Assembly: GCA_021775475.1 (NCBI GenBank)
Contig: JAJFHS010000022.1
Location: 18,871-82,870, forward strand
DNA from: Hyphomicrobiales bacterium
GTDB taxonomy: Bacteria; Pseudomonadota; Alphaproteobacteria; Rhizobiales; JAJFHR01
Direction: 5' to 3'
Length of the DNA: 64,000 nucleotides
Under the pieces are notes generated by a model that worked only from the letters and a program-made list of their open reading frames with translations, was not told the DNA's origin and searched no databases. The translations under genes and the position numbers were made by a program. How positions within the stretch are numbered: position 1 is the first letter of the stretch; each line of letters opens with the position of its first letter. This document shows, piece after piece, positions 1 to 64,000 of the stretch.

Positions 1-888
1 TGCAAGGGTATCGCCGAAGGGGTTGAAAATACCAACTACCTGCTCAAAACCGACAGGAATGATTTTATCCTGACGTTGTATGAAAAACGGGTGGACCGCA
101 AAGATCTGCCTTTTTTCATTAATCTCATGGAGCATCTTGCCGCCAGTAACATAGCTTGTCCAACACCGGTCAAGGACCGCAAAGGCAGGATATTGCGCGA
201 ACTTGCAGGCAGACCGTGTGCGCTTATTTCGTTTCTTCAAGGCATGTGGGTGCGTCGCCCCCGGCCAGATCATTGCGCCGAACTCGGCAAGGCCATGGCG
301 AATTTGCATCTTGCCTCACTGAAATTTGATGGCGCGCGGGTAAATTCGCTTTCACTCAAAGACTGGCGACCGTTGTTCGAGCAGTCGAAATTGCAGGCAG
401 ACAGTGTGCAGGCCGGACTGGCCGATGAAATTGAACAAGAACTGAACCGGCTGGAAACACAATGGCCACAAGGATTGCCACAGGGGATTATCCACGCCGA
501 TCTCTTTCCCAATAATGTTTTTTTCATCGGCGATAAGCTTTCGGGCATCATTGATTATTATTTTGCCTGCACCGATGCCCTTGTCTATGACATTGCCATT
601 TGCCTCAATGCCTGGTGTTTTGAACATGATGGTTCCTTTAACATCACCAAGGCCCGCGCCATGTTGAACGCCTATCAGGCAGTAAGACCGCTGTCGAAAG
701 CCGAATTCGACGCCCTGCCGTTGATGGCACGCGGAGCGTCATTGCGATTTTTGCTGACTCGGCTGTATGACTGGCTCAATACCCCGGCGGGCGCCATGGT
801 AAAACCTCATGATCCACTTGAATATTTGCGCTATTTGCGTTTTCACAAACACATTGAAAGTGCCAGCGAATACGGCCTCGATTTATGA
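1..888 (+). CDS. thrB: Homoserine kinase, type II (APH-like fold); 5' end lies outside the window
   Basis: Frame open from base 1 ([13 protein letters not shown]); HADLFPNN and IIDYYFAC kinase motifs; directly upstream of rnhA as is usual in Alphaproteobacteria. Confidence 0.93.
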
Positions 889-1346
889 TAACATCAAAAA
901 ACAACACCAATGCAGTGACAATCTACACCGATGGCGCTTGTTCAGGAAATCCCGGCCCCGGAGGGTGGGGAGCAATTTTGCTTTATGGCGAACATGAGCG
1001 CGAATTATGCGGCGGCAGACCTGATACCACCAACAACCAGATGGAACTCCTGGCTGCAATCGAGGCGCTGAGCGCTTTGAAACGAGCCTGTGAAATAGAT
1101 CTATATACGGATTCTGTATATGTCAGGGACGGCATTACCAAGTGGATTGAAAACTGGAAGAAAAACGGCTGGCGCACAGCAGCAAAAAAACCAGTCAAAA
1201 ACACTGATTTGTGGCAGGCACTGGATCAGGCGCTTGCGCGCCACCAGGTGCGCTGGCACTGGGTAAAGGGTCACGCCGGTCACCCGCTAAATGAACGCGC
1301 TGATGAACTCGCCAGAGCAGGAATGGCACCGTTTCAGTTGAGGTAA
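885..1346 (+). CDS. rnhA: Ribonuclease HI
   Basis: [24 protein letters not shown] and [15 protein letters not shown] motifs. Confidence 0.97.
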
Positions 1347-1379
1347 GCTGGTGTAGCGATGTGGACGGTTTTTTTAAAG

Positions 1380-1735
1380 GGCGCTCTAATAATATTTTTT
1401 AGAACGTTCAAGCGCCATTGAGGCGTGTCTTATCTAATTAAACCCACCCAATTCGTCATCCTCGGGCTTGACCCGAGGATCCATACCATTACGCTTTCGA
1501 AAACAAAGATACTGTCTTTTGCCCGAGAGTATTGAGGAATGGATCCTCGGGTCAAGCCCGAGGATGACGAAGAAAGATGATTTTGTAACCTACCAAATCG
1601 ACGTGCTTTAATCCAAATGATATACGGATGATCTATCGTTGTAGCACCCGGATGAGCGCAGCGTTGGACTAACGAGCAAGGCGAGTGCAGCCCCAGTGGC
1701 GCTTGAACGTTCTTAAAACAAATCGCTTGAGCGCC
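1380..1735. repeat. Outer imperfect inverted repeat (MITE-like) enclosing REP doublet A
   Basis: 1401-1424 AGAACGTTCAAGCGCCATTGAGGC pairs with 1690-1713 GCCCCAGTGGCGCTTGAACGTTCT (22/24); GGCGCTC 1380-1386 pairs with GAGCGCC 1729-1735. Confidence 0.7.
1452..1571. repeat. CGTC-type REP doublet, copy A
   Basis: Perfect 33-bp inverted repeat TTCGTCATCCTCGGGCTTGACCCGAGGATCCAT (1452-1484 / 1539-1571); each arm is itself a hairpin; 54-nt spacer; lies between convergent genes. Confidence 0.93.
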
Positions 1736-1750
1736 ACAAAAAAGCAACCC

Positions 1751-2887
1751 TCAAGCAGCATCAAACAAACTAAGCTGATCGCTTTTTTCCTGCGGGCGGA
1801 TAAACAGATCCGAGCGCAATTTTAAACTGCTGCGGTTGAACTCCAGCCGTTTTGCTGCCATTTCAAAGCGACGGCCAATAGTCCATGCGTAAGGACCGGT
1901 GCCGCGCATGCGCTTGCCCCAGGTGGCATCATAATCTTTACCTTCGCGCGTTTGAGCGATCAGCGACATTACTTTGGCGGCACGATCCGGCACATGGGTC
2001 TCGAGCCAGTCCTTGAACAGATCGCGCACCTCAAGCGGCAGGCGCAACATCACATAACCGGCTTCCTGCGCCCCGGCATTGGCAGCCGCACCCAATAATG
2101 GCTCAATTTCATTGTCATTGAGCCCGGGGATAATGGGGGCGGTCATTACCACGCAAGGCACGCCCGCTTGATTTAACGTCTCCATCGCTTCAAGGCGCTT
2201 GGCAGGCGTCGATGCCCGTGGCTCCATCGAGCGTGCAAGACCTTTATCCAGTGTGGTGATTGAAATGGCACATTTCACCAGGCCAAGTTCAGCCAGCGGC
2301 TTGAGTATATCAATGTCGCGGGTAATGAGCGCTGATTTTGTCACGATGGCAACGGGGTGGCGGTATTTCAGCATCATCTGCAATATCGCCCGTGTTAGCC
2401 GCCGCTCACGCTCAATCGGCTGGTAGGGGTCGGTATTGGTGCCTATAGCGATGGTGCGCGGCCTGTATTGGCGTTGCGAAAACTCCGCTTCCAGCAATTC
2501 AGCCGCATTTATCTTGGCAAACAGTCTGGTTTCAAAATCAAGACCGGGCGAAAGCCCCATGTAAGCGTGCGTAGGACGTGCATAACAATAACTGCAACCA
2601 TGCTCACACCCGCGGTAAGTATTGACCGATCGATCAAATGAAATATCAGGAGATTTATTGGTGGTAATGATTTTTTTGGCAATCTCTTCTGTAACCTCGG
2701 TTTTTAGTCTTTCGCTATCACCAAGACTTTCCCAGCCATCATCATATAAAATGCGCGAATGATGCTCATATCGCCCGGTTAGGTTGGATCTGGCACCGCG
2801 ACCGGCAGCGGCTTTGCTGTAATGATAAACGCTATGTTCGGCCATGTTGGCAACGGAGGGTGTTACAATCGGTTGGGGTTTGTTCAT
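1751..2887 (-). CDS. PA0069/Rv2578c-family radical SAM protein (spore photoproduct lyase-like, putative DNA repair)
   Basis: NTYRGCEHGCSYCYARP CxxxCxxC motif, GTNTDPYQPIE, C-terminal QLSLF. Confidence 0.9.
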   Translation of the reverse strand: MNKPQPIVTPSVANMAEHSVYHYSKAAAGRGARSNLTGRYEHHSRILYDDGWESLGDSERLKTEVTEEIAKKIITTNKSPDISFDRSVNTYRGCEHGCSYCYARPTHAYMGLSPGLDFETRLFAKINAAELLEAEFSQRQYRPRTIAIGTNTDPYQPIERERRLTRAILQMMLKYRHPVAIVTKSALITRDIDILKPLAELGLVKCAISITTLDKGLARSMEPRASTPAKRLEAMETLNQAGVPCVVMTAPIIPGLNDNEIEPLLGAAANAGAQEAGYVMLRLPLEVRDLFKDWLETHVPDRAAKVMSLIAQTREGKDYDATWGKRMRGTGPYAWTIGRRFEMAAKRLEFNRSSLKLRSDLFIRPQEKSDQLSLFDAA

Positions 2888-2935
2888 GATTTAACCTTCA
2901 CATTCCTATTTGAACGTATAATACAAGATAAAAAA

Positions 2936-2950
2936 GAACAAAACAAGAAC
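2936..2950. promoter_or_regulatory. Alphaproteobacterial LexA (SOS) box GAAC-N7-GAAC
   Basis: GAACAAAACAAGAAC, exact consensus match, about 50 nt upstream of the radical SAM start. Confidence 0.75.
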
Positions 2951-3121
2951 GAACTTCGATTACAGTTAATAATACCTTTAAATAATCAAACAATCTGTCA
3001 ATTCGATCATGTTTTGGGGTCTATGACCGGGCGTTTTTCTTTTCGTTACCAAACTTGTAATAAGGGAGAAAAAAGATTACCTGCAACGGGGTGGAATCGA
3101 AATGTTTCAGGACAAGGCATC

Positions 3122-3952
3122 ATGAACAAAATCGAGAAAATTGTTAAAGAACACTACGCTGTCGGTAATCTGGCTGAACGGATTCTCGAAGGTTTAAGAG
3201 CAACCGGTGCAGATATCGACAATCTGACAATTGATGATATTGCCGCTGTAGATGAATTTCATATTGGCGGTCGCAAAGCTACCCAATACGTTATCTCAAA
3301 AATGCCATTGATGGCCAAAGCCCATGTTGTGGATGTGGGCTGTGGCATAGGGGGTGCTGCCCGCACCATTGTCTCGCAGACCGGTTACAAGGTAACAGGC
3401 ATAGACCTTACCCCGGAGTACATTGAAGTTGCCCAAACACTCAGTCGTTTGACCGGCCTCGATGACAGAACTGAATTTCATGCAGCAAGTGCTTTATCCA
3501 TGCCGTTTGAGGATGCAACGTTTGATGCAGCACTGACCATTCATGTCGCCATGAACATCAAGGAGCGTGATGCATTATATGGTGAGATTGCCAGGGTGAC
3601 AAAGCCGGGTGCAGTATTTTGCATCTATGACGTGATGAAAAAAGGTGATGAGCCAGTTACCTTTCCCGTGCCATGGGCGCAATCGGCTGAGGCCAGTCAC
3701 CTGGTGTCGCCGGACCAGATGACACAGCTCTTGCACGCTGCCGGATTTGAAATCAGCGACGTCGAGGATCGTAGCGAATTTGCCATGGAATTTTTCAAAC
3801 AAAGCCAGGCCGCTGCTGCCAATGGCCCCTCAGCCTTGGGCGTCCACCTTATCATGGGGGCAACGGCGCAGGAAAAATTACAAAATGTCCGGCAGAATAT
3901 TGCAGACGGGCGCATGGCTCCGGTGTTAATAGTAGCGCGCCGCAAGGCCTGA
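3122..3952 (+). CDS. Class I SAM-dependent methyltransferase
   Basis: VDVGCGIGG motif I and DEFHIGGRKAT; start placed at ATG 3122 because the upstream extension runs through AT-rich promoter DNA. Confidence 0.85.
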   Translation: MNKIEKIVKEHYAVGNLAERILEGLRATGADIDNLTIDDIAAVDEFHIGGRKATQYVISKMPLMAKAHVVDVGCGIGGAARTIVSQTGYKVTGIDLTPEYIEVAQTLSRLTGLDDRTEFHAASALSMPFEDATFDAALTIHVAMNIKERDALYGEIARVTKPGAVFCIYDVMKKGDEPVTFPVPWAQSAEASHLVSPDQMTQLLHAAGFEISDVEDRSEFAMEFFKQSQAAAANGPSALGVHLIMGATAQEKLQNVRQNIADGRMAPVLIVARRKA

Positions 3953-3981
3953 TAATTATCCACCTCAACGTTGGCAGCCAT

Positions 3982-4674
3982 ATGATCACCGTCGTCATCC
4001 CAACGCTTAATGCAGGCTCGAGCCTTAACCCGGCATTTGCAGCCCTGGTGGCGGCAAGCGTTGAGGGCCTCGTTTCGACTGTGATTGTGGTTGACGGTGG
4101 CTCAACCGACCACACTCTTGATATAGCTGATGACGCCGGTGCCAGAATTATCAAAACTCAAAAGGGCAGGGGAGTGCAACTTGCCGCCGGTGGACATGAA
4201 GTTAAGACAAAATGGATATTGTTTCTTCATGCCGACACAATTTTAACACCGGGGTGGCAAGTGGAAGTCAGGGGTTTTATCGCCGCTGCAAACCAGCCGG
4301 GGGCAAAAAAACAGGCCGCAGCTTTCAGGTTTTCAGTTGATGAGCCCGGTATCGGCCCCCGAATCATGGAAAAGACTGTGGCGATGAGATGTGCGATCTT
4401 TGCCTTGCCGTACGGCGATCAGGGGTTATTGATATCGTCAGATTTTTACCGGCAAATCGGTGGGTTTAATTCAATGCCTCTGATGGAAGACGTTGACATC
4501 ATCCGTCGCATCGGCCGCAAACATCTGGCGTTGTTGAAAACGCCGGTATTGACCAGTTTTGCGCGCTATCGAAAAGACGGGTTCTTGCACCGCATTTATC
4601 GCAATCTCAGCTGTCTCACGCTTTATTTTATCGGTGTTGCCCCCGTCAGAATACTGCAGCGCTATGAACAATAA
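3982..4674 (+). CDS. GT2 glycosyltransferase, TIGR04283-like (rSAM/selenodomain-associated transferase 2)
   Basis: VVIPTLNA, VVDGGSTD, FLHADT, PYGDQGL and PLMEDV motifs. Confidence 0.85.
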   Translation: MITVVIPTLNAGSSLNPAFAALVAASVEGLVSTVIVVDGGSTDHTLDIADDAGARIIKTQKGRGVQLAAGGHEVKTKWILFLHADTILTPGWQVEVRGFIAAANQPGAKKQAAAFRFSVDEPGIGPRIMEKTVAMRCAIFALPYGDQGLLISSDFYRQIGGFNSMPLMEDVDIIRRIGRKHLALLKTPVLTSFARYRKDGFLHRIYRNLSCLTLYFIGVAPVRILQRYEQ

Positions 4675-5275
4675 TTTCGTTGTCATGATGGTCAAGCGTC
4701 CGACCTGCGGTGCGGTCAAATCCCGGCTTGCCGCCGGTATCGGTGTCGTTGCCGCAACCTCTGCCTACCGCACCATGATGTATAATTCCATCCGCCGTCT
4801 CGCGCACGATCCGCGTTGGCGTTTCATTTTGGCTGTTGCGCCAGATGGGGCAGTGTTTGAACCTTTCTGGCCGCAGAATATTTCCCTTGTCGCTCAGGGT
4901 AACGGTGATCTTGGTGACAGAATGCAACGCATTATGTCAGGCATGCCACCTGGAAAGACGATCATAATCGGCAGTGATATTGCCGGCATGAGACCTGCCC
5001 ACATCGCCCGGGCTTTCAGACAATTAGGCGATGTTGATGCGGTATTCTCCCCCGCCGGTGATGGTGGTTATTCTCTGGTTGGCCTGAAGCGCAGCCTGCG
5101 CACGCCAGTCACCTTCAACAATGTGCGCTGGTCAGGCCCGCATACGCTTGACGATACTTTGCGCAATCTCGAAAATTTCAAAACCGGATTTATTCAAGCT
5201 CTGCACGATATTGACACTGCGGCCGACTGGAAACGCTGGAAAGCCCGCGGTGGTGCCGGACGCTTATGTCTTTGA
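4664..5275 (+). CDS. DUF2064/TIGR04282-like transferase (CofC-like fold)
   Basis: VKSRLA, QGNGDLGDRM, IIGSD, PAGDGGY and DIDT motifs; start overlaps the partner gene stop region. Confidence 0.85.
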   Translation: MNNNFVVMMVKRPTCGAVKSRLAAGIGVVAATSAYRTMMYNSIRRLAHDPRWRFILAVAPDGAVFEPFWPQNISLVAQGNGDLGDRMQRIMSGMPPGKTIIIGSDIAGMRPAHIARAFRQLGDVDAVFSPAGDGGYSLVGLKRSLRTPVTFNNVRWSGPHTLDDTLRNLENFKTGFIQALHDIDTAADWKRWKARGGAGRLCL

Positions 5276-5812
5276 GCGCTGGAGATGCTCATCGAGGCGC
5301 GGCATGATTTCAACAAAATTACACGGGCCCGCGCGGTAATCGAGCTGATGCACCAATAGGCCGTCCCAACCGTCTTTACACGCTCCAGGTGAGCCGGGCA
5401 GGGCAAACAGGTAGGTGCCACCGGCAACGCCTGCGGTGGTGCGTGACTGAATGGTGGAAACACCGATTTTTTCATAAGACATCTGATGAAATATCGTCGA
5501 CCAGCCATCGATTTCCTTGTCATACAAGGGCTTGAAAGCTTCGGGCGTTATATCACGCCCGGTGAGGCCGGTGCCGCCGGTGGAAATAACCACGTCAACA
5601 CCTTCATCGGCAATCCACTGCTTCACCACGGCTTGAATTTTGGGTATATCGTCGGTGACGATTGCCCTGTCGGCGAGAATGTGGCCAGCAGTGGTTAAAC
5701 GCTCAACCAGTATATTGCCGGATTTGTCATCATCGAGAGAACGCGTGTCGGAAACCGTTAATACAGCAATGTTAACCGGTTGGAATTCACGTTTGTTGGC
5801 AGCGCTAGGCAT
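5264..5812 (-). CDS. moaB: Molybdenum cofactor biosynthesis protein B
   Basis: IAVLTVSDTR, STGGTGLTGRD and LPGSPGAC motifs. Confidence 0.93.
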   Translation of the reverse strand: MPSAANKREFQPVNIAVLTVSDTRSLDDDKSGNILVERLTTAGHILADRAIVTDDIPKIQAVVKQWIADEGVDVVISTGGTGLTGRDITPEAFKPLYDKEIDGWSTIFHQMSYEKIGVSTIQSRTTAGVAGGTYLFALPGSPGACKDGWDGLLVHQLDYRAGPCNFVEIMPRLDEHLQRSKT

Positions 5813-5832
5813 TTGATTTTTCTCCTTAAACT

Positions 5833-6660
5833 CTATTTTTTGCCATCAAGAAATTGCCGGATCAATATAAAATCACTCCAGACCAGACGTTTTTGCGCAG
5901 GTTGGCGCAATAAATAAGCCGGGTGCAGTGTTGGCAGGGCCGGGTACTCTGTGTCTTTGCCTTTGAAATTGGTCCACTTCCCCCGCAGGCGCAATATGCC
6001 CGTCGCGGTGTCGAGCATTTCCTTGGCTGCTACACCACCGAGAAAGACGATAACCTCAGGTGAAACCAGTTCAATCTGTCGATCAATAAAAGGCCGGCAT
6101 ACAGCCGTTTCATGCGGCGTGGGCGTGCGGTTTCCCGGTGGGCGCCAGGGGATAACATTGGTAATATAGGCATTTTGACGATCCAGCCCGATTGCCACCA
6201 GCATCCTGTCGAGCAACTGCCCGCTGCGGCCGACAAAAGGCAGACCCTGAATGTCCTCATCACTGCCCGGTGCTTCACCGATGAACATAATACGCGCGTC
6301 CGCTGCACCATCGCCAAAAACCAGATTGGTCGCCGTTGCCTTGAGGCCGCAACCGTCAAACTGCTCAAGTGCCGTTTTCAGATCTTCCAGTGTTTTGGCA
6401 GATTGCGCCAGTAATCTGGCTTCATTTGCGGTTTCACCAGCCTCCAGCACACTTGACGCCTGAGGTGCGCGAGCGGGTGCACTGGGTTTATGGCCAAGCG
6501 AGGGTTTGGCTGGCGGTGTCGCTTTCACCACTTTGGCGGTCGCTGCGCTGGTTTCATTTTTGGCAAAGAAATCGGTAGAATAATCGCTGACAGCCTCATC
6601 CACCCCGGCATCGTGATACCAGGTGAGGATTTCGAGTGCTTGACGATTGTTATTTATCAT
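5833..6660 (-). CDS. Family 4 uracil-DNA glycosylase
   Basis: IGEAPG, PFVGRSGQLL, RPPGNRTP and TLHPAYLLR motifs. Confidence 0.92.
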   Translation of the reverse strand: MINNNRQALEILTWYHDAGVDEAVSDYSTDFFAKNETSAATAKVVKATPPAKPSLGHKPSAPARAPQASSVLEAGETANEARLLAQSAKTLEDLKTALEQFDGCGLKATATNLVFGDGAADARIMFIGEAPGSDEDIQGLPFVGRSGQLLDRMLVAIGLDRQNAYITNVIPWRPPGNRTPTPHETAVCRPFIDRQIELVSPEVIVFLGGVAAKEMLDTATGILRLRGKWTNFKGKDTEYPALPTLHPAYLLRQPAQKRLVWSDFILIRQFLDGKK

Positions 6661-6722
6661 GGCCTAACCTGCATGCTGGTTCTATACACCTTAGACTGTT
6701 ATTTCACAAACAGGAGATTACT

Positions 6723-8402
6723 GTGAACGCTACTGAAGACGCACTTCCTGCGCGCGAATCAATGGAATTCGATGTGGTTATTGTTGGTGCCGGTCCCGCT
6801 GGCCTTTCAGCCGCCATTCGTCTCAAGCAACTGGCCCAGGAAGCACAAACCGAAGTGTCGGTTGTGGTGCTGGAAAAAGGCTCGGAGGTGGGCGCTCATA
6901 TTCTGTCCGGCGCGGTCATTGATCCCGTCGCTTTGAACCGGCTTATTCCTGACTGGAAGGAAAAAGGCGCACCGCTCAATACCCCGGTTACCAAAGATGT
7001 TTTCCTCATTCTAGGCCCGGGAGGGGCGTTGCGTCTGCCCAATTTCCTCATGCCGCCTTTGATGAGCAACCATGGCGCTTATATCGTCTCCCTGGGTAAT
7101 TTGTGCCGCTGGCTGGCAGAACAGGCAGAAGCTTTAGGCGTTGAAATCTACCCCGGCTTTGCCGCTGCCGAAGTGCTTTACAATGAAGATGGCAGCGTCA
7201 AGGGTGTTGCCACCGGAGACATGGGAATCGGCCAGGACGGTCAGCCAAAAGACAGCTTTATGCGCGGCATGGAGCTGCATGGAAAATACACTTTTATCGG
7301 TGAAGGGGTCAGAGGTTCTCTGGCCAAATCACTGATTGCGAAATTTGATCTTGATGCCGGAAAACAACCGCAGAAATTTGGCATCGGTCTCAAGGAATTA
7401 TGGCAGGTTGATACAGATAAACATCAGCCGGGCCTGGTTCAACACACGTTCGGCTGGCCGTTAAAATCCAGAACCGGTGGCGGCTCTTTCCTCTATCATC
7501 TCGAAGACAACCTTGTTGCTGTCGGTTTTGTCGTTCATCTCAATTACAAAAACCCCTATCTCTCACCGTTTGAGGAATTTCAGCGCTTCAAAACCCACCT
7601 GGCCATTGCCGACGTATTGGAAGGCGGCAAACGTATCTCTTATGGTGCGCGCGCGATTACTGAAGGCGGGTTTCAATCGATCCCCAAACTCACCTTTCCC
7701 GGCGGCGCCCTCATCGGTTGTTCGGCTGGCATGGTAAATCTCCCGCGCATCAAAGGCACCCACAATGCCATGGCCTCGGGCATGATGGCGGCACAGGCAG
7801 CCTTTGCAGCCCTTGGTGACAATCGCCACAATGATGAACTTGTGCAATATCAGGCAGAGTTTGACAGGTCTGACGTTATCAAAGACCTTAAAATGGTGCG
7901 TAATGTCAAACCGTTGTGGAGCCGGTTTGGCACCTGGATTGGCATCGCTCTGGGCAGCATCGATATGTGGATGAATAATCTGCGAATTGGCCTACCCTTT
8001 ACCTTGAGCCACGGCAAACCTGATTATGCAACGTTAGAAAAAGCTGCCCGGCACAAGCCAATCGATTATCCAAAACCGGATGGCAAATTATCCTTTGACA
8101 GACTGTCATCCGTCTACCTGTCAGCGACCAACCATGAAGAAGATCAACCGGTTCATCTCAAGCTAAAAGACCCGGGCATACCCATTTCGGTTAATCTGCC
8201 GGAGTACGCTGAACCCGCACAGCGCTATTGTCCTGCCGGGGTCTATGAGGTAATAGTGGATCAATCGGGGGAAAATCCCAGGTTCCAGATCAATGCGCAA
8301 AATTGCGTGCACTGTAAAACCTGTGATATTAAAGACCCCTCGCAGAATATTAACTGGACCGTTCCCGAAGGTGGTGGCGGACCAAACTACCCGAACATGT
8401 AG
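6723..8402 (+). CDS. Electron transfer flavoprotein-ubiquinone oxidoreductase
   Basis: DVVIVGAGPAG FAD site; CPAGVYE and NCVHCKTCDIKDP Fe-S motifs; GTG start after AGGAG. Confidence 0.95.
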   Translation: MNATEDALPARESMEFDVVIVGAGPAGLSAAIRLKQLAQEAQTEVSVVVLEKGSEVGAHILSGAVIDPVALNRLIPDWKEKGAPLNTPVTKDVFLILGPGGALRLPNFLMPPLMSNHGAYIVSLGNLCRWLAEQAEALGVEIYPGFAAAEVLYNEDGSVKGVATGDMGIGQDGQPKDSFMRGMELHGKYTFIGEGVRGSLAKSLIAKFDLDAGKQPQKFGIGLKELWQVDTDKHQPGLVQHTFGWPLKSRTGGGSFLYHLEDNLVAVGFVVHLNYKNPYLSPFEEFQRFKTHLAIADVLEGGKRISYGARAITEGGFQSIPKLTFPGGALIGCSAGMVNLPRIKGTHNAMASGMMAAQAAFAALGDNRHNDELVQYQAEFDRSDVIKDLKMVRNVKPLWSRFGTWIGIALGSIDMWMNNLRIGLPFTLSHGKPDYATLEKAARHKPIDYPKPDGKLSFDRLSSVYLSATNHEEDQPVHLKLKDPGIPISVNLPEYAEPAQRYCPAGVYEVIVDQSGENPRFQINAQNCVHCKTCDIKDPSQNINWTVPEGGGGPNYPNM

Positions 8403-8491
8403 GCGCACCGGTCATAGTCTTTGAAGGTGTGATTTGTACCGGACACGCAATAGCCTCATTGTTTGGCGGGTTTTAACTAAAGACGAGTAGA

Positions 8492-10285
8492 ATGACTGTC
8501 GTGGAAAAATTAAACGCTCCCATTGCCCGGCGCTTGAAGCGGTCTGGCTTACTTTTATCTTTGCTTGGCGCTCTGGCTTTCGCAGCGATCTCAGCCATGG
8601 CGCCTGCCGCCGCTCAGGCACGCACCGATGGGGATCATGATGACTACCCGATGTCTTTGTCCTTGTCGGGCAATTATCTGGCCGGGCGTTTTGCCGGCAC
8701 CGAGCGTGATGCCGACAGGGCAGCAGGGTTTTATGCCCGCGCCTTATTGTCAGATCCTGACAATCTGGACATTCTGGAACCCGCCTTCCTGCTCGAAGTT
8801 TCCGCAGGAAATATAGAGCGTGCTGTTCAACTCGCCAACAAGCTGATTAAACTTGGGCGCGACAATAGGATGGCGCTGTATATTTCAGGAATGGAGGATT
8901 TTCTTTCAAAGCGGTTTTCCAAATCCATCGAAAAATTTGATCGCGCCGCACGTGGCCAGATTGGCATACTGACATCAGGTCTTTTAAACGCTTGGGCCTA
9001 TAAAGGCGTCGGTGATCTTGATGCAGCGCTAAAAGCTCTGACACCATTGTCAAAAACCCAATCGTTTGTCGTCTTCAGAACCTACCATTCAGCCCTGATT
9101 GCCGATGCCCTTGGGTCTTATGCCAAGGCACAGGAATTTTATAAAAGTACCTACCGCGGCACAGGCTCGTCATTGCGGATCACCTTAGCCTATGGAAACT
9201 TCCTGGAGCGCCGCAACAAACAAAAGCAGGCTCTTGAAATTTATAATGCATTTCTGAGCCGTGTTCCCCGCCACCCCCTGGTAGCAGAAGCCAGAGATCG
9301 TGCTTTAAAAGGTACGATACCACCCTATTTTGCCCGCACCGCAAAAGAGGGTGCTTCCGAAGCAATGTTTGGGGTGGCCAGTGCCTTGTCGCAGGATTCA
9401 AGTTCTGATCTCGCTGTAATTTACACCCAGATGGCGTTATTTTTAAATCCCACGTCACCTTCGGCCTGGACGTTACTGGGAGATATATACGAAGACATGA
9501 AGAAAAACGGTCTGGCGCTGACGTCGTATGATCAGGTTGCAGAAAAATCGAGCTTGCGAAAAAATGCTGAAATACGTATTGCCGCCAATCTCGACCGTTT
9601 GGATCGCACCGATGATGCGGTTGAAAAACTAAAATCCGTCATCGCAGCTTACCCCAAAGACTATGACCCGCTGCTGGCATTGGGCAATATGATGCGCGGG
9701 CGTTCGAAATTTAAAGAAGCGGTAGAGGCTTATTCTTCAGCGTTTGCATTAATGGTTCCTGCAATTACGCCGCAGTGGTCATTCTATTACTTCCGTGGCA
9801 TCAGCTACGAGCGCATAGATCAATGGGAAAAAGCAGAAGCTGACCTGGTGAAAGCACTTGAGCTTAAGCCCAATCAACCTCTGGTATTGAATTATCTGGG
9901 GTATTCCTGGGTAGATAAAAAACTCAACCTGAAGCGTGCACTCGATATGATCCGCAAGGCCGTTAAACTGCGCCCGGCAGACGGCTATATCGTTGATAGT
10001 CTGGGCTGGGCACAATATCGCCTGCAGAAATTTGAAGACGCGGTAAAGACACTTGAACGCGCCGTTAACCTCAAACCGGACGATCCGATCATCAACGATC
10101 ATCTTGGCGATGCCTATTGGCGGGTGGGACGAAAACTCGAAGCCAGATTTCAATGGCAGCATGCCCTTGATCTGAAAGCCGACCCGAAAGATCAGATAAA
10201 AATCAAACTGAAACTCAAAAATGGTCTTTCTGACAGTGAAGCCAACACCAAAGAGGCTTCCCAACCTGCCGGCAACAAGACCTGA
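8492..10285 (+). CDS. Exported tetratricopeptide repeat protein
   Basis: Signal peptide; TPR motifs (LNYLGYSW, DSLGW, HLGDAYW); conserved position upstream of ispE. Confidence 0.88.
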   Translation: MTVVEKLNAPIARRLKRSGLLLSLLGALAFAAISAMAPAAAQARTDGDHDDYPMSLSLSGNYLAGRFAGTERDADRAAGFYARALLSDPDNLDILEPAFLLEVSAGNIERAVQLANKLIKLGRDNRMALYISGMEDFLSKRFSKSIEKFDRAARGQIGILTSGLLNAWAYKGVGDLDAALKALTPLSKTQSFVVFRTYHSALIADALGSYAKAQEFYKSTYRGTGSSLRITLAYGNFLERRNKQKQALEIYNAFLSRVPRHPLVAEARDRALKGTIPPYFARTAKEGASEAMFGVASALSQDSSSDLAVIYTQMALFLNPTSPSAWTLLGDIYEDMKKNGLALTSYDQVAEKSSLRKNAEIRIAANLDRLDRTDDAVEKLKSVIAAYPKDYDPLLALGNMMRGRSKFKEAVEAYSSAFALMVPAITPQWSFYYFRGISYERIDQWEKAEADLVKALELKPNQPLVLNYLGYSWVDKKLNLKRALDMIRKAVKLRPADGYIVDSLGWAQYRLQKFEDAVKTLERAVNLKPDDPIINDHLGDAYWRVGRKLEARFQWQHALDLKADPKDQIKIKLKLKNGLSDSEANTKEASQPAGNKT

Positions 10286-10331
10286 TTGTGAAGGCTGGGA
10301 TCTAGACAAGCAGTTTCGATGAGACCAATTC

Positions 10332-11207
10332 ATGAAGACAGTTCGCCAGTTTGCTCCGGCAAAAATTAATCTGACCCTTCATGTGAAAGGTCGCCGTGAA
10401 GACGGCTTTCATCTGATCGAGAGTTTTGTAGCCTTTGCCGACGTTGGCGATGAAATAACGGTTAAATCTCTTGACGGTTTTGACCTGAAGGTTTCGGGCC
10501 CTTTTGCCGGCCCGCTACGCGCAGAAGAGAACAATATCGCCCTGGAAGCCGCCATTGCCTTTGTAAACGGCTTTCGCAACTGTCTGCCCGGTGTTCATGT
10601 TGATCTTGTCAAAAACCTGCCTATAGCAGCGGGCATGGGCGGGGGATCATCCGATGCCGCCGCTGTCATTCGCGCACTGGCCTATCTGGTCGACATCAAC
10701 GTATCACGCACAGCTGCCGGACAACTCGCCATTGGTCTGGGGGCCGATGTCACCGTGTGCCTTGATCCTCAGGCTTGCTTCATGAGCGGTGTTGGCAACA
10801 TTGTCACAGCACTACCGGCCTTGCCGGAAACATATGCGGTGCTGGTTAATCCAAATATCAAAATGCTCACCGGTGCGGTTTTTGCGGCTCTGGCAGTGCC
10901 GGGTGCCATTCGCCGCGATGAACTAAGCCTGAAACCTGAACATGCCTTTGTCGATGCGGCTGATCTGGCGGGCTTTGTTGGTTCGTGTCGCAATGATCTT
11001 GAAGCCCCGGCCATTCGTATGTGTCATGAAATAGCTGATGTGCAATCAGCCTTGCTGGCCCGCGATGGCTGTCTGCTGGCCCGTATGACCGGCAGTGGCG
11101 CCACCTGCTTTGGCTTGTTCGCAGATAAAGAGCAAGCTGAACGCGGTGCTGCAAGTATCAGTCAAAAAGCACCAGACTGGTGGGTTAAGCCTTGCCGATT
11201 GAATTGA
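10332..11207 (+). CDS. ispE: 4-diphosphocytidyl-2-C-methyl-D-erythritol kinase
   Basis: APAKINLTLHV, KNLPIAAGMGGGSSDAA and MTGSGATCF motifs. Confidence 0.95.
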   Translation: MKTVRQFAPAKINLTLHVKGRREDGFHLIESFVAFADVGDEITVKSLDGFDLKVSGPFAGPLRAEENNIALEAAIAFVNGFRNCLPGVHVDLVKNLPIAAGMGGGSSDAAAVIRALAYLVDINVSRTAAGQLAIGLGADVTVCLDPQACFMSGVGNIVTALPALPETYAVLVNPNIKMLTGAVFAALAVPGAIRRDELSLKPEHAFVDAADLAGFVGSCRNDLEAPAIRMCHEIADVQSALLARDGCLLARMTGSGATCFGLFADKEQAERGAASISQKAPDWWVKPCRLN

Positions 11208-11235
11208 GGTGGTGGCGGGGTATAAAAATTGAGCC

Positions 11236-11667
11236 TTACCAGATTGTTAAAAAAATCCCGGCAACAACCAGATAACGCACTGCCTTGGCCACAAACACAA
11301 ATGTGGTGAACACCAATATTGGTGTGCGCGAGATACCGGCGATCACAGTGAGCGGATCGCCGATAACCGGTAGCCACGACAGCAGTAAAGACCAGATTCC
11401 CCAGCGTTGATACCAGGTGGTGAAGCGATCGTATTTTTCATGGGGGACCGGGAACCATTTATGCGAGCGATGGTGGGAAAAGAAACGACCGATGCCCCAG
11501 TTCACGCAACTGCCAAGTGTATTACCAATCGTTGCGACCAAAACAGCCAGACCAACCGCTACCTCGTTGCTGGACAAAACCCCCACCAGCACAATCTCGG
11601 ATGACCCGGGAAGCAAGGTGGCAGAAACAAAAGCTGAAATAAAAAGAGTGGAAACAAGGCTGCTCAT
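11236..11667 (-). CDS. YqaA/DedA-family membrane protein
   Basis: SATLLPGSSE, GNTLGS and LLSWLPVIGDPLT motifs. Confidence 0.88.
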   Translation of the reverse strand: MSSLVSTLFISAFVSATLLPGSSEIVLVGVLSSNEVAVGLAVLVATIGNTLGSCVNWGIGRFFSHHRSHKWFPVPHEKYDRFTTWYQRWGIWSLLLSWLPVIGDPLTVIAGISRTPILVFTTFVFVAKAVRYLVVAGIFLTIW

Positions 11668-11682
11668 TTAAGAAAACATGCC

Positions 11683-12699
11683 TTAAAAAGAACGGCTCAC
11701 ACAAAACCGAACCACCTCCATCAGCGCGGTTTTTTGCGGGCACGCAGGAAAAATTTCCAGTGCATCGCACGCGATTGCACCATAATGGTGGGCACGGCTG
11801 ATCGTATCTTCCAGCGCATTGTGCTGTTTCATCAATGAAATTGCATGCTCGAGATCACCGTCTCTTTGATCTCCATCTTCTAGTGCGCGCTTCCAGAATT
11901 TTCGTTCGTCATCATTGCCGCGACGATAGGTTAAAACTACCGGCAGGGTAATTTTACCCTCCCTGAAATCATCACCAACAGATTTTCCCATGGCATCGGC
12001 GTCACCGCTATAATCCAGTGCATCATCTATAAGCTGAAACACCAGTCCGAGATTGCGGCCATAGCTGTCCAGGGCGGAGCGTTTTTCCGACGATTGATCA
12101 GAAATGATACCACCAACGTGGGCAGCCGCTGCAAACAGCGCGGCGGTCTTGGCCTTGATTACAGCGAGATAAGCATCTTCGGTTGTGGTGATGTGCTGGG
12201 CAGCGGCCAGTTGCATCACCTCGCCCTCGGCAATCACCGCAGCGGCATCTGACAAAACCGCAAGGCAATCGAGTGAGCCGGTTTCAACCATCATCTTGAA
12301 GGCCTGACCAAGCAGAAAATCACCGACCAGGACACTTGCCTCATTGCCCCACAGAATGCGCGCGGTTTTATTGCCACGGCGCATATCGCTTTCATCAACC
12401 ACATCGTCGTGCAGCAAAGTTGCCGTGTGCATGAATTCAACGCTTGAGGCCAGTTTGATGTGATGTTTGCCTTCATAGCCGCACATTTGTGCAGCAGCGA
12501 TGGTCAACATCGGCCGGATTCTCTTGCCGCCGGAATCTATCAGGTGCCGGGCGAGTTCCGGAATGAGTTCGACGTTTGACACCACGCGTTGCATGATCAA
12601 CTCATTGACACCGTCCATATCATCGGCAACCAGCGCCATCAACGGAGCCAGACTCGCCGCTTGATTACGACCTTTATCGAGGGGGATTACAACGCCCAA
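11683..12699 (-). CDS. ispB: Long-chain polyprenyl diphosphate synthase (IspB-like)
   Basis: GGKRIRP, LLHDDVVD and QLIDDALD aspartate-rich motifs; TTG start. Confidence 0.9.
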   Translation of the reverse strand: MGVVIPLDKGRNQAASLAPLMALVADDMDGVNELIMQRVVSNVELIPELARHLIDSGGKRIRPMLTIAAAQMCGYEGKHHIKLASSVEFMHTATLLHDDVVDESDMRRGNKTARILWGNEASVLVGDFLLGQAFKMMVETGSLDCLAVLSDAAAVIAEGEVMQLAAAQHITTTEDAYLAVIKAKTAALFAAAAHVGGIISDQSSEKRSALDSYGRNLGLVFQLIDDALDYSGDADAMGKSVGDDFREGKITLPVVLTYRRGNDDERKFWKRALEDGDQRDGDLEHAISLMKQHNALEDTISRAHHYGAIACDALEIFPACPQKTALMEVVRFCVSRSF

Positions 12700-12854
12700 A
12701 ACATGTTTCCTTCAATATCAAACCAGTAAATGACAATAAGTCGGCACTCATAGTTGGGTCAAGTGCGACGAATTGCCTTTGGCTCATTTGTGTGATCACA
12801 TACACTGCTGACAGCACTATTTCGATGAATTTTTGATGATAGAATTTTTTGCTT

Positions 12855-13067
12855 ATGGAAGAACTTTTGCGAACAAACGATATGGTCCTGATTTCCTATA
12901 TTGAGTCCATGTTGAATGATGCCGGAATTCCACATCATGTTATGGACACCAATATGAGTGTTGTTGAAGGCTCCATCGGTGTGCTGCCGCGACGGATTAT
13001 GGTGATGGGTGATCAGATCAACCAGGCCCGGCGGATTGTCAAGGAGGCGGATATAGAGGGACTATGA
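12855..13067 (+). CDS. DUF2007-like small protein
   Basis: ELLRTND, MSVVEGSIGVLPRRIMV; typical location between ispB and a methyltransferase. Confidence 0.8.
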   Translation: MEELLRTNDMVLISYIESMLNDAGIPHHVMDTNMSVVEGSIGVLPRRIMVMGDQINQARRIVKEADIEGL

Positions 13068-13828
13068 CGCTTGTGGTTGATGAACTCACCGATGATGCTT
13101 TTCTGGGTGGAAAATTACACTGTTTGCAACCGGCAAAAGGCTATCGCTCCGGTCTCGATGCGGTATTTCTGGCCGCCTCAATTCCCGCTCGCCCCGGCGA
13201 CACAACGCTTGAAGCGGGAAGCGGCACCGGCATTGCCAGCTTGTGTCTGGCAGCTACTGTGGAAAACCTCAAAGTTGTCGGTCTTGAAATAAATCCGCAC
13301 AGCATAGAACTCGCCCATCGAAATGCTGCCCGCAACGGATTTGAAAAAAACTCGGCCTTTGTCGAAGGTGATCTGTCCCGGTCATTTAAAAATTTGGAAC
13401 AAAATGGCATCGTGGAAAACCTCTACGACCATGTTTTTGCCAATCCGCCATTCTTTGCCGAAGATGCAGCCCAGATATCTCCTGATGCCGGCAAGGCCAA
13501 AGCCAACGTTATGGGCACCGAGGGACTGGACAGATGGTTGAAATTTCTAACCGCCGTGGTCAAGCCGCACGGCACCATAACCATCATTCATCGCGCTGAA
13601 GCCCTGGCAGCGCTGACCGCAAGCTTTGAAGGTCGCGCCGGTGGATTGAAAATCTATCCACTGTTTCCCAAAGCCCATATGCCCGCTTCAAGGCTCATTG
13701 TGCAGGGTATAAAAGGCTCCCGCGCTCAATCCAGCCTGTTGCCGGGCCAGATCATGCATCAGGCCGATGGCACCTTCACACCTGAGGTTCAGGCGATTTT
13801 ACGCGACGGTAAACGGTTGAAAATTTAA
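13064..13828 (+). CDS. tRNA1(Val) adenine37-N6 methyltransferase-like protein
   Basis: QPAKGYRSGLDAVFLA, EAGSGTG and ANPPF motifs. Confidence 0.85.
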   Translation: MTLVVDELTDDAFLGGKLHCLQPAKGYRSGLDAVFLAASIPARPGDTTLEAGSGTGIASLCLAATVENLKVVGLEINPHSIELAHRNAARNGFEKNSAFVEGDLSRSFKNLEQNGIVENLYDHVFANPPFFAEDAAQISPDAGKAKANVMGTEGLDRWLKFLTAVVKPHGTITIIHRAEALAALTASFEGRAGGLKIYPLFPKAHMPASRLIVQGIKGSRAQSSLLPGQIMHQADGTFTPEVQAILRDGKRLKI

Positions 13829-13882
13829 CAACATTGTTGTTTTGGTCTTGTGGTTGGCCCTTGCGGCGATTATCTATCCCTG

Positions 13883-14782
13883 ATGAAAACAACCAAATCC
13901 TCAAAAATACCAGGCTGGCGGCGATTTTTGCCCAAGCGCTTTCGCAATCCCAAACCCGTTGTCGCCGTTGTGCGTCTGAGTGGTGTCATTGGCGGTGGGT
14001 CTGCCTTGCGACCGGGGCTCAACCTCAACAGTGTCAGCACTGTTCTCGAAACCGCCTTTAAAACCAAACATGCCAAAGCAGTGGTACTGGCGATAAATTC
14101 GCCCGGCGGCTCACCTGTTCAATCAAACCTGATTTACACCCGCATCCGTGCACTGGCCAAAGAGCATGAATTGCCGGTCTACGTTTTTTGCGAAGATGTG
14201 GCGGCATCAGGCGGCTATTGGCTGGCGTGCGCGGGTGATGAAATTTATGCCGACAGCAATTCTATCGTCGGCTCTATCGGCGTCATTGCCGCAGGTTTTG
14301 GATTTACCGAATTGATCAAGAAGGTCGGGATCGAGCGCCGGGTATATACCGCCGGTGAAAACAAAAACATCCTCGATCCGTTCAAGGCGGAAAATGCCAG
14401 TGATGTAAAACGCATCAAATCCCTGCAAAAAGACATCCACGAAAGTTTCAAGGATCTGGTGGTGAAAGCCCGGGGTGATGCGCTGAAGGAAATCCCAAAA
14501 AAGCTGTTTACTGGCGAATTCTGGACCGGTGCCAAAGCGCTTGAAATGGGTCTGATTGACGGCATTGGCGATATGCGCGCCATTATGCGTGAGAAATACG
14601 GTGAAAAAGTCAAACTTAAACTTGTTGCCGCCAATCAAGGCTGGCTCAAGCGCCGCCTTAGCCCGGGTTCTTCTCTCGGGCTTATTGCCGGTGCCAGCGG
14701 ACAGTCATTGGCGCAGGGACTTACCGATGATGTCATTTCAACCATTGAAGAACGCGCAATCTGGTCACGCTACGGCCTGTAA
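13883..14782 (+). CDS. S49-family peptidase (SppA/SohB-like)
   Basis: INSPGGSPVQS, DVAASGGYWLA and VGSIGV motifs. Confidence 0.9.
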   Translation: MKTTKSSKIPGWRRFLPKRFRNPKPVVAVVRLSGVIGGGSALRPGLNLNSVSTVLETAFKTKHAKAVVLAINSPGGSPVQSNLIYTRIRALAKEHELPVYVFCEDVAASGGYWLACAGDEIYADSNSIVGSIGVIAAGFGFTELIKKVGIERRVYTAGENKNILDPFKAENASDVKRIKSLQKDIHESFKDLVVKARGDALKEIPKKLFTGEFWTGAKALEMGLIDGIGDMRAIMREKYGEKVKLKLVAANQGWLKRRLSPGSSLGLIAGASGQSLAQGLTDDVISTIEERAIWSRYGL

Positions 14783-14818
14783 TTTTATCTAGAGCAATTG
14801 GTAACATACCCCTCTTCC

Positions 14819-14936
14819 TCGTCATCCCCGGGCTTGTCCCGGGGATCCATTCCTCAATCCTCTCGGGCAAAAGGCACTATCTTTGTTTTCGAAAGACCAA
14901 CGCTGTGGATCCCCGGGTCAAGCCCGGGGATGACGA
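14819..14936. repeat. CGTC-type REP doublet, copy B (inverted relative to A)
   Basis: TCGTCATCCCCGGGCTTGTCCCGGGGATCCA and TGGATCCCCGGGTCAAGCCCGGGGATGACGA; spacer closely matches the reverse complement of the copy A spacer. Confidence 0.93.
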
Positions 14937-15099
14937 AGCAAGTGAGGTTGGGTGAGGGAGACACGCATTAAATCAAAAGCCCCGCTTGACCCGAACATGA
15001 GCCACGGGTAGGTTGCGCGCGTTCCTTCTGTTTTACGCGAATCTCTAAGGTCGTTTAGAACGAACATCGCCTTTTCGCCTTACGCTCAAGAGTGTTGCA

Positions 15100-16014
15100 A
15101 TGCCAACCCAGTCTGTTCCAGCAAGTCTTGTTCCCGAGCGCTCGTTTCAGGGGTTGATTCTGGCCCTTCAGCACTATTGGGCAGCTTACGGCTGCGCCCT
15201 GCTTCAGCCCTATGACATGGAAGTTGGTGCGGGCACGTTTCACCCGGCGACCATCCTGCGCTCACTGGGTCCAAAACCGTGGAATGCCGCCTACGTGCAA
15301 CCCTCACGGCGACCCAAAGATGGCCGTTATGGCAATAACCCCAACCGCCTTCAGCACTACTACCAGTTTCAGGTCATCCTCAAGCCATCACCGAAGGATT
15401 TTCAGGAACTTTACCTCAAAAGCCTTTATGCCATTGGCATTGACCCGGAAAACCACGACATCAGGTTTGTTGAAGATGACTGGGAAAGCCCGACGCTTGG
15501 CGCCTGGGGGCTGGGCTGGGAAGTGTGGTGCGATGGTATGGAAGTCTCGCAATTCACCTATTTTCAGCAAGTCTGCGGTCAGGATTGCGCACCCGTAACC
15601 GGCGAGCTGACCTATGGCATCGAACGCCTGGCGATGTATGTGCAGGGTGTCGATAATATTTATGATTTGAATTTCAACGGCGGCGAGGGCGAGGCCCGCG
15701 TTTCTTATGGCGACGTATTCTTGCAGGCCGAACAGGAATATTCGCGCTACAATTTTGAATACGCAGACACTGAAGCCCTCACCCGGCATTTTGAAGATGC
15801 TGAAAAAGAATGCCAGTCCTTGCTTGATGCCGGCGGCATGGCTCAGCCCGCTTATGATCAATGCATCAAGGCGAGCCATATATTTAACCTGCTCGATGCC
15901 CGTGGCGTCATCTCGGTAACCGAACGCCAGTCCTATATCTTACGCGTGCGCAACCTTTCCACCCAATGCGGTGAAGCCTGGATCAAAACCGAAGCAGGAG
16001 GTGCAGATGCCTGA
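15100..16014 (+). CDS. glyQ: Glycine-tRNA ligase alpha subunit
   Basis: [22 protein letters not shown] and [17 protein letters not shown] motifs. Confidence 0.98.
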
Positions 16015-18106
16015 TCTCTTGTTAGAATTGTTCAACGAAGAAATCCCCGCCCGCATGCAGGCACGCGCCGCGGATGATCTGAAAAAACTGGTCACCGATG
16101 CCCTGGTCGAGGCGGGCCTCGTTTACGAAAGTGCGGGCGCGTTCGTCACCCCGCGCCGCCTGACTTTAAGCGTCACCGGCATTCCCGCAACCCAGCCCGA
16201 TGTTCGCGAAGAACGCAAAGGCCCGCGCGTTGGCGCGCCGGAAAAAGCCGTTGAAGGTTTTCTGCGTGGCTGTGGCCTGACTTCGATTGATGATGCAACC
16301 ATCCAGACCGATCCCAAAAAGGGTGATTTCTATGTTGCCATCACCGAAAAAAAGGGCGCGGCGGCAGACAAAGTAATCGCTGAAATCATTCCCGCCATTA
16401 TAGGTAAATTCCCGTGGCCCAAATCGATGAAATGGGGCAGGGGTAATCTGCGCTGGGTGCGGCCTTTGCATTCGGTTCTGTGCCTGTTGGGCGAAGGTGA
16501 AGATGCGCAAGTTGTAAAATTTGAAATTGGCGATGTAACTTCCGGCAACACAACAAAATGCCATCGCTTCATGGCCCCGGATGAATTTACCGTCACAGGT
16601 TTTGAAGATTACGAAGCCAAACTGGCAAAAGCCCACGTCATCCTCGATGCCCAACATCGTCGCGACACCATCGCGCATGACGCCAAACAACTCGCCTTTG
16701 CCAAAGGCCTCGAACTGGTTGAGGACAAAGGCCTGTTAGCCGAAGTCGCCGGTCTGGTGGAATGGCCGGTGGTGATGATGGGTAATTTTGACGAGGATTT
16801 TCTGGAGGTGCCACCGGAAGTCCTGACCATCGCCATGAAATCGCATCAAAAATGTTTTTCACTGCACGATCCCAAAACCGGCAAACTTGCCAACGCCTTT
16901 ATTCTGGTGTCGAACCTTGTCGCCAAAGATGGCGGCAAGAAGATTGTCGCCGGTAATGAACGCGTCATCAATGCGCGGCTGAGTGATGCAAGGTTCTTCT
17001 GGCAACTTGATCTCAAAACCCGGCTGGAAGACCAGGCAAAGAAACTGGAAAAAATCATCTTCCATGAAAAGCTCGGGTCCCAGAGCGAGCGCATTGACCG
17101 TCTCCAATCTCTGGCAGGAAAAATTGCCGCCATCGTTGATGCCGACCCCGAACAGGCAAAACGCGCAGCTTCTTTGTGCAAAGCTGATCTGGTAACCGAA
17201 ATGGTCGGAGAATTTCCCGACTTGCAGGGGCTGATGGGGCGTTATTATGCATCCGCTCAAGGCGAAGATGGCGCCATCGCGCAAGCCTGCGAGATGCATT
17301 ACAAACCGCAAGGCCCATCGGACGAAGTGCCGACGCAGGCCATATCCATTGCCGTGGCCTTGGCTGATAAACTGGATACACTGATTGGTTTTTGGGCCAT
17401 CAACGAAAAACCAACCGGCAGTAAAGATCCGTTCGCCTTAAGGCGTGCAGCTTTAGGTGTTATCCGTATTATTCTCGAAAATAATGTGCGCCTGGATTTT
17501 GCTGATGTGCTGCAGTCGCATTTGAAACTGTATCAGGACCAGCGCGCGCCGGGCTTTGGCAAAGAGTTTGAGCCTGCAACTCTACAGTCGTTTTTCACGG
17601 ACCGCCTCAAAGTCCACTTGCGTGATCGTGGTATCAACCATGATCTCATTGACGCGGTGCTGTCAAATAGTGATCACGATGATCTGGTTATGATTGTCAA
17701 ACGCGTAAATGCCCTCAATGATTTCATCAAAACCGAAGATGGCACCAATCTGCTGGCCGGATACAAGCGCGCGGTAAATATCGTAACGATTGAAGAGAAA
17801 AAAGACGGCCCCGGCATTGAATATTCCGGTGAAGTCGACGAAAGCTTCTTCGAACACGATGAAGAAAAAAACCTCTCTGCCGAATTGAAGACAGCAAAAG
17901 CTGCCGCCGCTACGGCATTGAAGATAGAAGATTTCTCCGCCGCCATGGCCGCCATGGCACCGTTGCGCGGGCCCGTGGATGCGTTTTTTGATGCAGTGAT
18001 CGTCAATGCTGATGACCCGATCATTCGCCGCAACCGCCTGTGTATGCTCAATCAAATTCGTAAAACTCTTGGCCAGGTAGCTGATTTTTCTAAAATTGAA
18101 GGCTGA
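16007..18106 (+). CDS. glyS: Glycine-tRNA ligase beta subunit
   Basis: [20 protein letters not shown] and [14 protein letters not shown]; AGGAGG upstream; overlaps glyQ stop. Confidence 0.97.
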
Positions 18107-18121
18107 TACATGTGTTCTGAT

Positions 18122-20797
18122 ATGCAAAAACTCGTCTACACGTTTGGTGATGGTGTTGCCGATGGCAGCGCTGACATGCGTAATCTGTTAGGTGGCAAAG
18201 GTGCAAACCTTGCCGAGATGTGCAATCTCGGCCTGCCGGTGCCGCCGGGAATGACGATTACCACAGAAGTTTGTACCGCCTACAACGAGGCTGGTCAGAA
18301 ATACCCGCAAGGCCTTAAACAACAGGTGGATGATGCCATTGAGTACATTGGCAAGATTGTTGGCCATGTGTTTGGCGATGCTGAAAACTCGCTTCTGGTA
18401 TCCGTGCGCTCAGGCGCACGCGCTTCCATGCCCGGTATGCTCGATACGGTGTTAAACCTTGGCCTTAACGACGAAACCGTTGAAGGCTTGGCGCTAAAAT
18501 CTGGCGATCGCCGCTTTGCCTACGACAGCTACCGCCGCTTTATCCAGATGTACTCAGATGTGGTTTTAGGCATTGATCATTATGAGTTTGAAGATATTCT
18601 TGGCGGCTACAAGGATGAACTGGACAAACACCTGGATACTGATCTTGATGCCGGGGAGTGGCTTGAAGTCATAACCCGCTACAAGGCTTGCGTCGAAGAC
18701 CGTCTGGAAAAACCGTTTCCCCAGGATGTTCACGAACAATTGTGGGGTGCAATCGGTGCTGTCTTTGGCTCGTGGAACAACCAGCGCGCCAACACTTATC
18801 GCCGTTTGCATGATATCCCTGACAGTTGGGGCACCGCCGTCAACATTCAGGCCATGGTGTTTGGCAATATGGGTGACACCAGTGCCACTGGCGTCGCCTT
18901 TACCCGCAATCCCTCCACTGGCGAAAATGCGCTTTACGGCGAGTTCCTCGTCAATGCGCAAGGCGAAGATGTGGTCGCCGGTATCAGGACGCCGCAAAAC
19001 ATCACTGAAGCCGCCCGCATTGAAGCCGGTATGCCTGATCCTTCGCTGGAATTACTGATGCCTGCTACGTTCGTCGAGCTTAAAGCCATCTACGAAAAGC
19101 TTGAGGGCCATTACCGTGATATGCAGGATCTTGAGTTTACCGTGCAGGAGGGTAAACTGTGGATGCTGCAAACCCGTTCGGGCAAACGCACCACCAAAGC
19201 AGCCTTTAAAATTGCCATCGACATGGTGCATGAAGGATTGATCACCCGCGAAGAAGCCGTCATGCGCATCGATCCCGCTGCCCTTGACCAGCTTTTGCAC
19301 CCGACCCTTGATCCCAACGCGGAAAAAGAACTGATCACTGTAGGCTTGCCCGCATCTCCCGGTGCAGCGTCGGGGGAAATTGTCTTTAGTCCCGATGAAG
19401 CAGAAAAGCTCAAAGCTCAGGACGTCAAAGTTATCCTGGTGCGCACGGAAACCAGCCCTGAAGATATTCACGGTATGCATGCAGCCGAAGGTATTTTAAC
19501 CTCGCGCGGCGGCATGACCTCGCACGCTGCCGTTGTTGCGCGTGGCATGGGCAGGCCGTGTGTATCAGGCGCAGGCTCACTACACATTGATTATGAAGCC
19601 CAGACCATGTCGTCGGCCGGAGTGACTTTGAAAAAGGGCGATCTCATCACCCTTGATGGTTCCACCGGCGAAGTGATGATTGGCGAAGTTGCCACGCTAA
19701 AAGCTGAAATGTCCGGTGATTTTGGTGTCCTGATGGCCTGGGCCGATGACGCCCGCACCATGGGCGTTCGCGCCAATGCGGAGACGCCACTGGATGCGCG
19801 CACCGCGCGTGATTTTGGCGCTGAAGGCATCGGCCTCAGCCGCACCGAGCACATGTTTTTTGACGGCGACAGGATTGTCGCCATGCGTGAGATGATCCTG
19901 GCCGAAGATGCTGATGGCCGTCGCAAGGCGCTCGATAAAATCCTGCCGATGCAGCGCGCGGATTTTGTTGAGCTGTTTGAAATCATGTCAGGATTGCCAG
20001 TCACCATCCGCCTGCTTGACCCCCCGTTGAACGAATTTTTGCCCACTGGTGATGAAGAAATCAATCAGGTGGCTGAAGCCATGGGCGTGACACCCCAGCG
20101 CTTGCGCCGGCGCATCGCCGAGTTGGACGAATCCAACCCCATGTTGGGTCATCGCGGCTGCCGTCTGGCCATTTCCTATCCTGAAATTCCCGAAATGCAG
20201 GCGCGGGCAATTTTTGAAGCCGCCATTATTGCCGCAGAAAATACCGGTAAACCGGTGGTTCCCGAAGTCATGGTGCCGCTGATTACCGGCAAGGCTGAGC
20301 TGGATAATGTAACTGCGCGAATTAAGGACATCGCCGGGCAGGTAGAAAAAGAAAAAGGCGTCAAAATCGACTATCTCATCGGCACGATGATTGAGTTGCC
20401 GCGCGCCTGCCTGATGGCTGAGGAAATTGCGCAAACAGCTGAGTTTTTCTCATTCGGCACCAATGATCTCACCCAGACCACATTTGGGATTTCCCGCGAT
20501 GATGCCGGAAATTTCCTCAATGAATATACCGCTAAAGGCCTGCTGGAAGTTGATCCCTTTATCTCCATAGATGTTGACGGTGTCGGCGAACTGGTGGCCA
20601 TGGGCGTTGAGCGCGGTCGCAAAACCAGACCCGATATCAAACTGGGAATTTGCGGTGAACACGGTGGTGATCCAGCCTCGGTTAAATTCTGCCACCAGGT
20701 CGGGCTGGACTATGTGTCGTGTTCACCCTTCCGCGTCCCCATCGCGCGGCTTGCCGCCGCCCAGGCAGCCATTGCGGAACGTAAAGATGCAACCTGA
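18122..20797 (+). CDS. ppdK: Pyruvate, phosphate dikinase
   Basis: LLGGKGANLAEM, GGMTSHAAVVARG phospho-His motif, FSFGTNDLTQ, GICGEHGGDP. Confidence 0.97.
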   Translation: MQKLVYTFGDGVADGSADMRNLLGGKGANLAEMCNLGLPVPPGMTITTEVCTAYNEAGQKYPQGLKQQVDDAIEYIGKIVGHVFGDAENSLLVSVRSGARASMPGMLDTVLNLGLNDETVEGLALKSGDRRFAYDSYRRFIQMYSDVVLGIDHYEFEDILGGYKDELDKHLDTDLDAGEWLEVITRYKACVEDRLEKPFPQDVHEQLWGAIGAVFGSWNNQRANTYRRLHDIPDSWGTAVNIQAMVFGNMGDTSATGVAFTRNPSTGENALYGEFLVNAQGEDVVAGIRTPQNITEAARIEAGMPDPSLELLMPATFVELKAIYEKLEGHYRDMQDLEFTVQEGKLWMLQTRSGKRTTKAAFKIAIDMVHEGLITREEAVMRIDPAALDQLLHPTLDPNAEKELITVGLPASPGAASGEIVFSPDEAEKLKAQDVKVILVRTETSPEDIHGMHAAEGILTSRGGMTSHAAVVARGMGRPCVSGAGSLHIDYEAQTMSSAGVTLKKGDLITLDGSTGEVMIGEVATLKAEMSGDFGVLMAWADDARTMGVRANAETPLDARTARDFGAEGIGLSRTEHMFFDGDRIVAMREMILAEDADGRRKALDKILPMQRADFVELFEIMSGLPVTIRLLDPPLNEFLPTGDEEINQVAEAMGVTPQRLRRRIAELDESNPMLGHRGCRLAISYPEIPEMQARAIFEAAIIAAENTGKPVVPEVMVPLITGKAELDNVTARIKDIAGQVEKEKGVKIDYLIGTMIELPRACLMAEEIAQTAEFFSFGTNDLTQTTFGISRDDAGNFLNEYTAKGLLEVDPFISIDVDGVGELVAMGVERGRKTRPDIKLGICGEHGGDPASVKFCHQVGLDYVSCSPFRVPIARLAAAQAAIAERKDAT

Positions 20798-20859
20798 ATG
20801 CAGGACCGGGTGTTTCCTAATAGACAAGACAGGCTCAATGCGTGTCGCATTAAACCGAC

Positions 20860-20910
20860 CCCACCTCCACGTCATCCTCGGGTCAAGCCCGAGGATGACG
20901 TGGAGGTGGG
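20860..20910. repeat. Collapsed REP copy C; perfect hairpin, probable bidirectional terminator
   Basis: 23-bp perfect stem CCCACCTCCACGTCATCCTCGGG, loop TCAAG; lies between convergent ppdK and tetR. Confidence 0.88.
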
Positions 20911-20918
20911 TGTTAGCC

Positions 20919-21533
20919 TTAAGCTTTGTCGTGCTTGCCCGTGGGCGTCAGAATCAGTCTGAACACGTCAACGACATCATGCAGTTGTTTAATTTCGCCA
21001 CTGGCACGCTTGACCAGTAACGCGCCTTGCAGTGCGTCAAACAGCACCCGGGCCATCTGCACGGTGCTATCTTGAATGGCAAACTCGCCGTGTATTTTGC
21101 CACGCTCCAGCACTTTTGCCAGCCATGTCTGATGGTCATGAAAAAAACCTGCGACCATTTTCTGCATATCTGCGGGCAGGGTTGGAAACTCACCGGCCAG
21201 AGACCCCGACAGGCACACTTTATCGGGCGTATCGGCATATTGGAAATAAGGCGTGAAGTAAAACTCCAACAGGTCCCAGCAGCTGTTTTCACTGGTGCCT
21301 TCCGCTATCGCCATGGCCGCTTCAAGCCGCTGCCGGTAGCGTGTCATTATCGCCGCGCCCAGGTCTGATTTTGAGGCAAAGTGATAATGGATGCTGGCTT
21401 TCTTGATGCCGAGTGCGTCCGAGATATCCTGATAGCTGAAGCCATTGAAGCTGCGCGTCTGAATAAGGTTTTCCCCGACATCAAGAATTTTCTCCGCCGT
21501 ATCACTGCGCGGTTTTACGCATTTGTGGTCCAT
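20919..21533 (-). CDS. TetR/AcrR-family transcriptional regulator
   Basis: ILDVGENLIQTRSFNGFSYQDISDALGIKKASIHYHFASK helix-turn-helix. Confidence 0.92.
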   Translation of the reverse strand: MDHKCVKPRSDTAEKILDVGENLIQTRSFNGFSYQDISDALGIKKASIHYHFASKSDLGAAIMTRYRQRLEAAMAIAEGTSENSCWDLLEFYFTPYFQYADTPDKVCLSGSLAGEFPTLPADMQKMVAGFFHDHQTWLAKVLERGKIHGEFAIQDSTVQMARVLFDALQGALLVKRASGEIKQLHDVVDVFRLILTPTGKHDKA

Positions 21534-21601
21534 CAGTGTATTTATGTCCTGTTACCTCCTACCCGCGCCCTGTCTGGCTTTCAGTCATATCATTACTTGG
21601 A

Positions 21602-22000
21602 TCACAGCATGCCGAGAATGGAAAGAGCAAAAATCATCTGACAGACCCAGCCTGCAGCAAAGGCCAGTGTACGCAAAACCGGGATTCCGGCTGTCTGAAT
21701 AACGAAATGAGCAAGACGGGCAAAGAAATAGGCCGCAGCAGCGCCTGCCGTCAAAGTGCTCGAGACACCGACAATATTTGCCGTCAGCACCAGTGCAGCA
21801 AAGATTACAAGATTTTCCACACCGTTGCGATGGGCCGCTATAGCGCGTTCTGCCCACGCGGCCTGGGGGGCTGAATCTGGACCCGCATTGCCAAGCGTAC
21901 CCATCAAACCCCGGGCCACGATACGATTAAGCACGTAAGGCAACCAAAAAAGTGCCGTCATGAGTGTAGTTAAAGTCAGCCAGTAAAGTTCAGTTGTCAT
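21602..22000 (-). CDS. MAPEG-family membrane protein
   Basis: WAERAIAAHRNGVENL and ARLAH motifs, about four TM segments; AAGGA before ATG 22000. Confidence 0.88.
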   Translation of the reverse strand: MTTELYWLTLTTLMTALFWLPYVLNRIVARGLMGTLGNAGPDSAPQAAWAERAIAAHRNGVENLVIFAALVLTANIVGVSSTLTAGAAAAYFFARLAHFVIQTAGIPVLRTLAFAAGWVCQMIFALSILGML

Positions 22001-22038
22001 GATGTTGTTCCTTTGTAAGTTGAATTGGAAATTTCTTT

Positions 22039-22054
22039 TATCTACTAGTAGGTA
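22039..22054. promoter_or_regulatory. Palindromic operator, probably for the adjacent TetR
   Basis: TATCTACTAGTAGGTA near-perfect palindrome just downstream of a minus-strand TTGCAA -35-like hexamer. Confidence 0.6.
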
Positions 22055-22178
22055 AGATTGCAAGGGAAGTTTTTAACCCGTGCCAGCAACCTGTTGGTAG
22101 CCGGGGCCGGGCTTGCCATTGAAATTCAGAAATATTGTCAGGAAATGAGTGGATTAAGAAGGTTTAGTGACAGGTTGT

Positions 22179-22712
22179 TCAATCGCCAAACAAAGCTTCT
22201 ACCGCCGCCTGGGTTGATTCGATTGAATCTCTCGTTTTGGCAGTACCGGCTGGCATTTCGCTTGTTGCCACGTTTTCATTATGGCCATTTATGATAGCAC
22301 TGGCCTGGTCAATATGTCGCCTGAGTTCAGTGCCGAGATTTTCACTCAATCCGCCCAGATGTTCAGGTGCGCCCATTTCATAAGTTTCTTTGAGGGTTTC
22401 AATTGCATCAATTATGCATCGATCGAGAACGGTGATGATTTCATCAAAACGTTTTCTAACCAGCTCCGGCGCCTGTTGATACGCCTGTATAGCCAGGTCT
22501 TTGTCTCTGAAACCTGTTTCGGTAAAATGGCATTCGTAGGATTTGGGCTGCCACATGCAAATATCTTCAAAACACTCCGGCATGCTCGGCAACATCTCGA
22601 TAAGCATTTCTATTTCATTGAAATGGTTGAGATAATCGGTAGCCAGAAAGGTAGTTTGATTGATGTTGGTGCCCGCAAGCCTTTGCCGCAAATCCACAGC
22701 CGGATCATTCAT
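22179..22712 (-). CDS. Conserved alphaproteobacterial hypothetical protein
   Basis: NINQTTFLATDYLNHFNEIEMLIEM block; C-terminal QAAVEALF; start uncertain (22712 or 22784). Confidence 0.7.
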   Translation of the reverse strand: MNDPAVDLRQRLAGTNINQTTFLATDYLNHFNEIEMLIEMLPSMPECFEDICMWQPKSYECHFTETGFRDKDLAIQAYQQAPELVRKRFDEIITVLDRCIIDAIETLKETYEMGAPEHLGGLSENLGTELRRHIDQASAIINGHNENVATSEMPAGTAKTRDSIESTQAAVEALFGD

Positions 22713-22951
22713 TCTGTCTAATTCGTGCCCTGAATTCACCTTGAGGTCTGTCTGAGAAGGTAATGAATAATGATGCGCGGGCATTCTGATACTCTATTGT
22801 GTTTTATTGCCGGTAGAAAAAATTAGGGCGTACAGTTCATTACACGTGGACCGATAGATGTCTGATTATCCCATAGTAAAGTTTCTAAAAGTTTACTAAA
22901 ATTGCCATTGGTCACCTCTTGTGAAATCTCAACCTGAATAACAGGACAGAT

Positions 22952-23680
22952 ATGTGTGGGCGTTTTGCCATAACCACGCCGCCCGACGCCGTCAGGGCAT
23001 ATTTCGGCTATAAGGAGCAGCCAAATTTTCCACCACGCTATAACATTGCCCCGACACAGCCCATACCGATTGTCAGAATGAACGCGCTAACAAGGGAGTT
23101 TGCGCTTGTTCGCTGGGGTCTGGTGCCCCCCTGGATGAAAGAAATCAGCCCGTCAAAGCCAATGATAAATGCCCGCGCCGAAACCCTGCTGGAAAAACCG
23201 TCTTTTAAACGCGCCGCTGCCCGGCGACGCTGTCTGGTACCGATTGATGGCTATTATGAATGGAAAAGAACCAGGGGAGAAACGCCAAAACCATACTTCA
23301 TTCAGAAAAAGGACGGCGGGCTATTGGCATTGGCAGGCATCTGGGAACATTGGCAGGGCGCAGATGGCAGCGAAATCGAAAGTGCAGCACTGATCACCAC
23401 CGCAGCCAATGAAAGCCTCAGCCCCATTCATCACCGCATGCCGGCAATCCTTGATAAGGCCGCACAAGCCCGATGGCTTAACCTGACAGATGTCAGCGCT
23501 GAGGATGCATGCGAATTTCTGCAACCGGCAGACGAAAACTTGTTAATCGCCCACCGGGTGAGCCCGGCGGTCAACAAAGTTGCCAATGATGATGCACCGT
23601 TGCTGGAATCTGTGGCCGAGGATGTCGGGGAATTAAATAAAGTTGCGCGCGACGACGACAGTCAATTGTCTTTATTTTAG
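22952..23680 (+). CDS. SOS response-associated peptidase (SRAP/YedK/HMCES family)
   Basis: N-terminal MCGRF, RYNIAPTQ, INARAET, IHHRMP. Confidence 0.95.
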   Translation: MCGRFAITTPPDAVRAYFGYKEQPNFPPRYNIAPTQPIPIVRMNALTREFALVRWGLVPPWMKEISPSKPMINARAETLLEKPSFKRAAARRRCLVPIDGYYEWKRTRGETPKPYFIQKKDGGLLALAGIWEHWQGADGSEIESAALITTAANESLSPIHHRMPAILDKAAQARWLNLTDVSAEDACEFLQPADENLLIAHRVSPAVNKVANDDAPLLESVAEDVGELNKVARDDDSQLSLF

Positions 23681-24000
23681 GCACCAGGAGTTTGTTGAAA
23701 GTAGAACATCGCCATGACCGCAACAGCAATTAGAAAAGCGCCTGCCGCTGCAATCAACAATTTCCCAGGAGCCATGCGCAAAGCATAGAATGCCGACAGG
23801 ATGCCTGCTCCCAACGCTGTGGCAATGCCGGAGACAAATACTTCAGCACCGCCAGCAAACCCGCGCGACGGGGCGAGAAAGTTTGCATAGGTCCAGGCAC
23901 CGATGATAAAAGCCAAAAACATTGCTGAAGTAACAAAAATCAACCCAAGCGCCAGGTGTTTGGCTAAATCGGGCAACGGTGATTTGTCTGATGAATTCAT
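23677..24000 (-). CDS. Hypothetical membrane protein (about three TM helices)
   Basis: Hydrophobic ORF packed at the end of the sua5-oxidase-GNAT run. Confidence 0.6.
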   Translation of the reverse strand: MNSSDKSPLPDLAKHLALGLIFVTSAMFLAFIIGAWTYANFLAPSRGFAGGAEVFVSGIATALGAGILSAFYALRMAPGKLLIAAAGAFLIAVAVMAMFYFQQTPGA

Positions 24001-24002
24001 CT

Positions 24003-24443
24003 TTAATAATCCGGTTTCATTGATATATCCAGCCACTTGGCCATGACAGTGCGTTCTTCAATATCATAGCCAAGCCTCTCGTAAAACGATCTGACGGCCA
24101 CATTATCCGCCCTGATCATCAAGTTCAGCTTCCAGATGCCTTGTGCTTTGAGCCAGTCTTCGGCCGCCGCCATGATCTGTCGGCCAATGCCTTTGCCTTG
24201 AACGTCTGGATCGGCGGAGACGTAATAAACCACGCCACGATGACCATCGTGACCGACCATTACGCTGGCCACGATTTTGCCGTTATCCACACCGACGAGA
24301 ATTTCCGAACCGGGTTTTGCCCGTGCTTTTTCAATGTCGCGATGAGGGTCATTGTGCGGGCGCGTAAGCCCACAAGCATGCCACAGTTCAACCACACGTT
24401 CCAGTTCATCATCGCGCATGACGCGGATTTCAAGACTAGACAT
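24003..24443 (-). CDS. GNAT acetyltransferase (YpeA-like)
   Basis: MVGHDGHRG, QGKGIGRQIM and FYERLGY motifs. Confidence 0.9.
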   Translation of the reverse strand: MSSLEIRVMRDDELERVVELWHACGLTRPHNDPHRDIEKARAKPGSEILVGVDNGKIVASVMVGHDGHRGVVYYVSADPDVQGKGIGRQIMAAAEDWLKAQGIWKLNLMIRADNVAVRSFYERLGYDIEERTVMAKWLDISMKPDY

Positions 24444-25868
24444 TCAGAGTAACTTTCCCGGATTTAAAATATTGCTGGGATCAAACAAGTGTTTAATCGA
24501 GCGCATCATTTCCAGCTCCACAGCGCTTTTTATGTGCGCCATGTGATGCCGCTTCATGCGTCCGATACCATGTTCGGCACTGATTGTGCCACCAAGATCG
24601 AGCGTGACGTCATTGACTGCCGTGGTTATCTGCTCCCACAAATCGATAAACTTGTTAGCTGCCATGTCCACCGGTTGGGATATATTGTAATGCACGTTAC
24701 CATCACCCAGATGACCAAAAGCGCAAATTCTGGCATCAGGCACTAACGCCACAACAGCCTTATCGGCGCGCTGTAAAAATTCAGGCACGGCGGAAACCGG
24801 TACGGCAATATCGTTTTTAATACTGGCACCTTCATGTTTTTGTACTTCTGATATCAGCGTTCTGATTTGCCAGAACGCCAATCGCTGGCTTTCACTTGTT
24901 GCAACCGCTGCATCTGAAATGAGATCGCGCTCAAATGCGCGTTCCAGAACCTCAAGCAGTGTTTCATTCACCCCGCCATCTGCATCGCCTGAGGATAATT
25001 CCACCAGCAGATACCACGGGTGTTGTTGCGCCAAAGGATTGCGCACACCATCCCCGTGCTCCACCACGATTTCCATGGCAAAACGCGGTAAAAATTCAAA
25101 ACTGGTCACACCATCTGAATGTGACAACGTCATCTCCAGCACCTTCAAGGCGTCACTGATACTGTTAAGTCCAATGAGAGCAGTGGCCCGGGCTTTGGGT
25201 TTTGGGTAGAGCTTCAAAACCACAGCTGTAATAATACCCAACGTGCCTTCTGCACCAATAAAAAGGTGTTTGAGATCATAGCCGGTATTGTCTTTGCGTA
25301 GTTTTCGCAAGCCCTGCCAGACAGTGCCGTCAGCCAAAACGACCTCAAGACCGAGCACCAGATCACGGGTGGAACCATAGTGCAAAACCGCCGTGCCGCC
25401 AGCATTGGTCGACAGGTTGCCACCAATCTGGCACGAGCCTTCCGCCCCTAAACTTAAGGGAAACAGGCGATCATTGTCATCGGCCAACTGTTGAATGGTT
25501 TGCAGGATTGCGCCTGCTTCAACGGTGATCGAATTATTGCTCACATCAATGTCGCGAACCGCGTTCATGCGCCCCATCTGCACAATAATCTCAATGCCGG
25601 AATCAAAGGGAATTTGTGCACCCACCAATCCGGTATTGCCGCCCTGGGGCACGATAATGGTGCCGGTCGAGTGCGCCAGCTTGAGAATTTCAGAAACTTC
25701 CTGTGTGCTGCCGGGCCGCAATACCAAAGCGGCCTTGCCCTCATAAAGTTTGCGCTGTTCGACCAGATACGGCGCCATAGTCTCGGTATCGCTAATCGCA
25801 TTGGCAGCGCCAACAATCTCTGTAAACTGGGCAATCAGCCTGTCATCGGGGCTTGGTGTCTCACTCAT
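24444..25868 (-). CDS. FAD-binding oxidoreductase (D-2-hydroxyacid dehydrogenase/GlcD-like)
   Basis: PQGGNTGLVG, LRKDNTGYDLK, GHLGDGNVH and SAEHGIG motifs. Confidence 0.9.
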   Translation of the reverse strand: MSETPSPDDRLIAQFTEIVGAANAISDTETMAPYLVEQRKLYEGKAALVLRPGSTQEVSEILKLAHSTGTIIVPQGGNTGLVGAQIPFDSGIEIIVQMGRMNAVRDIDVSNNSITVEAGAILQTIQQLADDNDRLFPLSLGAEGSCQIGGNLSTNAGGTAVLHYGSTRDLVLGLEVVLADGTVWQGLRKLRKDNTGYDLKHLFIGAEGTLGIITAVVLKLYPKPKARATALIGLNSISDALKVLEMTLSHSDGVTSFEFLPRFAMEIVVEHGDGVRNPLAQQHPWYLLVELSSGDADGGVNETLLEVLERAFERDLISDAAVATSESQRLAFWQIRTLISEVQKHEGASIKNDIAVPVSAVPEFLQRADKAVVALVPDARICAFGHLGDGNVHYNISQPVDMAANKFIDLWEQITTAVNDVTLDLGGTISAEHGIGRMKRHHMAHIKSAVELEMMRSIKHLFDPSNILNPGKLL

Positions 25869-26851
25869 ACATTCATGTCCTGGTTGCGAGGTGCCGCCGC
25901 ACGGGTGAGGCGATCATTGATGGCCTCTCCCAGGCCCGATTGCGGGATTGGCATAACCGCAATGATATCCACGCCCAAACCATCCAGCTCATGCAGGGCC
26001 GAAAACAATCGCGCCGCTGCCTGGTTAAGATTGCCGCTTTCACTGAGATTGATCGCGGGATTGCCGGTTGCGGGCATATCAGGACCAAAACCCAAAAGCG
26101 CCTCGTTGTCCTGTGCATCCACCGCATTCAACCGTAACTGCGCCCGTGGCGCATAATGGCTGGGAAGCTGGCCGGGAGACTGGGGGGTTTTGTTGCCGTG
26201 AGCGGAGCGAATAAGCGGCTGTTCCAGTACACCTTCTATATCCTCAGCCGAAATGGCACCCGGACGCATGAGCACCGGACCAAGGCCGGAAAAACCGATA
26301 ATGGTTGATTCGAGCCCGAGATCGCAAGTGCCATCATCGACAATCAGATCAACGTTCGAACCCAGACTGTTTTCCACATGCGCCGCTGTCGTCGGGCTGA
26401 TGGTGCCCGAAAGATTGGCACTTGGAGCCGCCACCGGCACCTTCGCTAATTGCAGAATAGCCAGGGAGACCTTCGCTGCTGGTACACGCACGGCGACGGT
26501 TCTCAACCCTGCCGACACCAGTAACGAAAGACCGCAGTTTTGTTTTCGCGGCAAAACAAGCGTTAATGCACCGGGCCAGAAGTGTCGTCCAAGTTTTGCT
26601 GCCAGCGGTGAAAACTCAACATATGTCTCCATCGCTTCAAAACTGGCGCCATGCACAATCAGCGGATTAAACTGTGGCCTGCCTTTGGCGGCAAAAATAG
26701 CCGCAACGGCATCATCATTGGTGGCATCACAACCAAGCCCGTAGACAGTTTCAGTGGGAATAGCCACCAGCGCACCCTGGCGCAAAAGCTCAGCCGCGCG
26801 TGCAATCACCTGATCATCGGCAGGCATAATTTCCATAGTGTCAAAACTCAT
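25865..26851 (-). CDS. sua5: L-threonylcarbamoyladenylate synthase (Sua5/TsaC)
   Basis: PTETVYGL, KGRPQFNPLIVH, APSAN and SPGQLPSHYAP motifs; start uncertain. Confidence 0.92.
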   Translation of the reverse strand: MSFDTMEIMPADDQVIARAAELLRQGALVAIPTETVYGLGCDATNDDAVAAIFAAKGRPQFNPLIVHGASFEAMETYVEFSPLAAKLGRHFWPGALTLVLPRKQNCGLSLLVSAGLRTVAVRVPAAKVSLAILQLAKVPVAAPSANLSGTISPTTAAHVENSLGSNVDLIVDDGTCDLGLESTIIGFSGLGPVLMRPGAISAEDIEGVLEQPLIRSAHGNKTPQSPGQLPSHYAPRAQLRLNAVDAQDNEALLGFGPDMPATGNPAINLSESGNLNQAAARLFSALHELDGLGVDIIAVMPIPQSGLGEAINDRLTRAAAPRNQDMNV

Positions 26852-26917
26852 CGGTGTAATTGTCAACAGAGCGAAGTCTCTATATCATGGCAAAAAGAAT
26901 TATAGGAAACAAGCCAC

Positions 26918-28696
26918 ATGAATTATAGCGCCCAGACCAGTGATATTTGCCATGCGCTATTTAATGTGAGCGCGATGGATGATCTGGTGGAACAGGGAGT
27001 GTACCCGGATTTAAGCTCTGATCTTATTGATGCCATAGTGGAAGAGGCCGGTCGTTTTGCCACAGATATTATAGCACCACTGAACCGCGAGGGTGACGAG
27101 ATTGGGGCGCAACTTGAAAACGGTCAGGTGAAAATGCCACCGGGCTGGGTGCAAGCCTATCAGCAATGGGTGAAAGCCGGGTGGGGGGCATTACCGGGTG
27201 GTGAGGAACATGGCGGCCAGGGTCTGCCGCTAATTTTGTCTCTGGCCACACAGGAATTATGGAATTCAGCCTCCATGGCCTTTGGCATCGGCACGGTGTT
27301 GACACAAGGTGCGGTCGAAGCCCTGATACAGCACGGCACGGATGAACAGAAATCAACCTATCTGTCCAAGCTTACCAGCGGCGAGTGGATGGGGACCATG
27401 AACCTGACCGAGAGCCAGTCGGGTTCGGACCTTGGCAACATTCGCACCAAGGCTGAGCGCTGCGACGATGGCACCTACCGCATCAGGGGCACCAAAATAT
27501 TTATCACCTATGGTGACCATGATCTCAGCGAAAATATCATCCATTTCGTGCTTGCCAGATTGAGCGATGCCCCGGACGGCATCAAGGGGATATCGCTGTT
27601 TTTAGTACCAAAAATACTGGTTAATCCTGATGGCTCTCTGGGGGCGAAAAACGATGTCACCGCCGCCAGCCTCGAACACAAACTCGGCATTCACGCCAGT
27701 GCCACCTGCGTCATGGCCTATGGAGAAAACGAAGGAGCGGTTGGCTATCTTGTCGGCGCTGAAAATCGCGGGCTGTATTGCATGTTCACCATGATGAACA
27801 ATGCCCGGCTGCATGTGGGCATTCAGGGCGTGGCTATCGCCGAGCGCGCCACTCAACAAGCGGTGGCTTATGCGACGGAAAGAAAACAGGGCCAGCGACC
27901 CGGCAACGAAGGTCCGGTAGCCATCATCAACCACCCCGATATCCGACGCATGTTGATGACCATGAAGGCGATGACGTCAGCGGCCCGTGCCATCTGCTAT
28001 CAAACCGCCCGCGCCATTGATTTGCAAAAGCTCGCACCCACTCAAGAACAGCGTCAGAAAAATGCTGACCGCGCCAGCCTGCTTACTCCGGTTGCCAAGG
28101 CTTTCAGTACCGATGTCGGCGTTGAAGTGGCCTCCTTGGGCATTCAGGTGCACGGCGGCATGGGCTACATCGAAGAAACCGGTGCAGCCCAGCACTATCG
28201 CGATGCCCGTATAGCCCCGATTTATGAAGGCACCAACGGCATTCAGGCCATCGATCTGGTAACCCGCCGACTGGCCCTGCAAAATGGTGATACAGCGCGT
28301 GATTTCATTGCCGAATTAAAGCAGATCGCTGAAGCTGTCTGTGCCTCAAACCTGCCCGCATATGGCAAAACAGGCCCGTGTCTTGTCGCTGCCGTTGAAC
28401 AATTTGAACGGGCCACAATCTGGATGCAACAGGCCGCAAAAGACGAACCCGATCAGGCTCTGGCCGGTGCCACTTCGTACCTGCGCCTGTTTGGTCTTAC
28501 CGCCGGTGCCGGATTTTTGGCGCGTGGTGTTCAGGCGCAATTGCGAAAGACAGATACCGCCACCAAGGATAAAAATATCGCTCTGTTGCGCTTTCTTGCC
28601 GAACAACATCTCCCTGAAACCAACAGTCTGGCATCAACCATAATGAGCGCAAGCCAGGCGCTTTTGGCTATCCCCGATGACCAGTTTCAACCCTGA
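26918..28696 (+). CDS. Acyl-CoA dehydrogenase (DmdC-like subfamily)
   Basis: GTMNLTE, GTKIFIT, QVHGGMGYIEE and IYEGTNGIQA motifs. Confidence 0.9.
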   Translation: MNYSAQTSDICHALFNVSAMDDLVEQGVYPDLSSDLIDAIVEEAGRFATDIIAPLNREGDEIGAQLENGQVKMPPGWVQAYQQWVKAGWGALPGGEEHGGQGLPLILSLATQELWNSASMAFGIGTVLTQGAVEALIQHGTDEQKSTYLSKLTSGEWMGTMNLTESQSGSDLGNIRTKAERCDDGTYRIRGTKIFITYGDHDLSENIIHFVLARLSDAPDGIKGISLFLVPKILVNPDGSLGAKNDVTAASLEHKLGIHASATCVMAYGENEGAVGYLVGAENRGLYCMFTMMNNARLHVGIQGVAIAERATQQAVAYATERKQGQRPGNEGPVAIINHPDIRRMLMTMKAMTSAARAICYQTARAIDLQKLAPTQEQRQKNADRASLLTPVAKAFSTDVGVEVASLGIQVHGGMGYIEETGAAQHYRDARIAPIYEGTNGIQAIDLVTRRLALQNGDTARDFIAELKQIAEAVCASNLPAYGKTGPCLVAAVEQFERATIWMQQAAKDEPDQALAGATSYLRLFGLTAGAGFLARGVQAQLRKTDTATKDKNIALLRFLAEQHLPETNSLASTIMSASQALLAIPDDQFQP

Positions 28697-28708
28697 CCGG
28701 AAAAACAA

Positions 28709-29638
28709 ATGACAACTCTGCTGCTTTCTCACCCAACTTTTGCCGATCACGCCCCGCCCGAAGGTCATCCCGAAAGACCCGACCGTATTCGTGTGGTCAA
28801 TGAATTGCTGGAGCATGATGAGTTTGGCGATTTAAAGCGCGAACAGGCGCAAGTTGGCAATCGCTCTGACGTATTGCGCGCTCACCCGGAAGAATATGTT
28901 GAGATGATAGAACAAGCCTCGCCGGAAGAAGGTCTGGTGCAGCTTGATGGCGATACTTTCATGGGGCCGCAATCACTGGAAGTTACCATGCGCGGCATCG
29001 GTGCCATGACCCGCGCTGTTGACGAAGTGGTTGCCGGTAACGTGCACAATGCTTTTTGTGCCGTGCGCCCGCCCGGTCATCATGCCGAAAAAATCAAGCC
29101 GATGGGCTTTTGCATCTACAATATTGTCGCCATCGCCGCCCATTACGCCCGCGCCCATCACGGGCTTGAGCGCGTGGCGGTAGTTGATTTTGATGTCCAT
29201 CACGGTAATGGCACCCAGGATATTTTCTGGCAGACCCGCGATTTAATGTATGCCTCCACCCACCAGATGCCACTGTTTCCTGGCACCGGTGCTACCAATG
29301 AAACCGGTGTTGGAAACATTCACAATGCGCCGTTAAGCAGTGGCGCTGATGGCGATGATTTCAAACAAGCCTTCAATTCAACCGTGTTCCCGGCACTGGA
29401 TGATTTCAGACCGGATATTGTGCTGGTATCAGCAGGCTTTGATGCCCATCGCAATGATCCCCTCGCCAGCGTTAACTTGATTGAAGAAGATTTTGGTTGG
29501 GTAACTTTGAAATTGATGGATTATGCTGATAAATATTGTGGCGGCCGACTGGTTTCCGTCCTCGAAGGCGGCTATGATCTCGACGGATTAACCGCATCAG
29601 TGTCTACCCACGTAAAAGCATTGATGCAAGCGCACTGA
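28709..29638 (+). CDS. Histone deacetylase-family amidohydrolase
   Basis: HPERPDR, RPPGHHAE, DFDVHHGNGTQ, SAGFDAH and LEGGY motifs. Confidence 0.93.
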   Translation: MTTLLLSHPTFADHAPPEGHPERPDRIRVVNELLEHDEFGDLKREQAQVGNRSDVLRAHPEEYVEMIEQASPEEGLVQLDGDTFMGPQSLEVTMRGIGAMTRAVDEVVAGNVHNAFCAVRPPGHHAEKIKPMGFCIYNIVAIAAHYARAHHGLERVAVVDFDVHHGNGTQDIFWQTRDLMYASTHQMPLFPGTGATNETGVGNIHNAPLSSGADGDDFKQAFNSTVFPALDDFRPDIVLVSAGFDAHRNDPLASVNLIEEDFGWVTLKLMDYADKYCGGRLVSVLEGGYDLDGLTASVSTHVKALMQAH

Positions 29639-29653
29639 AGAAGAAAGAACACC

Positions 29654-29911
29654 ATGGCTGAAAAACCGGACACCGCAGCAGACATCGAAAAAATGAGTTT
29701 TGAACAAGCCCTGCACGAGCTTGAAACCATTGTCGCCAAACTCGAAAGCGGCTCGGTCGAACTCGAGGTCTCCATCGACCTTTACGAGCGCGGCGAAAAA
29801 CTCAAAAATCGCTGCGAGACCCTGCTCAAAAAAGCCACGGCACGCGTTGAAAAAATCACCCTGAGTTCGGATGGCAGCGCGCAAAAGACCGAACCGCTGG
29901 ATGTGGAGTAA
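29654..29911 (+). CDS. xseB: Exodeoxyribonuclease VII small subunit
   Basis: [20 protein letters not shown]...[11 protein letters not shown]. Confidence 0.93.
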
Positions 29912-29929
29912 AACCTTACATACCCCGTA

Positions 29930-30048
29930 TTCGTCATCCTCGGGCTTGACCCGAGGACCCATTCCTCTGAAGTCTCTACAACAAAGACAGTCCCGTTGTT
30001 TCTGCAAGCCCATCGCTATGGACCCTCGGGTCAAGCCCGAGGGTGACA
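29930..30048. repeat. CGTC-type REP doublet, copy D (diverged; same orientation as B)
   Basis: TTCGTCATCCTCGGGCTTGACCCGAGGACCCAT and ATGGACCCTCGGGTCAAGCCCGAGGGTGACA; spacer alignable to copy B. Confidence 0.9.
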
Positions 30049-30126
30049 GAAGAGAGAGTGTTTGTTGCAAGAATTTTGAACCCGCAGCAGCAGTTTTCAC
30101 ATAGCGCACAACACCATAATCAAAAT

Positions 30127-30861
30127 TCACATGAATTTTCGTTTTCTAAAAACTTTCACATCGCTGGCTGTAAGATTAAACCATTCACCTTTTAAGCGTT
30201 TATCCTTAAAGCGATTGTGCCAATAAGCTTCAATCCCGCTTGGATCATCTGTTTCGATGCTGTGTATTGTCTGAATTTCTTCAGGGAGTTGCATCCCTAT
30301 TTCATATCGGCGGCGATCAAGCTGATTAGTTCGACCAATTTTATAAAATTTACCAGACTTCAGCAAATACACGTAGCCATAATCGGTACTGCCGGTTGGT
30401 TCTTCTGGAAGGACTTCAGAATTTTTTGGCGGGGCTGAACGAATTGCTTTGTCACAAATAGCAATGATGTCTTTATAGCCTTTTTTGCCCTCACAAAATG
30501 TTTTCAAAAATTCAGCACGAATGGAAATTTTTCCCATATGATGGTTAAACGTGTGTTTATGAGGGAATTCTTTTTCATTGCGGGATTTGAGCATCACCTC
30601 AGATTCAATGGGAAGTTTCCCAATCTCACGTATGAAATCAATATATCGGTTTATGACGTCATCTGGATCAAATTTAGTGTTTATTTTATTAGGTGACAAT
30701 CCGGCTTCTGAAACCGCATCACTCCATCGTGCCCAGTACTTTCCACGCCAATCACTTGTTTTAACGTTAGAAAACTTCTCAATCGACTTCATGCCAGGTG
30801 ATTTACCTTGATGCGCCTCGGCATATTCTTGAATTTTTTGTAATATATATTCTTTGTCCAT
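30127..30861 (-). CDS. GIY-YIG superfamily nuclease (T5orf172/MUG113-like C-terminal domain) with two N-terminal homing-endonuclease-associated-like repeats
   Basis: GYVYLL..YKIGRT..RR..E..H..F..KRLKGEWF; N-terminal WSDAVSEAGL and IREIGKLP..FPHKHTF repeats; visibly AT-rich. Confidence 0.82.
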   Translation of the reverse strand: MDKEYILQKIQEYAEAHQGKSPGMKSIEKFSNVKTSDWRGKYWARWSDAVSEAGLSPNKINTKFDPDDVINRYIDFIREIGKLPIESEVMLKSRNEKEFPHKHTFNHHMGKISIRAEFLKTFCEGKKGYKDIIAICDKAIRSAPPKNSEVLPEEPTGSTDYGYVYLLKSGKFYKIGRTNQLDRRRYEIGMQLPEEIQTIHSIETDDPSGIEAYWHNRFKDKRLKGEWFNLTASDVKVFRKRKFM

Positions 30862-30922
30862 TGTTCTTTTCTATCTCAAAGCTCAATACCATGTCGAGCG
30901 TTTGAAAATCTGCGCCGATACA

Positions 30923-30969
30923 AAGCCCGAGGATGGCAGATGGACGAGGGTTGAAATTTTAAAACACGA
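30923..30969 (+). repeat. Half REP copy E (right-arm end plus tail)
   Basis: AAGCCCGAGGATGGCA matches AAGCCCGAGGATGACG at 14/16; tail resembles the copy D tail. Confidence 0.6.
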
Positions 30970-31101
30970 AATTTTTCAATTGATATTTTTAGGCTAAAAC
31001 CTGGAGAATACTGGTAATTCAAGTGTTACAACCACATATCATATGAGGTTCAACAATAATTTTTTCCACACTCATTTTCCAGCCTGAAGAAAGTTAAGAT
31101 T

Positions 31102-31623
31102 ATGAGATTTGCAACAGTGTTAGCGCGCGCGACCGTAGCCATAATGCTTTTTTCAGGTCTTACCGTTGCAGTCAGCGCCCAAGAGGCAGATCTGGTGTTT
31201 AAGAAAAGCACCACCTTCAATTTGCTGACGCCCAATAACAAGCTCGCCACCTACGGAATTGATGATCCGCTGGTGCAGGGAGTTGCCTGTCACTTTACCG
31301 TGCCGGAAAAAGGCGGTGTGAAAGGGTTTTTCGGGCTGGCGGAAGAACTTTCTGATGCATCTCTCGCCTGCCGGCAGATTGGACCGGTCACCTTCAAAGG
31401 CAAATTCGAGCAGGGCGATGAAATGTTCCGGCAAAGACGCTCGATCTTTTTCAAGAAAATGCGCATTGTGCGCGGCTGTGACACCAAAAGAAATGTTCTG
31501 GTCTATTTGATTTACACCGACAAACTGATTGACGGATCACCCAAGAACTCCACGTCCACCGTACCAATAATGCCATGGGGCACGACTGTTGCACCAAAAT
31601 GCGCTGATTTTCTGGAAAAATAG
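31102..31623 (+). CDS. creA: CreA-family exported protein
   Basis: Signal peptide; DDPLVQGVAC, SDASLACRQIGP and GSPKNSTS motifs. Confidence 0.85.
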   Translation: MRFATVLARATVAIMLFSGLTVAVSAQEADLVFKKSTTFNLLTPNNKLATYGIDDPLVQGVACHFTVPEKGGVKGFFGLAEELSDASLACRQIGPVTFKGKFEQGDEMFRQRRSIFFKKMRIVRGCDTKRNVLVYLIYTDKLIDGSPKNSTSTVPIMPWGTTVAPKCADFLEK

Positions 31624-31754
31624 ATTAAGAGTGGTTGGGCGGGGGAGCGGGCTGGCTAGGAAATCAGATAAAAAGCCAACAAAAAACCAGACGATCACTC
31701 AATTTATCTCCCAAAGGGAGCAAATCTCGCATTCAGTCTGGTTTTAAAACCAAG

Positions 31755-31782
31755 ACTGCCTCCAACATAAGTTGAAGGCAGT
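31755..31782 (-). terminator. Hairpin downstream of the cold-shock gene
   Basis: Minus strand ACTGCCTTCAAC-TTAT-GTTGGAGGCAGT, fully paired with one G-U, followed by CTTGGTTTT. Confidence 0.6.
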
Positions 31783-31797
31783 TGCTTGTTTCGTCTG

Positions 31798-32007
31798 TTA
31801 CTCGACGATGGCCAGTTTTTCGGCAGAAGATTTGCCGTTCTGTCCAGCCTGAAGTTCATAAGAAACTTTTTGGCCTTCGTTCAATGTGCTCAGTCCGGCA
31901 GCTTCAACAGCTGAAATGTGGACAAAAGCATCATTTGAACCATCATCAGGCTCAATAAATCCGTAGCCTTTTGTGGGGTTGAACCATTTTACAGTACCAG
32001 TAGTCAT
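31798..32007 (-). CDS. cspA: Cold-shock protein
   Basis: MTTGTVKWFNPTKGYGFI (RNP1) and DAFVHISAV (RNP2); 69 aa; GAGG before ATG 32007; paralogue name is nominal. Confidence 0.93.
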   Translation of the reverse strand: MTTGTVKWFNPTKGYGFIEPDDGSNDAFVHISAVEAAGLSTLNEGQKVSYELQAGQNGKSSAEKLAIVE

Positions 32008-32237
32008 AGAATTTTCCTCTAACAAGGGAGTTGTATCCGCGCACCGTAACGTCGTGTTGGTGCGATCGGGGGTAACGTTCACATTGCCAGGGGATAACAT
32101 GGTAAATCGGCGGACCGCTTAGTCAAGTAACACGAAACAAATGCAACACGTATGAAGTCTATTTAGCTTATGTGGGGCAGATGTCAATAACTTGTGTTAG
32201 TAAAAGTGCTTAAAAATTGATCGGTCGACCGCGAAAA

Positions 32238-33662
32238 TCAACTATTTTTTCGCGGATCAATCGGCACAATCGCAGAAATCCCGAGAATTTCCTCCAAAAC
32301 CCGCGCTCCCTTCAGCACCTGGGCCTCCCCTCTTGCCGGTCCTGCCAGTTGCAGGCCAATCGGCAGATTTTCAGCTGTAAAGCCTGCGGGCAGGGAAATC
32401 GCCGGGCTGGAGACGATAGTCAGGGCGTAGGCAATAGCCAACCATTCAACATAATTGTCAAACTTGTGGCCATTGCATTCTTCCACATATCTTTGCTCGA
32501 TTGGATAGGCTGCAACAATCGTTGCGGGTGACAGCAGAAGATCATATGACTGGAAAAACTCCGTGACGCGATGAAACAGTTTGGTGCGGGCCTGTTGAGC
32601 ATTGACGATGTCTTCCGCACTTAAATTGAGACCCTTTTCAGTATTCCAGATAATTTCAGGCTTGAGCTTGTGGCGATGGTCTTTCAACAGATTGGAATAG
32701 CTGACGGCATAATTGAGCGCACGCAAGGTTTGGAAAATCTCATGGGCATCTTCAAAATCCGGTGTTGCTTCTTCGACAATCACCCCGGCACGTTCAAATT
32801 GATGCGCTGCCTCCTCGCAAATTCGAGCCACCTCAGGATCAACGGCCGTAATGCCAAAATCCCTGCTGAAAGCCACTTTTTTGGGTTTTTTACCCGAACG
32901 TAAAGCCGACACAAAGCCCTCGGCAGGTTTTGGCAGCGACATCGGATCGCCGACATCAATGCCGGTCATGGCATCCAGCATCAAGGCAACATCACTGACA
33001 TTGCGCGCCATTGGCCCCTGAACACCAAGGGCGTCGTCGATCATTCGGGTAGGCGTTCTGGCAACCCGCCCCGGTGTCGGGCGTAAGCCCACAACACTAC
33101 AAAAGCTGGCCGGATTACGCAATGAACCACCGGTGTCTGAACCATGAGCCACCCAGGCAGTGCCACTGGCCAGAGCCGCTGCTGCCCCACCCGATGAGCC
33201 TGCACAAGAGCGCGTAACATCCCAGGGATTTAAGGTAGGTCCGAAGACTTCATTGAAAGTGTTGCCGCCAGAACCAAATTCCGGGGTGTTGGATTTTGCA
33301 TAGATCACACCACCTTCACGCTCCAGCCTTTGCACCGCAATGTTCGAGGTTTCAGGCACAAAATCAGCGAATATGGGAGAGCCGTAAGTGGTTCTGACAC
33401 CAGAAACTTCGCTCAGATCCTTGATTGGTACCGGCAGGCCAGCCAATACGCCCCTTTCGCCAACCGGTTTTGCCATCAGGTCATCGGCGGATTTTCGTGC
33501 GCGCTCGAAACACAAGGTCGGCAAGGCATTGATGTCACCATCAACTTGTCCTATGCGCGCTTCAAGCGTGTCGAGAAGATCATGACAGGAGATTTTTTCT
33601 GATTTCAGCAGTTTGACAATCTCGGTTGCGGTTCTGTCTATCAGGGAGCGGTCAGATGACAT
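32238..33662 (-). CDS. Amidase signature family enzyme
   Basis: PIKDL, AGSSGGAAAALA and GSDTGGSLRNPA motifs. Confidence 0.92.
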   Translation of the reverse strand: MSSDRSLIDRTATEIVKLLKSEKISCHDLLDTLEARIGQVDGDINALPTLCFERARKSADDLMAKPVGERGVLAGLPVPIKDLSEVSGVRTTYGSPIFADFVPETSNIAVQRLEREGGVIYAKSNTPEFGSGGNTFNEVFGPTLNPWDVTRSCAGSSGGAAAALASGTAWVAHGSDTGGSLRNPASFCSVVGLRPTPGRVARTPTRMIDDALGVQGPMARNVSDVALMLDAMTGIDVGDPMSLPKPAEGFVSALRSGKKPKKVAFSRDFGITAVDPEVARICEEAAHQFERAGVIVEEATPDFEDAHEIFQTLRALNYAVSYSNLLKDHRHKLKPEIIWNTEKGLNLSAEDIVNAQQARTKLFHRVTEFFQSYDLLLSPATIVAAYPIEQRYVEECNGHKFDNYVEWLAIAYALTIVSSPAISLPAGFTAENLPIGLQLAGPARGEAQVLKGARVLEEILGISAIVPIDPRKNS

Positions 33663-33794
33663 CGGTTTGGCTCTTTCAAAAATTTCGGGCTGACAGATGA
33701 TAGGCGAAATTAATTTTGGAAAACAGAGATTAAGTTCTTTGACATTTGAATTATTTCAAAGGCAATATGGCGCTCATCGAAATTTGCTGGCTAA

Positions 33795-33820
33795 GGTACC
33801 ATTGGTACGCTGGTACCAAT
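33795..33820. promoter_or_regulatory. Overlapping GGTAC palindromes, candidate GntR/FadR-type operator
   Basis: GGTACCATTGGTACGCTGGTACCAAT; arms ATTGGTAC/GTACCAAT; between divergent amidase and aminotransferase. Confidence 0.5.
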
Positions 33821-33869
33821 AAATTTTACTCATATACCTATAGCAATCCATTATCAGGAGGAAACTGTG

Positions 33870-35249
33870 ATGGCAAAGTTGAGTAATGCGGCAACCCGCG
33901 ACATTGAAACCGTTATTCATCCCTATACCAACCTCGCAACCCATCGCGAAGTTGGCCCGTTCGTGCTTGAGCGCGGCGAAGGTGTGCATGTGTGGGATAC
34001 CCAAGGCAACCAGTATATTGAAGGACTCGCCGGTCTGTGGTGCACCTCGTTAGGCTACAATAACCGCGAATTGATTGATGCGGCAACCGAGCAGATGCAC
34101 AAGCTGCCCTACACCCATATTTTTGGCGGCAAGAGCCATGATCCGGCGATTGAACTGTCTGAAAAGCTCAAAGAGCTGGCACCCATGGAAGTATCGAAAA
34201 TCCTTTTCGCCTGCTCCGGGTCTGAAGCCAACGACAGTCAGGTTAAGCTGATGTGGTATTATAATAATGCTATTGGCCGACCGGAAAAAAAGAAAATCAT
34301 TTCCCGCATCAAAGGCTATCACGGGGTGACGGTGGCCTCGGCCTCGATGACCGGCCTACCGGCAAATCATGCTGACTGGGACCTGCCTCTGCCACAGATA
34401 CTGCACACTGATTGTCCGCATCATTACCGCTTTGCCGAAGACGGTGAAACCGAGCAGGAGTTTTCCACGCGGCTGGCGGAGAGCCTTGAGAAAATGATCC
34501 TCGAGGAAGGCCCGGAAACCGTCTGTGCCTTTATTGCCGAGCCGGTTATGGGCGCTGGCGGCGTTATATTTCCACCCGAAACCTATTTCGCCAAAATTCA
34601 GGCAGTGCTGAAGAAATACGACATCATGTTTATCGCCGATGAAGTCATCTGCGGCTTTGGCCGGTTGGGCGAATGGTTTGGCAGTCAGGCTTACGATATT
34701 GTGCCGGATACAATGTCGGTGGCCAAGGCCTTGACCTCCGCCTATATGCCGGTGAGTGCTGTGATGATACCCGAAGTGATGTATCAGGCGATGCTCGATG
34801 AAAGTCGCAAAATCGGCACCTTCGGCCATGGCCACACCTATGCCGCCCATCCTGTGGGAGCTGTCGTGGCGCTCAAGACCATTGATATATACGAGCGCGA
34901 TAACATCGTTGGTCACGCCAAAACCCTCGGTGCAACTTTTGAACGCCGTGTCAAGGCGCTGAACGATCATCCTCTGGTTGGCGAAGGTCGGGCCAAGGGT
35001 ATGCTTGGCGGAGTTGAACTGGTGGCCGACAAGGCAACAAAGAAGCCGTTTGATCCTAAAATGCTGGTAGGTGCGAAAGCCAACGGCTTTATTCAGGACG
35101 AAGGTCTGATTTTGCGCAATATGGGCGATACCATCGGCATCTGCCCACCGTTGATCATCACCGAAGATGACCTCAACACCTTATTTGACCGGCTGGAAAC
35201 AGCTTTGGATAAAACCGAGCAATGGGTGGTGAGTGAAGGATTGAGGTAA
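33870..35249 (+). CDS. Class III PLP aminotransferase (omega-amino acid:pyruvate type)
   Basis: SGSEAND, FIAEPVMGAGG, IADEVICGFGR and SVAKALTS motifs; AGGAGG RBS. Confidence 0.92.
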   Translation: MAKLSNAATRDIETVIHPYTNLATHREVGPFVLERGEGVHVWDTQGNQYIEGLAGLWCTSLGYNNRELIDAATEQMHKLPYTHIFGGKSHDPAIELSEKLKELAPMEVSKILFACSGSEANDSQVKLMWYYNNAIGRPEKKKIISRIKGYHGVTVASASMTGLPANHADWDLPLPQILHTDCPHHYRFAEDGETEQEFSTRLAESLEKMILEEGPETVCAFIAEPVMGAGGVIFPPETYFAKIQAVLKKYDIMFIADEVICGFGRLGEWFGSQAYDIVPDTMSVAKALTSAYMPVSAVMIPEVMYQAMLDESRKIGTFGHGHTYAAHPVGAVVALKTIDIYERDNIVGHAKTLGATFERRVKALNDHPLVGEGRAKGMLGGVELVADKATKKPFDPKMLVGAKANGFIQDEGLILRNMGDTIGICPPLIITEDDLNTLFDRLETALDKTEQWVVSEGLR

Positions 35250-35257
35250 ATTTAAAA

Positions 35258-35379
35258 AACCCCTCATCCATCAGCTCCGCTGACACCTTCTCCCGCAAGG
35301 GGAGAAGGGAAAAATAGATAAAACGCTTCCTTCTCTCCTTGTGGGAGAAGGTGGCGCCGAAGGCGTCGGATGAGGGGTT
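35258..35379. repeat. CIR/BRU-RS-like cruciform intergenic repeat (second repeat family)
   Basis: AACCCCTCATCC..hairpin..CACCTTCTCCCGCAAGGGGAGAAGG and its inverted partner ending GGATGAGGGGTT; between convergent genes. Confidence 0.85.
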
Positions 35380-35382
35380 CTC

Positions 35383-36006
35383 TTACACCAGTGGCCGCAA
35401 CAGCGACCAGGCCAGCGCCCACATTACCGCAGCTATGGTAAGGTCTAAAATGCGCCAGGCTATCGGTTTGGCAAAAAGTGGTGCGAGAAATCTGGCACCA
35501 AAGCCGAGCGAATAAAACCATAACGCTGATCCCGTTGTAGCGCCAAGGCCAAATGAAAAGCGTTCCGTGCCGGGATATTGCGCCGACAGTCCGCCAATCA
35601 ACACCACCGTATCGAGATAAACATGGGGGTTGCCCCAGGTTAGCGCCAATGTAATCAACACTACTTTGGACAGGCTGCTCTTTCCGTCTTGTGTAGGCTT
35701 AAGTGTGGAAGGATGTAAGGCGCGCTTGAAAGCCAGCGCGCCATAGGTAATTAAAAACACTCCACCAATCAAAGCAACAATTGTCAGCCAGTCAGGATTG
35801 CGCTGAATAAGAGTTCCGAGCCCCAGGATACCGGCGGCAATCAGGGCGGCATCAGACAAAAAACAGATGGTGGTGATGACGGCGACATGACTGCGCAACA
35901 ATCCTTGCCGCAACACATAGGCATTTTGCGCACCAATGGCGATGATCAGGCTCGTACCCAGCAACAGACCACTGATGAAGGGGCCGGACGCGAAAATATC
36001 ATCCAT
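35383..36006 (-). CDS. LysE/ArgO-family amino acid exporter
   Basis: LIIAIGAQNAYVLRQGL and NPHVYLDTV motifs. Confidence 0.92.
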   Translation of the reverse strand: MDDIFASGPFISGLLLGTSLIIAIGAQNAYVLRQGLLRSHVAVITTICFLSDAALIAAGILGLGTLIQRNPDWLTIVALIGGVFLITYGALAFKRALHPSTLKPTQDGKSSLSKVVLITLALTWGNPHVYLDTVVLIGGLSAQYPGTERFSFGLGATTGSALWFYSLGFGARFLAPLFAKPIAWRILDLTIAAVMWALAWSLLRPLV

Positions 36007-36020
36007 CTACATGATTACCA

Positions 36021-36770
36021 CTAGACGTGCTGACCACCGTTGACGTGTAACTCGGCACCGGTGACGTAGCTTGATTGTTCGGTGCAGAAATAATAGATCG
36101 CCTTGGCCACTTCCTCGGGCAGACCGAGCCTGCGCAGCGGCAGGGTTTCAACGATTTTCTCGGTTCCGGGCGACAGGATCGAGGTGTCAATTTCACCGGG
36201 TGAAATTGCATTGACACGAATGCCCAGCGGGCCAAAATCGGCGGCCATTTCCCGCGTCAACGTCGCCAGTGCAGCTTTTGAGGAGGCGTAGGCGGCACCG
36301 GCAAAGGGATGAACCCGTGTGCCGGCTATGGAGGTTACATTGACCACAGAACCGCTTGCGGCCTTGAGTTCTTCAATCAGGCCGCGAGCCAGCATGATCG
36401 GTGCAAAAAGATTGACCTGAAAAACCGTGTTCCAGTCATCGCAATTCATGTCCAGTGCGCCAAGGCGTTTGCCGTCTTCACCCTTGGGAGAGATTGCGGC
36501 ATTATTGACCAGAGCATCGAGCCTGCCACCTTCAAGGCGGTCTTTCATCTCCTGGGTGGCGCGGCGCACGTCTTCAGGGTCGGACAGATCGACCTGAATA
36601 TGATCTTCCGGCCCGGCTTCCCACGGACAATCTTCGGGAAACGGCTGACGCGAACAAGAAATGACCCGCCATCCCGCACTGGAAAACCGTTTTACCGTGG
36701 CGTGACCAATGCCACGACTGGCGCCGGTCAGGATCATCGTTCTTTTGGGTGTTTCGTTGGATATGTTCAT
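36021..36770 (-). CDS. SDR oxidoreductase (FixR-like)
   Basis: TGASRGIG, NNAA, YASSK; CPWEAG..DHIQVDL resembles FixR. Confidence 0.88.
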   Translation of the reverse strand: MNISNETPKRTMILTGASRGIGHATVKRFSSAGWRVISCSRQPFPEDCPWEAGPEDHIQVDLSDPEDVRRATQEMKDRLEGGRLDALVNNAAISPKGEDGKRLGALDMNCDDWNTVFQVNLFAPIMLARGLIEELKAASGSVVNVTSIAGTRVHPFAGAAYASSKAALATLTREMAADFGPLGIRVNAISPGEIDTSILSPGTEKIVETLPLRRLGLPEEVAKAIYYFCTEQSSYVTGAELHVNGGQHV

Positions 36771-36830
36771 ACGTCGGACTCTAGATGAATTCGCTCAACT
36801 AAGCTATCGGCTTGTTTGGCGAGTAGATAA

Positions 36831-37451
36831 TTAATATAGCGTCTTGGCCTGCCGGGCTTGCAGGTCACCATCGTAAGCCTCGGCATCAAAATCCGGCTGC
36901 GCGCCCTTGTTCATTTGCCCGGCGGTTGGCACTTCATTTGTGGGAACCTGCGATGAGGCATCCCACAATTGCGCCCGCTTCAAAGCACGGGCGCACTGGT
37001 AGTACACTGTCTCAATGTCAACGACGATGGCACTCACCGGCAATTTGTCCTTGACCGTGAAGCGTTCGAGAATTTCAGGGCTGGTGGTAATATGTGCGTT
37101 TCCGTTTATGCGCAACGCTTCGTTGATTCCGGGTACAAGAAACAACAATGCCACGCGCGGGTCCGCGATGATGTTTTTGAGCGTATCAAGACGGTTGTTG
37201 CCGCGACGGTCGGGAACCACCAGTGTTTTGTTATCCAATACCAGGAATGCCTGTCCTTTTGCATCTCCACGCGGTGTACAATCAAGTCCGCTGGGGCCAA
37301 TGCTGGCGAGGGCAAAAAAGGGAGCAGCTTCAATCCATTTTTGATATTCAGGTGTCAGTTGCGGTGTTTCTTTTGCCAGTGAATTGGGATTGACCGGCCC
37401 ATAAAGTTCACATAACGCATCAAGCGTTTCTATCTTGCTGGTATCAATCAT
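36831..37451 (-). CDS. Pyridoxamine 5'-phosphate oxidase-like FMN-binding protein
   Basis: DCTPRGD, PDRRGNNRLDTLKNI and YYQCARA motifs. Confidence 0.85.
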   Translation of the reverse strand: MIDTSKIETLDALCELYGPVNPNSLAKETPQLTPEYQKWIEAAPFFALASIGPSGLDCTPRGDAKGQAFLVLDNKTLVVPDRRGNNRLDTLKNIIADPRVALLFLVPGINEALRINGNAHITTSPEILERFTVKDKLPVSAIVVDIETVYYQCARALKRAQLWDASSQVPTNEVPTAGQMNKGAQPDFDAEAYDGDLQARQAKTLY

Positions 37452-37461
37452 GGGTTAGCCT

Positions 37462-38109
37462 TCAGGGGAAAAGGAGTTCAGAAGACCAACTGTCTTCCTG
37501 AGTTTGACGGGTAAAAAGCCTTCTGTCATGCAGGCGGAAGGGTTTGTCGCGCCAGAATTCGATTGATGTGGGCATTAGCCTGAAACCCGACCAGTAAGAG
37601 GGGCGCGGGATGGCACCAACGGCATATTTAGCGGCCTTTTTGGCAACTTCGCGTTCCAGCTCAAAGCGATCACTCATTGGTCGCGACTGCCTCGACGCCC
37701 AGGCACCGATGCGGCTGCCGCGATCGCGGGAATTATAGTAAGCATCGGCTTCTTCATCACTGACGGTCTCAATCTCGCCCCTGATTCTGATTTGTCGCCG
37801 CAGGCTTTTCCAATGAAAACACAAGGCGGCCTTTTTTTGCGCCAGCAATTCACCACCTTTGGCGCTTTCATAATTGGTGTAAAAGACAAATCCGTGGCTA
37901 TCCACCGCTTTTAGTAGTACCATACGCACATTGGGCATGCCGTCTTCATCGACAGTACCCAGGGCCATGGCGGTCGGGTCATTTGGCTCAGCTGCCTGAG
38001 CCTCTTTCATCCACTGATGGAAAAGATGCAGGGGATTGCTTACGTCAAAAAAGTCGACGTTTTCCGGTAGTGTGTTTTCATTACTTATACCCCTTGAATT
38101 TTCAGCCAT
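37462..38109 (-). CDS. pdxH: Pyridoxine/pyridoxamine 5'-phosphate oxidase
   Basis: [24 protein letters not shown] and EFW...RLHDR motifs. Confidence 0.95.
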
Positions 38110-38195
38110 TGTGACCATCTACTTCCTTTGGTATTAGATGTGTTATTGAAGCAGCACTGTTCGAGAAACACAATCAGGTTAACAGCAGAGTCCGA

Positions 38196-39146
38196 ATGTC
38201 AGACCCTTATACAATATTAGGTATTGCGCGCAATGCTTCGCAAGGTGATATCAAGTCAGCTTATCGCAAACTGGCGAAGAAATATCACCCCGACAGCAAT
38301 GCAGGCGATGCACAGGCAGAAGAAAAATTTTCGCAAGTCACACAAGCCTATGAAGTGCTCGGTGACAAAGAAAAACGCGTGCAATTTGACAATGGTGAGA
38401 TTGACGACGAGGGCAAACCCAAAGGTTTCGGGTTTGGTGGCGGCAATCCTTATGGCGGCAGCAGCGGTCAACATCCTTTTGGCACGGGTGCATCCTATGG
38501 TGGCGGCGGTGGTGGTGGCGGCAATTTCAGGCCGGAAGATATTTTTGCGGAAATTTTTGGTGGCCGTCACGGCCAGGCATCAGCGCATGCGCAAGCAACG
38601 CGCGGCCACGATGTCAACTACACCATACAGGTAGAATTCACCGAAGCAGCGCTTGGCACCAGCAGACGGGTTGAATTATCCAACGGCCGTAAAATAGATA
38701 TGAAAATTCCTGCGGGCCTCACCGATGGCCAGCAGATCAGGCTGAAAGGTCAGGGCCAGCCAGGTGCAAACGGCGGGCCTGCCGGAGATGCCATTGTGAA
38801 GGTGACAGTAGCCCCCAGCACGTTTTTTACCCGCGATGGTTTTAACATCAAAATAGATCTGCCGATTACCCTTTATGAAGCGGTTCTGGGCGCATCTTTG
38901 CGCGTTCCTACTCTCGACGGCGAAGTAAATCTGAAAATCCCCAAGAATACCAATAGTGGTAAGGTGTTGAGATTAAAAGGAAAAGGTGCCGGTAAAAATG
39001 CCAGGCTGAGCCAAAGGGGCGATCTACTATACACCGTTCGAATAGTCCTGCCTGAAGCCCGCGATGAACGGTTGGAAAAGCTGATGGAAGACTGGCGGCA
39101 GGCAAAACCATATACGCCACGCGGACCTGAGTTCGGTAACAATTAG
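38196..39146 (+). CDS. DnaJ class B chaperone (CbpA-like, no zinc finger)
   Basis: J domain HPD, G/F-rich linker, C-terminal domain. Confidence 0.92.
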
Positions 39147-39258
39147 TAATCCAATTCACTTTATGATATTTTGCGGTATTTTTATTAGACCGCATCAGAC
39201 AAATGTGTAGGATTGCCCGAATTCTGCCATGGGGAAACCAAAATCCAAGAGGTAAAAT

Positions 39259-40071
39259 ATGGATGAAACCCGACCATTGATGGAGGGTAAGCGCGGTCTT
39301 GTTATGGGCGTTGCAAACAGCAGGTCTATAGCTTGGGGAATTGCGCGAGCTTGTGCCAGACATGGTGCAGAACTGGCTTTTACCTATCAGGGTGATGCTT
39401 TGAAAAAACGGGTTGTACCACTGGCTGAATCGATTGATTCAACCATTGTGCTGCCGTGTGATGTCACTGATGCAGACTCAATTGATGCTGTCTTCGAGGT
39501 TTTGGAAAAAGAATGGGGCTCGATTGACTTCATCGTTCACGCCATAGCGTTTTCAGACAAAGAAGAACTCACCGGCCGTTACGTCGACACCAGTGCCGCC
39601 AATTTTGAAAAAACCATGAACATCTCGTGTTATTCTTTCACAGCTGTAACACAGCGCGCTGAAAAACTGATGAGCAAAGGTGGATCATTACTGACGCTGA
39701 CGTATTATGGTGCGGAACGCGTGATGCCGCATTACAACGTTATGGGTGTTGCTAAAGCAGCCCTTGAGGCAAGCGTGCGCTATCTTGCTGAAGATCTTGG
39801 CAAAAAGAACATTCGCGTCAATGCAATTTCAGCGGGACCAATCAAAACCCTGGCTTCTGCCGGTATCGGAGATTTCCGCTACATTTTAAAATGGAACGAA
39901 TATAATTCGCCCCTGCGCCGCACGGTGTCCATTGACGAAGTTGGCAATGCGGCTTTGTTTTTATTGAGTGATATGGGCAGTGGTGTTACCGGCGAAGTTC
40001 AACATGTGGATTGCGGCTATCATGTGGTTGGCATGAAAGCTGTTGATGCACCTGATATAACTGTCACCTGA
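39259..40071 (+). CDS. fabI: Enoyl-ACP reductase
   Basis: GVANSRSIAWGIA, YNVMGVAKAALE and SAGPIKTLA motifs. Confidence 0.96.
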   Translation: MDETRPLMEGKRGLVMGVANSRSIAWGIARACARHGAELAFTYQGDALKKRVVPLAESIDSTIVLPCDVTDADSIDAVFEVLEKEWGSIDFIVHAIAFSDKEELTGRYVDTSAANFEKTMNISCYSFTAVTQRAEKLMSKGGSLLTLTYYGAERVMPHYNVMGVAKAALEASVRYLAEDLGKKNIRVNAISAGPIKTLASAGIGDFRYILKWNEYNSPLRRTVSIDEVGNAALFLLSDMGSGVTGEVQHVDCGYHVVGMKAVDAPDITVT

Positions 40072-40085
40072 TATTACAATTCCTC

Positions 40086-40667
40086 ATGACTTTTACCCTC
40101 TATTTCATTCGCCACGGACAGACTGACTGGAATGCGGCAGGCCGCATGCAGGGCCAGACTGATGTTCCCATTAATGAGGTCGGCCGCACCCAGGCCCGGC
40201 GCAATGGTGACACGCTTGCCGGTCTGTTGTCGCCGCCACAGGGTTTCGACTTCATTGCCAGCCCGTTGTCACGCCCGCGCGAAACCATGGAAATAATTCG
40301 GGGCGCTTTAGGGCTTGAGCCCAAAGATTATCCTACCGACAAGCGCTTGATGGAAATCAGGTTTGGTGAGTTCGAAGGTATGACTTTTGATCAGATATCG
40401 GAAAAATTCCCGGAAGAATTCGCCCATCGGCAAAAAGACATATGGCTCAATGCCCCTCCGGGTGGGGAGAGTTATTCTGAGTTAACCGCACGGGTTGAAG
40501 AGTGGTATCTCGAGCTTGAACGCGACACCATATGCGTTGCGCACGGCGGTGTAAGCCGGTCTTTGCGCGGCATTGTTCTGAAACTGCCACCAGCTGAAAT
40601 TGTCGAACTCGACGTGCCGCAAGATAAAGTTCTCAAAGTCGAGGCCGGACAGATTGAGTGGCTCTAA
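40086..40667 (+). CDS. Histidine phosphatase family protein
   Basis: RHGQTDWN, SPLSR and VAHGG motifs. Confidence 0.9.
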   Translation: MTFTLYFIRHGQTDWNAAGRMQGQTDVPINEVGRTQARRNGDTLAGLLSPPQGFDFIASPLSRPRETMEIIRGALGLEPKDYPTDKRLMEIRFGEFEGMTFDQISEKFPEEFAHRQKDIWLNAPPGGESYSELTARVEEWYLELERDTICVAHGGVSRSLRGIVLKLPPAEIVELDVPQDKVLKVEAGQIEWL

Positions 40668-40735
40668 GTCTCTCGATTGACGCCAGCACAAGGCTTCGCT
40701 AGAACCTATAATACTTAACGCATATAAGGGTTCCT

Positions 40736-41818
40736 ATGTCCATTAACTCCTTCGGCCACATGTTGCGGATGACCACCTTTGGCGAAAGTCACGGGATTGC
40801 TCTGGGGTGCGTGCTCGATGGCTGCCCGCCGCTCATCCCCATTACAGAAGCGGAAATTCAGGTGTTCATGGACAAACGCCGCCCGGGCCAGTCACGCTTT
40901 ACCACCCAGCGGCGCGAACCCGATGCGGTTAAAATTCTCTCCGGCGTATTTGACGATGATAGTGGCCAGCAGGTTACCACCGGCACGCCCATATGTCTGA
41001 TGATTGAGAATGTAGATCAGCGCTCCAAGGACTACGGCGACATCAAGGATAGTTTCCGCCCCGGTCATGCAGATTTCACTTATCTTGAGAAATACGGCAT
41101 CCGCGATTATCGCGGTGGTGGGCGCCAATCTGCGCGCGAGACAGCCGCTCGTGTTGCTGCTGGCGCCATTGCCCGCAAAATTGTGCCGGGCATGCGTGTG
41201 CGTGGTGCTCTGGTGCAGGTGGGTGTACATGAGATCAGCCGCGATAACTGGGATTGGGACGAGATTGATCGCAATCCGTTTTTCTGCCCGGATGCTGAAA
41301 TGGTCGAGACCTGGACCACCTATCTTGATGACATCCGCAAATCCGGTTCATCGTGCGGGGCAGTGATTGAAATTGTGGTTGACGGTGTTGCTGCCGGTCT
41401 GGGCGCGCCGGTCTATGGCAAGCTTGATCAGGACCTGGCTTCGGCCCTGATGAGCATCAATGCGGTCAAAGGCGTTGAAATTGGCGCAGGCTTTTCTGCA
41501 GCCAACCTCACCGGTATCGAAAACGCCGATGAAATGCGCATGGAAGATGGCAAACCAACTTTCCTCAGCAATCACGCCGGTGGCATTCTCGGCGGTATTT
41601 CAACCGGTCAGGAAATCATCACACGCTTCGTGGTCAAGCCAACGTCATCAATCCTGACACCACGCAAATCAGTCGATAAGTTCGGCAATGAAACCGATGT
41701 TGTCACCAAAGGTCGTCATGATCCGTGTGTCGGCATTCGCGCCGTCCCCATTGGTGAAGCCATGGCAGCCCTTGTGGTTGCCGATCATTATCTGCTGCAT
41801 CGCGGGCAGATGGGTTAA
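40736..41818 (+). CDS. aroC: Chorismate synthase
   Basis: [24 protein letters not shown] and GRHDPCV motifs. Confidence 0.97.
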
Positions 41819-42233
41819 GAATTAAATTTATTCTTCCAGACTTGTCGGGTTAAATTTCAACAATAAAATTGTTTCTTAGAGCAGCCCATGACCCAAAAGA
41901 GCTCTAACTGACGGACAATCAAAATTGGTATGGATATTTGATCACAAAGCAATTTTTGCCCCTTGATTTGGATCAAATATCTGCCGGCCCAGCGATGCTA
42001 GAGGTGATAGCATTGGACAATCACTGGGTTTGTTTAAATGCCTGCCATTCTCAAAATCAAGCGCTGGAACATAGGTCTGGAAGTTCTCGCGATCATAATT
42101 CAGGCAACGCAAGTTACCCGAGAGGGATTCGTATATAATTTTAACGATAATAACGAAATCGTTAATTCGATTATCTCGACCGTGCAGGCCCCTCAACCTC
42201 ACAGAGATTTAGGTGGGGTTCTGAAAACAAAGC

Positions 42234-42953
42234 ATGCCTAGAACCATTGCTGTCATACCTGCGCGTGGTGGGTCAAAAGGTATTCCTCGCAAAAATCTGA
42301 TAGATCTCGGTGGCAAACCGTTGATCGCGCATATGATCGGGCATGCCTTGCAAGTCGAGGGCATTACCGATGTTATCGTTTCAACCGAGGACGAAGAAAT
42401 CGCCGATGTTGCGCGGCAATATGGAGTCCAGCCACCCTTCATGCGCCCCAAAAAGCTGGCCGGGGACAATGTTTTGAGCTTGCCCGTGGTGCAACATGCG
42501 GTCGAACAAATGGAAGCGATAACAGCTGCACCCTATAGCCATATCCTGGTATTGCAGGCCACAGTGCCACTCTGCCGGCCTCGCGATATTGCAGCTTGCC
42601 TGGAGCGCTTGGAAAAGGGTGATTGCGATAGTGTGGTGAGCGTCAAGAAAATCGCCAACCATCATCCATTTCGCCTAAAGAGAATAATCGGTGAGGATGT
42701 CCTGATTAATTATGTCGACCAGGGGGGCGATGATTTGAGGCCGCGCCAGGTGTTGCCGCCGGTTTATAAACGCACCGGTGCAGCCTATGCCAGCACCCGG
42801 GAAACAGTCATGACCCACAATCAAATAGTTGGTGAAAACGCCCGCGCCGTCATTGTGCCGGAATACACCGGTTTGGACATTGACAGTGAATTGGATCTGG
42901 CTTTGGTCCGATTGATATTCGACGGTAAAGTCGATGTACATCTATTGCCTTAA
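42234..42953 (+). CDS. Acylneuraminate (nonulosonate) cytidylyltransferase family protein
   Basis: IPARGGSKGIPRKN, VSTED, PRQVLP and DIDSELD motifs. Confidence 0.9.
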   Translation: MPRTIAVIPARGGSKGIPRKNLIDLGGKPLIAHMIGHALQVEGITDVIVSTEDEEIADVARQYGVQPPFMRPKKLAGDNVLSLPVVQHAVEQMEAITAAPYSHILVLQATVPLCRPRDIAACLERLEKGDCDSVVSVKKIANHHPFRLKRIIGEDVLINYVDQGGDDLRPRQVLPPVYKRTGAAYASTRETVMTHNQIVGENARAVIVPEYTGLDIDSELDLALVRLIFDGKVDVHLLP

Positions 42954-43030
42954 ACCGGTCATCACGAGAGTTCTTTTATGAATACAATCCCCCAGAAAAC
43001 CGTCGGCTTCAAAGGTCGCGTTCACACGCC

Positions 43031-44437
43031 TTGCCCGTTTGGCACGAGACATCGTCCTTGACATTATCACCGGTCATAATCCCATCTGAAATTCAGACGC
43101 GGGAATTTGATGCCAAATTGCTGTTGGCGTGTTTCCTGGCTGAAACCGGCGTTGACGTATATGTCGGTGCACGGCACGAAATTCATGCAAATATTCACCA
43201 TTTGCCGCCATCGATTTACGTCGCCAAGGACTTTCGCGATACATCCGTGCAGATATTCAATATCCTGGGCCTGCTGGGACACCGCATTGTTGCCTGGGAC
43301 GAGGAGGGTCTGATAACCCATGAGCCGGAACTTTATTATCGTCGGCGGGTGGCGGAAAAAGCCATTTCCAGGGTGCAGGAATTCTATGCCTGGGGAGAAA
43401 ATAACAAGGCCCTAATAGAGAATGCTCCTGGCTTTCCAACAACAAATATACACACCACCGGCAACCCGCGAGGCGATCTTCTCCGCCCTGAATTTAAAGG
43501 TTTTTATGCCGACACGATTGAGCGGTTGCAGGCGCGTTATGGCAATTTTATCCTGATCAACTCCAATTTTGGATTTGTTAATCACAAGGTTCGTTCGCTT
43601 AAAGTTTCCACTGAAACCTCCGGCTCTTCTAATGGACATGAGCCCGCCCCTGAAATCGACCGGTTTATGCGGCATCGACAATCTATGCTCAATACATTCA
43701 TTGAACTACTGCCAGATATTGCGCGACGTTTTCCGGGAAATACAATTGTCGTCCGGCCCCATCCTTCTGAAAATCATTCTCTATGGACGACGGCGGCGGC
43801 GAAAATAAAAAACATTGAAATCATTCATGAAGGTCCGGTACTTCCCTGGCTTCTGGCGGCAGGTACTATGATACATAACGGTTGTACAACAGGCCTTGAA
43901 GCGTTTTTGCTTGGCCGTCCCGCAATTTCATTTGAACCAAGGGATGTTCATCCCGGTGCAGAAAACTTGCCGAATTTCCTCAGCTACCGGGCACAGTCAC
44001 AGCAGGAGTTATTTGCAACGATAAGTCAATGTCTGGAGACAAATCAGCCATTGCCGCAAACAGCTGCTCAATGGAAAGAAATCAATAGGTTTATCGGAGC
44101 GACAAACGGGCCATTCGCTTCGGAACAAATTGCACAACATATCCGTGAATTAAACCAGAGGGACTGCAGCAGCCCCATTTCTTCATCCCTGTCGCAGTTT
44201 TCGGGGGGGGTGCTTTCTCGTTTGCGCAAGGTGGAAAAAAAAATCCTTTACATGTGGCCTGACCACAAGTCCAGCAGGGCTTATAATACCCATCGATATC
44301 CTGGTTTAAAGCTGGGTGAAGTGCAAAGCAGAGTTGCCAGTTTTGCTAAAATTACAGGGAAATTTGGAACTCTTTCCGTCGATCATTGCCGCAAACAGAT
44401 TTTTCTCATCGCAAGCTCTAAGCGGCCAAAATTTTGA
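43031..44437 (+). CDS. Surface carbohydrate biosynthesis protein (TIGR04396-like)
   Basis: EIQTREFDAKLLLA, WDEEGL, TGNPRGDLL, VRPHPSE and HNGCTTGLEA motifs; start uncertain. Confidence 0.78.
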   Translation: MPVWHETSSLTLSPVIIPSEIQTREFDAKLLLACFLAETGVDVYVGARHEIHANIHHLPPSIYVAKDFRDTSVQIFNILGLLGHRIVAWDEEGLITHEPELYYRRRVAEKAISRVQEFYAWGENNKALIENAPGFPTTNIHTTGNPRGDLLRPEFKGFYADTIERLQARYGNFILINSNFGFVNHKVRSLKVSTETSGSSNGHEPAPEIDRFMRHRQSMLNTFIELLPDIARRFPGNTIVVRPHPSENHSLWTTAAAKIKNIEIIHEGPVLPWLLAAGTMIHNGCTTGLEAFLLGRPAISFEPRDVHPGAENLPNFLSYRAQSQQELFATISQCLETNQPLPQTAAQWKEINRFIGATNGPFASEQIAQHIRELNQRDCSSPISSSLSQFSGGVLSRLRKVEKKILYMWPDHKSSRAYNTHRYPGLKLGEVQSRVASFAKITGKFGTLSVDHCRKQIFLIASSKRPKF

Positions 44438-44581
44438 TTTAACAGCAATTTCTGCTTTTGGCACATCTCGCCAATCTGAATTGCATCACAAGTTGGATAT
44501 TCTCAGCGTCCTGTCAGGGCAGCTCTTGCAGTAGCAGATTTCTACCTGCTGTATCATCAGCCAAAGGATCAGGGGCTAAAT

Positions 44582-45049
44582 TCAAGTCGTTGGATTGCTT
44601 TTTTCCCGCGCCAGCACCCTTGCGAACAGTATGTTCTGCAATTCAAATCGATTTTGTGTGATGTCGGCAAGGGTGTATTTGTCGAGCACTTTGATAAATT
44701 CCGCCAGGGCTTCAGCGAAAATAGCGGTGAGATGGCAAGCGGGTGTAATGATACATTTGTTTTGTGATCCACGCATACACTCAACAAGGGCGAAATCTTC
44801 TTCAATTGCACGCACTACGTCACCAATGCGGATATCCTCAGGAGGTAAATTGAGCCGTAATCCACCGTTGCGACCGCGCACCGTTTGCAGCAATCCGGCG
44901 CGGGCCAGCTTGTTGACGATTTTCATCAGATGCGCCCGTGAAATATTATAACGCATTGAAATGTCATCAATTTTAAACAGATCAGTTTCATTGGTGGCGA
45001 CGAACATCAGCACGCGAAGGGCGAAATCAGAAGCCTGATTGAGGCGCAT
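44582..45049 (-). CDS. nsrR: Rrf2-family NO-sensing regulator (NsrR-like)
   Basis: MRLNQASDFALRVLM, RGRNGGLRL and three Cys in ECMRGSQNKCIITPAC; divergent from a globin. Confidence 0.82.
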   Translation of the reverse strand: MRLNQASDFALRVLMFVATNETDLFKIDDISMRYNISRAHLMKIVNKLARAGLLQTVRGRNGGLRLNLPPEDIRIGDVVRAIEEDFALVECMRGSQNKCIITPACHLTAIFAEALAEFIKVLDKYTLADITQNRFELQNILFARVLAREKSNPTT

Positions 45050-45088
45050 GGCAAGTGGGTACCTTGTAAAATCAAATGTTGCACTTAA

Positions 45089-45111
45089 ATCATCTATATT
45101 ATAGACATCTT
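45089..45111. promoter_or_regulatory. Candidate NsrR operator
   Basis: ATCATCTAT-ATTAT-AGACATCTT resembles AAGATGYAT-N5-ATRCATCTT; right half strong, left half degenerate. Confidence 0.55.
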
Positions 45112-45128
45112 TTATTCGCAACCATTGA

Positions 45129-45608
45129 ATGAGCCTGTATTCCATGTCCCATCCTGATTTTCCCGTTCGTTCCGCGCCTGTGACCCGGCACCGGGTTCAC
45201 CCGGACATTGATGAGGTGATGATTGACAAGGTGGTTGAGACTTTTTACGAGAAAATCAGAAACGACGCCCAGCTCGGGCCTATTTTCAACTCCCGAATTG
45301 AGGGGCGGTGGCCGGAGCATCTGACCAAGATGAAAGATTTCTGGTCGTCCTTAATGCTGACCACCGGGCGTTACAAAGGTCGCCCGATGCAGGTGCATAT
45401 GCAAATGGGCGAAGTTAAACCGGAAGATTTCACCCGCTGGCTGGAACTTTTTCGTGCCAATGCGCATGAAGTCTGCGCGCAAGATATTGCTGATCTGTTT
45501 ATTTCCCGCGCTGAAAAAGTTGCGACGAGCTTCCAGCTTTGTATGTTTTACAAAGACAGGATAGCTGCGGGCGACGCTTTCAAAAGCGGTGAAATCACTG
45601 GTAATTAA
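45129..45608 (+). CDS. Group III truncated haemoglobin
   Basis: VETFYEKIRND..LGPIF, WPEHL.KM.DFWSS, YKGRPM..H and F.RWL.LF motifs. Confidence 0.9.
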   Translation: MSLYSMSHPDFPVRSAPVTRHRVHPDIDEVMIDKVVETFYEKIRNDAQLGPIFNSRIEGRWPEHLTKMKDFWSSLMLTTGRYKGRPMQVHMQMGEVKPEDFTRWLELFRANAHEVCAQDIADLFISRAEKVATSFQLCMFYKDRIAAGDAFKSGEITGN

Positions 45609-45662
45609 CACCAGTCGTGGCAAAGTATGGCTTTGTGTCAACTTTGGTGAATGACGTAATCC

Positions 45663-46427
45663 ATGACATTCCAGCACCCTTACCTGTCAGGTCACAGTTT
45701 CATCTGCTTTGCCCATCGCGGTGGTGGTGCCGAACAGCGTGAAAACAGCGCCAGCGCTTTTGCGGCCACCCGGGCTTTGGGATACCGCTACATCGAGACC
45801 GACATTCAGGCCACAGCAGACGGCACCCTGATTGTCTTTCACGATGACACTCTGGACCGAACCACCAACAGCACCGGCACCATTGCAACCCTGCCTTATT
45901 CGACGGTGCGTCAGGCATTGATTGGCGGTATCGAACCCATCATGACGCTCGAGCAGGCGCTGGAACAATTCCCCGACATCTGCTTCAACATTGACATCAA
46001 GACCGAAAAAGCGCTTCAGCCGACACTTGATCTCATGGCAAAAATGAAATGTTTCGAACGCGTGTGTCTGGCATCATTTTCCGATAATCGCCTGCGCAAA
46101 GTGCGCCGTAAACTTGGGTCCGAAATCTGCACCAGCGCCGGTCCTCAAGGCGTTTTCGCCCTAAAACTTGCCTCCTGGGGTATACCATTAGCATCACCAC
46201 CGGTTCATTGCGCCCAGGTACCCATTTCGGAATATGGCATCACCATCGTCACATCATCTTTCATCAAACACTGCAACAAAAACGGCATAGCCGTGCACGT
46301 CTGGACCATTGACGATGAAGATGAAATGCGCCGCTTAATCCAACTAGGCGTCAACGGCCTGATTTCCGACCGGCCAACATTGCTGAAGCAAGTGGCGATG
46401 GAAGAAGGGGTGTGGGTGGGGAATTAA
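45663..46427 (+). CDS. Glycerophosphodiester phosphodiesterase
   Basis: AHRGG, ENS, IETDI, HDDTLDRTT, VWTID and ISDRP motifs. Confidence 0.92.
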   Translation: MTFQHPYLSGHSFICFAHRGGGAEQRENSASAFAATRALGYRYIETDIQATADGTLIVFHDDTLDRTTNSTGTIATLPYSTVRQALIGGIEPIMTLEQALEQFPDICFNIDIKTEKALQPTLDLMAKMKCFERVCLASFSDNRLRKVRRKLGSEICTSAGPQGVFALKLASWGIPLASPPVHCAQVPISEYGITIVTSSFIKHCNKNGIAVHVWTIDDEDEMRRLIQLGVNGLISDRPTLLKQVAMEEGVWVGN

Positions 46428-46481
46428 ACATAATTATGTTTAATATTGACGGATTGATTTTTTATAATTATATTAATTACA

Positions 46482-46760
46482 GTGAATAACGACGAACCAT
46501 ACGAGTGGAACGAGATAAAACGTCAAAGCAATCTGGAGAAACACGGCCAGGATTTTGCCGATGTCCGATTGCTGCAATGGAATTTGGCAATTTGCACCAC
46601 ACAGATTGTGAAAGGTGAAACGCGCATTCTAAGCTACGTCCCGCTCAACAATCGCCTTTTCGCGGTTGTCCACACGGAGCGTGGTGTGAAACGCCGTATT
46701 ATCAGCTTTCGCAAAGCCAATAGTAGAGAGATGGATTATTATGAAAGAGAAACTGATTAG
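46482..46760 (+). CDS. brnT: BrnT-family ribonuclease toxin
   Basis: YEWNEIKRQSNLEKHG.DF, GETR and RIISFRKANSRE motifs. Confidence 0.9.
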   Translation: MNNDEPYEWNEIKRQSNLEKHGQDFADVRLLQWNLAICTTQIVKGETRILSYVPLNNRLFAVVHTERGVKRRIISFRKANSREMDYYERETD

Positions 46761-46995
46761 GAACCTCCCTGAGGAAGACGTCGAAATCCAGAAAGGCATC
46801 GCCGCCGACCCTGATACCTTTACCCTTGAACAATTCAAGAAAGCCAAACGCGGTCGCCCGCCGATGCCTGAAGCCGAGAGAAAACAGCAGGTGACCATGT
46901 TGCTGGATAAAGACGTGATTTCTCACTTCAAGAAAGATGGCCGCGGCTGGCAAACACGGGCAAATGAAGCCCTGCGCAAGGCGGCGGGGCTGTAG
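46741..46995 (+). CDS. brnA: BrnA-family antitoxin
   Basis: RGRPP..K..VT..LDKDV..HFK..GRGWQTRAN.AL; overlaps the toxin. Confidence 0.9.
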   Translation: MKEKLIRNLPEEDVEIQKGIAADPDTFTLEQFKKAKRGRPPMPEAERKQQVTMLLDKDVISHFKKDGRGWQTRANEALRKAAGL

Positions 46996-47078
46996 GTGTA
47001 GTTACGAAATACACTGAATTAAGATGGCAGTATCTTGTAGGAATACGGTAATGGCTATTGCAGGTGAGAAATTTTGCT

Positions 47079-48041
47079 ATGGAACCTAACGCCAGGCAAC
47101 AACGATTATTTGAGATATTCCATCCATTTGCGGTGAAGAAAACAAAAAAACGTTCAAAGCCAGGAAAGCGCTTTGTACATTACACAAGTGCTGAAAATGC
47201 CGTTTCGATGATTGTCAAAAAAGAAATATGGATGCGCAAGGCCAGCCTGATGAACGATTATATGGAAATCGAACATGGTATGGAATGTTTGCAGCATTCC
47301 TATGATGGCGAGAATGGTGATGAATTTCGCCAGGCAATTGATGACCTATTCCCCGGCATATCAGATGAGTTGCAAGAGCGCTTCAACGGTTGGTTACCTC
47401 ATTTTCGAGTAGGAACATTTCTAACAAGTCTTTCTGAACATGACAAATCGGAAGATGAACATGGAAGGTTGTCTATGTGGCGATCTTACGGCGGGGTCAC
47501 GGGAGTTGGTGTGGTGCTTAATCCTGCTGTGTTCTTGACACCATCCGATGCGTTAAACGCCTATACCAGCCCTGTAGCTTATTTAAATCCCAAAGAATTT
47601 AAAATGAAATTCGATGAAATAACTACAAATGTTATGAACAAGACAGATTGGTTAAAGACATGCGAAAAACAGATTGTGCTCAACTATTTATTTTCCATGT
47701 TTCGATTTGCCGTCCTTTGTACAAAACACCCAGGATTTGCCGAAGAACGTGAATGGCGCATTATTTATGCTCCAGAATTTGAAAAATCAAAGCGGATAAT
47801 TGAGGAAATAAAAACGATCAAGGGTATCCCACAAACGATTTGCAAATTACCCCTGAAAGATTTTCCTGAAGAAGGTCTTGTTGGGGCATCTATTCCCGAA
47901 CTTGTTGAGCGAATAATTGTTGGTCCAAACGATCATGCATATGAAGTTAAGGCAACTTTCATAAGGTTGCTTCAAGGCGCGGGTATGAGCGATGCATCTC
48001 AAAAGGTCTTTGTTTCTGGTATTCCTTTGAGGTCAAATTGA
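47079..48041 (+). CDS. DUF2971-like protein
   Basis: HYTS, MND..E, SLSE, LSMWRSY, KHPGFAEEREWR and IIVGP motifs; AT-rich. Confidence 0.78.
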   Translation: MEPNARQQRLFEIFHPFAVKKTKKRSKPGKRFVHYTSAENAVSMIVKKEIWMRKASLMNDYMEIEHGMECLQHSYDGENGDEFRQAIDDLFPGISDELQERFNGWLPHFRVGTFLTSLSEHDKSEDEHGRLSMWRSYGGVTGVGVVLNPAVFLTPSDALNAYTSPVAYLNPKEFKMKFDEITTNVMNKTDWLKTCEKQIVLNYLFSMFRFAVLCTKHPGFAEEREWRIIYAPEFEKSKRIIEEIKTIKGIPQTICKLPLKDFPEEGLVGASIPELVERIIVGPNDHAYEVKATFIRLLQGAGMSDASQKVFVSGIPLRSN

Positions 48042-48079
48042 TTGGTGTTATTTTGAGGGAAAATTTTTAGTCAAAATCT

Positions 48080-49126
48080 TTACCCCACCTTATCAAACAC
48101 CATCACCTTCGACAAAAAAGCGCGGGAATGCCCTTTGTATTCTAGGCCCGCATTCGCAAACATCTTGATGAAATCTTCCCTGACGTAGCTTGACATATAG
48201 GGCTCATGAAAACCGGCCTCAAATAATTCGAGCAAGCCGTCGTAACCTTCGGCGTCGCCGTTTTGGATTGAGTCAACGAAGATAAAGCGGCCATCGGGTT
48301 TCAGGCATCTGGCGATGTCGGTTGCGACAATCTTTCGGATTTCAGGCGGCAATTCGTGGAACAGGAATATTGCGGTGATGATATCCTGGCTACCGTCAGC
48401 CACTGGCATGGCTTCAGCGTTGGCTGTCAGCAGTTTAATGCCGGAATATTGTTTCAGATGGCTTTCGGCTTCATAGAGATAGCTCTGCGACAAATCAAGG
48501 CCAATGACGGGCAGGCGCGGATAGGTCTTTTTGACAAAACGCAAAAACCGCCCGGTGCCACAGGCCACATCCAATAATCGCAACCGGCGCTGGTCCTTGT
48601 CCTTCATATATTCTGCCAAAGGCACCAGCGCCTGCCGGCGCATGGCGTTGGCAGCACCGGTGAACAGAACCTCCACTTGCATGTCGTAAAGTTTTGCCGA
48701 GTCCTCGGTCAGGTAGCCTCCGGTTTGAAAGTGAAAATTCTGGGTGAAGTATCCGGGCAGATCGCCCTTGATTTCCAGTTCACGCACTTCATGCACGTCG
48801 CGTTTTTCACGCCGCTGGTTGACCATGGACAGATCACTAAAAAAAGCCCGGCTTTTTGCCAGTATCGACACGAGGCTGCCATCATGGTCAACCGGTACGG
48901 CGTAGATGTCCTGGTCAGCGTTTTTCAGATCACGTTCAAACAACCCGGCGAGATCCCTCATAAGCACGGCTCTGTCAGGAGTAGCCTCTTGCGGGCGAAA
49001 AGCTTCACCTGTTTTGGTTTTGAGAGGTGCCTGTCGCTTTTGTGCTGCCAGGTAATGAGAATAAAACCAAGCCACCCGCGCACCCTGGCGGGCGGTAAAA
49101 AGCGCTTTTTGCAAAGGTGACACCAT
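48080..49126 (-). CDS. Class I SAM-dependent methyltransferase
   Basis: QNFHFQTGG, LDVACGTG and FLFHELP; conserved downstream of tlyA. Confidence 0.88.
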   Translation of the reverse strand: MVSPLQKALFTARQGARVAWFYSHYLAAQKRQAPLKTKTGEAFRPQEATPDRAVLMRDLAGLFERDLKNADQDIYAVPVDHDGSLVSILAKSRAFFSDLSMVNQRREKRDVHEVRELEIKGDLPGYFTQNFHFQTGGYLTEDSAKLYDMQVEVLFTGAANAMRRQALVPLAEYMKDKDQRRLRLLDVACGTGRFLRFVKKTYPRLPVIGLDLSQSYLYEAESHLKQYSGIKLLTANAEAMPVADGSQDIITAIFLFHELPPEIRKIVATDIARCLKPDGRFIFVDSIQNGDAEGYDGLLELFEAGFHEPYMSSYVREDFIKMFANAGLEYKGHSRAFLSKVMVFDKVG

Positions 49127-49175
49127 AGCTCAAATCCTCATCACAGCTGCAACTATGACGGAAAATGGGGCGTAT

Positions 49176-49922
49176 TCAAGGTTTGACGGCATGAAGCAGA
49201 AATTCCTCATTGCCATCGCTGCCACTCACCGGCGATGGCATCAGGCCCGAAACCTGCCAGTTCAATTCCTCTGTCAGCCAGGTTGTTATGTCTTCAACAG
49301 CTTTCTGGCGCACCTCATCATCGCGCACAATACCGCCTTTGCCCAAGTTGTTACGACCGACTTCGAATTGTGGCTTGATCAATGCAATCAGATTTGCATT
49401 GGCTGTCGCCAGACCCAACACCTGGGGCAGGGCAAGTTTGAGGGAAATGAAACTGACATCACAGACAATCACATTGAGAGGCTCAGGCATGTGGGTTTTG
49501 GTGATGTGACGGGCATTGAGACCTTCCATCGAAATCACTCGTTGGTCATGACGCAGGCTTTGAACAAGCTGGTGGTGGCCGACATCAACCGCATAGATGC
49601 GCGTAGCACCGCGCTCCAGCAGGATTTGAGAAAACCCGCCGGTAGACGCACCAATGTCAGCGGCAATGGCACCGCTAACATCCACATCAAAATGATCGAG
49701 TGCGCTCAACAGTTTAAGGGCTGCGCGTGAAACGTACTTAAGTGCCGGATCTGAAATACCAATATCGCTGGTAGTCTCGACCCGTTGTCCGGGTTTTTCT
49801 GCGGTAGCGCCATTGATTGCCACATGGCCGCGCTTGATGGCGTCAGCGGCTCTGGAGCGGGTGGCAAAGAGTTTGCGGCTGACGAGTAACTGGTCCAGTC
49901 GCGTTCTTTTGCTGGTGCTCAT
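49176..49922 (-). CDS. tlyA: TlyA rRNA 2'-O-methyltransferase
   Basis: S4 domain, YVSRAALKL, DIGASTGGF, DVSFISL and KPQFE motifs; coupled to the dxs stop. Confidence 0.93.
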   Translation of the reverse strand: MSTSKRTRLDQLLVSRKLFATRSRAADAIKRGHVAINGATAEKPGQRVETTSDIGISDPALKYVSRAALKLLSALDHFDVDVSGAIAADIGASTGGFSQILLERGATRIYAVDVGHHQLVQSLRHDQRVISMEGLNARHITKTHMPEPLNVIVCDVSFISLKLALPQVLGLATANANLIALIKPQFEVGRNNLGKGGIVRDDEVRQKAVEDITTWLTEELNWQVSGLMPSPVSGSDGNEEFLLHAVKP

Positions 49923-51835
49923 CAGGCGAGTTTTGGTGCTTTGTCCAGTTCAACACGCGCCAATGCGGACAGGACGGTGTCAAAAATGCCCGCTGCCGCC
50001 AGCCCGGCCTGTTCATACATAACGTCAGGCTTGTTGTGATCGGTGAACTCATCGGGCAGGGTCAGGCTGCGCACTTTGAGGCCGGCATCAAGCAGGCCTT
50101 CGTTGGCGAGAAAGTTTAGGACATGTGAGCCAAAACCGCCCACCGAGCCTTCTTCCACCGTTACCAGAACCTCGTGATCGAGAGCCAGTTGACGCACGAG
50201 TTCTTCGTCCAGCGGCTTGGCAAAGCGGGCATCAGCGACAGTGGTGGAAAGACCATGGGCGTTCAGGTCTTCGGCTGTCTTGATACATTCCTGCAAGCGC
50301 GTACCCAGGCTTAAAATGGCGACAGATTTACCCTCGCAAATAATGCGGCCCTTGCCAATTTCCAGTGGCACACCCACTTCGGGCAATTCAACGCCAACCC
50401 CTTCACCGCGCGGATATCGAAATGCGCACGGGCAATCGTCTATGCTGCGGGCCGTGGCCACCATATGCACCAGTTCGGCTTCATCTGCCGGTGCCATCAC
50501 CACGAAACCCGGCAAGGTGGCAAGATAGGTTATATCGAACGAGCCTGCATGCGTGGGACCATCGGCACCAACAAAACCGGCGCGATCAATGGCAAACCTG
50601 ACCGGCAGCTTTTGTACCGCCACATCATGGACGATCTGGTCATAGGCACGCTGGAGGAATGTGGAATATATGGCAACAAACGGCTTGTAGCCTTCGGTGG
50701 CAAGACCCGCGGCAAAGGTGACCGCATGTTGTTCGGCGATGCCCACATCAAAAGAGCGGTTGGGATAAGCTTTTTCAAACACATCAAGCCCGGTGCCTGA
50801 GGGCATGGCGGCGGTTACTGCGACAATTTTACTGTCTTTTTCGGCTTCTTTTACAAGCGCATTGGCAAAGACCTTGGTGTAGCTGGGTGCGTTGGCTATG
50901 GGTTTTGACTGCGCTCCGGTGATGACATCAAACCTTGCGACCGCATGGTTTTTATCGTCGGAATTTTCCGCCGGTGCATAACCTTTGCCTTTTTTGGTTA
51001 CCACATGGATTAAAATAGGGCCTTCGGTGGAATCGCGTACATTGCGCAATACCGGCAGCAAATGGTCAAAATTATGACCGTCTATGGGACCAACGTAATA
51101 AAAACCCAACTCTTCAAACATAGTGCCACCGGTCCAGAAGGCTCTGGTATATTCTTCTGCACGCTGGGCTTTTTCCTGAAAAAACTTGGGCAGTTTTTTG
51201 CTCAGTTGTTTGGCAAAACTGCGGAAACTTCGATAGGTGCCACCTGAAATCAGCCGGGCAAGATAGGCACTCATGGCACCGACGGGGGGCGCAATCGACA
51301 TATCATTGTCATTGAGAATGACGATCAGGCGGCTGTCCATGGAGCCGGCATTGTTCATGGCTTCATACGCCATGCCCGCACTCATGGCACCATCGCCAAT
51401 GACAGCGATAACGTTATTCTTGCGGCCATCAAGATCGCGGGCAACAGCCATGCCAAGACCGGCTGAAATTGATGTCGACGAATGGCCGGCACCAAAAGGG
51501 TCATAGGCACTTTCGCCACGCTTGGTGAAGCCTGAAAGGCCATCAGCCTGGCGCAATGAGCGGATACGATCACGCCTGCCGGTAAGAATTTTATGCGGGT
51601 AAGCCTGATGGCCCACATCCCACAGGACGCGATCATCAGGGGTATTAAACACATGATGGAGTGCCACCGTCAGCTCTACAACGCCAAGACCGGCACCCAG
51701 ATGGCCACCGGTTACAGACACTGCACTTACGGTCTCTGCACGCAGTTCATCAGCTACCTGAGGCAACTGCTCATCACTCAGTGCCCGCAGGAAATCGGGC
51801 GTTTTTATCGTGTCCAAAAGCGGAGTATTCGTCAT
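49922..51835 (-). CDS. dxs: 1-deoxy-D-xylulose-5-phosphate synthase
   Basis: [31 protein letters not shown] and DGPTHAG motifs. Confidence 0.97.
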
Positions 51836-52068
51836 CTGGTAAAACTTAAGGCCGTTGTTTTATCGGAATATCAGCGGACATCTTAGCGTCCGACACCATC
51901 TATCGCAAATCCGGTGAAAATAAGATAGGAAAAACATGTGATCTATACGGCTAAAATACTTAATATCCCACTTCGATTGAAGGTGAGCCCGCTTTAGTTA
52001 TTGTCGCACGGGTGCTATGTGTCTAAGCTTGCCCGGGTTGAATTTATGAACTGTTTGGGAGGACGTTC

Positions 52069-53697
52069 GTGAAAGGATTGATGCAGGACTGGCCACTATT
52101 GGTGCCAACCATTCTGGAACATGCATGTACATACCATGGCACCCGCGAAATTATTTCGCGTACCACCGAAGGACCGATTCACCGCTACACCTATAATGAT
52201 TTGGCCCGTCGCGCTCGCAAACTGGCCAGTGCGATGGACAGGTTTGGCGTAAAACAGGGTGATATCATTGGTACTATGGCGTGGAACGGTTATCGTCATA
52301 TGGAAATCTGGTATGGCCTCATGGGCCATGGCGCCATTGTCCACACGCTCAACCCCCGACTGTTTTCCGATCAACTCGCCTACATCATTAATCATGCCGA
52401 AGATCGTTATATCTTCCTCGATTTAACCTTCGTACCTCTAATGGAAGCGCTTCAGGAACGATTGCCGTTGGTGAAAGGGTTCATCATCATGACCGATGAC
52501 GAACACATGCCCGAAACAGCTTTGAAAAACGCCATCTGCTACGAAGAGCTGCTTGCTGGCGGAGATGAGGAGTATCAGTGGCCTGAGTTGGACGAAAGTA
52601 CCGCCTGCGGCCTCTGTTACACCTCAGGTACAACCGGTAACCCCAAGGGAGTTTTATATTCCCACCGCTCCAATGTTCTCCACGCTTTAACCACCAATGG
52701 TGCTGACGCCCTCGGCCTCAAAAGTCAGGACAGTGTGATGGCGGTTGTACCAATGTTTCATGCCAACGCCTGGTCACTGGTTTTCTCGGCACCCATGGCA
52801 GGAGCCAACATCGTCATGCCCGGCGCCCTGATGGATGGTGCCAGTATCTATGAAATGCTCAAAGTGGGAAAGGTGACGCTGACTGCTGCCGTGCCGACAA
52901 TCTGGCAGATGCTGATCTCATATCTTGGCCAAAGCGGAGAAAGTCTCGAACATCTGCAACGCGTGGTCATCGGCGGGGCAGCGTGCCCGCCCTCAATGAT
53001 AGAGACCTTTGAAAAAACTTACCAAACGCAAGTCATCCATGCTTGGGGAATGACAGAAATGAGTCCGCTTGGGTCTTTGTGTACAATCAAGGGCGGGTTG
53101 GATGATCTCAGTGCCGAAGAAAAACAGGCGCTGAAAATCAAACAGGGCAGGCCGCCCTATATGGTTGAGATGAAAATCATTGATGATGACGGCAATGAGC
53201 TGCCGCGTGATGGCAAAGCCTTTGGCCATTTGATGGTAAAAGGCCCGTGTGTAGCCTCCGACTACCTCAAAAATGAGGACGAACCGATTGTCGATGACGA
53301 AGGCTGGTTCGACACCGGAGATGTCTCAACTCTCGATCAGCACGGCTATATGCAAATTACCGACCGCGCCAAGGATGTGATCAAATCCGGCGGCGAATGG
53401 ATATCCACCATCGACGTTGAAAACCTTGCTGTCGGTCACAGCCACGTCGAAGAAGCCGCCGTCATCGGCATTACCCACCCCAAATGGGACGAACGCCCCT
53501 TGCTGGTGATCGTGCGCAAGCCGGGAAGTGAGATCAGTGGCGATGAAATCAAAGCCTACCTGACGGGCAAACTGGCCAAATGGTGGATGCCCGATGATGT
53601 GGTCTTCGTCGATGAAATTCCTCACACGGCAACGGGAAAAATCCACAAACTGACGTTGCGGGAAACATTCAAGGATTACGTTTTGTCAACGGCTTGA
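52069..53697 (+). CDS. Acyl-CoA ligase (DmdB/AlkK-like)
   Basis: YTSGTTGNPKG, WGMTEMSP, TGD and KSGGEWIS; GGAGG RBS, GTG start. Confidence 0.92.
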   Translation: MKGLMQDWPLLVPTILEHACTYHGTREIISRTTEGPIHRYTYNDLARRARKLASAMDRFGVKQGDIIGTMAWNGYRHMEIWYGLMGHGAIVHTLNPRLFSDQLAYIINHAEDRYIFLDLTFVPLMEALQERLPLVKGFIIMTDDEHMPETALKNAICYEELLAGGDEEYQWPELDESTACGLCYTSGTTGNPKGVLYSHRSNVLHALTTNGADALGLKSQDSVMAVVPMFHANAWSLVFSAPMAGANIVMPGALMDGASIYEMLKVGKVTLTAAVPTIWQMLISYLGQSGESLEHLQRVVIGGAACPPSMIETFEKTYQTQVIHAWGMTEMSPLGSLCTIKGGLDDLSAEEKQALKIKQGRPPYMVEMKIIDDDGNELPRDGKAFGHLMVKGPCVASDYLKNEDEPIVDDEGWFDTGDVSTLDQHGYMQITDRAKDVIKSGGEWISTIDVENLAVGHSHVEEAAVIGITHPKWDERPLLVIVRKPGSEISGDEIKAYLTGKLAKWWMPDDVVFVDEIPHTATGKIHKLTLRETFKDYVLSTA

Positions 53698-53705
53698 AAC
53701 AAGCC

Positions 53706-54623
53706 TTAAGCCAACCAGTAGGTAACCTCAAGACTCAACGCCCCCTCGAAATCCACCTTGCCCTGAGCGTGCAGATGTTCCATATGCGCCAACACCGAAA
53801 GGGAAGCTGCACCATGCAATTTTGGGTTGAGGCCGGAATAGATTTTGAGCACAATATCTATAATCTTGTGCGGGCCCTGGCTCAGGGTATCGAGGATGGC
53901 ATTCTCGCGCATTTTTCGGTGGGTTATGTAGCCTTTGACCAGTCTTTGCGGGGCTTCAATCGGTGCTCCATGGGTGGGCCAGTAGATAGTATCATCGCGG
54001 GCATGCACCAGCCGCAGGGACGCCATATATTCTGCCATATTGCCATCAGGCGGGGCAACAACACTTGTCGACCAGCCCATCACCAGGTCACCGACAAACA
54101 AAGCCTTGTGGCGCTCAAGCGCAAAAGCCATGTGATTGGCCGAATGACCTGGCGTAAACACGCATTCGAACCTGAAATCCTTACCCTCAATCATGTCGCC
54201 GTGATCAATGACGTTGTCGGGCACAAAATCCATGTCACCACTGCCTTCAAGGCCCAAAGCCTCAACTGACGATGTATATTCCGTTTTCCTCAAACCATGC
54301 GGACCGACGCCGTATGTTTCTGCCCCGGTGATTTGCTTCAGCCGCGCCGCCAGTGGCGAATGATCATGGTGCGTGTGGGTAATCAAAATGTGAGTTAACG
54401 TAGCCGAACCGATCGCCTTCAACAGGGCATCAAGATGTTCGTCATCATCAGGGCCGGGGTCAATGACGGCCAGATGCCTGTCGCCAATGAGAAAGGTGCC
54501 GGTACCCTTGAAAGTCATCGGACCGGGATTGTTGGCGACAATGCGGCGCACGTCAGCGTTGATTTCAACGGCGATGCCGTAATTGGGATCGAATTTCTGG
54601 GATAGCCCGAGATTGTGTGACAT
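53706..54623 (-). CDS. MBL-fold metallo-hydrolase (LACTB2-like)
   Basis: THTHHDH, TPGHSANH, GDLVM and PTHG motifs. Confidence 0.9.
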   Translation of the reverse strand: MSHNLGLSQKFDPNYGIAVEINADVRRIVANNPGPMTFKGTGTFLIGDRHLAVIDPGPDDDEHLDALLKAIGSATLTHILITHTHHDHSPLAARLKQITGAETYGVGPHGLRKTEYTSSVEALGLEGSGDMDFVPDNVIDHGDMIEGKDFRFECVFTPGHSANHMAFALERHKALFVGDLVMGWSTSVVAPPDGNMAEYMASLRLVHARDDTIYWPTHGAPIEAPQRLVKGYITHRKMRENAILDTLSQGPHKIIDIVLKIYSGLNPKLHGAASLSVLAHMEHLHAQGKVDFEGALSLEVTYWLA

Positions 54624-54754
54624 AGGCTAACCTTTTGCACAAAGACAAGCGTTCTCACAAGGCCTAAACCATCAGTGGCTTGTCATCTTGCTGCTGGCAC
54701 CATATAAAAGTTATCCAAGCATTCTTTCTGGCAATAAAAAGAGTAAGGCATCCC

Positions 54755-55363
54755 ATGGCTAATTTACTTTCAGCTCCCGCAACCCTGGCAGCCGCCGTCT
54801 GGTCGCAAGACAAATCAAATGCGGTTTTGCGCAACACCGTTCTCGCAATTGCCGGAACAATGGTTTTATGGCTCAGTGCCAAAATACAAATTCCCTTCTA
54901 TCCCGTGCCTTTGAACCTGGGTACTCTGGCGGTGTTGCTGATTGGTGCCGCTTACGGCTGGCGTCTGGGTCTGGCGACTGTAGCGCTTTACCTTGCGCAA
55001 GGAGCAGCCGGTCTGCCGGTGTTTGCCGGAACGCCGGAAAAAGGCCTCGGCCTCGCCTATATGCTTGGTGGCACTGGCGGTTATCTTGTTGGCTTCCTGC
55101 TTGCTGTTGCTGCGGTAGGGTGGTTGGCAGAACGCGGGTTTGATCGCAATTTCTTCACCACGGCTGTGGCGATGTTGATCGGTAATGCGCTGATCTATAT
55201 TCCCGGCCTTCTGTGGCTTGGCGCTTTGTTTGGCTGGGACAAGCCGATATTGGAATGGGGCCTCTATCCGTTCATCTATGGTGATCTCACCAAACTCGCT
55301 CTCGCCGCCGCAATCTTGCCCGGTGCCTGGTTTCTGGTGAACAAAATCAAGGGCCGCAAGTAA
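54755..55363 (+). CDS. bioY: Biotin transporter BioY
   Basis: PVPLNL, GLPVFAG and GGTGGYLVGF motifs. Confidence 0.92.
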   Translation: MANLLSAPATLAAAVWSQDKSNAVLRNTVLAIAGTMVLWLSAKIQIPFYPVPLNLGTLAVLLIGAAYGWRLGLATVALYLAQGAAGLPVFAGTPEKGLGLAYMLGGTGGYLVGFLLAVAAVGWLAERGFDRNFFTTAVAMLIGNALIYIPGLLWLGALFGWDKPILEWGLYPFIYGDLTKLALAAAILPGAWFLVNKIKGRK

Positions 55364-55621
55364 TTCAAAACTGTCTGAATTTTCAATGTCTTATACATAT
55401 TTATCAAGTTAAGGTTATGGATCAGCATGGCGAATCAGATCGTTAGAAACATGCGCTAAGGATTTGGCAGAAAAGAGTTTTCTCCCTTGAAGGGAAACTC
55501 GCTGTTTTCGGACTTTTTGGCAGGCGGTAAAACAAGAAACAATCGTGGTTGGTGTCAATGAGACCATAGCTGGGCTGAGCCTTGCCCTTTGCCCTGAGAG
55601 ACAGGATTTCAAATCAGCCGC

Positions 55622-55861
55622 TCAACCGACTGACACACTTCTTTCAGAATTCAGCAGTTTTTTGCCGGGTCCGGTCAATCGTACAATTGTTCCCAAATCT
55701 TTGTGCTGCTTGCGCACTACCAGACCATGATCACAAGCATCTTCCCAGATTGGCAGGCGCGGGCACGATGTGCGCCACGCCGCCATAACCTCATTGTAAG
55801 TGCGCGGGTGTTTAGCCACCCATTCCAGCAAATCCAAAACCAATGACTTGTTTTCCAGCAT
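55622..55861 (-). CDS. Small conserved hypothetical protein (79 aa, possibly winged-helix)
   Basis: LVLDLLEWV...RTYNEVMAAWRTSCPRLPIWEDA pattern recalled from alphaproteobacterial hypotheticals. Confidence 0.7.
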   Translation of the reverse strand: MLENKSLVLDLLEWVAKHPRTYNEVMAAWRTSCPRLPIWEDACDHGLVVRKQHKDLGTIVRLTGPGKKLLNSERSVSVG

Positions 55862-55887
55862 TTTTCCTCGTCTTTCCCGGGGGCAGC

Positions 55888-56613
55888 TCACCCGGCAACG
55901 GATTGTTGGCCCGGAGGCATTCTGTCGCGCCGCAACCGCCAGGTTTTCCACGATGCTGCCATTTGCAACACGATTATGGCGGTAACCAGCCCGGCAAACG
56001 GCCATTGTACCCAGTTTGGTTCAGGTACGGCGCGATGATAATCCTGAAAATGCAGGTAAAGGAAATAGGCGGTGTGAACAACGATCAACATCCACAATAC
56101 ATAAGCGCTCTGTTGCAGGTATTTCCAGATCGGCCCGCTTAAAATCCGCTGACTCCAGTTGCTGGACGATAGTGCCAGCACCAGTCCATAGAACAGAGCG
56201 ACAATGCCAATGACGTTGGCCAGACCGAAACCCTGCTTCAACATAATGTAGACGCCGGTAGGATGAAGCTGGTAGCCGAACAGACGCATCCATTCCCATT
56301 CAACCCAGCCGGCAAGGATGATAAAGGTGTGAATAATGGCAAGTATAACACCATAAATGCCAAACTCGCGACGCCAGGGAATAGCAGCCCGTGCTCTTGG
56401 TATCAGCCGCGACAGTGGTCCAATAGCCATTGAAAAAGCTATCAAAATTACGCTCATATCACCAATGGCGCGGTTCCAACGATGCATTTCCGACCATTGC
56501 GCACGCGATTCCAAAAATGCGTAGGTGCCTATGACGGAAATAATTATTACCAGTAAATGGCGTGTTTTCCAGCCGATTGTCAGCCGCTTTGATGTTTTAA
56601 CTGTAGTGTTCAT
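55888..56613 (-). CDS. Ferric reductase-like transmembrane protein (MsrQ/YedZ-like)
   Basis: WRREFGI..H, LALSSSN, WKYLQ..AY...H; about six TM segments. Confidence 0.78.
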   Translation of the reverse strand: MNTTVKTSKRLTIGWKTRHLLVIIISVIGTYAFLESRAQWSEMHRWNRAIGDMSVILIAFSMAIGPLSRLIPRARAAIPWRREFGIYGVILAIIHTFIILAGWVEWEWMRLFGYQLHPTGVYIMLKQGFGLANVIGIVALFYGLVLALSSSNWSQRILSGPIWKYLQQSAYVLWMLIVVHTAYFLYLHFQDYHRAVPEPNWVQWPFAGLVTAIIVLQMAASWKTWRLRRDRMPPGQQSVAG

Positions 56614-56710
56614 CGAATTTTTGACGTCCTTTGTTTCTGTCGGAACCATCAGGAAAATCTGTGCCCGGACGGATAAACGAAAAATTAGTTTTTTTCGTGG
56701 CGGGTTCAAA

Positions 56711-57451
56711 CTAGTTTTTCATGCTCAATTTTCGCGCCGGATCAAGTATTTCCCGGATCAGTTTTTTTACCAGTGCCGGGGTGAAATTTTCAAACTCATT
56801 TACATCTATCAAAAATGCACCGGGTCCACCGATAACAAAACGACGGTAATGGCTGGTGACGCCAGCGGAAGGGGCAAATCCCTTTGGGTCGGGTCGCGAC
56901 GACAGAATTGGCAAACCGTTTATGGTTATTCCGCGCAAAACAGCGTCATCACGGGCATCCCACACAGGACGCCCGTCACTGTTGGGGCCATCTCCTGAAA
57001 CATCTATGATCCTGCGTCTGGCAGTAAAGGAATTGGTCAGTATCTGATTAACCGAAAAATCAATGAGTGCACTGATCGATGTGGATGGTGCGGAACTGAG
57101 CGGGGAATTTGCAATTCTGCGGGTAAATGCCTCAGCACTTTTCAAATCCTGCAGGAGGGTCCAATCGGCGACCACGCGCTGAAATGACCTGCCGGCATAT
57201 TCAATATAGATAACAGCGACGCGGCCTTTTGGCCCCGATCTGATCGCATCTATAACATAAGGGTGAACCAGTGCGCGAAGATAGCCATCTCGTTGTAAGC
57301 GCGCTTCAACGTCATCCACACTACTCGAAACATCAACAGCCAGAACAAGTTCAAGGTCGACTTCTACCGCAAGACTTGCTCTGGATTGATAAATGATGCC
57401 AAATATTGCCATCAAACAGATCAGCGTAAATCTTATGAAAGTTGAGGTCAT
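56711..57451 (-). CDS. DUF1194 (vWA-like) exported protein
   Basis: Signal peptide then VDLELVLAVDVSSSVD, IDVSGDGPN, ITINGLPI and VIGGPGAF; start inferred. Confidence 0.82.
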   Translation of the reverse strand: MTSTFIRFTLICLMAIFGIIYQSRASLAVEVDLELVLAVDVSSSVDDVEARLQRDGYLRALVHPYVIDAIRSGPKGRVAVIYIEYAGRSFQRVVADWTLLQDLKSAEAFTRRIANSPLSSAPSTSISALIDFSVNQILTNSFTARRRIIDVSGDGPNSDGRPVWDARDDAVLRGITINGLPILSSRPDPKGFAPSAGVTSHYRRFVIGGPGAFLIDVNEFENFTPALVKKLIREILDPARKLSMKN

Positions 57452-58355
57452 GACGCAATCTACACCGGAAAGGCTTCGCCGACCAACATCTCTGTGCCGA
57501 TCCTGGCTTTTTGTCGCCGGAGCTGAGCCCGACGCCCACGCCCGCGCACTTGAAAGTGGCGCGGACGTTTTATTGATAGATTTTGAAGATTTCACCCCGG
57601 CGGCAAGGCGCGACGAAGCGCGTGATCTTCTCGCCGGTTTTTTTGTTACCGCAAAAGCTAGAGGTTTTGTCGTTGGTGCGCGCATCAATCCTCTGGAAAC
57701 TGAAGACGGCCCCCGAGACCTCGCTGCTGCCGTCATAGCGGAGGCTGATATTGTCGCCATGTCAAAGGTTGCGACAGCCCAGCAGGTTAAAACGCTTGGT
57801 ATGGCGGTTTCAGCCCTTGGTAACAAAAGCGTCGAACTTCTGCCTAATGTGGAATCAGCACGCGGACTTTTGAATACGATGGAAATTATCGCCGCAGACC
57901 CACGCGTTAGCGCTTGTCTGGTGGCTTCCGAAGATATGGCCGCAGACCTAGGTGCTGAACGTGGAAAAGATGGCCTTGAGCTGCAATATGTCCGGCAAAA
58001 ATTTCTTGTGCAATGTGTCGCATCAGGGGTTCTGGCCATAGACTGCCCCTATACCTGGAGTGATGTTGACGGTGCATCCAGCGATACCGATTATGCCCGC
58101 CGGTTGGGTTATCGCGCCAAGTCCATCATTTCGTCCCAACATGTCGGCGTCGTCAATGCCGGATTAACCCCCGATAGTGAGGCCTTAGCAAAAGCCCGCG
58201 AACTGGTTGACGCCTATGAAAGTGCCCGCCAAGCAGGTGAGGCGGGCGTTGAAATTGGCGGTATCCACGTTGAAATGCCGATTTATATGAACGCCAGGAG
58301 ATTGATTGAGCGTGCGGAAGACCTGAAACAGGCAGACAGGGCCAACAGCCTGTAA
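57450..58355 (+). CDS. CitE/HpcH-HpaI family CoA-ester lyase
   Basis: RSWLFV, ADVLLIDFED, VESARG, ASEDMAADLG and AIDCP motifs; start uncertain (57435 or 57450). Confidence 0.85.
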   Translation: MTQSTPERLRRPTSLCRSWLFVAGAEPDAHARALESGADVLLIDFEDFTPAARRDEARDLLAGFFVTAKARGFVVGARINPLETEDGPRDLAAAVIAEADIVAMSKVATAQQVKTLGMAVSALGNKSVELLPNVESARGLLNTMEIIAADPRVSACLVASEDMAADLGAERGKDGLELQYVRQKFLVQCVASGVLAIDCPYTWSDVDGASSDTDYARRLGYRAKSIISSQHVGVVNAGLTPDSEALAKARELVDAYESARQAGEAGVEIGGIHVEMPIYMNARRLIERAEDLKQADRANSL

Positions 58356-58377
58356 TTTACAGAGTAGCAAAAAATAT

Positions 58378-58433
58378 TCAACCAACTAGTTGACAATTGT
58401 TGTGTCTTTTGATAGCTCAACCAAATGGTTGAG
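58378..58433. promoter_or_regulatory. Tandem TCAAC-N6-GTTGA operators and sigma70-type promoter of the ArsR gene
   Basis: TCAACCAACTAGTTGA (58378-58393, overlapping TTGACA) and CTCAACCAAATGGTTGAG (58416-58433, overlapping the ATG). Confidence 0.7.
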
Positions 58434-58757
58434 AATAATGACAAACATTTGGATGCGACATTTTCTGCTCTGTCGGATCCTACCAGGCGGGCAATACTTT
58501 CGCGATTGGCCCTTACTGATCTGACGGTGACGGAAATTGCCGAACCTTATGAAATGTCGCTGGCAGCTGTTTCAAAACACATTGGCGTTTTGGCTCGGGC
58601 GAAGCTTGTATCGCAACATAAAGAAGGCCGAATTCGGCGTTGCAAGTTTGAACCGGCAGCACTGAATGCTGTGGCTGACTGGATAGAATACTATCAGAGG
58701 TTCTGGCAGGAAAACCTGCAATCTCTCGAAAACTACGTGGAAAAACTGAAAGACTGA
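58425..58757 (+). CDS. ArsR/SmtB-family regulator
   Basis: FSALSDPTRRAIL..VSKHIGVL..EGR. Confidence 0.92.
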   Translation: MVENNDKHLDATFSALSDPTRRAILSRLALTDLTVTEIAEPYEMSLAAVSKHIGVLARAKLVSQHKEGRIRRCKFEPAALNAVADWIEYYQRFWQENLQSLENYVEKLKD

Positions 58758-58794
58758 ACCGTGTAATCGGCAGTTTTAATATGGAGAAAACACA

Positions 58795-59265
58795 ATGAAT
58801 ATTGCAGCCAAACCCCACCTTGATCTCTCAATAAGACGCATATTTAACGCCACGCCGCAAAGACTGTTTCGCGCCTGGACCGAGGCAAGCGAATTGGTCA
58901 AATGGTTTGGGCCCGAAGGTGTCGTGACCGAAAACGCAAAAACCGATTTGCGCGTTGGTGGCGCTTACAGTTTGACCATGCGAATACCAACGGGCGATGT
59001 GGTCGTTCATCATGGTGTTTACCGCGAAATTATAGCCAACGAGAAACTGGTTTTTACCTGGGTGCTTGATGGTCAACATTGCGAGGGTAGCGCGGATGAA
59101 AATTGCGAAACCATCGTAACTATTTTTTTTAACGAGCGCGATGGTGCAACCGAACTGGTGGTCATTCACGACTTCCTGCCAACGCAAAAAGCCCGCGACA
59201 ATCACGAATTCGGCTGGAACGGATGCCTGGAAAGTCTCCAGGGTATTTTGAACCAGGAAGCCTGA
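58795..59265 (+). CDS. SRPBCC/AHSA1-domain protein
   Basis: RLFRAWT, WFGP, DLRVGGAY, LVFTW and GW..CLESL motifs. Confidence 0.9.
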   Translation: MNIAAKPHLDLSIRRIFNATPQRLFRAWTEASELVKWFGPEGVVTENAKTDLRVGGAYSLTMRIPTGDVVVHHGVYREIIANEKLVFTWVLDGQHCEGSADENCETIVTIFFNERDGATELVVIHDFLPTQKARDNHEFGWNGCLESLQGILNQEA

Positions 59266-59302
59266 GCCCCTTGAACCAAAACCATAACCTAGGAAAAAAA
59301 AC

Positions 59303-60007
59303 ATGCATCAGAAAATTGTTTCACCACAAGAATGGCTCACCGCGCGCGAGGAATTTCTTGTTAAAGAAAAAGCCTTCACCAAAGCCCGCGATGAGTTGAG
59401 CCGGCAACGCCGCGACCTGCCATGCGTCAGGGTTGAAAAAGACTATGTGTTTGAAGGAGCAGATGGCTCACGCTCAATGGCCGATCTTTTCAATGGCAAA
59501 GACCAGTTGATTGTCTACCATTTTATGCTTGGCCCCGACTGGGAGGAGGGGTGTACAGCCTGTTCCTTCTGGGCCGACAGCTTCGAAGGTATCGAGGTGC
59601 ATCTCGCCCACCGTGATGTGTCGCTGGTGGTCGTTGCCGATGCCCCGCAGGCAAAACTGGCCGCCTACAAAAAACGCATGGGCTGGACCACACCGTGGTT
59701 TTCAGCCAATGGCACCGGTTTCAACAGGGATTTTCAGGTAGCTTTTACACCGGAAGAACTGGAGGCCAAAAATGCCTATTACAATTACCGCAACGGGCCA
59801 TTTCCGGTTAATCAGGCACCGGGAATAAGCGTGTTTTTGAAAGATGACAATGGTAATACTTATCACACCTATTCTTGCTACAGTCGCGGCCTCGACATGC
59901 TCAATGGTGCCTATCATTACCTTGATCTGACACCCAAAGGACGCGACGAAGCAGACCTGTCATTTTCCATGGCCTGGTTGCGTCGCCATGATCAGTATGA
60001 GACCTGA
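59303..60007 (+). CDS. DUF899 thioredoxin-like protein
   Basis: QLIVYHFM, GCTACSFWAD, YKKRMGW and LDLTPKGRDE motifs. Confidence 0.88.
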   Translation: MHQKIVSPQEWLTAREEFLVKEKAFTKARDELSRQRRDLPCVRVEKDYVFEGADGSRSMADLFNGKDQLIVYHFMLGPDWEEGCTACSFWADSFEGIEVHLAHRDVSLVVVADAPQAKLAAYKKRMGWTTPWFSANGTGFNRDFQVAFTPEELEAKNAYYNYRNGPFPVNQAPGISVFLKDDNGNTYHTYSCYSRGLDMLNGAYHYLDLTPKGRDEADLSFSMAWLRRHDQYET

Positions 60008-60085
60008 TTACAGGTCTTGTTCTGTGGTTTGCTTTCAGCCATCTCTGTGCTAGGAGTTTTCTTTTCAAATCACAGGAGCGCAATC

Positions 60086-60481
60086 ATGGCATTGCCGCAA
60101 TTCATCATGGTTGATAAGGCGCCCCGGCCGGTTGCAACATTTTCGCATGCGGCTGAAGTTGACGGGTGGGTTTTTCTCACCGGCCAGATGCCAACATGGC
60201 CGGGCGAGCCTGATAAAGCATTACCTGAGGGCGTTGACGCCCAGACCCGCCGCGTGATGGACAATCTCAAAATTGTCCTCGACGGCGTCGGTCTGGGTCT
60301 GGAAAACGTGGTTCAGGCGCGCGTCTATATAACCCATTTTGAACGCGACTATGAGGTCATGAACCACGCCTACCAGAGTTACTTTGCCGCAGGAAAACTG
60401 CCCGCGCGCACCTGCATCGGCGTAACCGGGCTTGCGGTGAGGGCGCTTGTCGAGATTGATGTTGTCGCCCGCCGGCCCTGA
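60086..60481 (+). CDS. RidA/YjgF-family protein
   Basis: FSHA, FLTGQMP and PARTCIGV...LVEID; AGGAG RBS. Confidence 0.9.
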   Translation: MALPQFIMVDKAPRPVATFSHAAEVDGWVFLTGQMPTWPGEPDKALPEGVDAQTRRVMDNLKIVLDGVGLGLENVVQARVYITHFERDYEVMNHAYQSYFAAGKLPARTCIGVTGLAVRALVEIDVVARRP

Positions 60482-60483
60482 CT

Positions 60484-62532
60484 TCAAGTGCGCGCTATAT
60501 CAACAAAAGTTTCATTGTAACACGCACCGTCTTCAATGTCGGTGCGCACCTGAGACGAAATCAGCGCATTGACGGTCTGGTCGGTTGAACTTGTTGCCAG
60601 CCATGTGCCCTTTGGCGAATAAAGCACGCGCACGGGCACAGCATCAGTAATTTGGGCGCTCAGATGCACCTCACCTTGTGAATTCCATACCCGCAGACTG
60701 TCGCCTTCGCTGATCTTGTATTCTTCAGCGTCTGCCGGATTGATCTCAACGATTTCTTGCCCTTGAGATTGCGAACAGCCGCCAAAAGTTGCATTAGTGC
60801 GCTTGGACGACGATGGTGAAATGATCGAGAATGGCAGATTACGTGTCACCGGCTCGAAGCGTGGCAGGCCGTAGCCAAAACGCTCCTCGAGATCATCGCA
60901 AAACAACTCGATCTTCCCCGATTTTGTCGCTGGAATAATTGTTTTGCACATGATCATCGGCTCACCTTCGGGCGCGGTCATGGCCAGCGCATTGTCCAGC
61001 GGAATTTGACTGGGGCGTGAGCCACCCAGACGCGGATCCTCATTGTCAAAAGCATCATCCATCAGCTCGGTGTCGCTGGCCTTGAACATCGCATCATCAA
61101 AGCCAAAACGTGCCGCCAGACGACGAAATATTTCGGTGTTGGGCAAACTGTCACCAACGCAAGGAATAACCGCTTCAGCGCGTTGCAGGTAACTGTGACC
61201 GTATGCGCCATAAATATCTGCGTACTCAAAGTGACTGCTGGCGGGCAAAATAATGTCAGCGTAAGCCATCGAATCAGTCATCGCCACATCACAACCGACA
61301 ACAAACAAATCCTCGCGTGATAAAGCCCGGCGCATGCGATTTTGATCGGGATGAGTGCTGACCGGATTGTGATTATATATCATCACCGCCGAAATCGGTG
61401 GATCAAGCGTTTCATCAAGCAGGTGTTTGGCCACATCAACAATGTTGAACGTGCGCGTTCCCTCAGGGATCAGATCAGGTCGTTGCAGCTTGTCGGTTGT
61501 TTTGGCAAAGGCCAGTCCCGGCTTGGCAAAAACGCCCGCTCCAAGGCGTCCGTGATTTCCGGTCAGTGCCTGCAAGGCCATCGCGGCACGCAGCCCCGAG
61601 CCGCCACTTTTACCACGCTCGATACCGTTGCCGACAGATACCGCGACGTTTTCAGCCGCCAAATACCATGAAATTAATTGCTGGAATTTTTCAGCTTTAA
61701 TGCCGCAAATATTTGCAACATCCTCGACACTGTGCAGGTGGGCTTGCGCCATATAGGCATCAAAACCCTCAACCCAACGCTCAATGAAGCTGCGATCAAA
61801 GCCGTTACGCCGCTCCAGTTCAGCCGCCATCGCCAGCGCCATAACCACGTCCGTGCCCGGTTCAATCTGTAAATACAGGTCGGCCTGATCGGCAATTTTC
61901 GTGCGCTTGGGATCAATCACCACCAGCTTTGCCCCTTGAGAGCGGGCGACCTTTATCACTCGGGCCAGATGCAGGTTTGATACGGTCACATTATTGCCCC
62001 AGACAACAATCAGGTCTGCATGCTGGGCCTGTTCCGGCGCCATGCCTGGTGCTGCACCAAACAGGCTGGAGTATGCCGTTCCTCGCACGATGCCACACAG
62101 GGGGCCGCGATTGAGCAAGGTTGCGCCAAGCTTATAGAAAAACCGCCGATCCATGGACCCACAGGCCAACTCCCCATGCGGGCCGGAATAATTGAGAGGC
62201 AAAACGGATTGGGGTCCATGTGCCTTGATTGCCTTGGAAAACCCGTCATGTGTCGCATCCAGTGCATCTTGCCACGACACAGGTTCAAATTTGCCAGACC
62301 CCTTTGCACCTATGCGCCGCAACGGTGTCGTCAACCGGGCGTTACCATGGACAAACTCAGGGTAAGATCGCGCAACCTTGTTGCAGATAACCCCGGCAGT
62401 ATAGGGATTGTCGTGCGAACCCCGCACCTCCAACAGCTTTGTACCATCAGTTTTTACCGCCAGGCTGCAGGTGTCAGGACAATCCAGGGGGCATACGCTT
62501 TTAGCATCAATTATATTGGGTGAATTTTCCAT
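60484..62532 (-). CDS. Cytoplasmic molybdopterin oxidoreductase (DMSO reductase superfamily)
   Basis: CPLDCPDTC...CNK Fe-S motif, ADIILPA, C-terminal molydopterin-binding region; no Tat signal seen. Confidence 0.9.
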   Translation of the reverse strand: MENSPNIIDAKSVCPLDCPDTCSLAVKTDGTKLLEVRGSHDNPYTAGVICNKVARSYPEFVHGNARLTTPLRRIGAKGSGKFEPVSWQDALDATHDGFSKAIKAHGPQSVLPLNYSGPHGELACGSMDRRFFYKLGATLLNRGPLCGIVRGTAYSSLFGAAPGMAPEQAQHADLIVVWGNNVTVSNLHLARVIKVARSQGAKLVVIDPKRTKIADQADLYLQIEPGTDVVMALAMAAELERRNGFDRSFIERWVEGFDAYMAQAHLHSVEDVANICGIKAEKFQQLISWYLAAENVAVSVGNGIERGKSGGSGLRAAMALQALTGNHGRLGAGVFAKPGLAFAKTTDKLQRPDLIPEGTRTFNIVDVAKHLLDETLDPPISAVMIYNHNPVSTHPDQNRMRRALSREDLFVVGCDVAMTDSMAYADIILPASSHFEYADIYGAYGHSYLQRAEAVIPCVGDSLPNTEIFRRLAARFGFDDAMFKASDTELMDDAFDNEDPRLGGSRPSQIPLDNALAMTAPEGEPMIMCKTIIPATKSGKIELFCDDLEERFGYGLPRFEPVTRNLPFSIISPSSSKRTNATFGGCSQSQGQEIVEINPADAEEYKISEGDSLRVWNSQGEVHLSAQITDAVPVRVLYSPKGTWLATSSTDQTVNALISSQVRTDIEDGACYNETFVDIART

Positions 62533-62646
62533 GTGGCAAATGTCCTTTAAGCAGATCAATATCTGAAAAGAGGATATGGAATAATCGGACCGTTAAAAAT
62601 AGCCAGTTTTTAATAATTTAACCATACCACTTTTCGATAATTGAAG

Positions 62647-63258
62647 TTATACAGAATTTGTACTCAGTCGCGCGACTTCAGCTTCAAGTTGCGCGATCCG
62701 CTGGGTCAGTTTGCTGGTTGCCAGTTCAACCGTCTCGAGATTGAACATCTGCGGAATGTATTGTGGGCAATTGACATCCCAGGCGCTGATTTCAAACAGG
62801 AACACGCGTTCAGGCCGCGCCTTGGTGCCGGGATCAACCAGTTTTTCAAGGAGTTGGGGATCATCTTCAACGACGCGAATTTTGCCCCACAGTTTAATGC
62901 GTTTGCGGTTGGTGTAATCCATCAGGAAAATATAGGCCTTGTCATTTTCAGCCGCATTGCCGATGGAGATATATTGCCGGTTGCCGGCGTAATCCGCAAA
63001 GCCAAGGGTTTTTTCATCAATGACTTTTAAAAACCCCTTGGGCCCGCCACGGTGCTGAATATAGGGCTGGCCGTCTTTGGTCGCCGTGGCCAGATAAAAG
63101 CTGTTACGCTCGGAAATAAAAACCTCAAGCACATCTGTGACCGTGTCACTCCAGTCGCGTTTTTCAGACATCTTTTGATAATTTGCGCGCGAGCCCCGCT
63201 TTTCCTGCTCAATTTTGACCGCCGGTGTAAAGGCGATATCGGAATTTAGTGGTGTCAT
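62647..63258 (-). CDS. Pyridoxamine 5'-phosphate oxidase-family FMN-binding protein
   Basis: PYIQHRGGPKGF, DYAGNRQYIS and WDVNCPQYI motifs. Confidence 0.88.
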   Translation of the reverse strand: MTPLNSDIAFTPAVKIEQEKRGSRANYQKMSEKRDWSDTVTDVLEVFISERNSFYLATATKDGQPYIQHRGGPKGFLKVIDEKTLGFADYAGNRQYISIGNAAENDKAYIFLMDYTNRKRIKLWGKIRVVEDDPQLLEKLVDPGTKARPERVFLFEISAWDVNCPQYIPQMFNLETVELATSKLTQRIAQLEAEVARLSTNSV

Positions 63259-63261
63259 GAG

Positions 63262-63687
63262 TTATCCTTCCTCAACGCCGATACGGCGTTCACTCTTTTC
63301 AATTTCAATATCATTGGCGCTCATATCGCGACGGCGCATCAGGCCATCATCATCAAATTCCCAATGTTCATTACCGTGACTGCGATACCATTGACCGGTT
63401 TCGAAGTGCTGCCACTCATATTCAAAGCGCACCGAAATGCGATTGTCGCTAAAGGCCCAAAGCTCTTTCATCAATTTGTAGTGTTTTTCCTTTTGCCATT
63501 TGCGCGTTAAAAACGCTTCAATGGCTTGCCGGCCTTTAAAAAATTCCCCACGGTTGCGCCAGTCTGAGTTGAGCGAGTAGGCCTTGGCGACGCGCTCAGG
63601 GTCGCATGAGTTCCAGCCATCCTGCGCAGCCTTGACCTTGGCGCGTGCGGTCTCCTTACTAAACGGCGGGATTAATTTTTGTGACAT
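63262..63687 (-). CDS. DUF1348 / NTF2-like protein
   Basis: AKVKAAQDGWN, WRNRGEF, KELWAF and GNEHWEF motifs. Confidence 0.88.
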   Translation of the reverse strand: MSQKLIPPFSKETARAKVKAAQDGWNSCDPERVAKAYSLNSDWRNRGEFFKGRQAIEAFLTRKWQKEKHYKLMKELWAFSDNRISVRFEYEWQHFETGQWYRSHGNEHWEFDDDGLMRRRDMSANDIEIEKSERRIGVEEG

Positions 63688-63721
63688 CGCAGTTTACTCC
63701 ATGTGTTATATTTGATACAAC

Positions 63722-63743
63722 ACATGTACCGATCGGTACATGT
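63722..63743. promoter_or_regulatory. Perfect 22-bp palindromic operator (TetR)
   Basis: ACATGTACCGATCGGTACATGT, abutting a minus-strand TTGACA at 63744-63749. Confidence 0.75.
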
Positions 63744-63818
63744 TGTCAAGAGTGCTATGGATATATTTTTTCACAACGCTATAAGAACTACGGATCAGAA
63801 TAGATGAATGGGTGAACT

Positions 63819-64000
63819 ATGAGTGCCTCCAAGCGCGACGTGCTAATTCAGCGCGCCTTTAAAATTTTCCAAGAAAACGGTTTTCATGCCACCGGTATGG
63901 ATAAGCTGGTAAAACTGACGGGCGTTTCCAAGACCGCCATGTACCGGCATTTTCGCACCAAGGACGATTTGATACTGGCGGTTTTAAAATTGCGTGATGA
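63819..64000 (+). CDS. TetR-family regulator, truncated by the window end
   Basis: Own translation: MSASKRDVLIQRAFKIFQENGFHATGMDKLVKLTGVSKTAMYRHFRTKDDLI. Confidence 0.88.
   Translation, partial: MSASKRDVLIQRAFKIFQENGFHATGMDKLVKLTGVSKTAMYRHFRTKDDLILAVLKLRD

Follow-up and report, generated by a model that had tools for sequence, protein, structure and literature searches.

A single AT-rich nuclease gene lies between xseB and creA in a member of the Hyphomicrobiales, enclosed by a doublet (D) of CGTC-type REP repeats and a half copy (E) of the same repeat. This REP-edged one-gene unit shows filled, empty, IS-occupied and deleted alleles within the genus. Because empty alleles exist and congeners are devoid of the gene, the data support a true presence/absence polymorphism of the unit, with edges located within REP copies. 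We assign a probability of roughly 55% to the explanation that the unit enters and leaves by recombination between repeat copies, that its second repeat copy was later trimmed to E, and that its cargo is defensive. All positions refer to the window, i.e., the whole stretch of 64,000 nucleotides that was analyzed.

Results

Layout of the xseB-creA interval

The features of the interval are compiled in Table 1. The earlier note had given correct positions for the nuclease gene, D and E, and its description of an AT-rich single gene between the right end of D and a same-orientation E was confirmed: the unit measures about 890 bp and contains a single ORF with a GC content of 0.386 as compared to 0.50 for the genome. 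The GC3 of this ORF is 0.33; xseB, the deacetylase gene and creA show GC3 values of 0.52-0.60. Orthologues of xseB were found in four congeners.

Table 1. Features of the xseB-creA interval (window positions).
Feature	Position	Strand	Remarks
xseB (exonuclease VII small subunit)	29654..29911	+	Left flank; Pfam PF02609, E=8e-19
Doublet D: two head-to-head CGTC-type REP/SRM hairpins, 55-nt spacer	29932..30047		
Left copy of 18-nt direct repeat (right end of D)	30033..30050	+	Marks the left boundary of the presence/absence unit
REP-like tail and 3' flank of the nuclease gene	30051..30126		Within the inserted unit; missing in empty alleles
Cargo nuclease gene, 244 aa	30127..30861	-	MUG113/T5orf172
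Upstream region of the nuclease gene	30862..30924		Inferred deletion junction: terminal 8-nt motif 30917-30924
Half copy E (right copy of direct repeat), loop to CGTC tag	30923..30940	+	
Native creA-side REP tail	30941..30968	+	Orthologous tail after the REP end in G004 and in the empty alleles of X4 and X6
creA	31102..31623	+	Right flank; Pfam PF05981, E=2e-47

D and E display the marks of CGTC REP/SRM repeats, namely a CGTC/TGTC tag, a stem of 8-9 bp, a loop of 4-5 nt and a CCA tail, and they also agree with this class in the occurrence of head-to-head dimers and of many intergenic copies. The family comprises 146 matches at ≤6 mismatches in the genome, corresponding to about 91 loci. D folds at -36.1 kcal/mol (z -7.45); no fold was obtained for E (z 0.43). 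The right end of D and E are identical at 16 of 18 nt with a spacing of 890, and identity over 30 nt amounts to 77%. As previously proposed, E begins at the hairpin loop, more precisely inside it, at the third base of the 5-nt loop.

E is beyond chance, and the genome contains no other orphan half of this kind. A 15-nt half repeat with ≤1 mismatch matched the genome 133 times, three times outside whole REPs; these three orphan matches are E, a whole REP with an extra base and a match reading as coding sequence. In 3.86 Mb, E is the one place where the exact 13-nt half pattern is not part of a whole REP, in line with the expectation that E-like matches would rise above background. Furthermore, a profile built from 47 other doublets gave a sole match in the 1001 nt searched, at 30923-30956 (E=0.002).

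The 8-nt motif at 30917-30924 resembles the outer tail of the REP family and was found at -20/-19 in seven of 132 REP tails, with 0.43 expected for a pattern that was picked after the fact. A further tail likeness had been suspected between about 30070-30084 and 30955-30968; it proved to be out of register, and comparison of alleles revealed that the tails after D and after E differ in origin. No long second copy of either gene flank (30048-30126, 30862-30922) exists in the genome, where the best other matches are 17 and 18 nt long. A likeness of the upstream region to a doublet spacer, noticed by eye, was not supported by the doublet profile. Elsewhere in the window (35258-35379), two convergent genes have between them a 51-nt inverted repeat that belongs to a different palindromic family.

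Alleles in congeners and public sequencing runs

The nuclease gene was present in none of four congeners (79-97% complete) and in eight of 400 other genomes of the order. In G004, one REP half follows xseB and another precedes creA; both halves are attached to an IS end where their contigs break off. The creA-side tail of this genome is orthologous to the tail after E, and the xseB-side REP is common to G002 and G004. In G002, a D-right-type hairpin is followed by 75 nt of the left edge of the unit (87% identity) and then by a jump to about 31680; this genome is devoid of the nuclease gene, E and creA at the site. The identity of the left edge is close to that of housekeeping sequences (89%), so that an old insertion with later, derived empty alleles is conceivable. 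G001 contains two discordant creA contigs and shows 5% contamination. The outgroup G003 has no REP, and its xseB is followed by another gene; due to this different gene order and the missing REP, gain and loss cannot be polarized.

Contigs from four public runs were compared with the stretch, none of which spans all of it. Empty xseB-creA sites, which the earlier note had suggested looking for across strains, were found in runs X4 and X6. The joint runs from 30050 to the native tail and on to 31074 in X4 (one contig, depth 28) and from 30050 to the native tail and on to 30967 in X6 (one contig, depth 2.1). The REP side of these joints is short (37 nt in X4), so that the contigs link the REP to the creA tail and do not span from xseB to creA. 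The same runs contain filled alleles of 92-96% identity, which represent other strains. Record 19 of X4 (29962-30406), which runs across D and the 3' end of the gene, differs at 20 of 445 nt; record 30 of X6 covers 30422-30943 with 42 differences in 522 nt, including the 5' part of the gene and E, and it is this 92%-identical contig that covers the E junction. Summed depth in X4 was 0-10 for the insert and 130-260 for the flanking genes, values that include other organisms and give no share of cells. Pieces identical to the window occurred in X2 and X3, which belong to one study; this study may be the source of the window.

An additional contig of X6 (depth 3.9) departs from the reference at 30906, is alike for 30910-30924 and continues with a REP-type tail and the start of a whole REP. 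This allele is represented by a single low-depth contig with 82% likeness, and a circle junction would look identical. As the upstream region runs into a whole REP in this contig, E is probably a trimmed second repeat and not the scar of an insertion into the loop.

At four of five matched ends in G004 (L114-L118, L027, L030), the IS abuts a CGTC REP at a point two bases beyond the loop. At xseB-creA, the loop flanks of the IS ends lie in inverted and not in direct orientation; this could mean that the REP loop is mimicked by the IS termini or that an inverted duplication arises when the IS inserts into the hairpin. A 135-nt query with this IS end found no match in G000 (the genome of the window), G001, G002 or G003; a related IS end occurs at a G002 locus (L141).

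The nuclease protein

Pfam analysis of the 244-aa protein revealed matches to MUG113 (E=1e-15) and T5orf172 (E=5e-9), none to PF01541, and a sub-cutoff match of residues 2-55 to HNH_repeat (E=0.027). An alignment of 80 relatives shows no variation at the GIY-YIG residues Y165, G176, R184 and E211. With Pfam matches above cut-off and conserved catalytic Tyr, Arg and Glu, the protein belongs to the MUG113/T5orf172 (GIY-YIG) nucleases. The family comprises 1149 relatives at E≤1e-10; the closest proteins (P0002, P0003) share 63-64%.

A structure model (pLDDT 92, pTM 0.55) shows two helical modules, a disordered linker and a C-terminal nuclease domain. Middling similarities connect residues 1-54 with a TetR-like HTH (Z 6.7, rmsd 2.1, 53 aligned) and residues 157-244 with Slx1 (Z 6.4, rmsd 3.0, 80 aligned). 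Foldseek returned nothing from the PDB at E≤0.001, no NCBIfam family matched, and the Atlas matches were solely unnamed clusters sharing the architecture. The search for a defence role gave no match above a curated cut-off; PADLOC reported a weak match of the nuclease domain only to the candidate PDC-S57 (E=4e-4), and PHROG a match to a homing endonuclease. We predict DNA binding by the two N-terminal helical modules and cleavage of foreign DNA, from phages or plasmids, by the GIY-YIG domain. The nuclease is likely a defensive cargo and not the mobilizer of the unit.

Genomic contexts of homologues

Homologues were analyzed at 88 genome loci, 80 of them supplemented by 8 from an order-level survey. 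At three loci from distant bacteria (L051, L079, L087), the gene is placed within a head-to-head doublet and has CGTC repeats to its left and right at ssn-like distances of -45/+32, -48/+54 and -83/+35; at L051 and L079 the repeat is shared with an adjacent ssn gene. A one-sided CGTC match was found at seven of the 88 loci, four of which look like chance (L034, L043, L086, L091), and a tRNA within 200 nt at five. CGTC matches were about threefold denser near homologues (14 in 42.5 kb) than far from them (36 in 332 kb).

Addition of 56 of 58 metagenome and viral loci (two short fragments were omitted) extended the set to 144 loci, with 136 left after dereplication and both flanks available for 119. 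Among these 119, a strict attC rule was passed by eight loci (0.6 expected in shuffles), and a repeat common to both flanks was detected at 11 as compared to two of 150 control windows, which were mostly coding. Five relatives were confirmed on viral contigs.

In a quick tree of 122 rows with context labels assigned by eye, 11 CGTC-linked rows needed six changes as compared to a mean of 10.1 for shuffled labels, and well-supported branches force at least two. L051, L079 and L087 occupy separate positions, and three of the four rows in the smallest well-supported clade of the window protein are without a clear CGTC repeat. Since CGTC matches are denser near homologues and the labels cluster on the tree beyond shuffled ones, some real link of the family to CGTC repeats exists. 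Taken together, the contexts show the family to be general cargo: it is found in integrons, at island edges and within several repeat families, and is modestly overrepresented at CGTC repeats.

Homologues were also observed between paired repeats of several unrelated families (L059, L075, L107, L181, L183, L050, L186, L198), in Planctomycetota, Chloroflexota and others. Uncultured lineages may generally tend to carry cargo bracketed by repeats.

Recombinases, ssn genes and other REP sites

The IntI profile TIGR02249 gave no match above cut-off in any of the five genus genomes, with G000 being 94% complete. A Y1 transposase flanked by cognate REPs, as in RAYT/REPIN elements, was not found; the sole Y1_Tnp match is sub-cut-off and lies amid several copies of a different hairpin repeat (G000 C25:320-1400, L025). 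No REP half occurs in the 3.4-kb loci around the two IS110 genes of the genome, and the unit itself contains neither a transposase gene nor IS ends of the kind that REP-targeted IS110/IS4 elements would bring.

Homologues of ssn were detected in all five genus genomes with at least one match each, two of them in G000. One G000 ssn gene (C4:459-743) shows the layout of the studied unit, i.e., a right REP end, a minus-strand gene and again a right REP end. Short tandem remnants of REP tags lie downstream of this ssn (C4:330-793; L022, L237). The second ssn (C23:96.7-97.1 kb; L242) adjoins a different CGTC-type hairpin variant, which is also present in G001 and G003 (L238, L239). A doublet-ssn-doublet arrangement occurs in G039, and G028 displays the order ssn, REP, an unknown 250-aa ORF, REP, ssn (L231). 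In G020, REP clusters are accompanied by a low-GC DUF4041+MUG113 gene and by a gene with a GmrSD domain (L230, L232).

With a loose detector, repeats on both sides were found at 37 of 68 ssn loci of the order. At the ssn loci, four of 37 repeat-bounded intervals without ssn, located at three loci, were at least 0.05 below the GC of the locus. Eleven REP-to-REP intervals shorter than 4.5 kb were identified in G000; one is ssn, and the other ten have a host-like GC of 0.48-0.53. Low-GC flanks at REPs (6 of 164) were barely enriched over a background of 2.3%. In an uncontrolled comparison of congener REP sites, a gene beside the repeat was present in one genome only at five of 40. A genome-wide scan for direct repeats with exact 13-nt seeds, which misses D/E too, found no second REP-bounded low-GC unit. 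Cargo arrays were not seen, and any existing ones are rare. A cassette system dedicated to Ssn and REPs, should there be one, looks rare.

A further segment of the window (46482-48041, GC about 0.43) contains a DUF2971 gene, identified by Pfam, and two small ORFs that resemble a toxin-antitoxin pair of the BrnT/BrnA type; the corresponding site in G002 consists of the CGTC doublet alone. Two AT-rich single ORFs with ends adjoining a CGTC REP, similar to the studied gene in this respect, were observed at C23:72376-73008 (GC 0.35) and C17:125-1522 (GC 0.39) of G000; the former is without a second repeat, and the latter begins at a contig end.

Discussion

Proposed gain and loss by recombination between repeat copies

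We propose that the 890-bp single-gene unit would arrive as a repeat-ended fragment at the CGTC doublet between xseB and creA. The first filled state would consist of the doublet, the gene and a second repeat, an arrangement shared with ssn genes. An internal deletion running through the second palindrome and joined at a few shared A residues could then have produced E, and recombination between D-right and E would restore the empty site. Host recombination (RecA) would suffice for these steps, perhaps aided by Ssn nicks at the hairpins, and a dedicated recombinase would not be needed.

The cassette idea of the earlier note agrees with our data as far as the single-gene cargo, the empty alleles and the congeners without the gene are concerned. 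Its circle recombining at the hairpin loop is doubtful because a whole REP follows the upstream region in one contig and no REP-linked recombinase was found. A related and in our view rather unlikely explanation regards CGTC/SRM repeats as cassette sites, where a trans-acting enzyme, most plausibly Ssn, together with host repair would excise single genes as circles and insert them at the hairpin. E starting within the loop would fit, the X6 joint of 30906 to 29932 is readable as a circle junction, and the three homologues inside CGTC doublets, two of which share a repeat with ssn, lie at ssn-like distances and at different positions of the tree. The order ssn, REP, ORF, REP, ssn in G028, the ssn homologues in every genus genome and the genes that differ directly beside REPs at five of 40 congener sites, a number without control, point in the same direction. 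Tentatively extended, this would make CGTC/SRM repeats and Ssn an integrase-free route of gene capture, in which the ssn slot also takes unrelated accessory genes and repeat-ended circles move between roughly 90 sites; the nuclease family would then have been captured independently several times (in this window and at L051, L079 and L087). However, repeat-bounded intervals at ssn loci are of low GC in four of 37 cases, ten of the eleven REP-to-REP intervals of this genome look host-like and the eleventh is ssn itself, low-GC flanks are barely enriched at REPs, and no cargo arrays were seen. Furthermore, the published SsnA cuts upstream of the hairpin and reduces integration of repeat-flanked DNA, as far as the available part of that study describes it (PMC11893778).

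Recombination between repeat copies also has to be weighed against an insertion, illegitimate or anchored by homology, in the course of which about 18 bp of the REP end were duplicated. E would then be a target duplication and never have been a whole repeat. The direct repeat of 18 nt with 16 identical positions and the empty allele with one copy accord with such an event, and target duplications of variable length arising without a recombinase are described in the consulted part of PMC2853133. Yet the unit opens with a REP-like tail that is absent from the empty allele, the bases before E match the outer-tail motif, and one allele runs into a whole REP; we consider this explanation improbable.

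It is very unlikely that E is the scar of a REP-targeting IS which inserted into the loop, with an adjacent deletion or replacement later putting the gene beside the half repeat. IS ends are joined two bases past the loop at the same locus in G004, four of five matches to this end abut a REP identically, and REP-targeting ISs are known (PMC1525189, from the part available). However, the 135-nt query found the IS end in none of G000-G003, despite a related end at a G002 locus, 30862-30922 contains no IS end, and E starts a few bases inside the position of the IS junction.

A homing-type endonuclease that recognizes the REP family through its N-terminal repeats and spreads itself into REP sites, the other suggestion of the earlier note, is largely refuted and hardly credible: T5orf172 genes of phages are of homing type according to the accessible part of PMC10448857, and the weak HNH_repeat match, the PHROG match and the HTH-like N-terminal modules would agree with it, but a single copy faces about 91 REP loci, all intact, 3 of 88 homologues are CGTC-bracketed as compared to 42% published for ssn (PMC11893778, in part) and 37 of 68 ssn loci here by a looser detector, three of four clade rows are without a clear repeat, repeat-linked copies are scattered on the tree, the family occurs in attC cassettes and in unrelated repeats, and viral contigs yielded five confirmed relatives.

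Significance

The xseB-creA interval is a natural and well-documented case in which a dispersed REP doublet serves as gain-and-loss site for one accessory nuclease gene. The case bears on the role of CGTC/SRM repeats in alphaproteobacteria and on the mobility of the repeat-ssn-repeat unit, which the available part of PMC11893778 puts forward as a hypothesis. The cargo belongs to an uncharacterized protein family with over 1,100 members, which is carried by integron cassettes and found at other hotspots; the family is a candidate for defence. If it were true that Ssn is needed for excision or integration, a new route of gene capture would result.

Comparison with known systems

Integron gene cassettes (attC/IntI) are one-gene units bounded by hairpin sites. 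The studied unit resembles them as a one-gene unit at hairpin sites, and the same protein family occurs in attC cassettes elsewhere; it differs in that no attC motif is present here, no IntI above cut-off occurs in the five genus genomes and no array is formed.

Among the ISs that target REPs, ISRm22, ISRm19 and ISPpu9/10 were described by Tobes and Pareja (2006; PMC1525189, available part). There, as here, foreign DNA enters a REP at or near the hairpin axis, and an IS does so at the orthologous site in G004. Unlike these elements, the unit has neither a transposase nor terminal inverted repeats, and the two IS110 genes of the genome are located away from REP halves. D corresponds to the head-to-head dimers of CGTC-tagged REPs (Di Nocera et al. 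2013, PMC3733652); in the parts of that paper covered, gene-sized presence/absence units between direct copies do not appear.

Phage T5orf172 homing genes similarly join this domain to repeated DNA-binding modules, which are Zn-finger CapR/DUF723/DUF4397 repeats in genes near essential phage genes according to the part of PMC10448857 at hand. In contrast, the family of the window has helical modules and occurs mostly in cellular genomes and in single copy.

Ssn (cd10448) nucleases with NTS/SRM repeats were described by Chenal et al. (2025; PMC11893778), in whose accessible text 42% of ssn genes are repeat-bracketed and mobility of the repeat-ssn-repeat unit is raised as a hypothesis. The studied unit shares with them the repeat super-family, the GIY-YIG gene bracketed by repeats and the layout of the ssn gene of this genome. 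Ssn proteins are single-domain and about 95 aa long according to the same text, whereas the window protein is multi-domain, has 244 aa and belongs to MUG113/T5orf172, which separates it from Ssn. Strong linkage to SRM is a feature of Ssn that the nuclease does not share (3 of 88 loci as compared to 37 of 68 ssn loci by the looser detector), and T5orf172 is absent from the main text of Chenal et al. (PMC11893778).

Furuta et al. (2010; PMC2853133) described nuclease genes that are enclosed by direct repeats and whose site is empty in a relative. As in the units described in the available part of that paper, a single nuclease gene lies between direct repeats, one repeat is left at the empty site, and there is no recombinase. 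The empty site with one repeat copy in a relative, a feature of long target duplications, was found here in two runs with one contig each. The units differ in that the repeat is here a dispersed REP, with 18 nt of duplication surviving in the window as compared to their criterion of >30 bp; one X6 contig suggests that the second repeat was longer earlier. In addition, the studied unit brings its own REP tail, and its gene is not RM.

The literature consulted, mostly open-access main texts without supplements, contained nothing on CGTC/SRM-bounded cargo cassettes or on this nuclease family; the supplementary tables of repeat-flanked genes of PMC11893778 may bear on novelty. The unit is neither an integron cassette, an IS, a RAYT element nor Ssn. 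As far as the part of PMC2853133 used here allows the comparison, it behaves as a variant of an insertion with flanking direct repeats, with a layout borrowed from ssn units.
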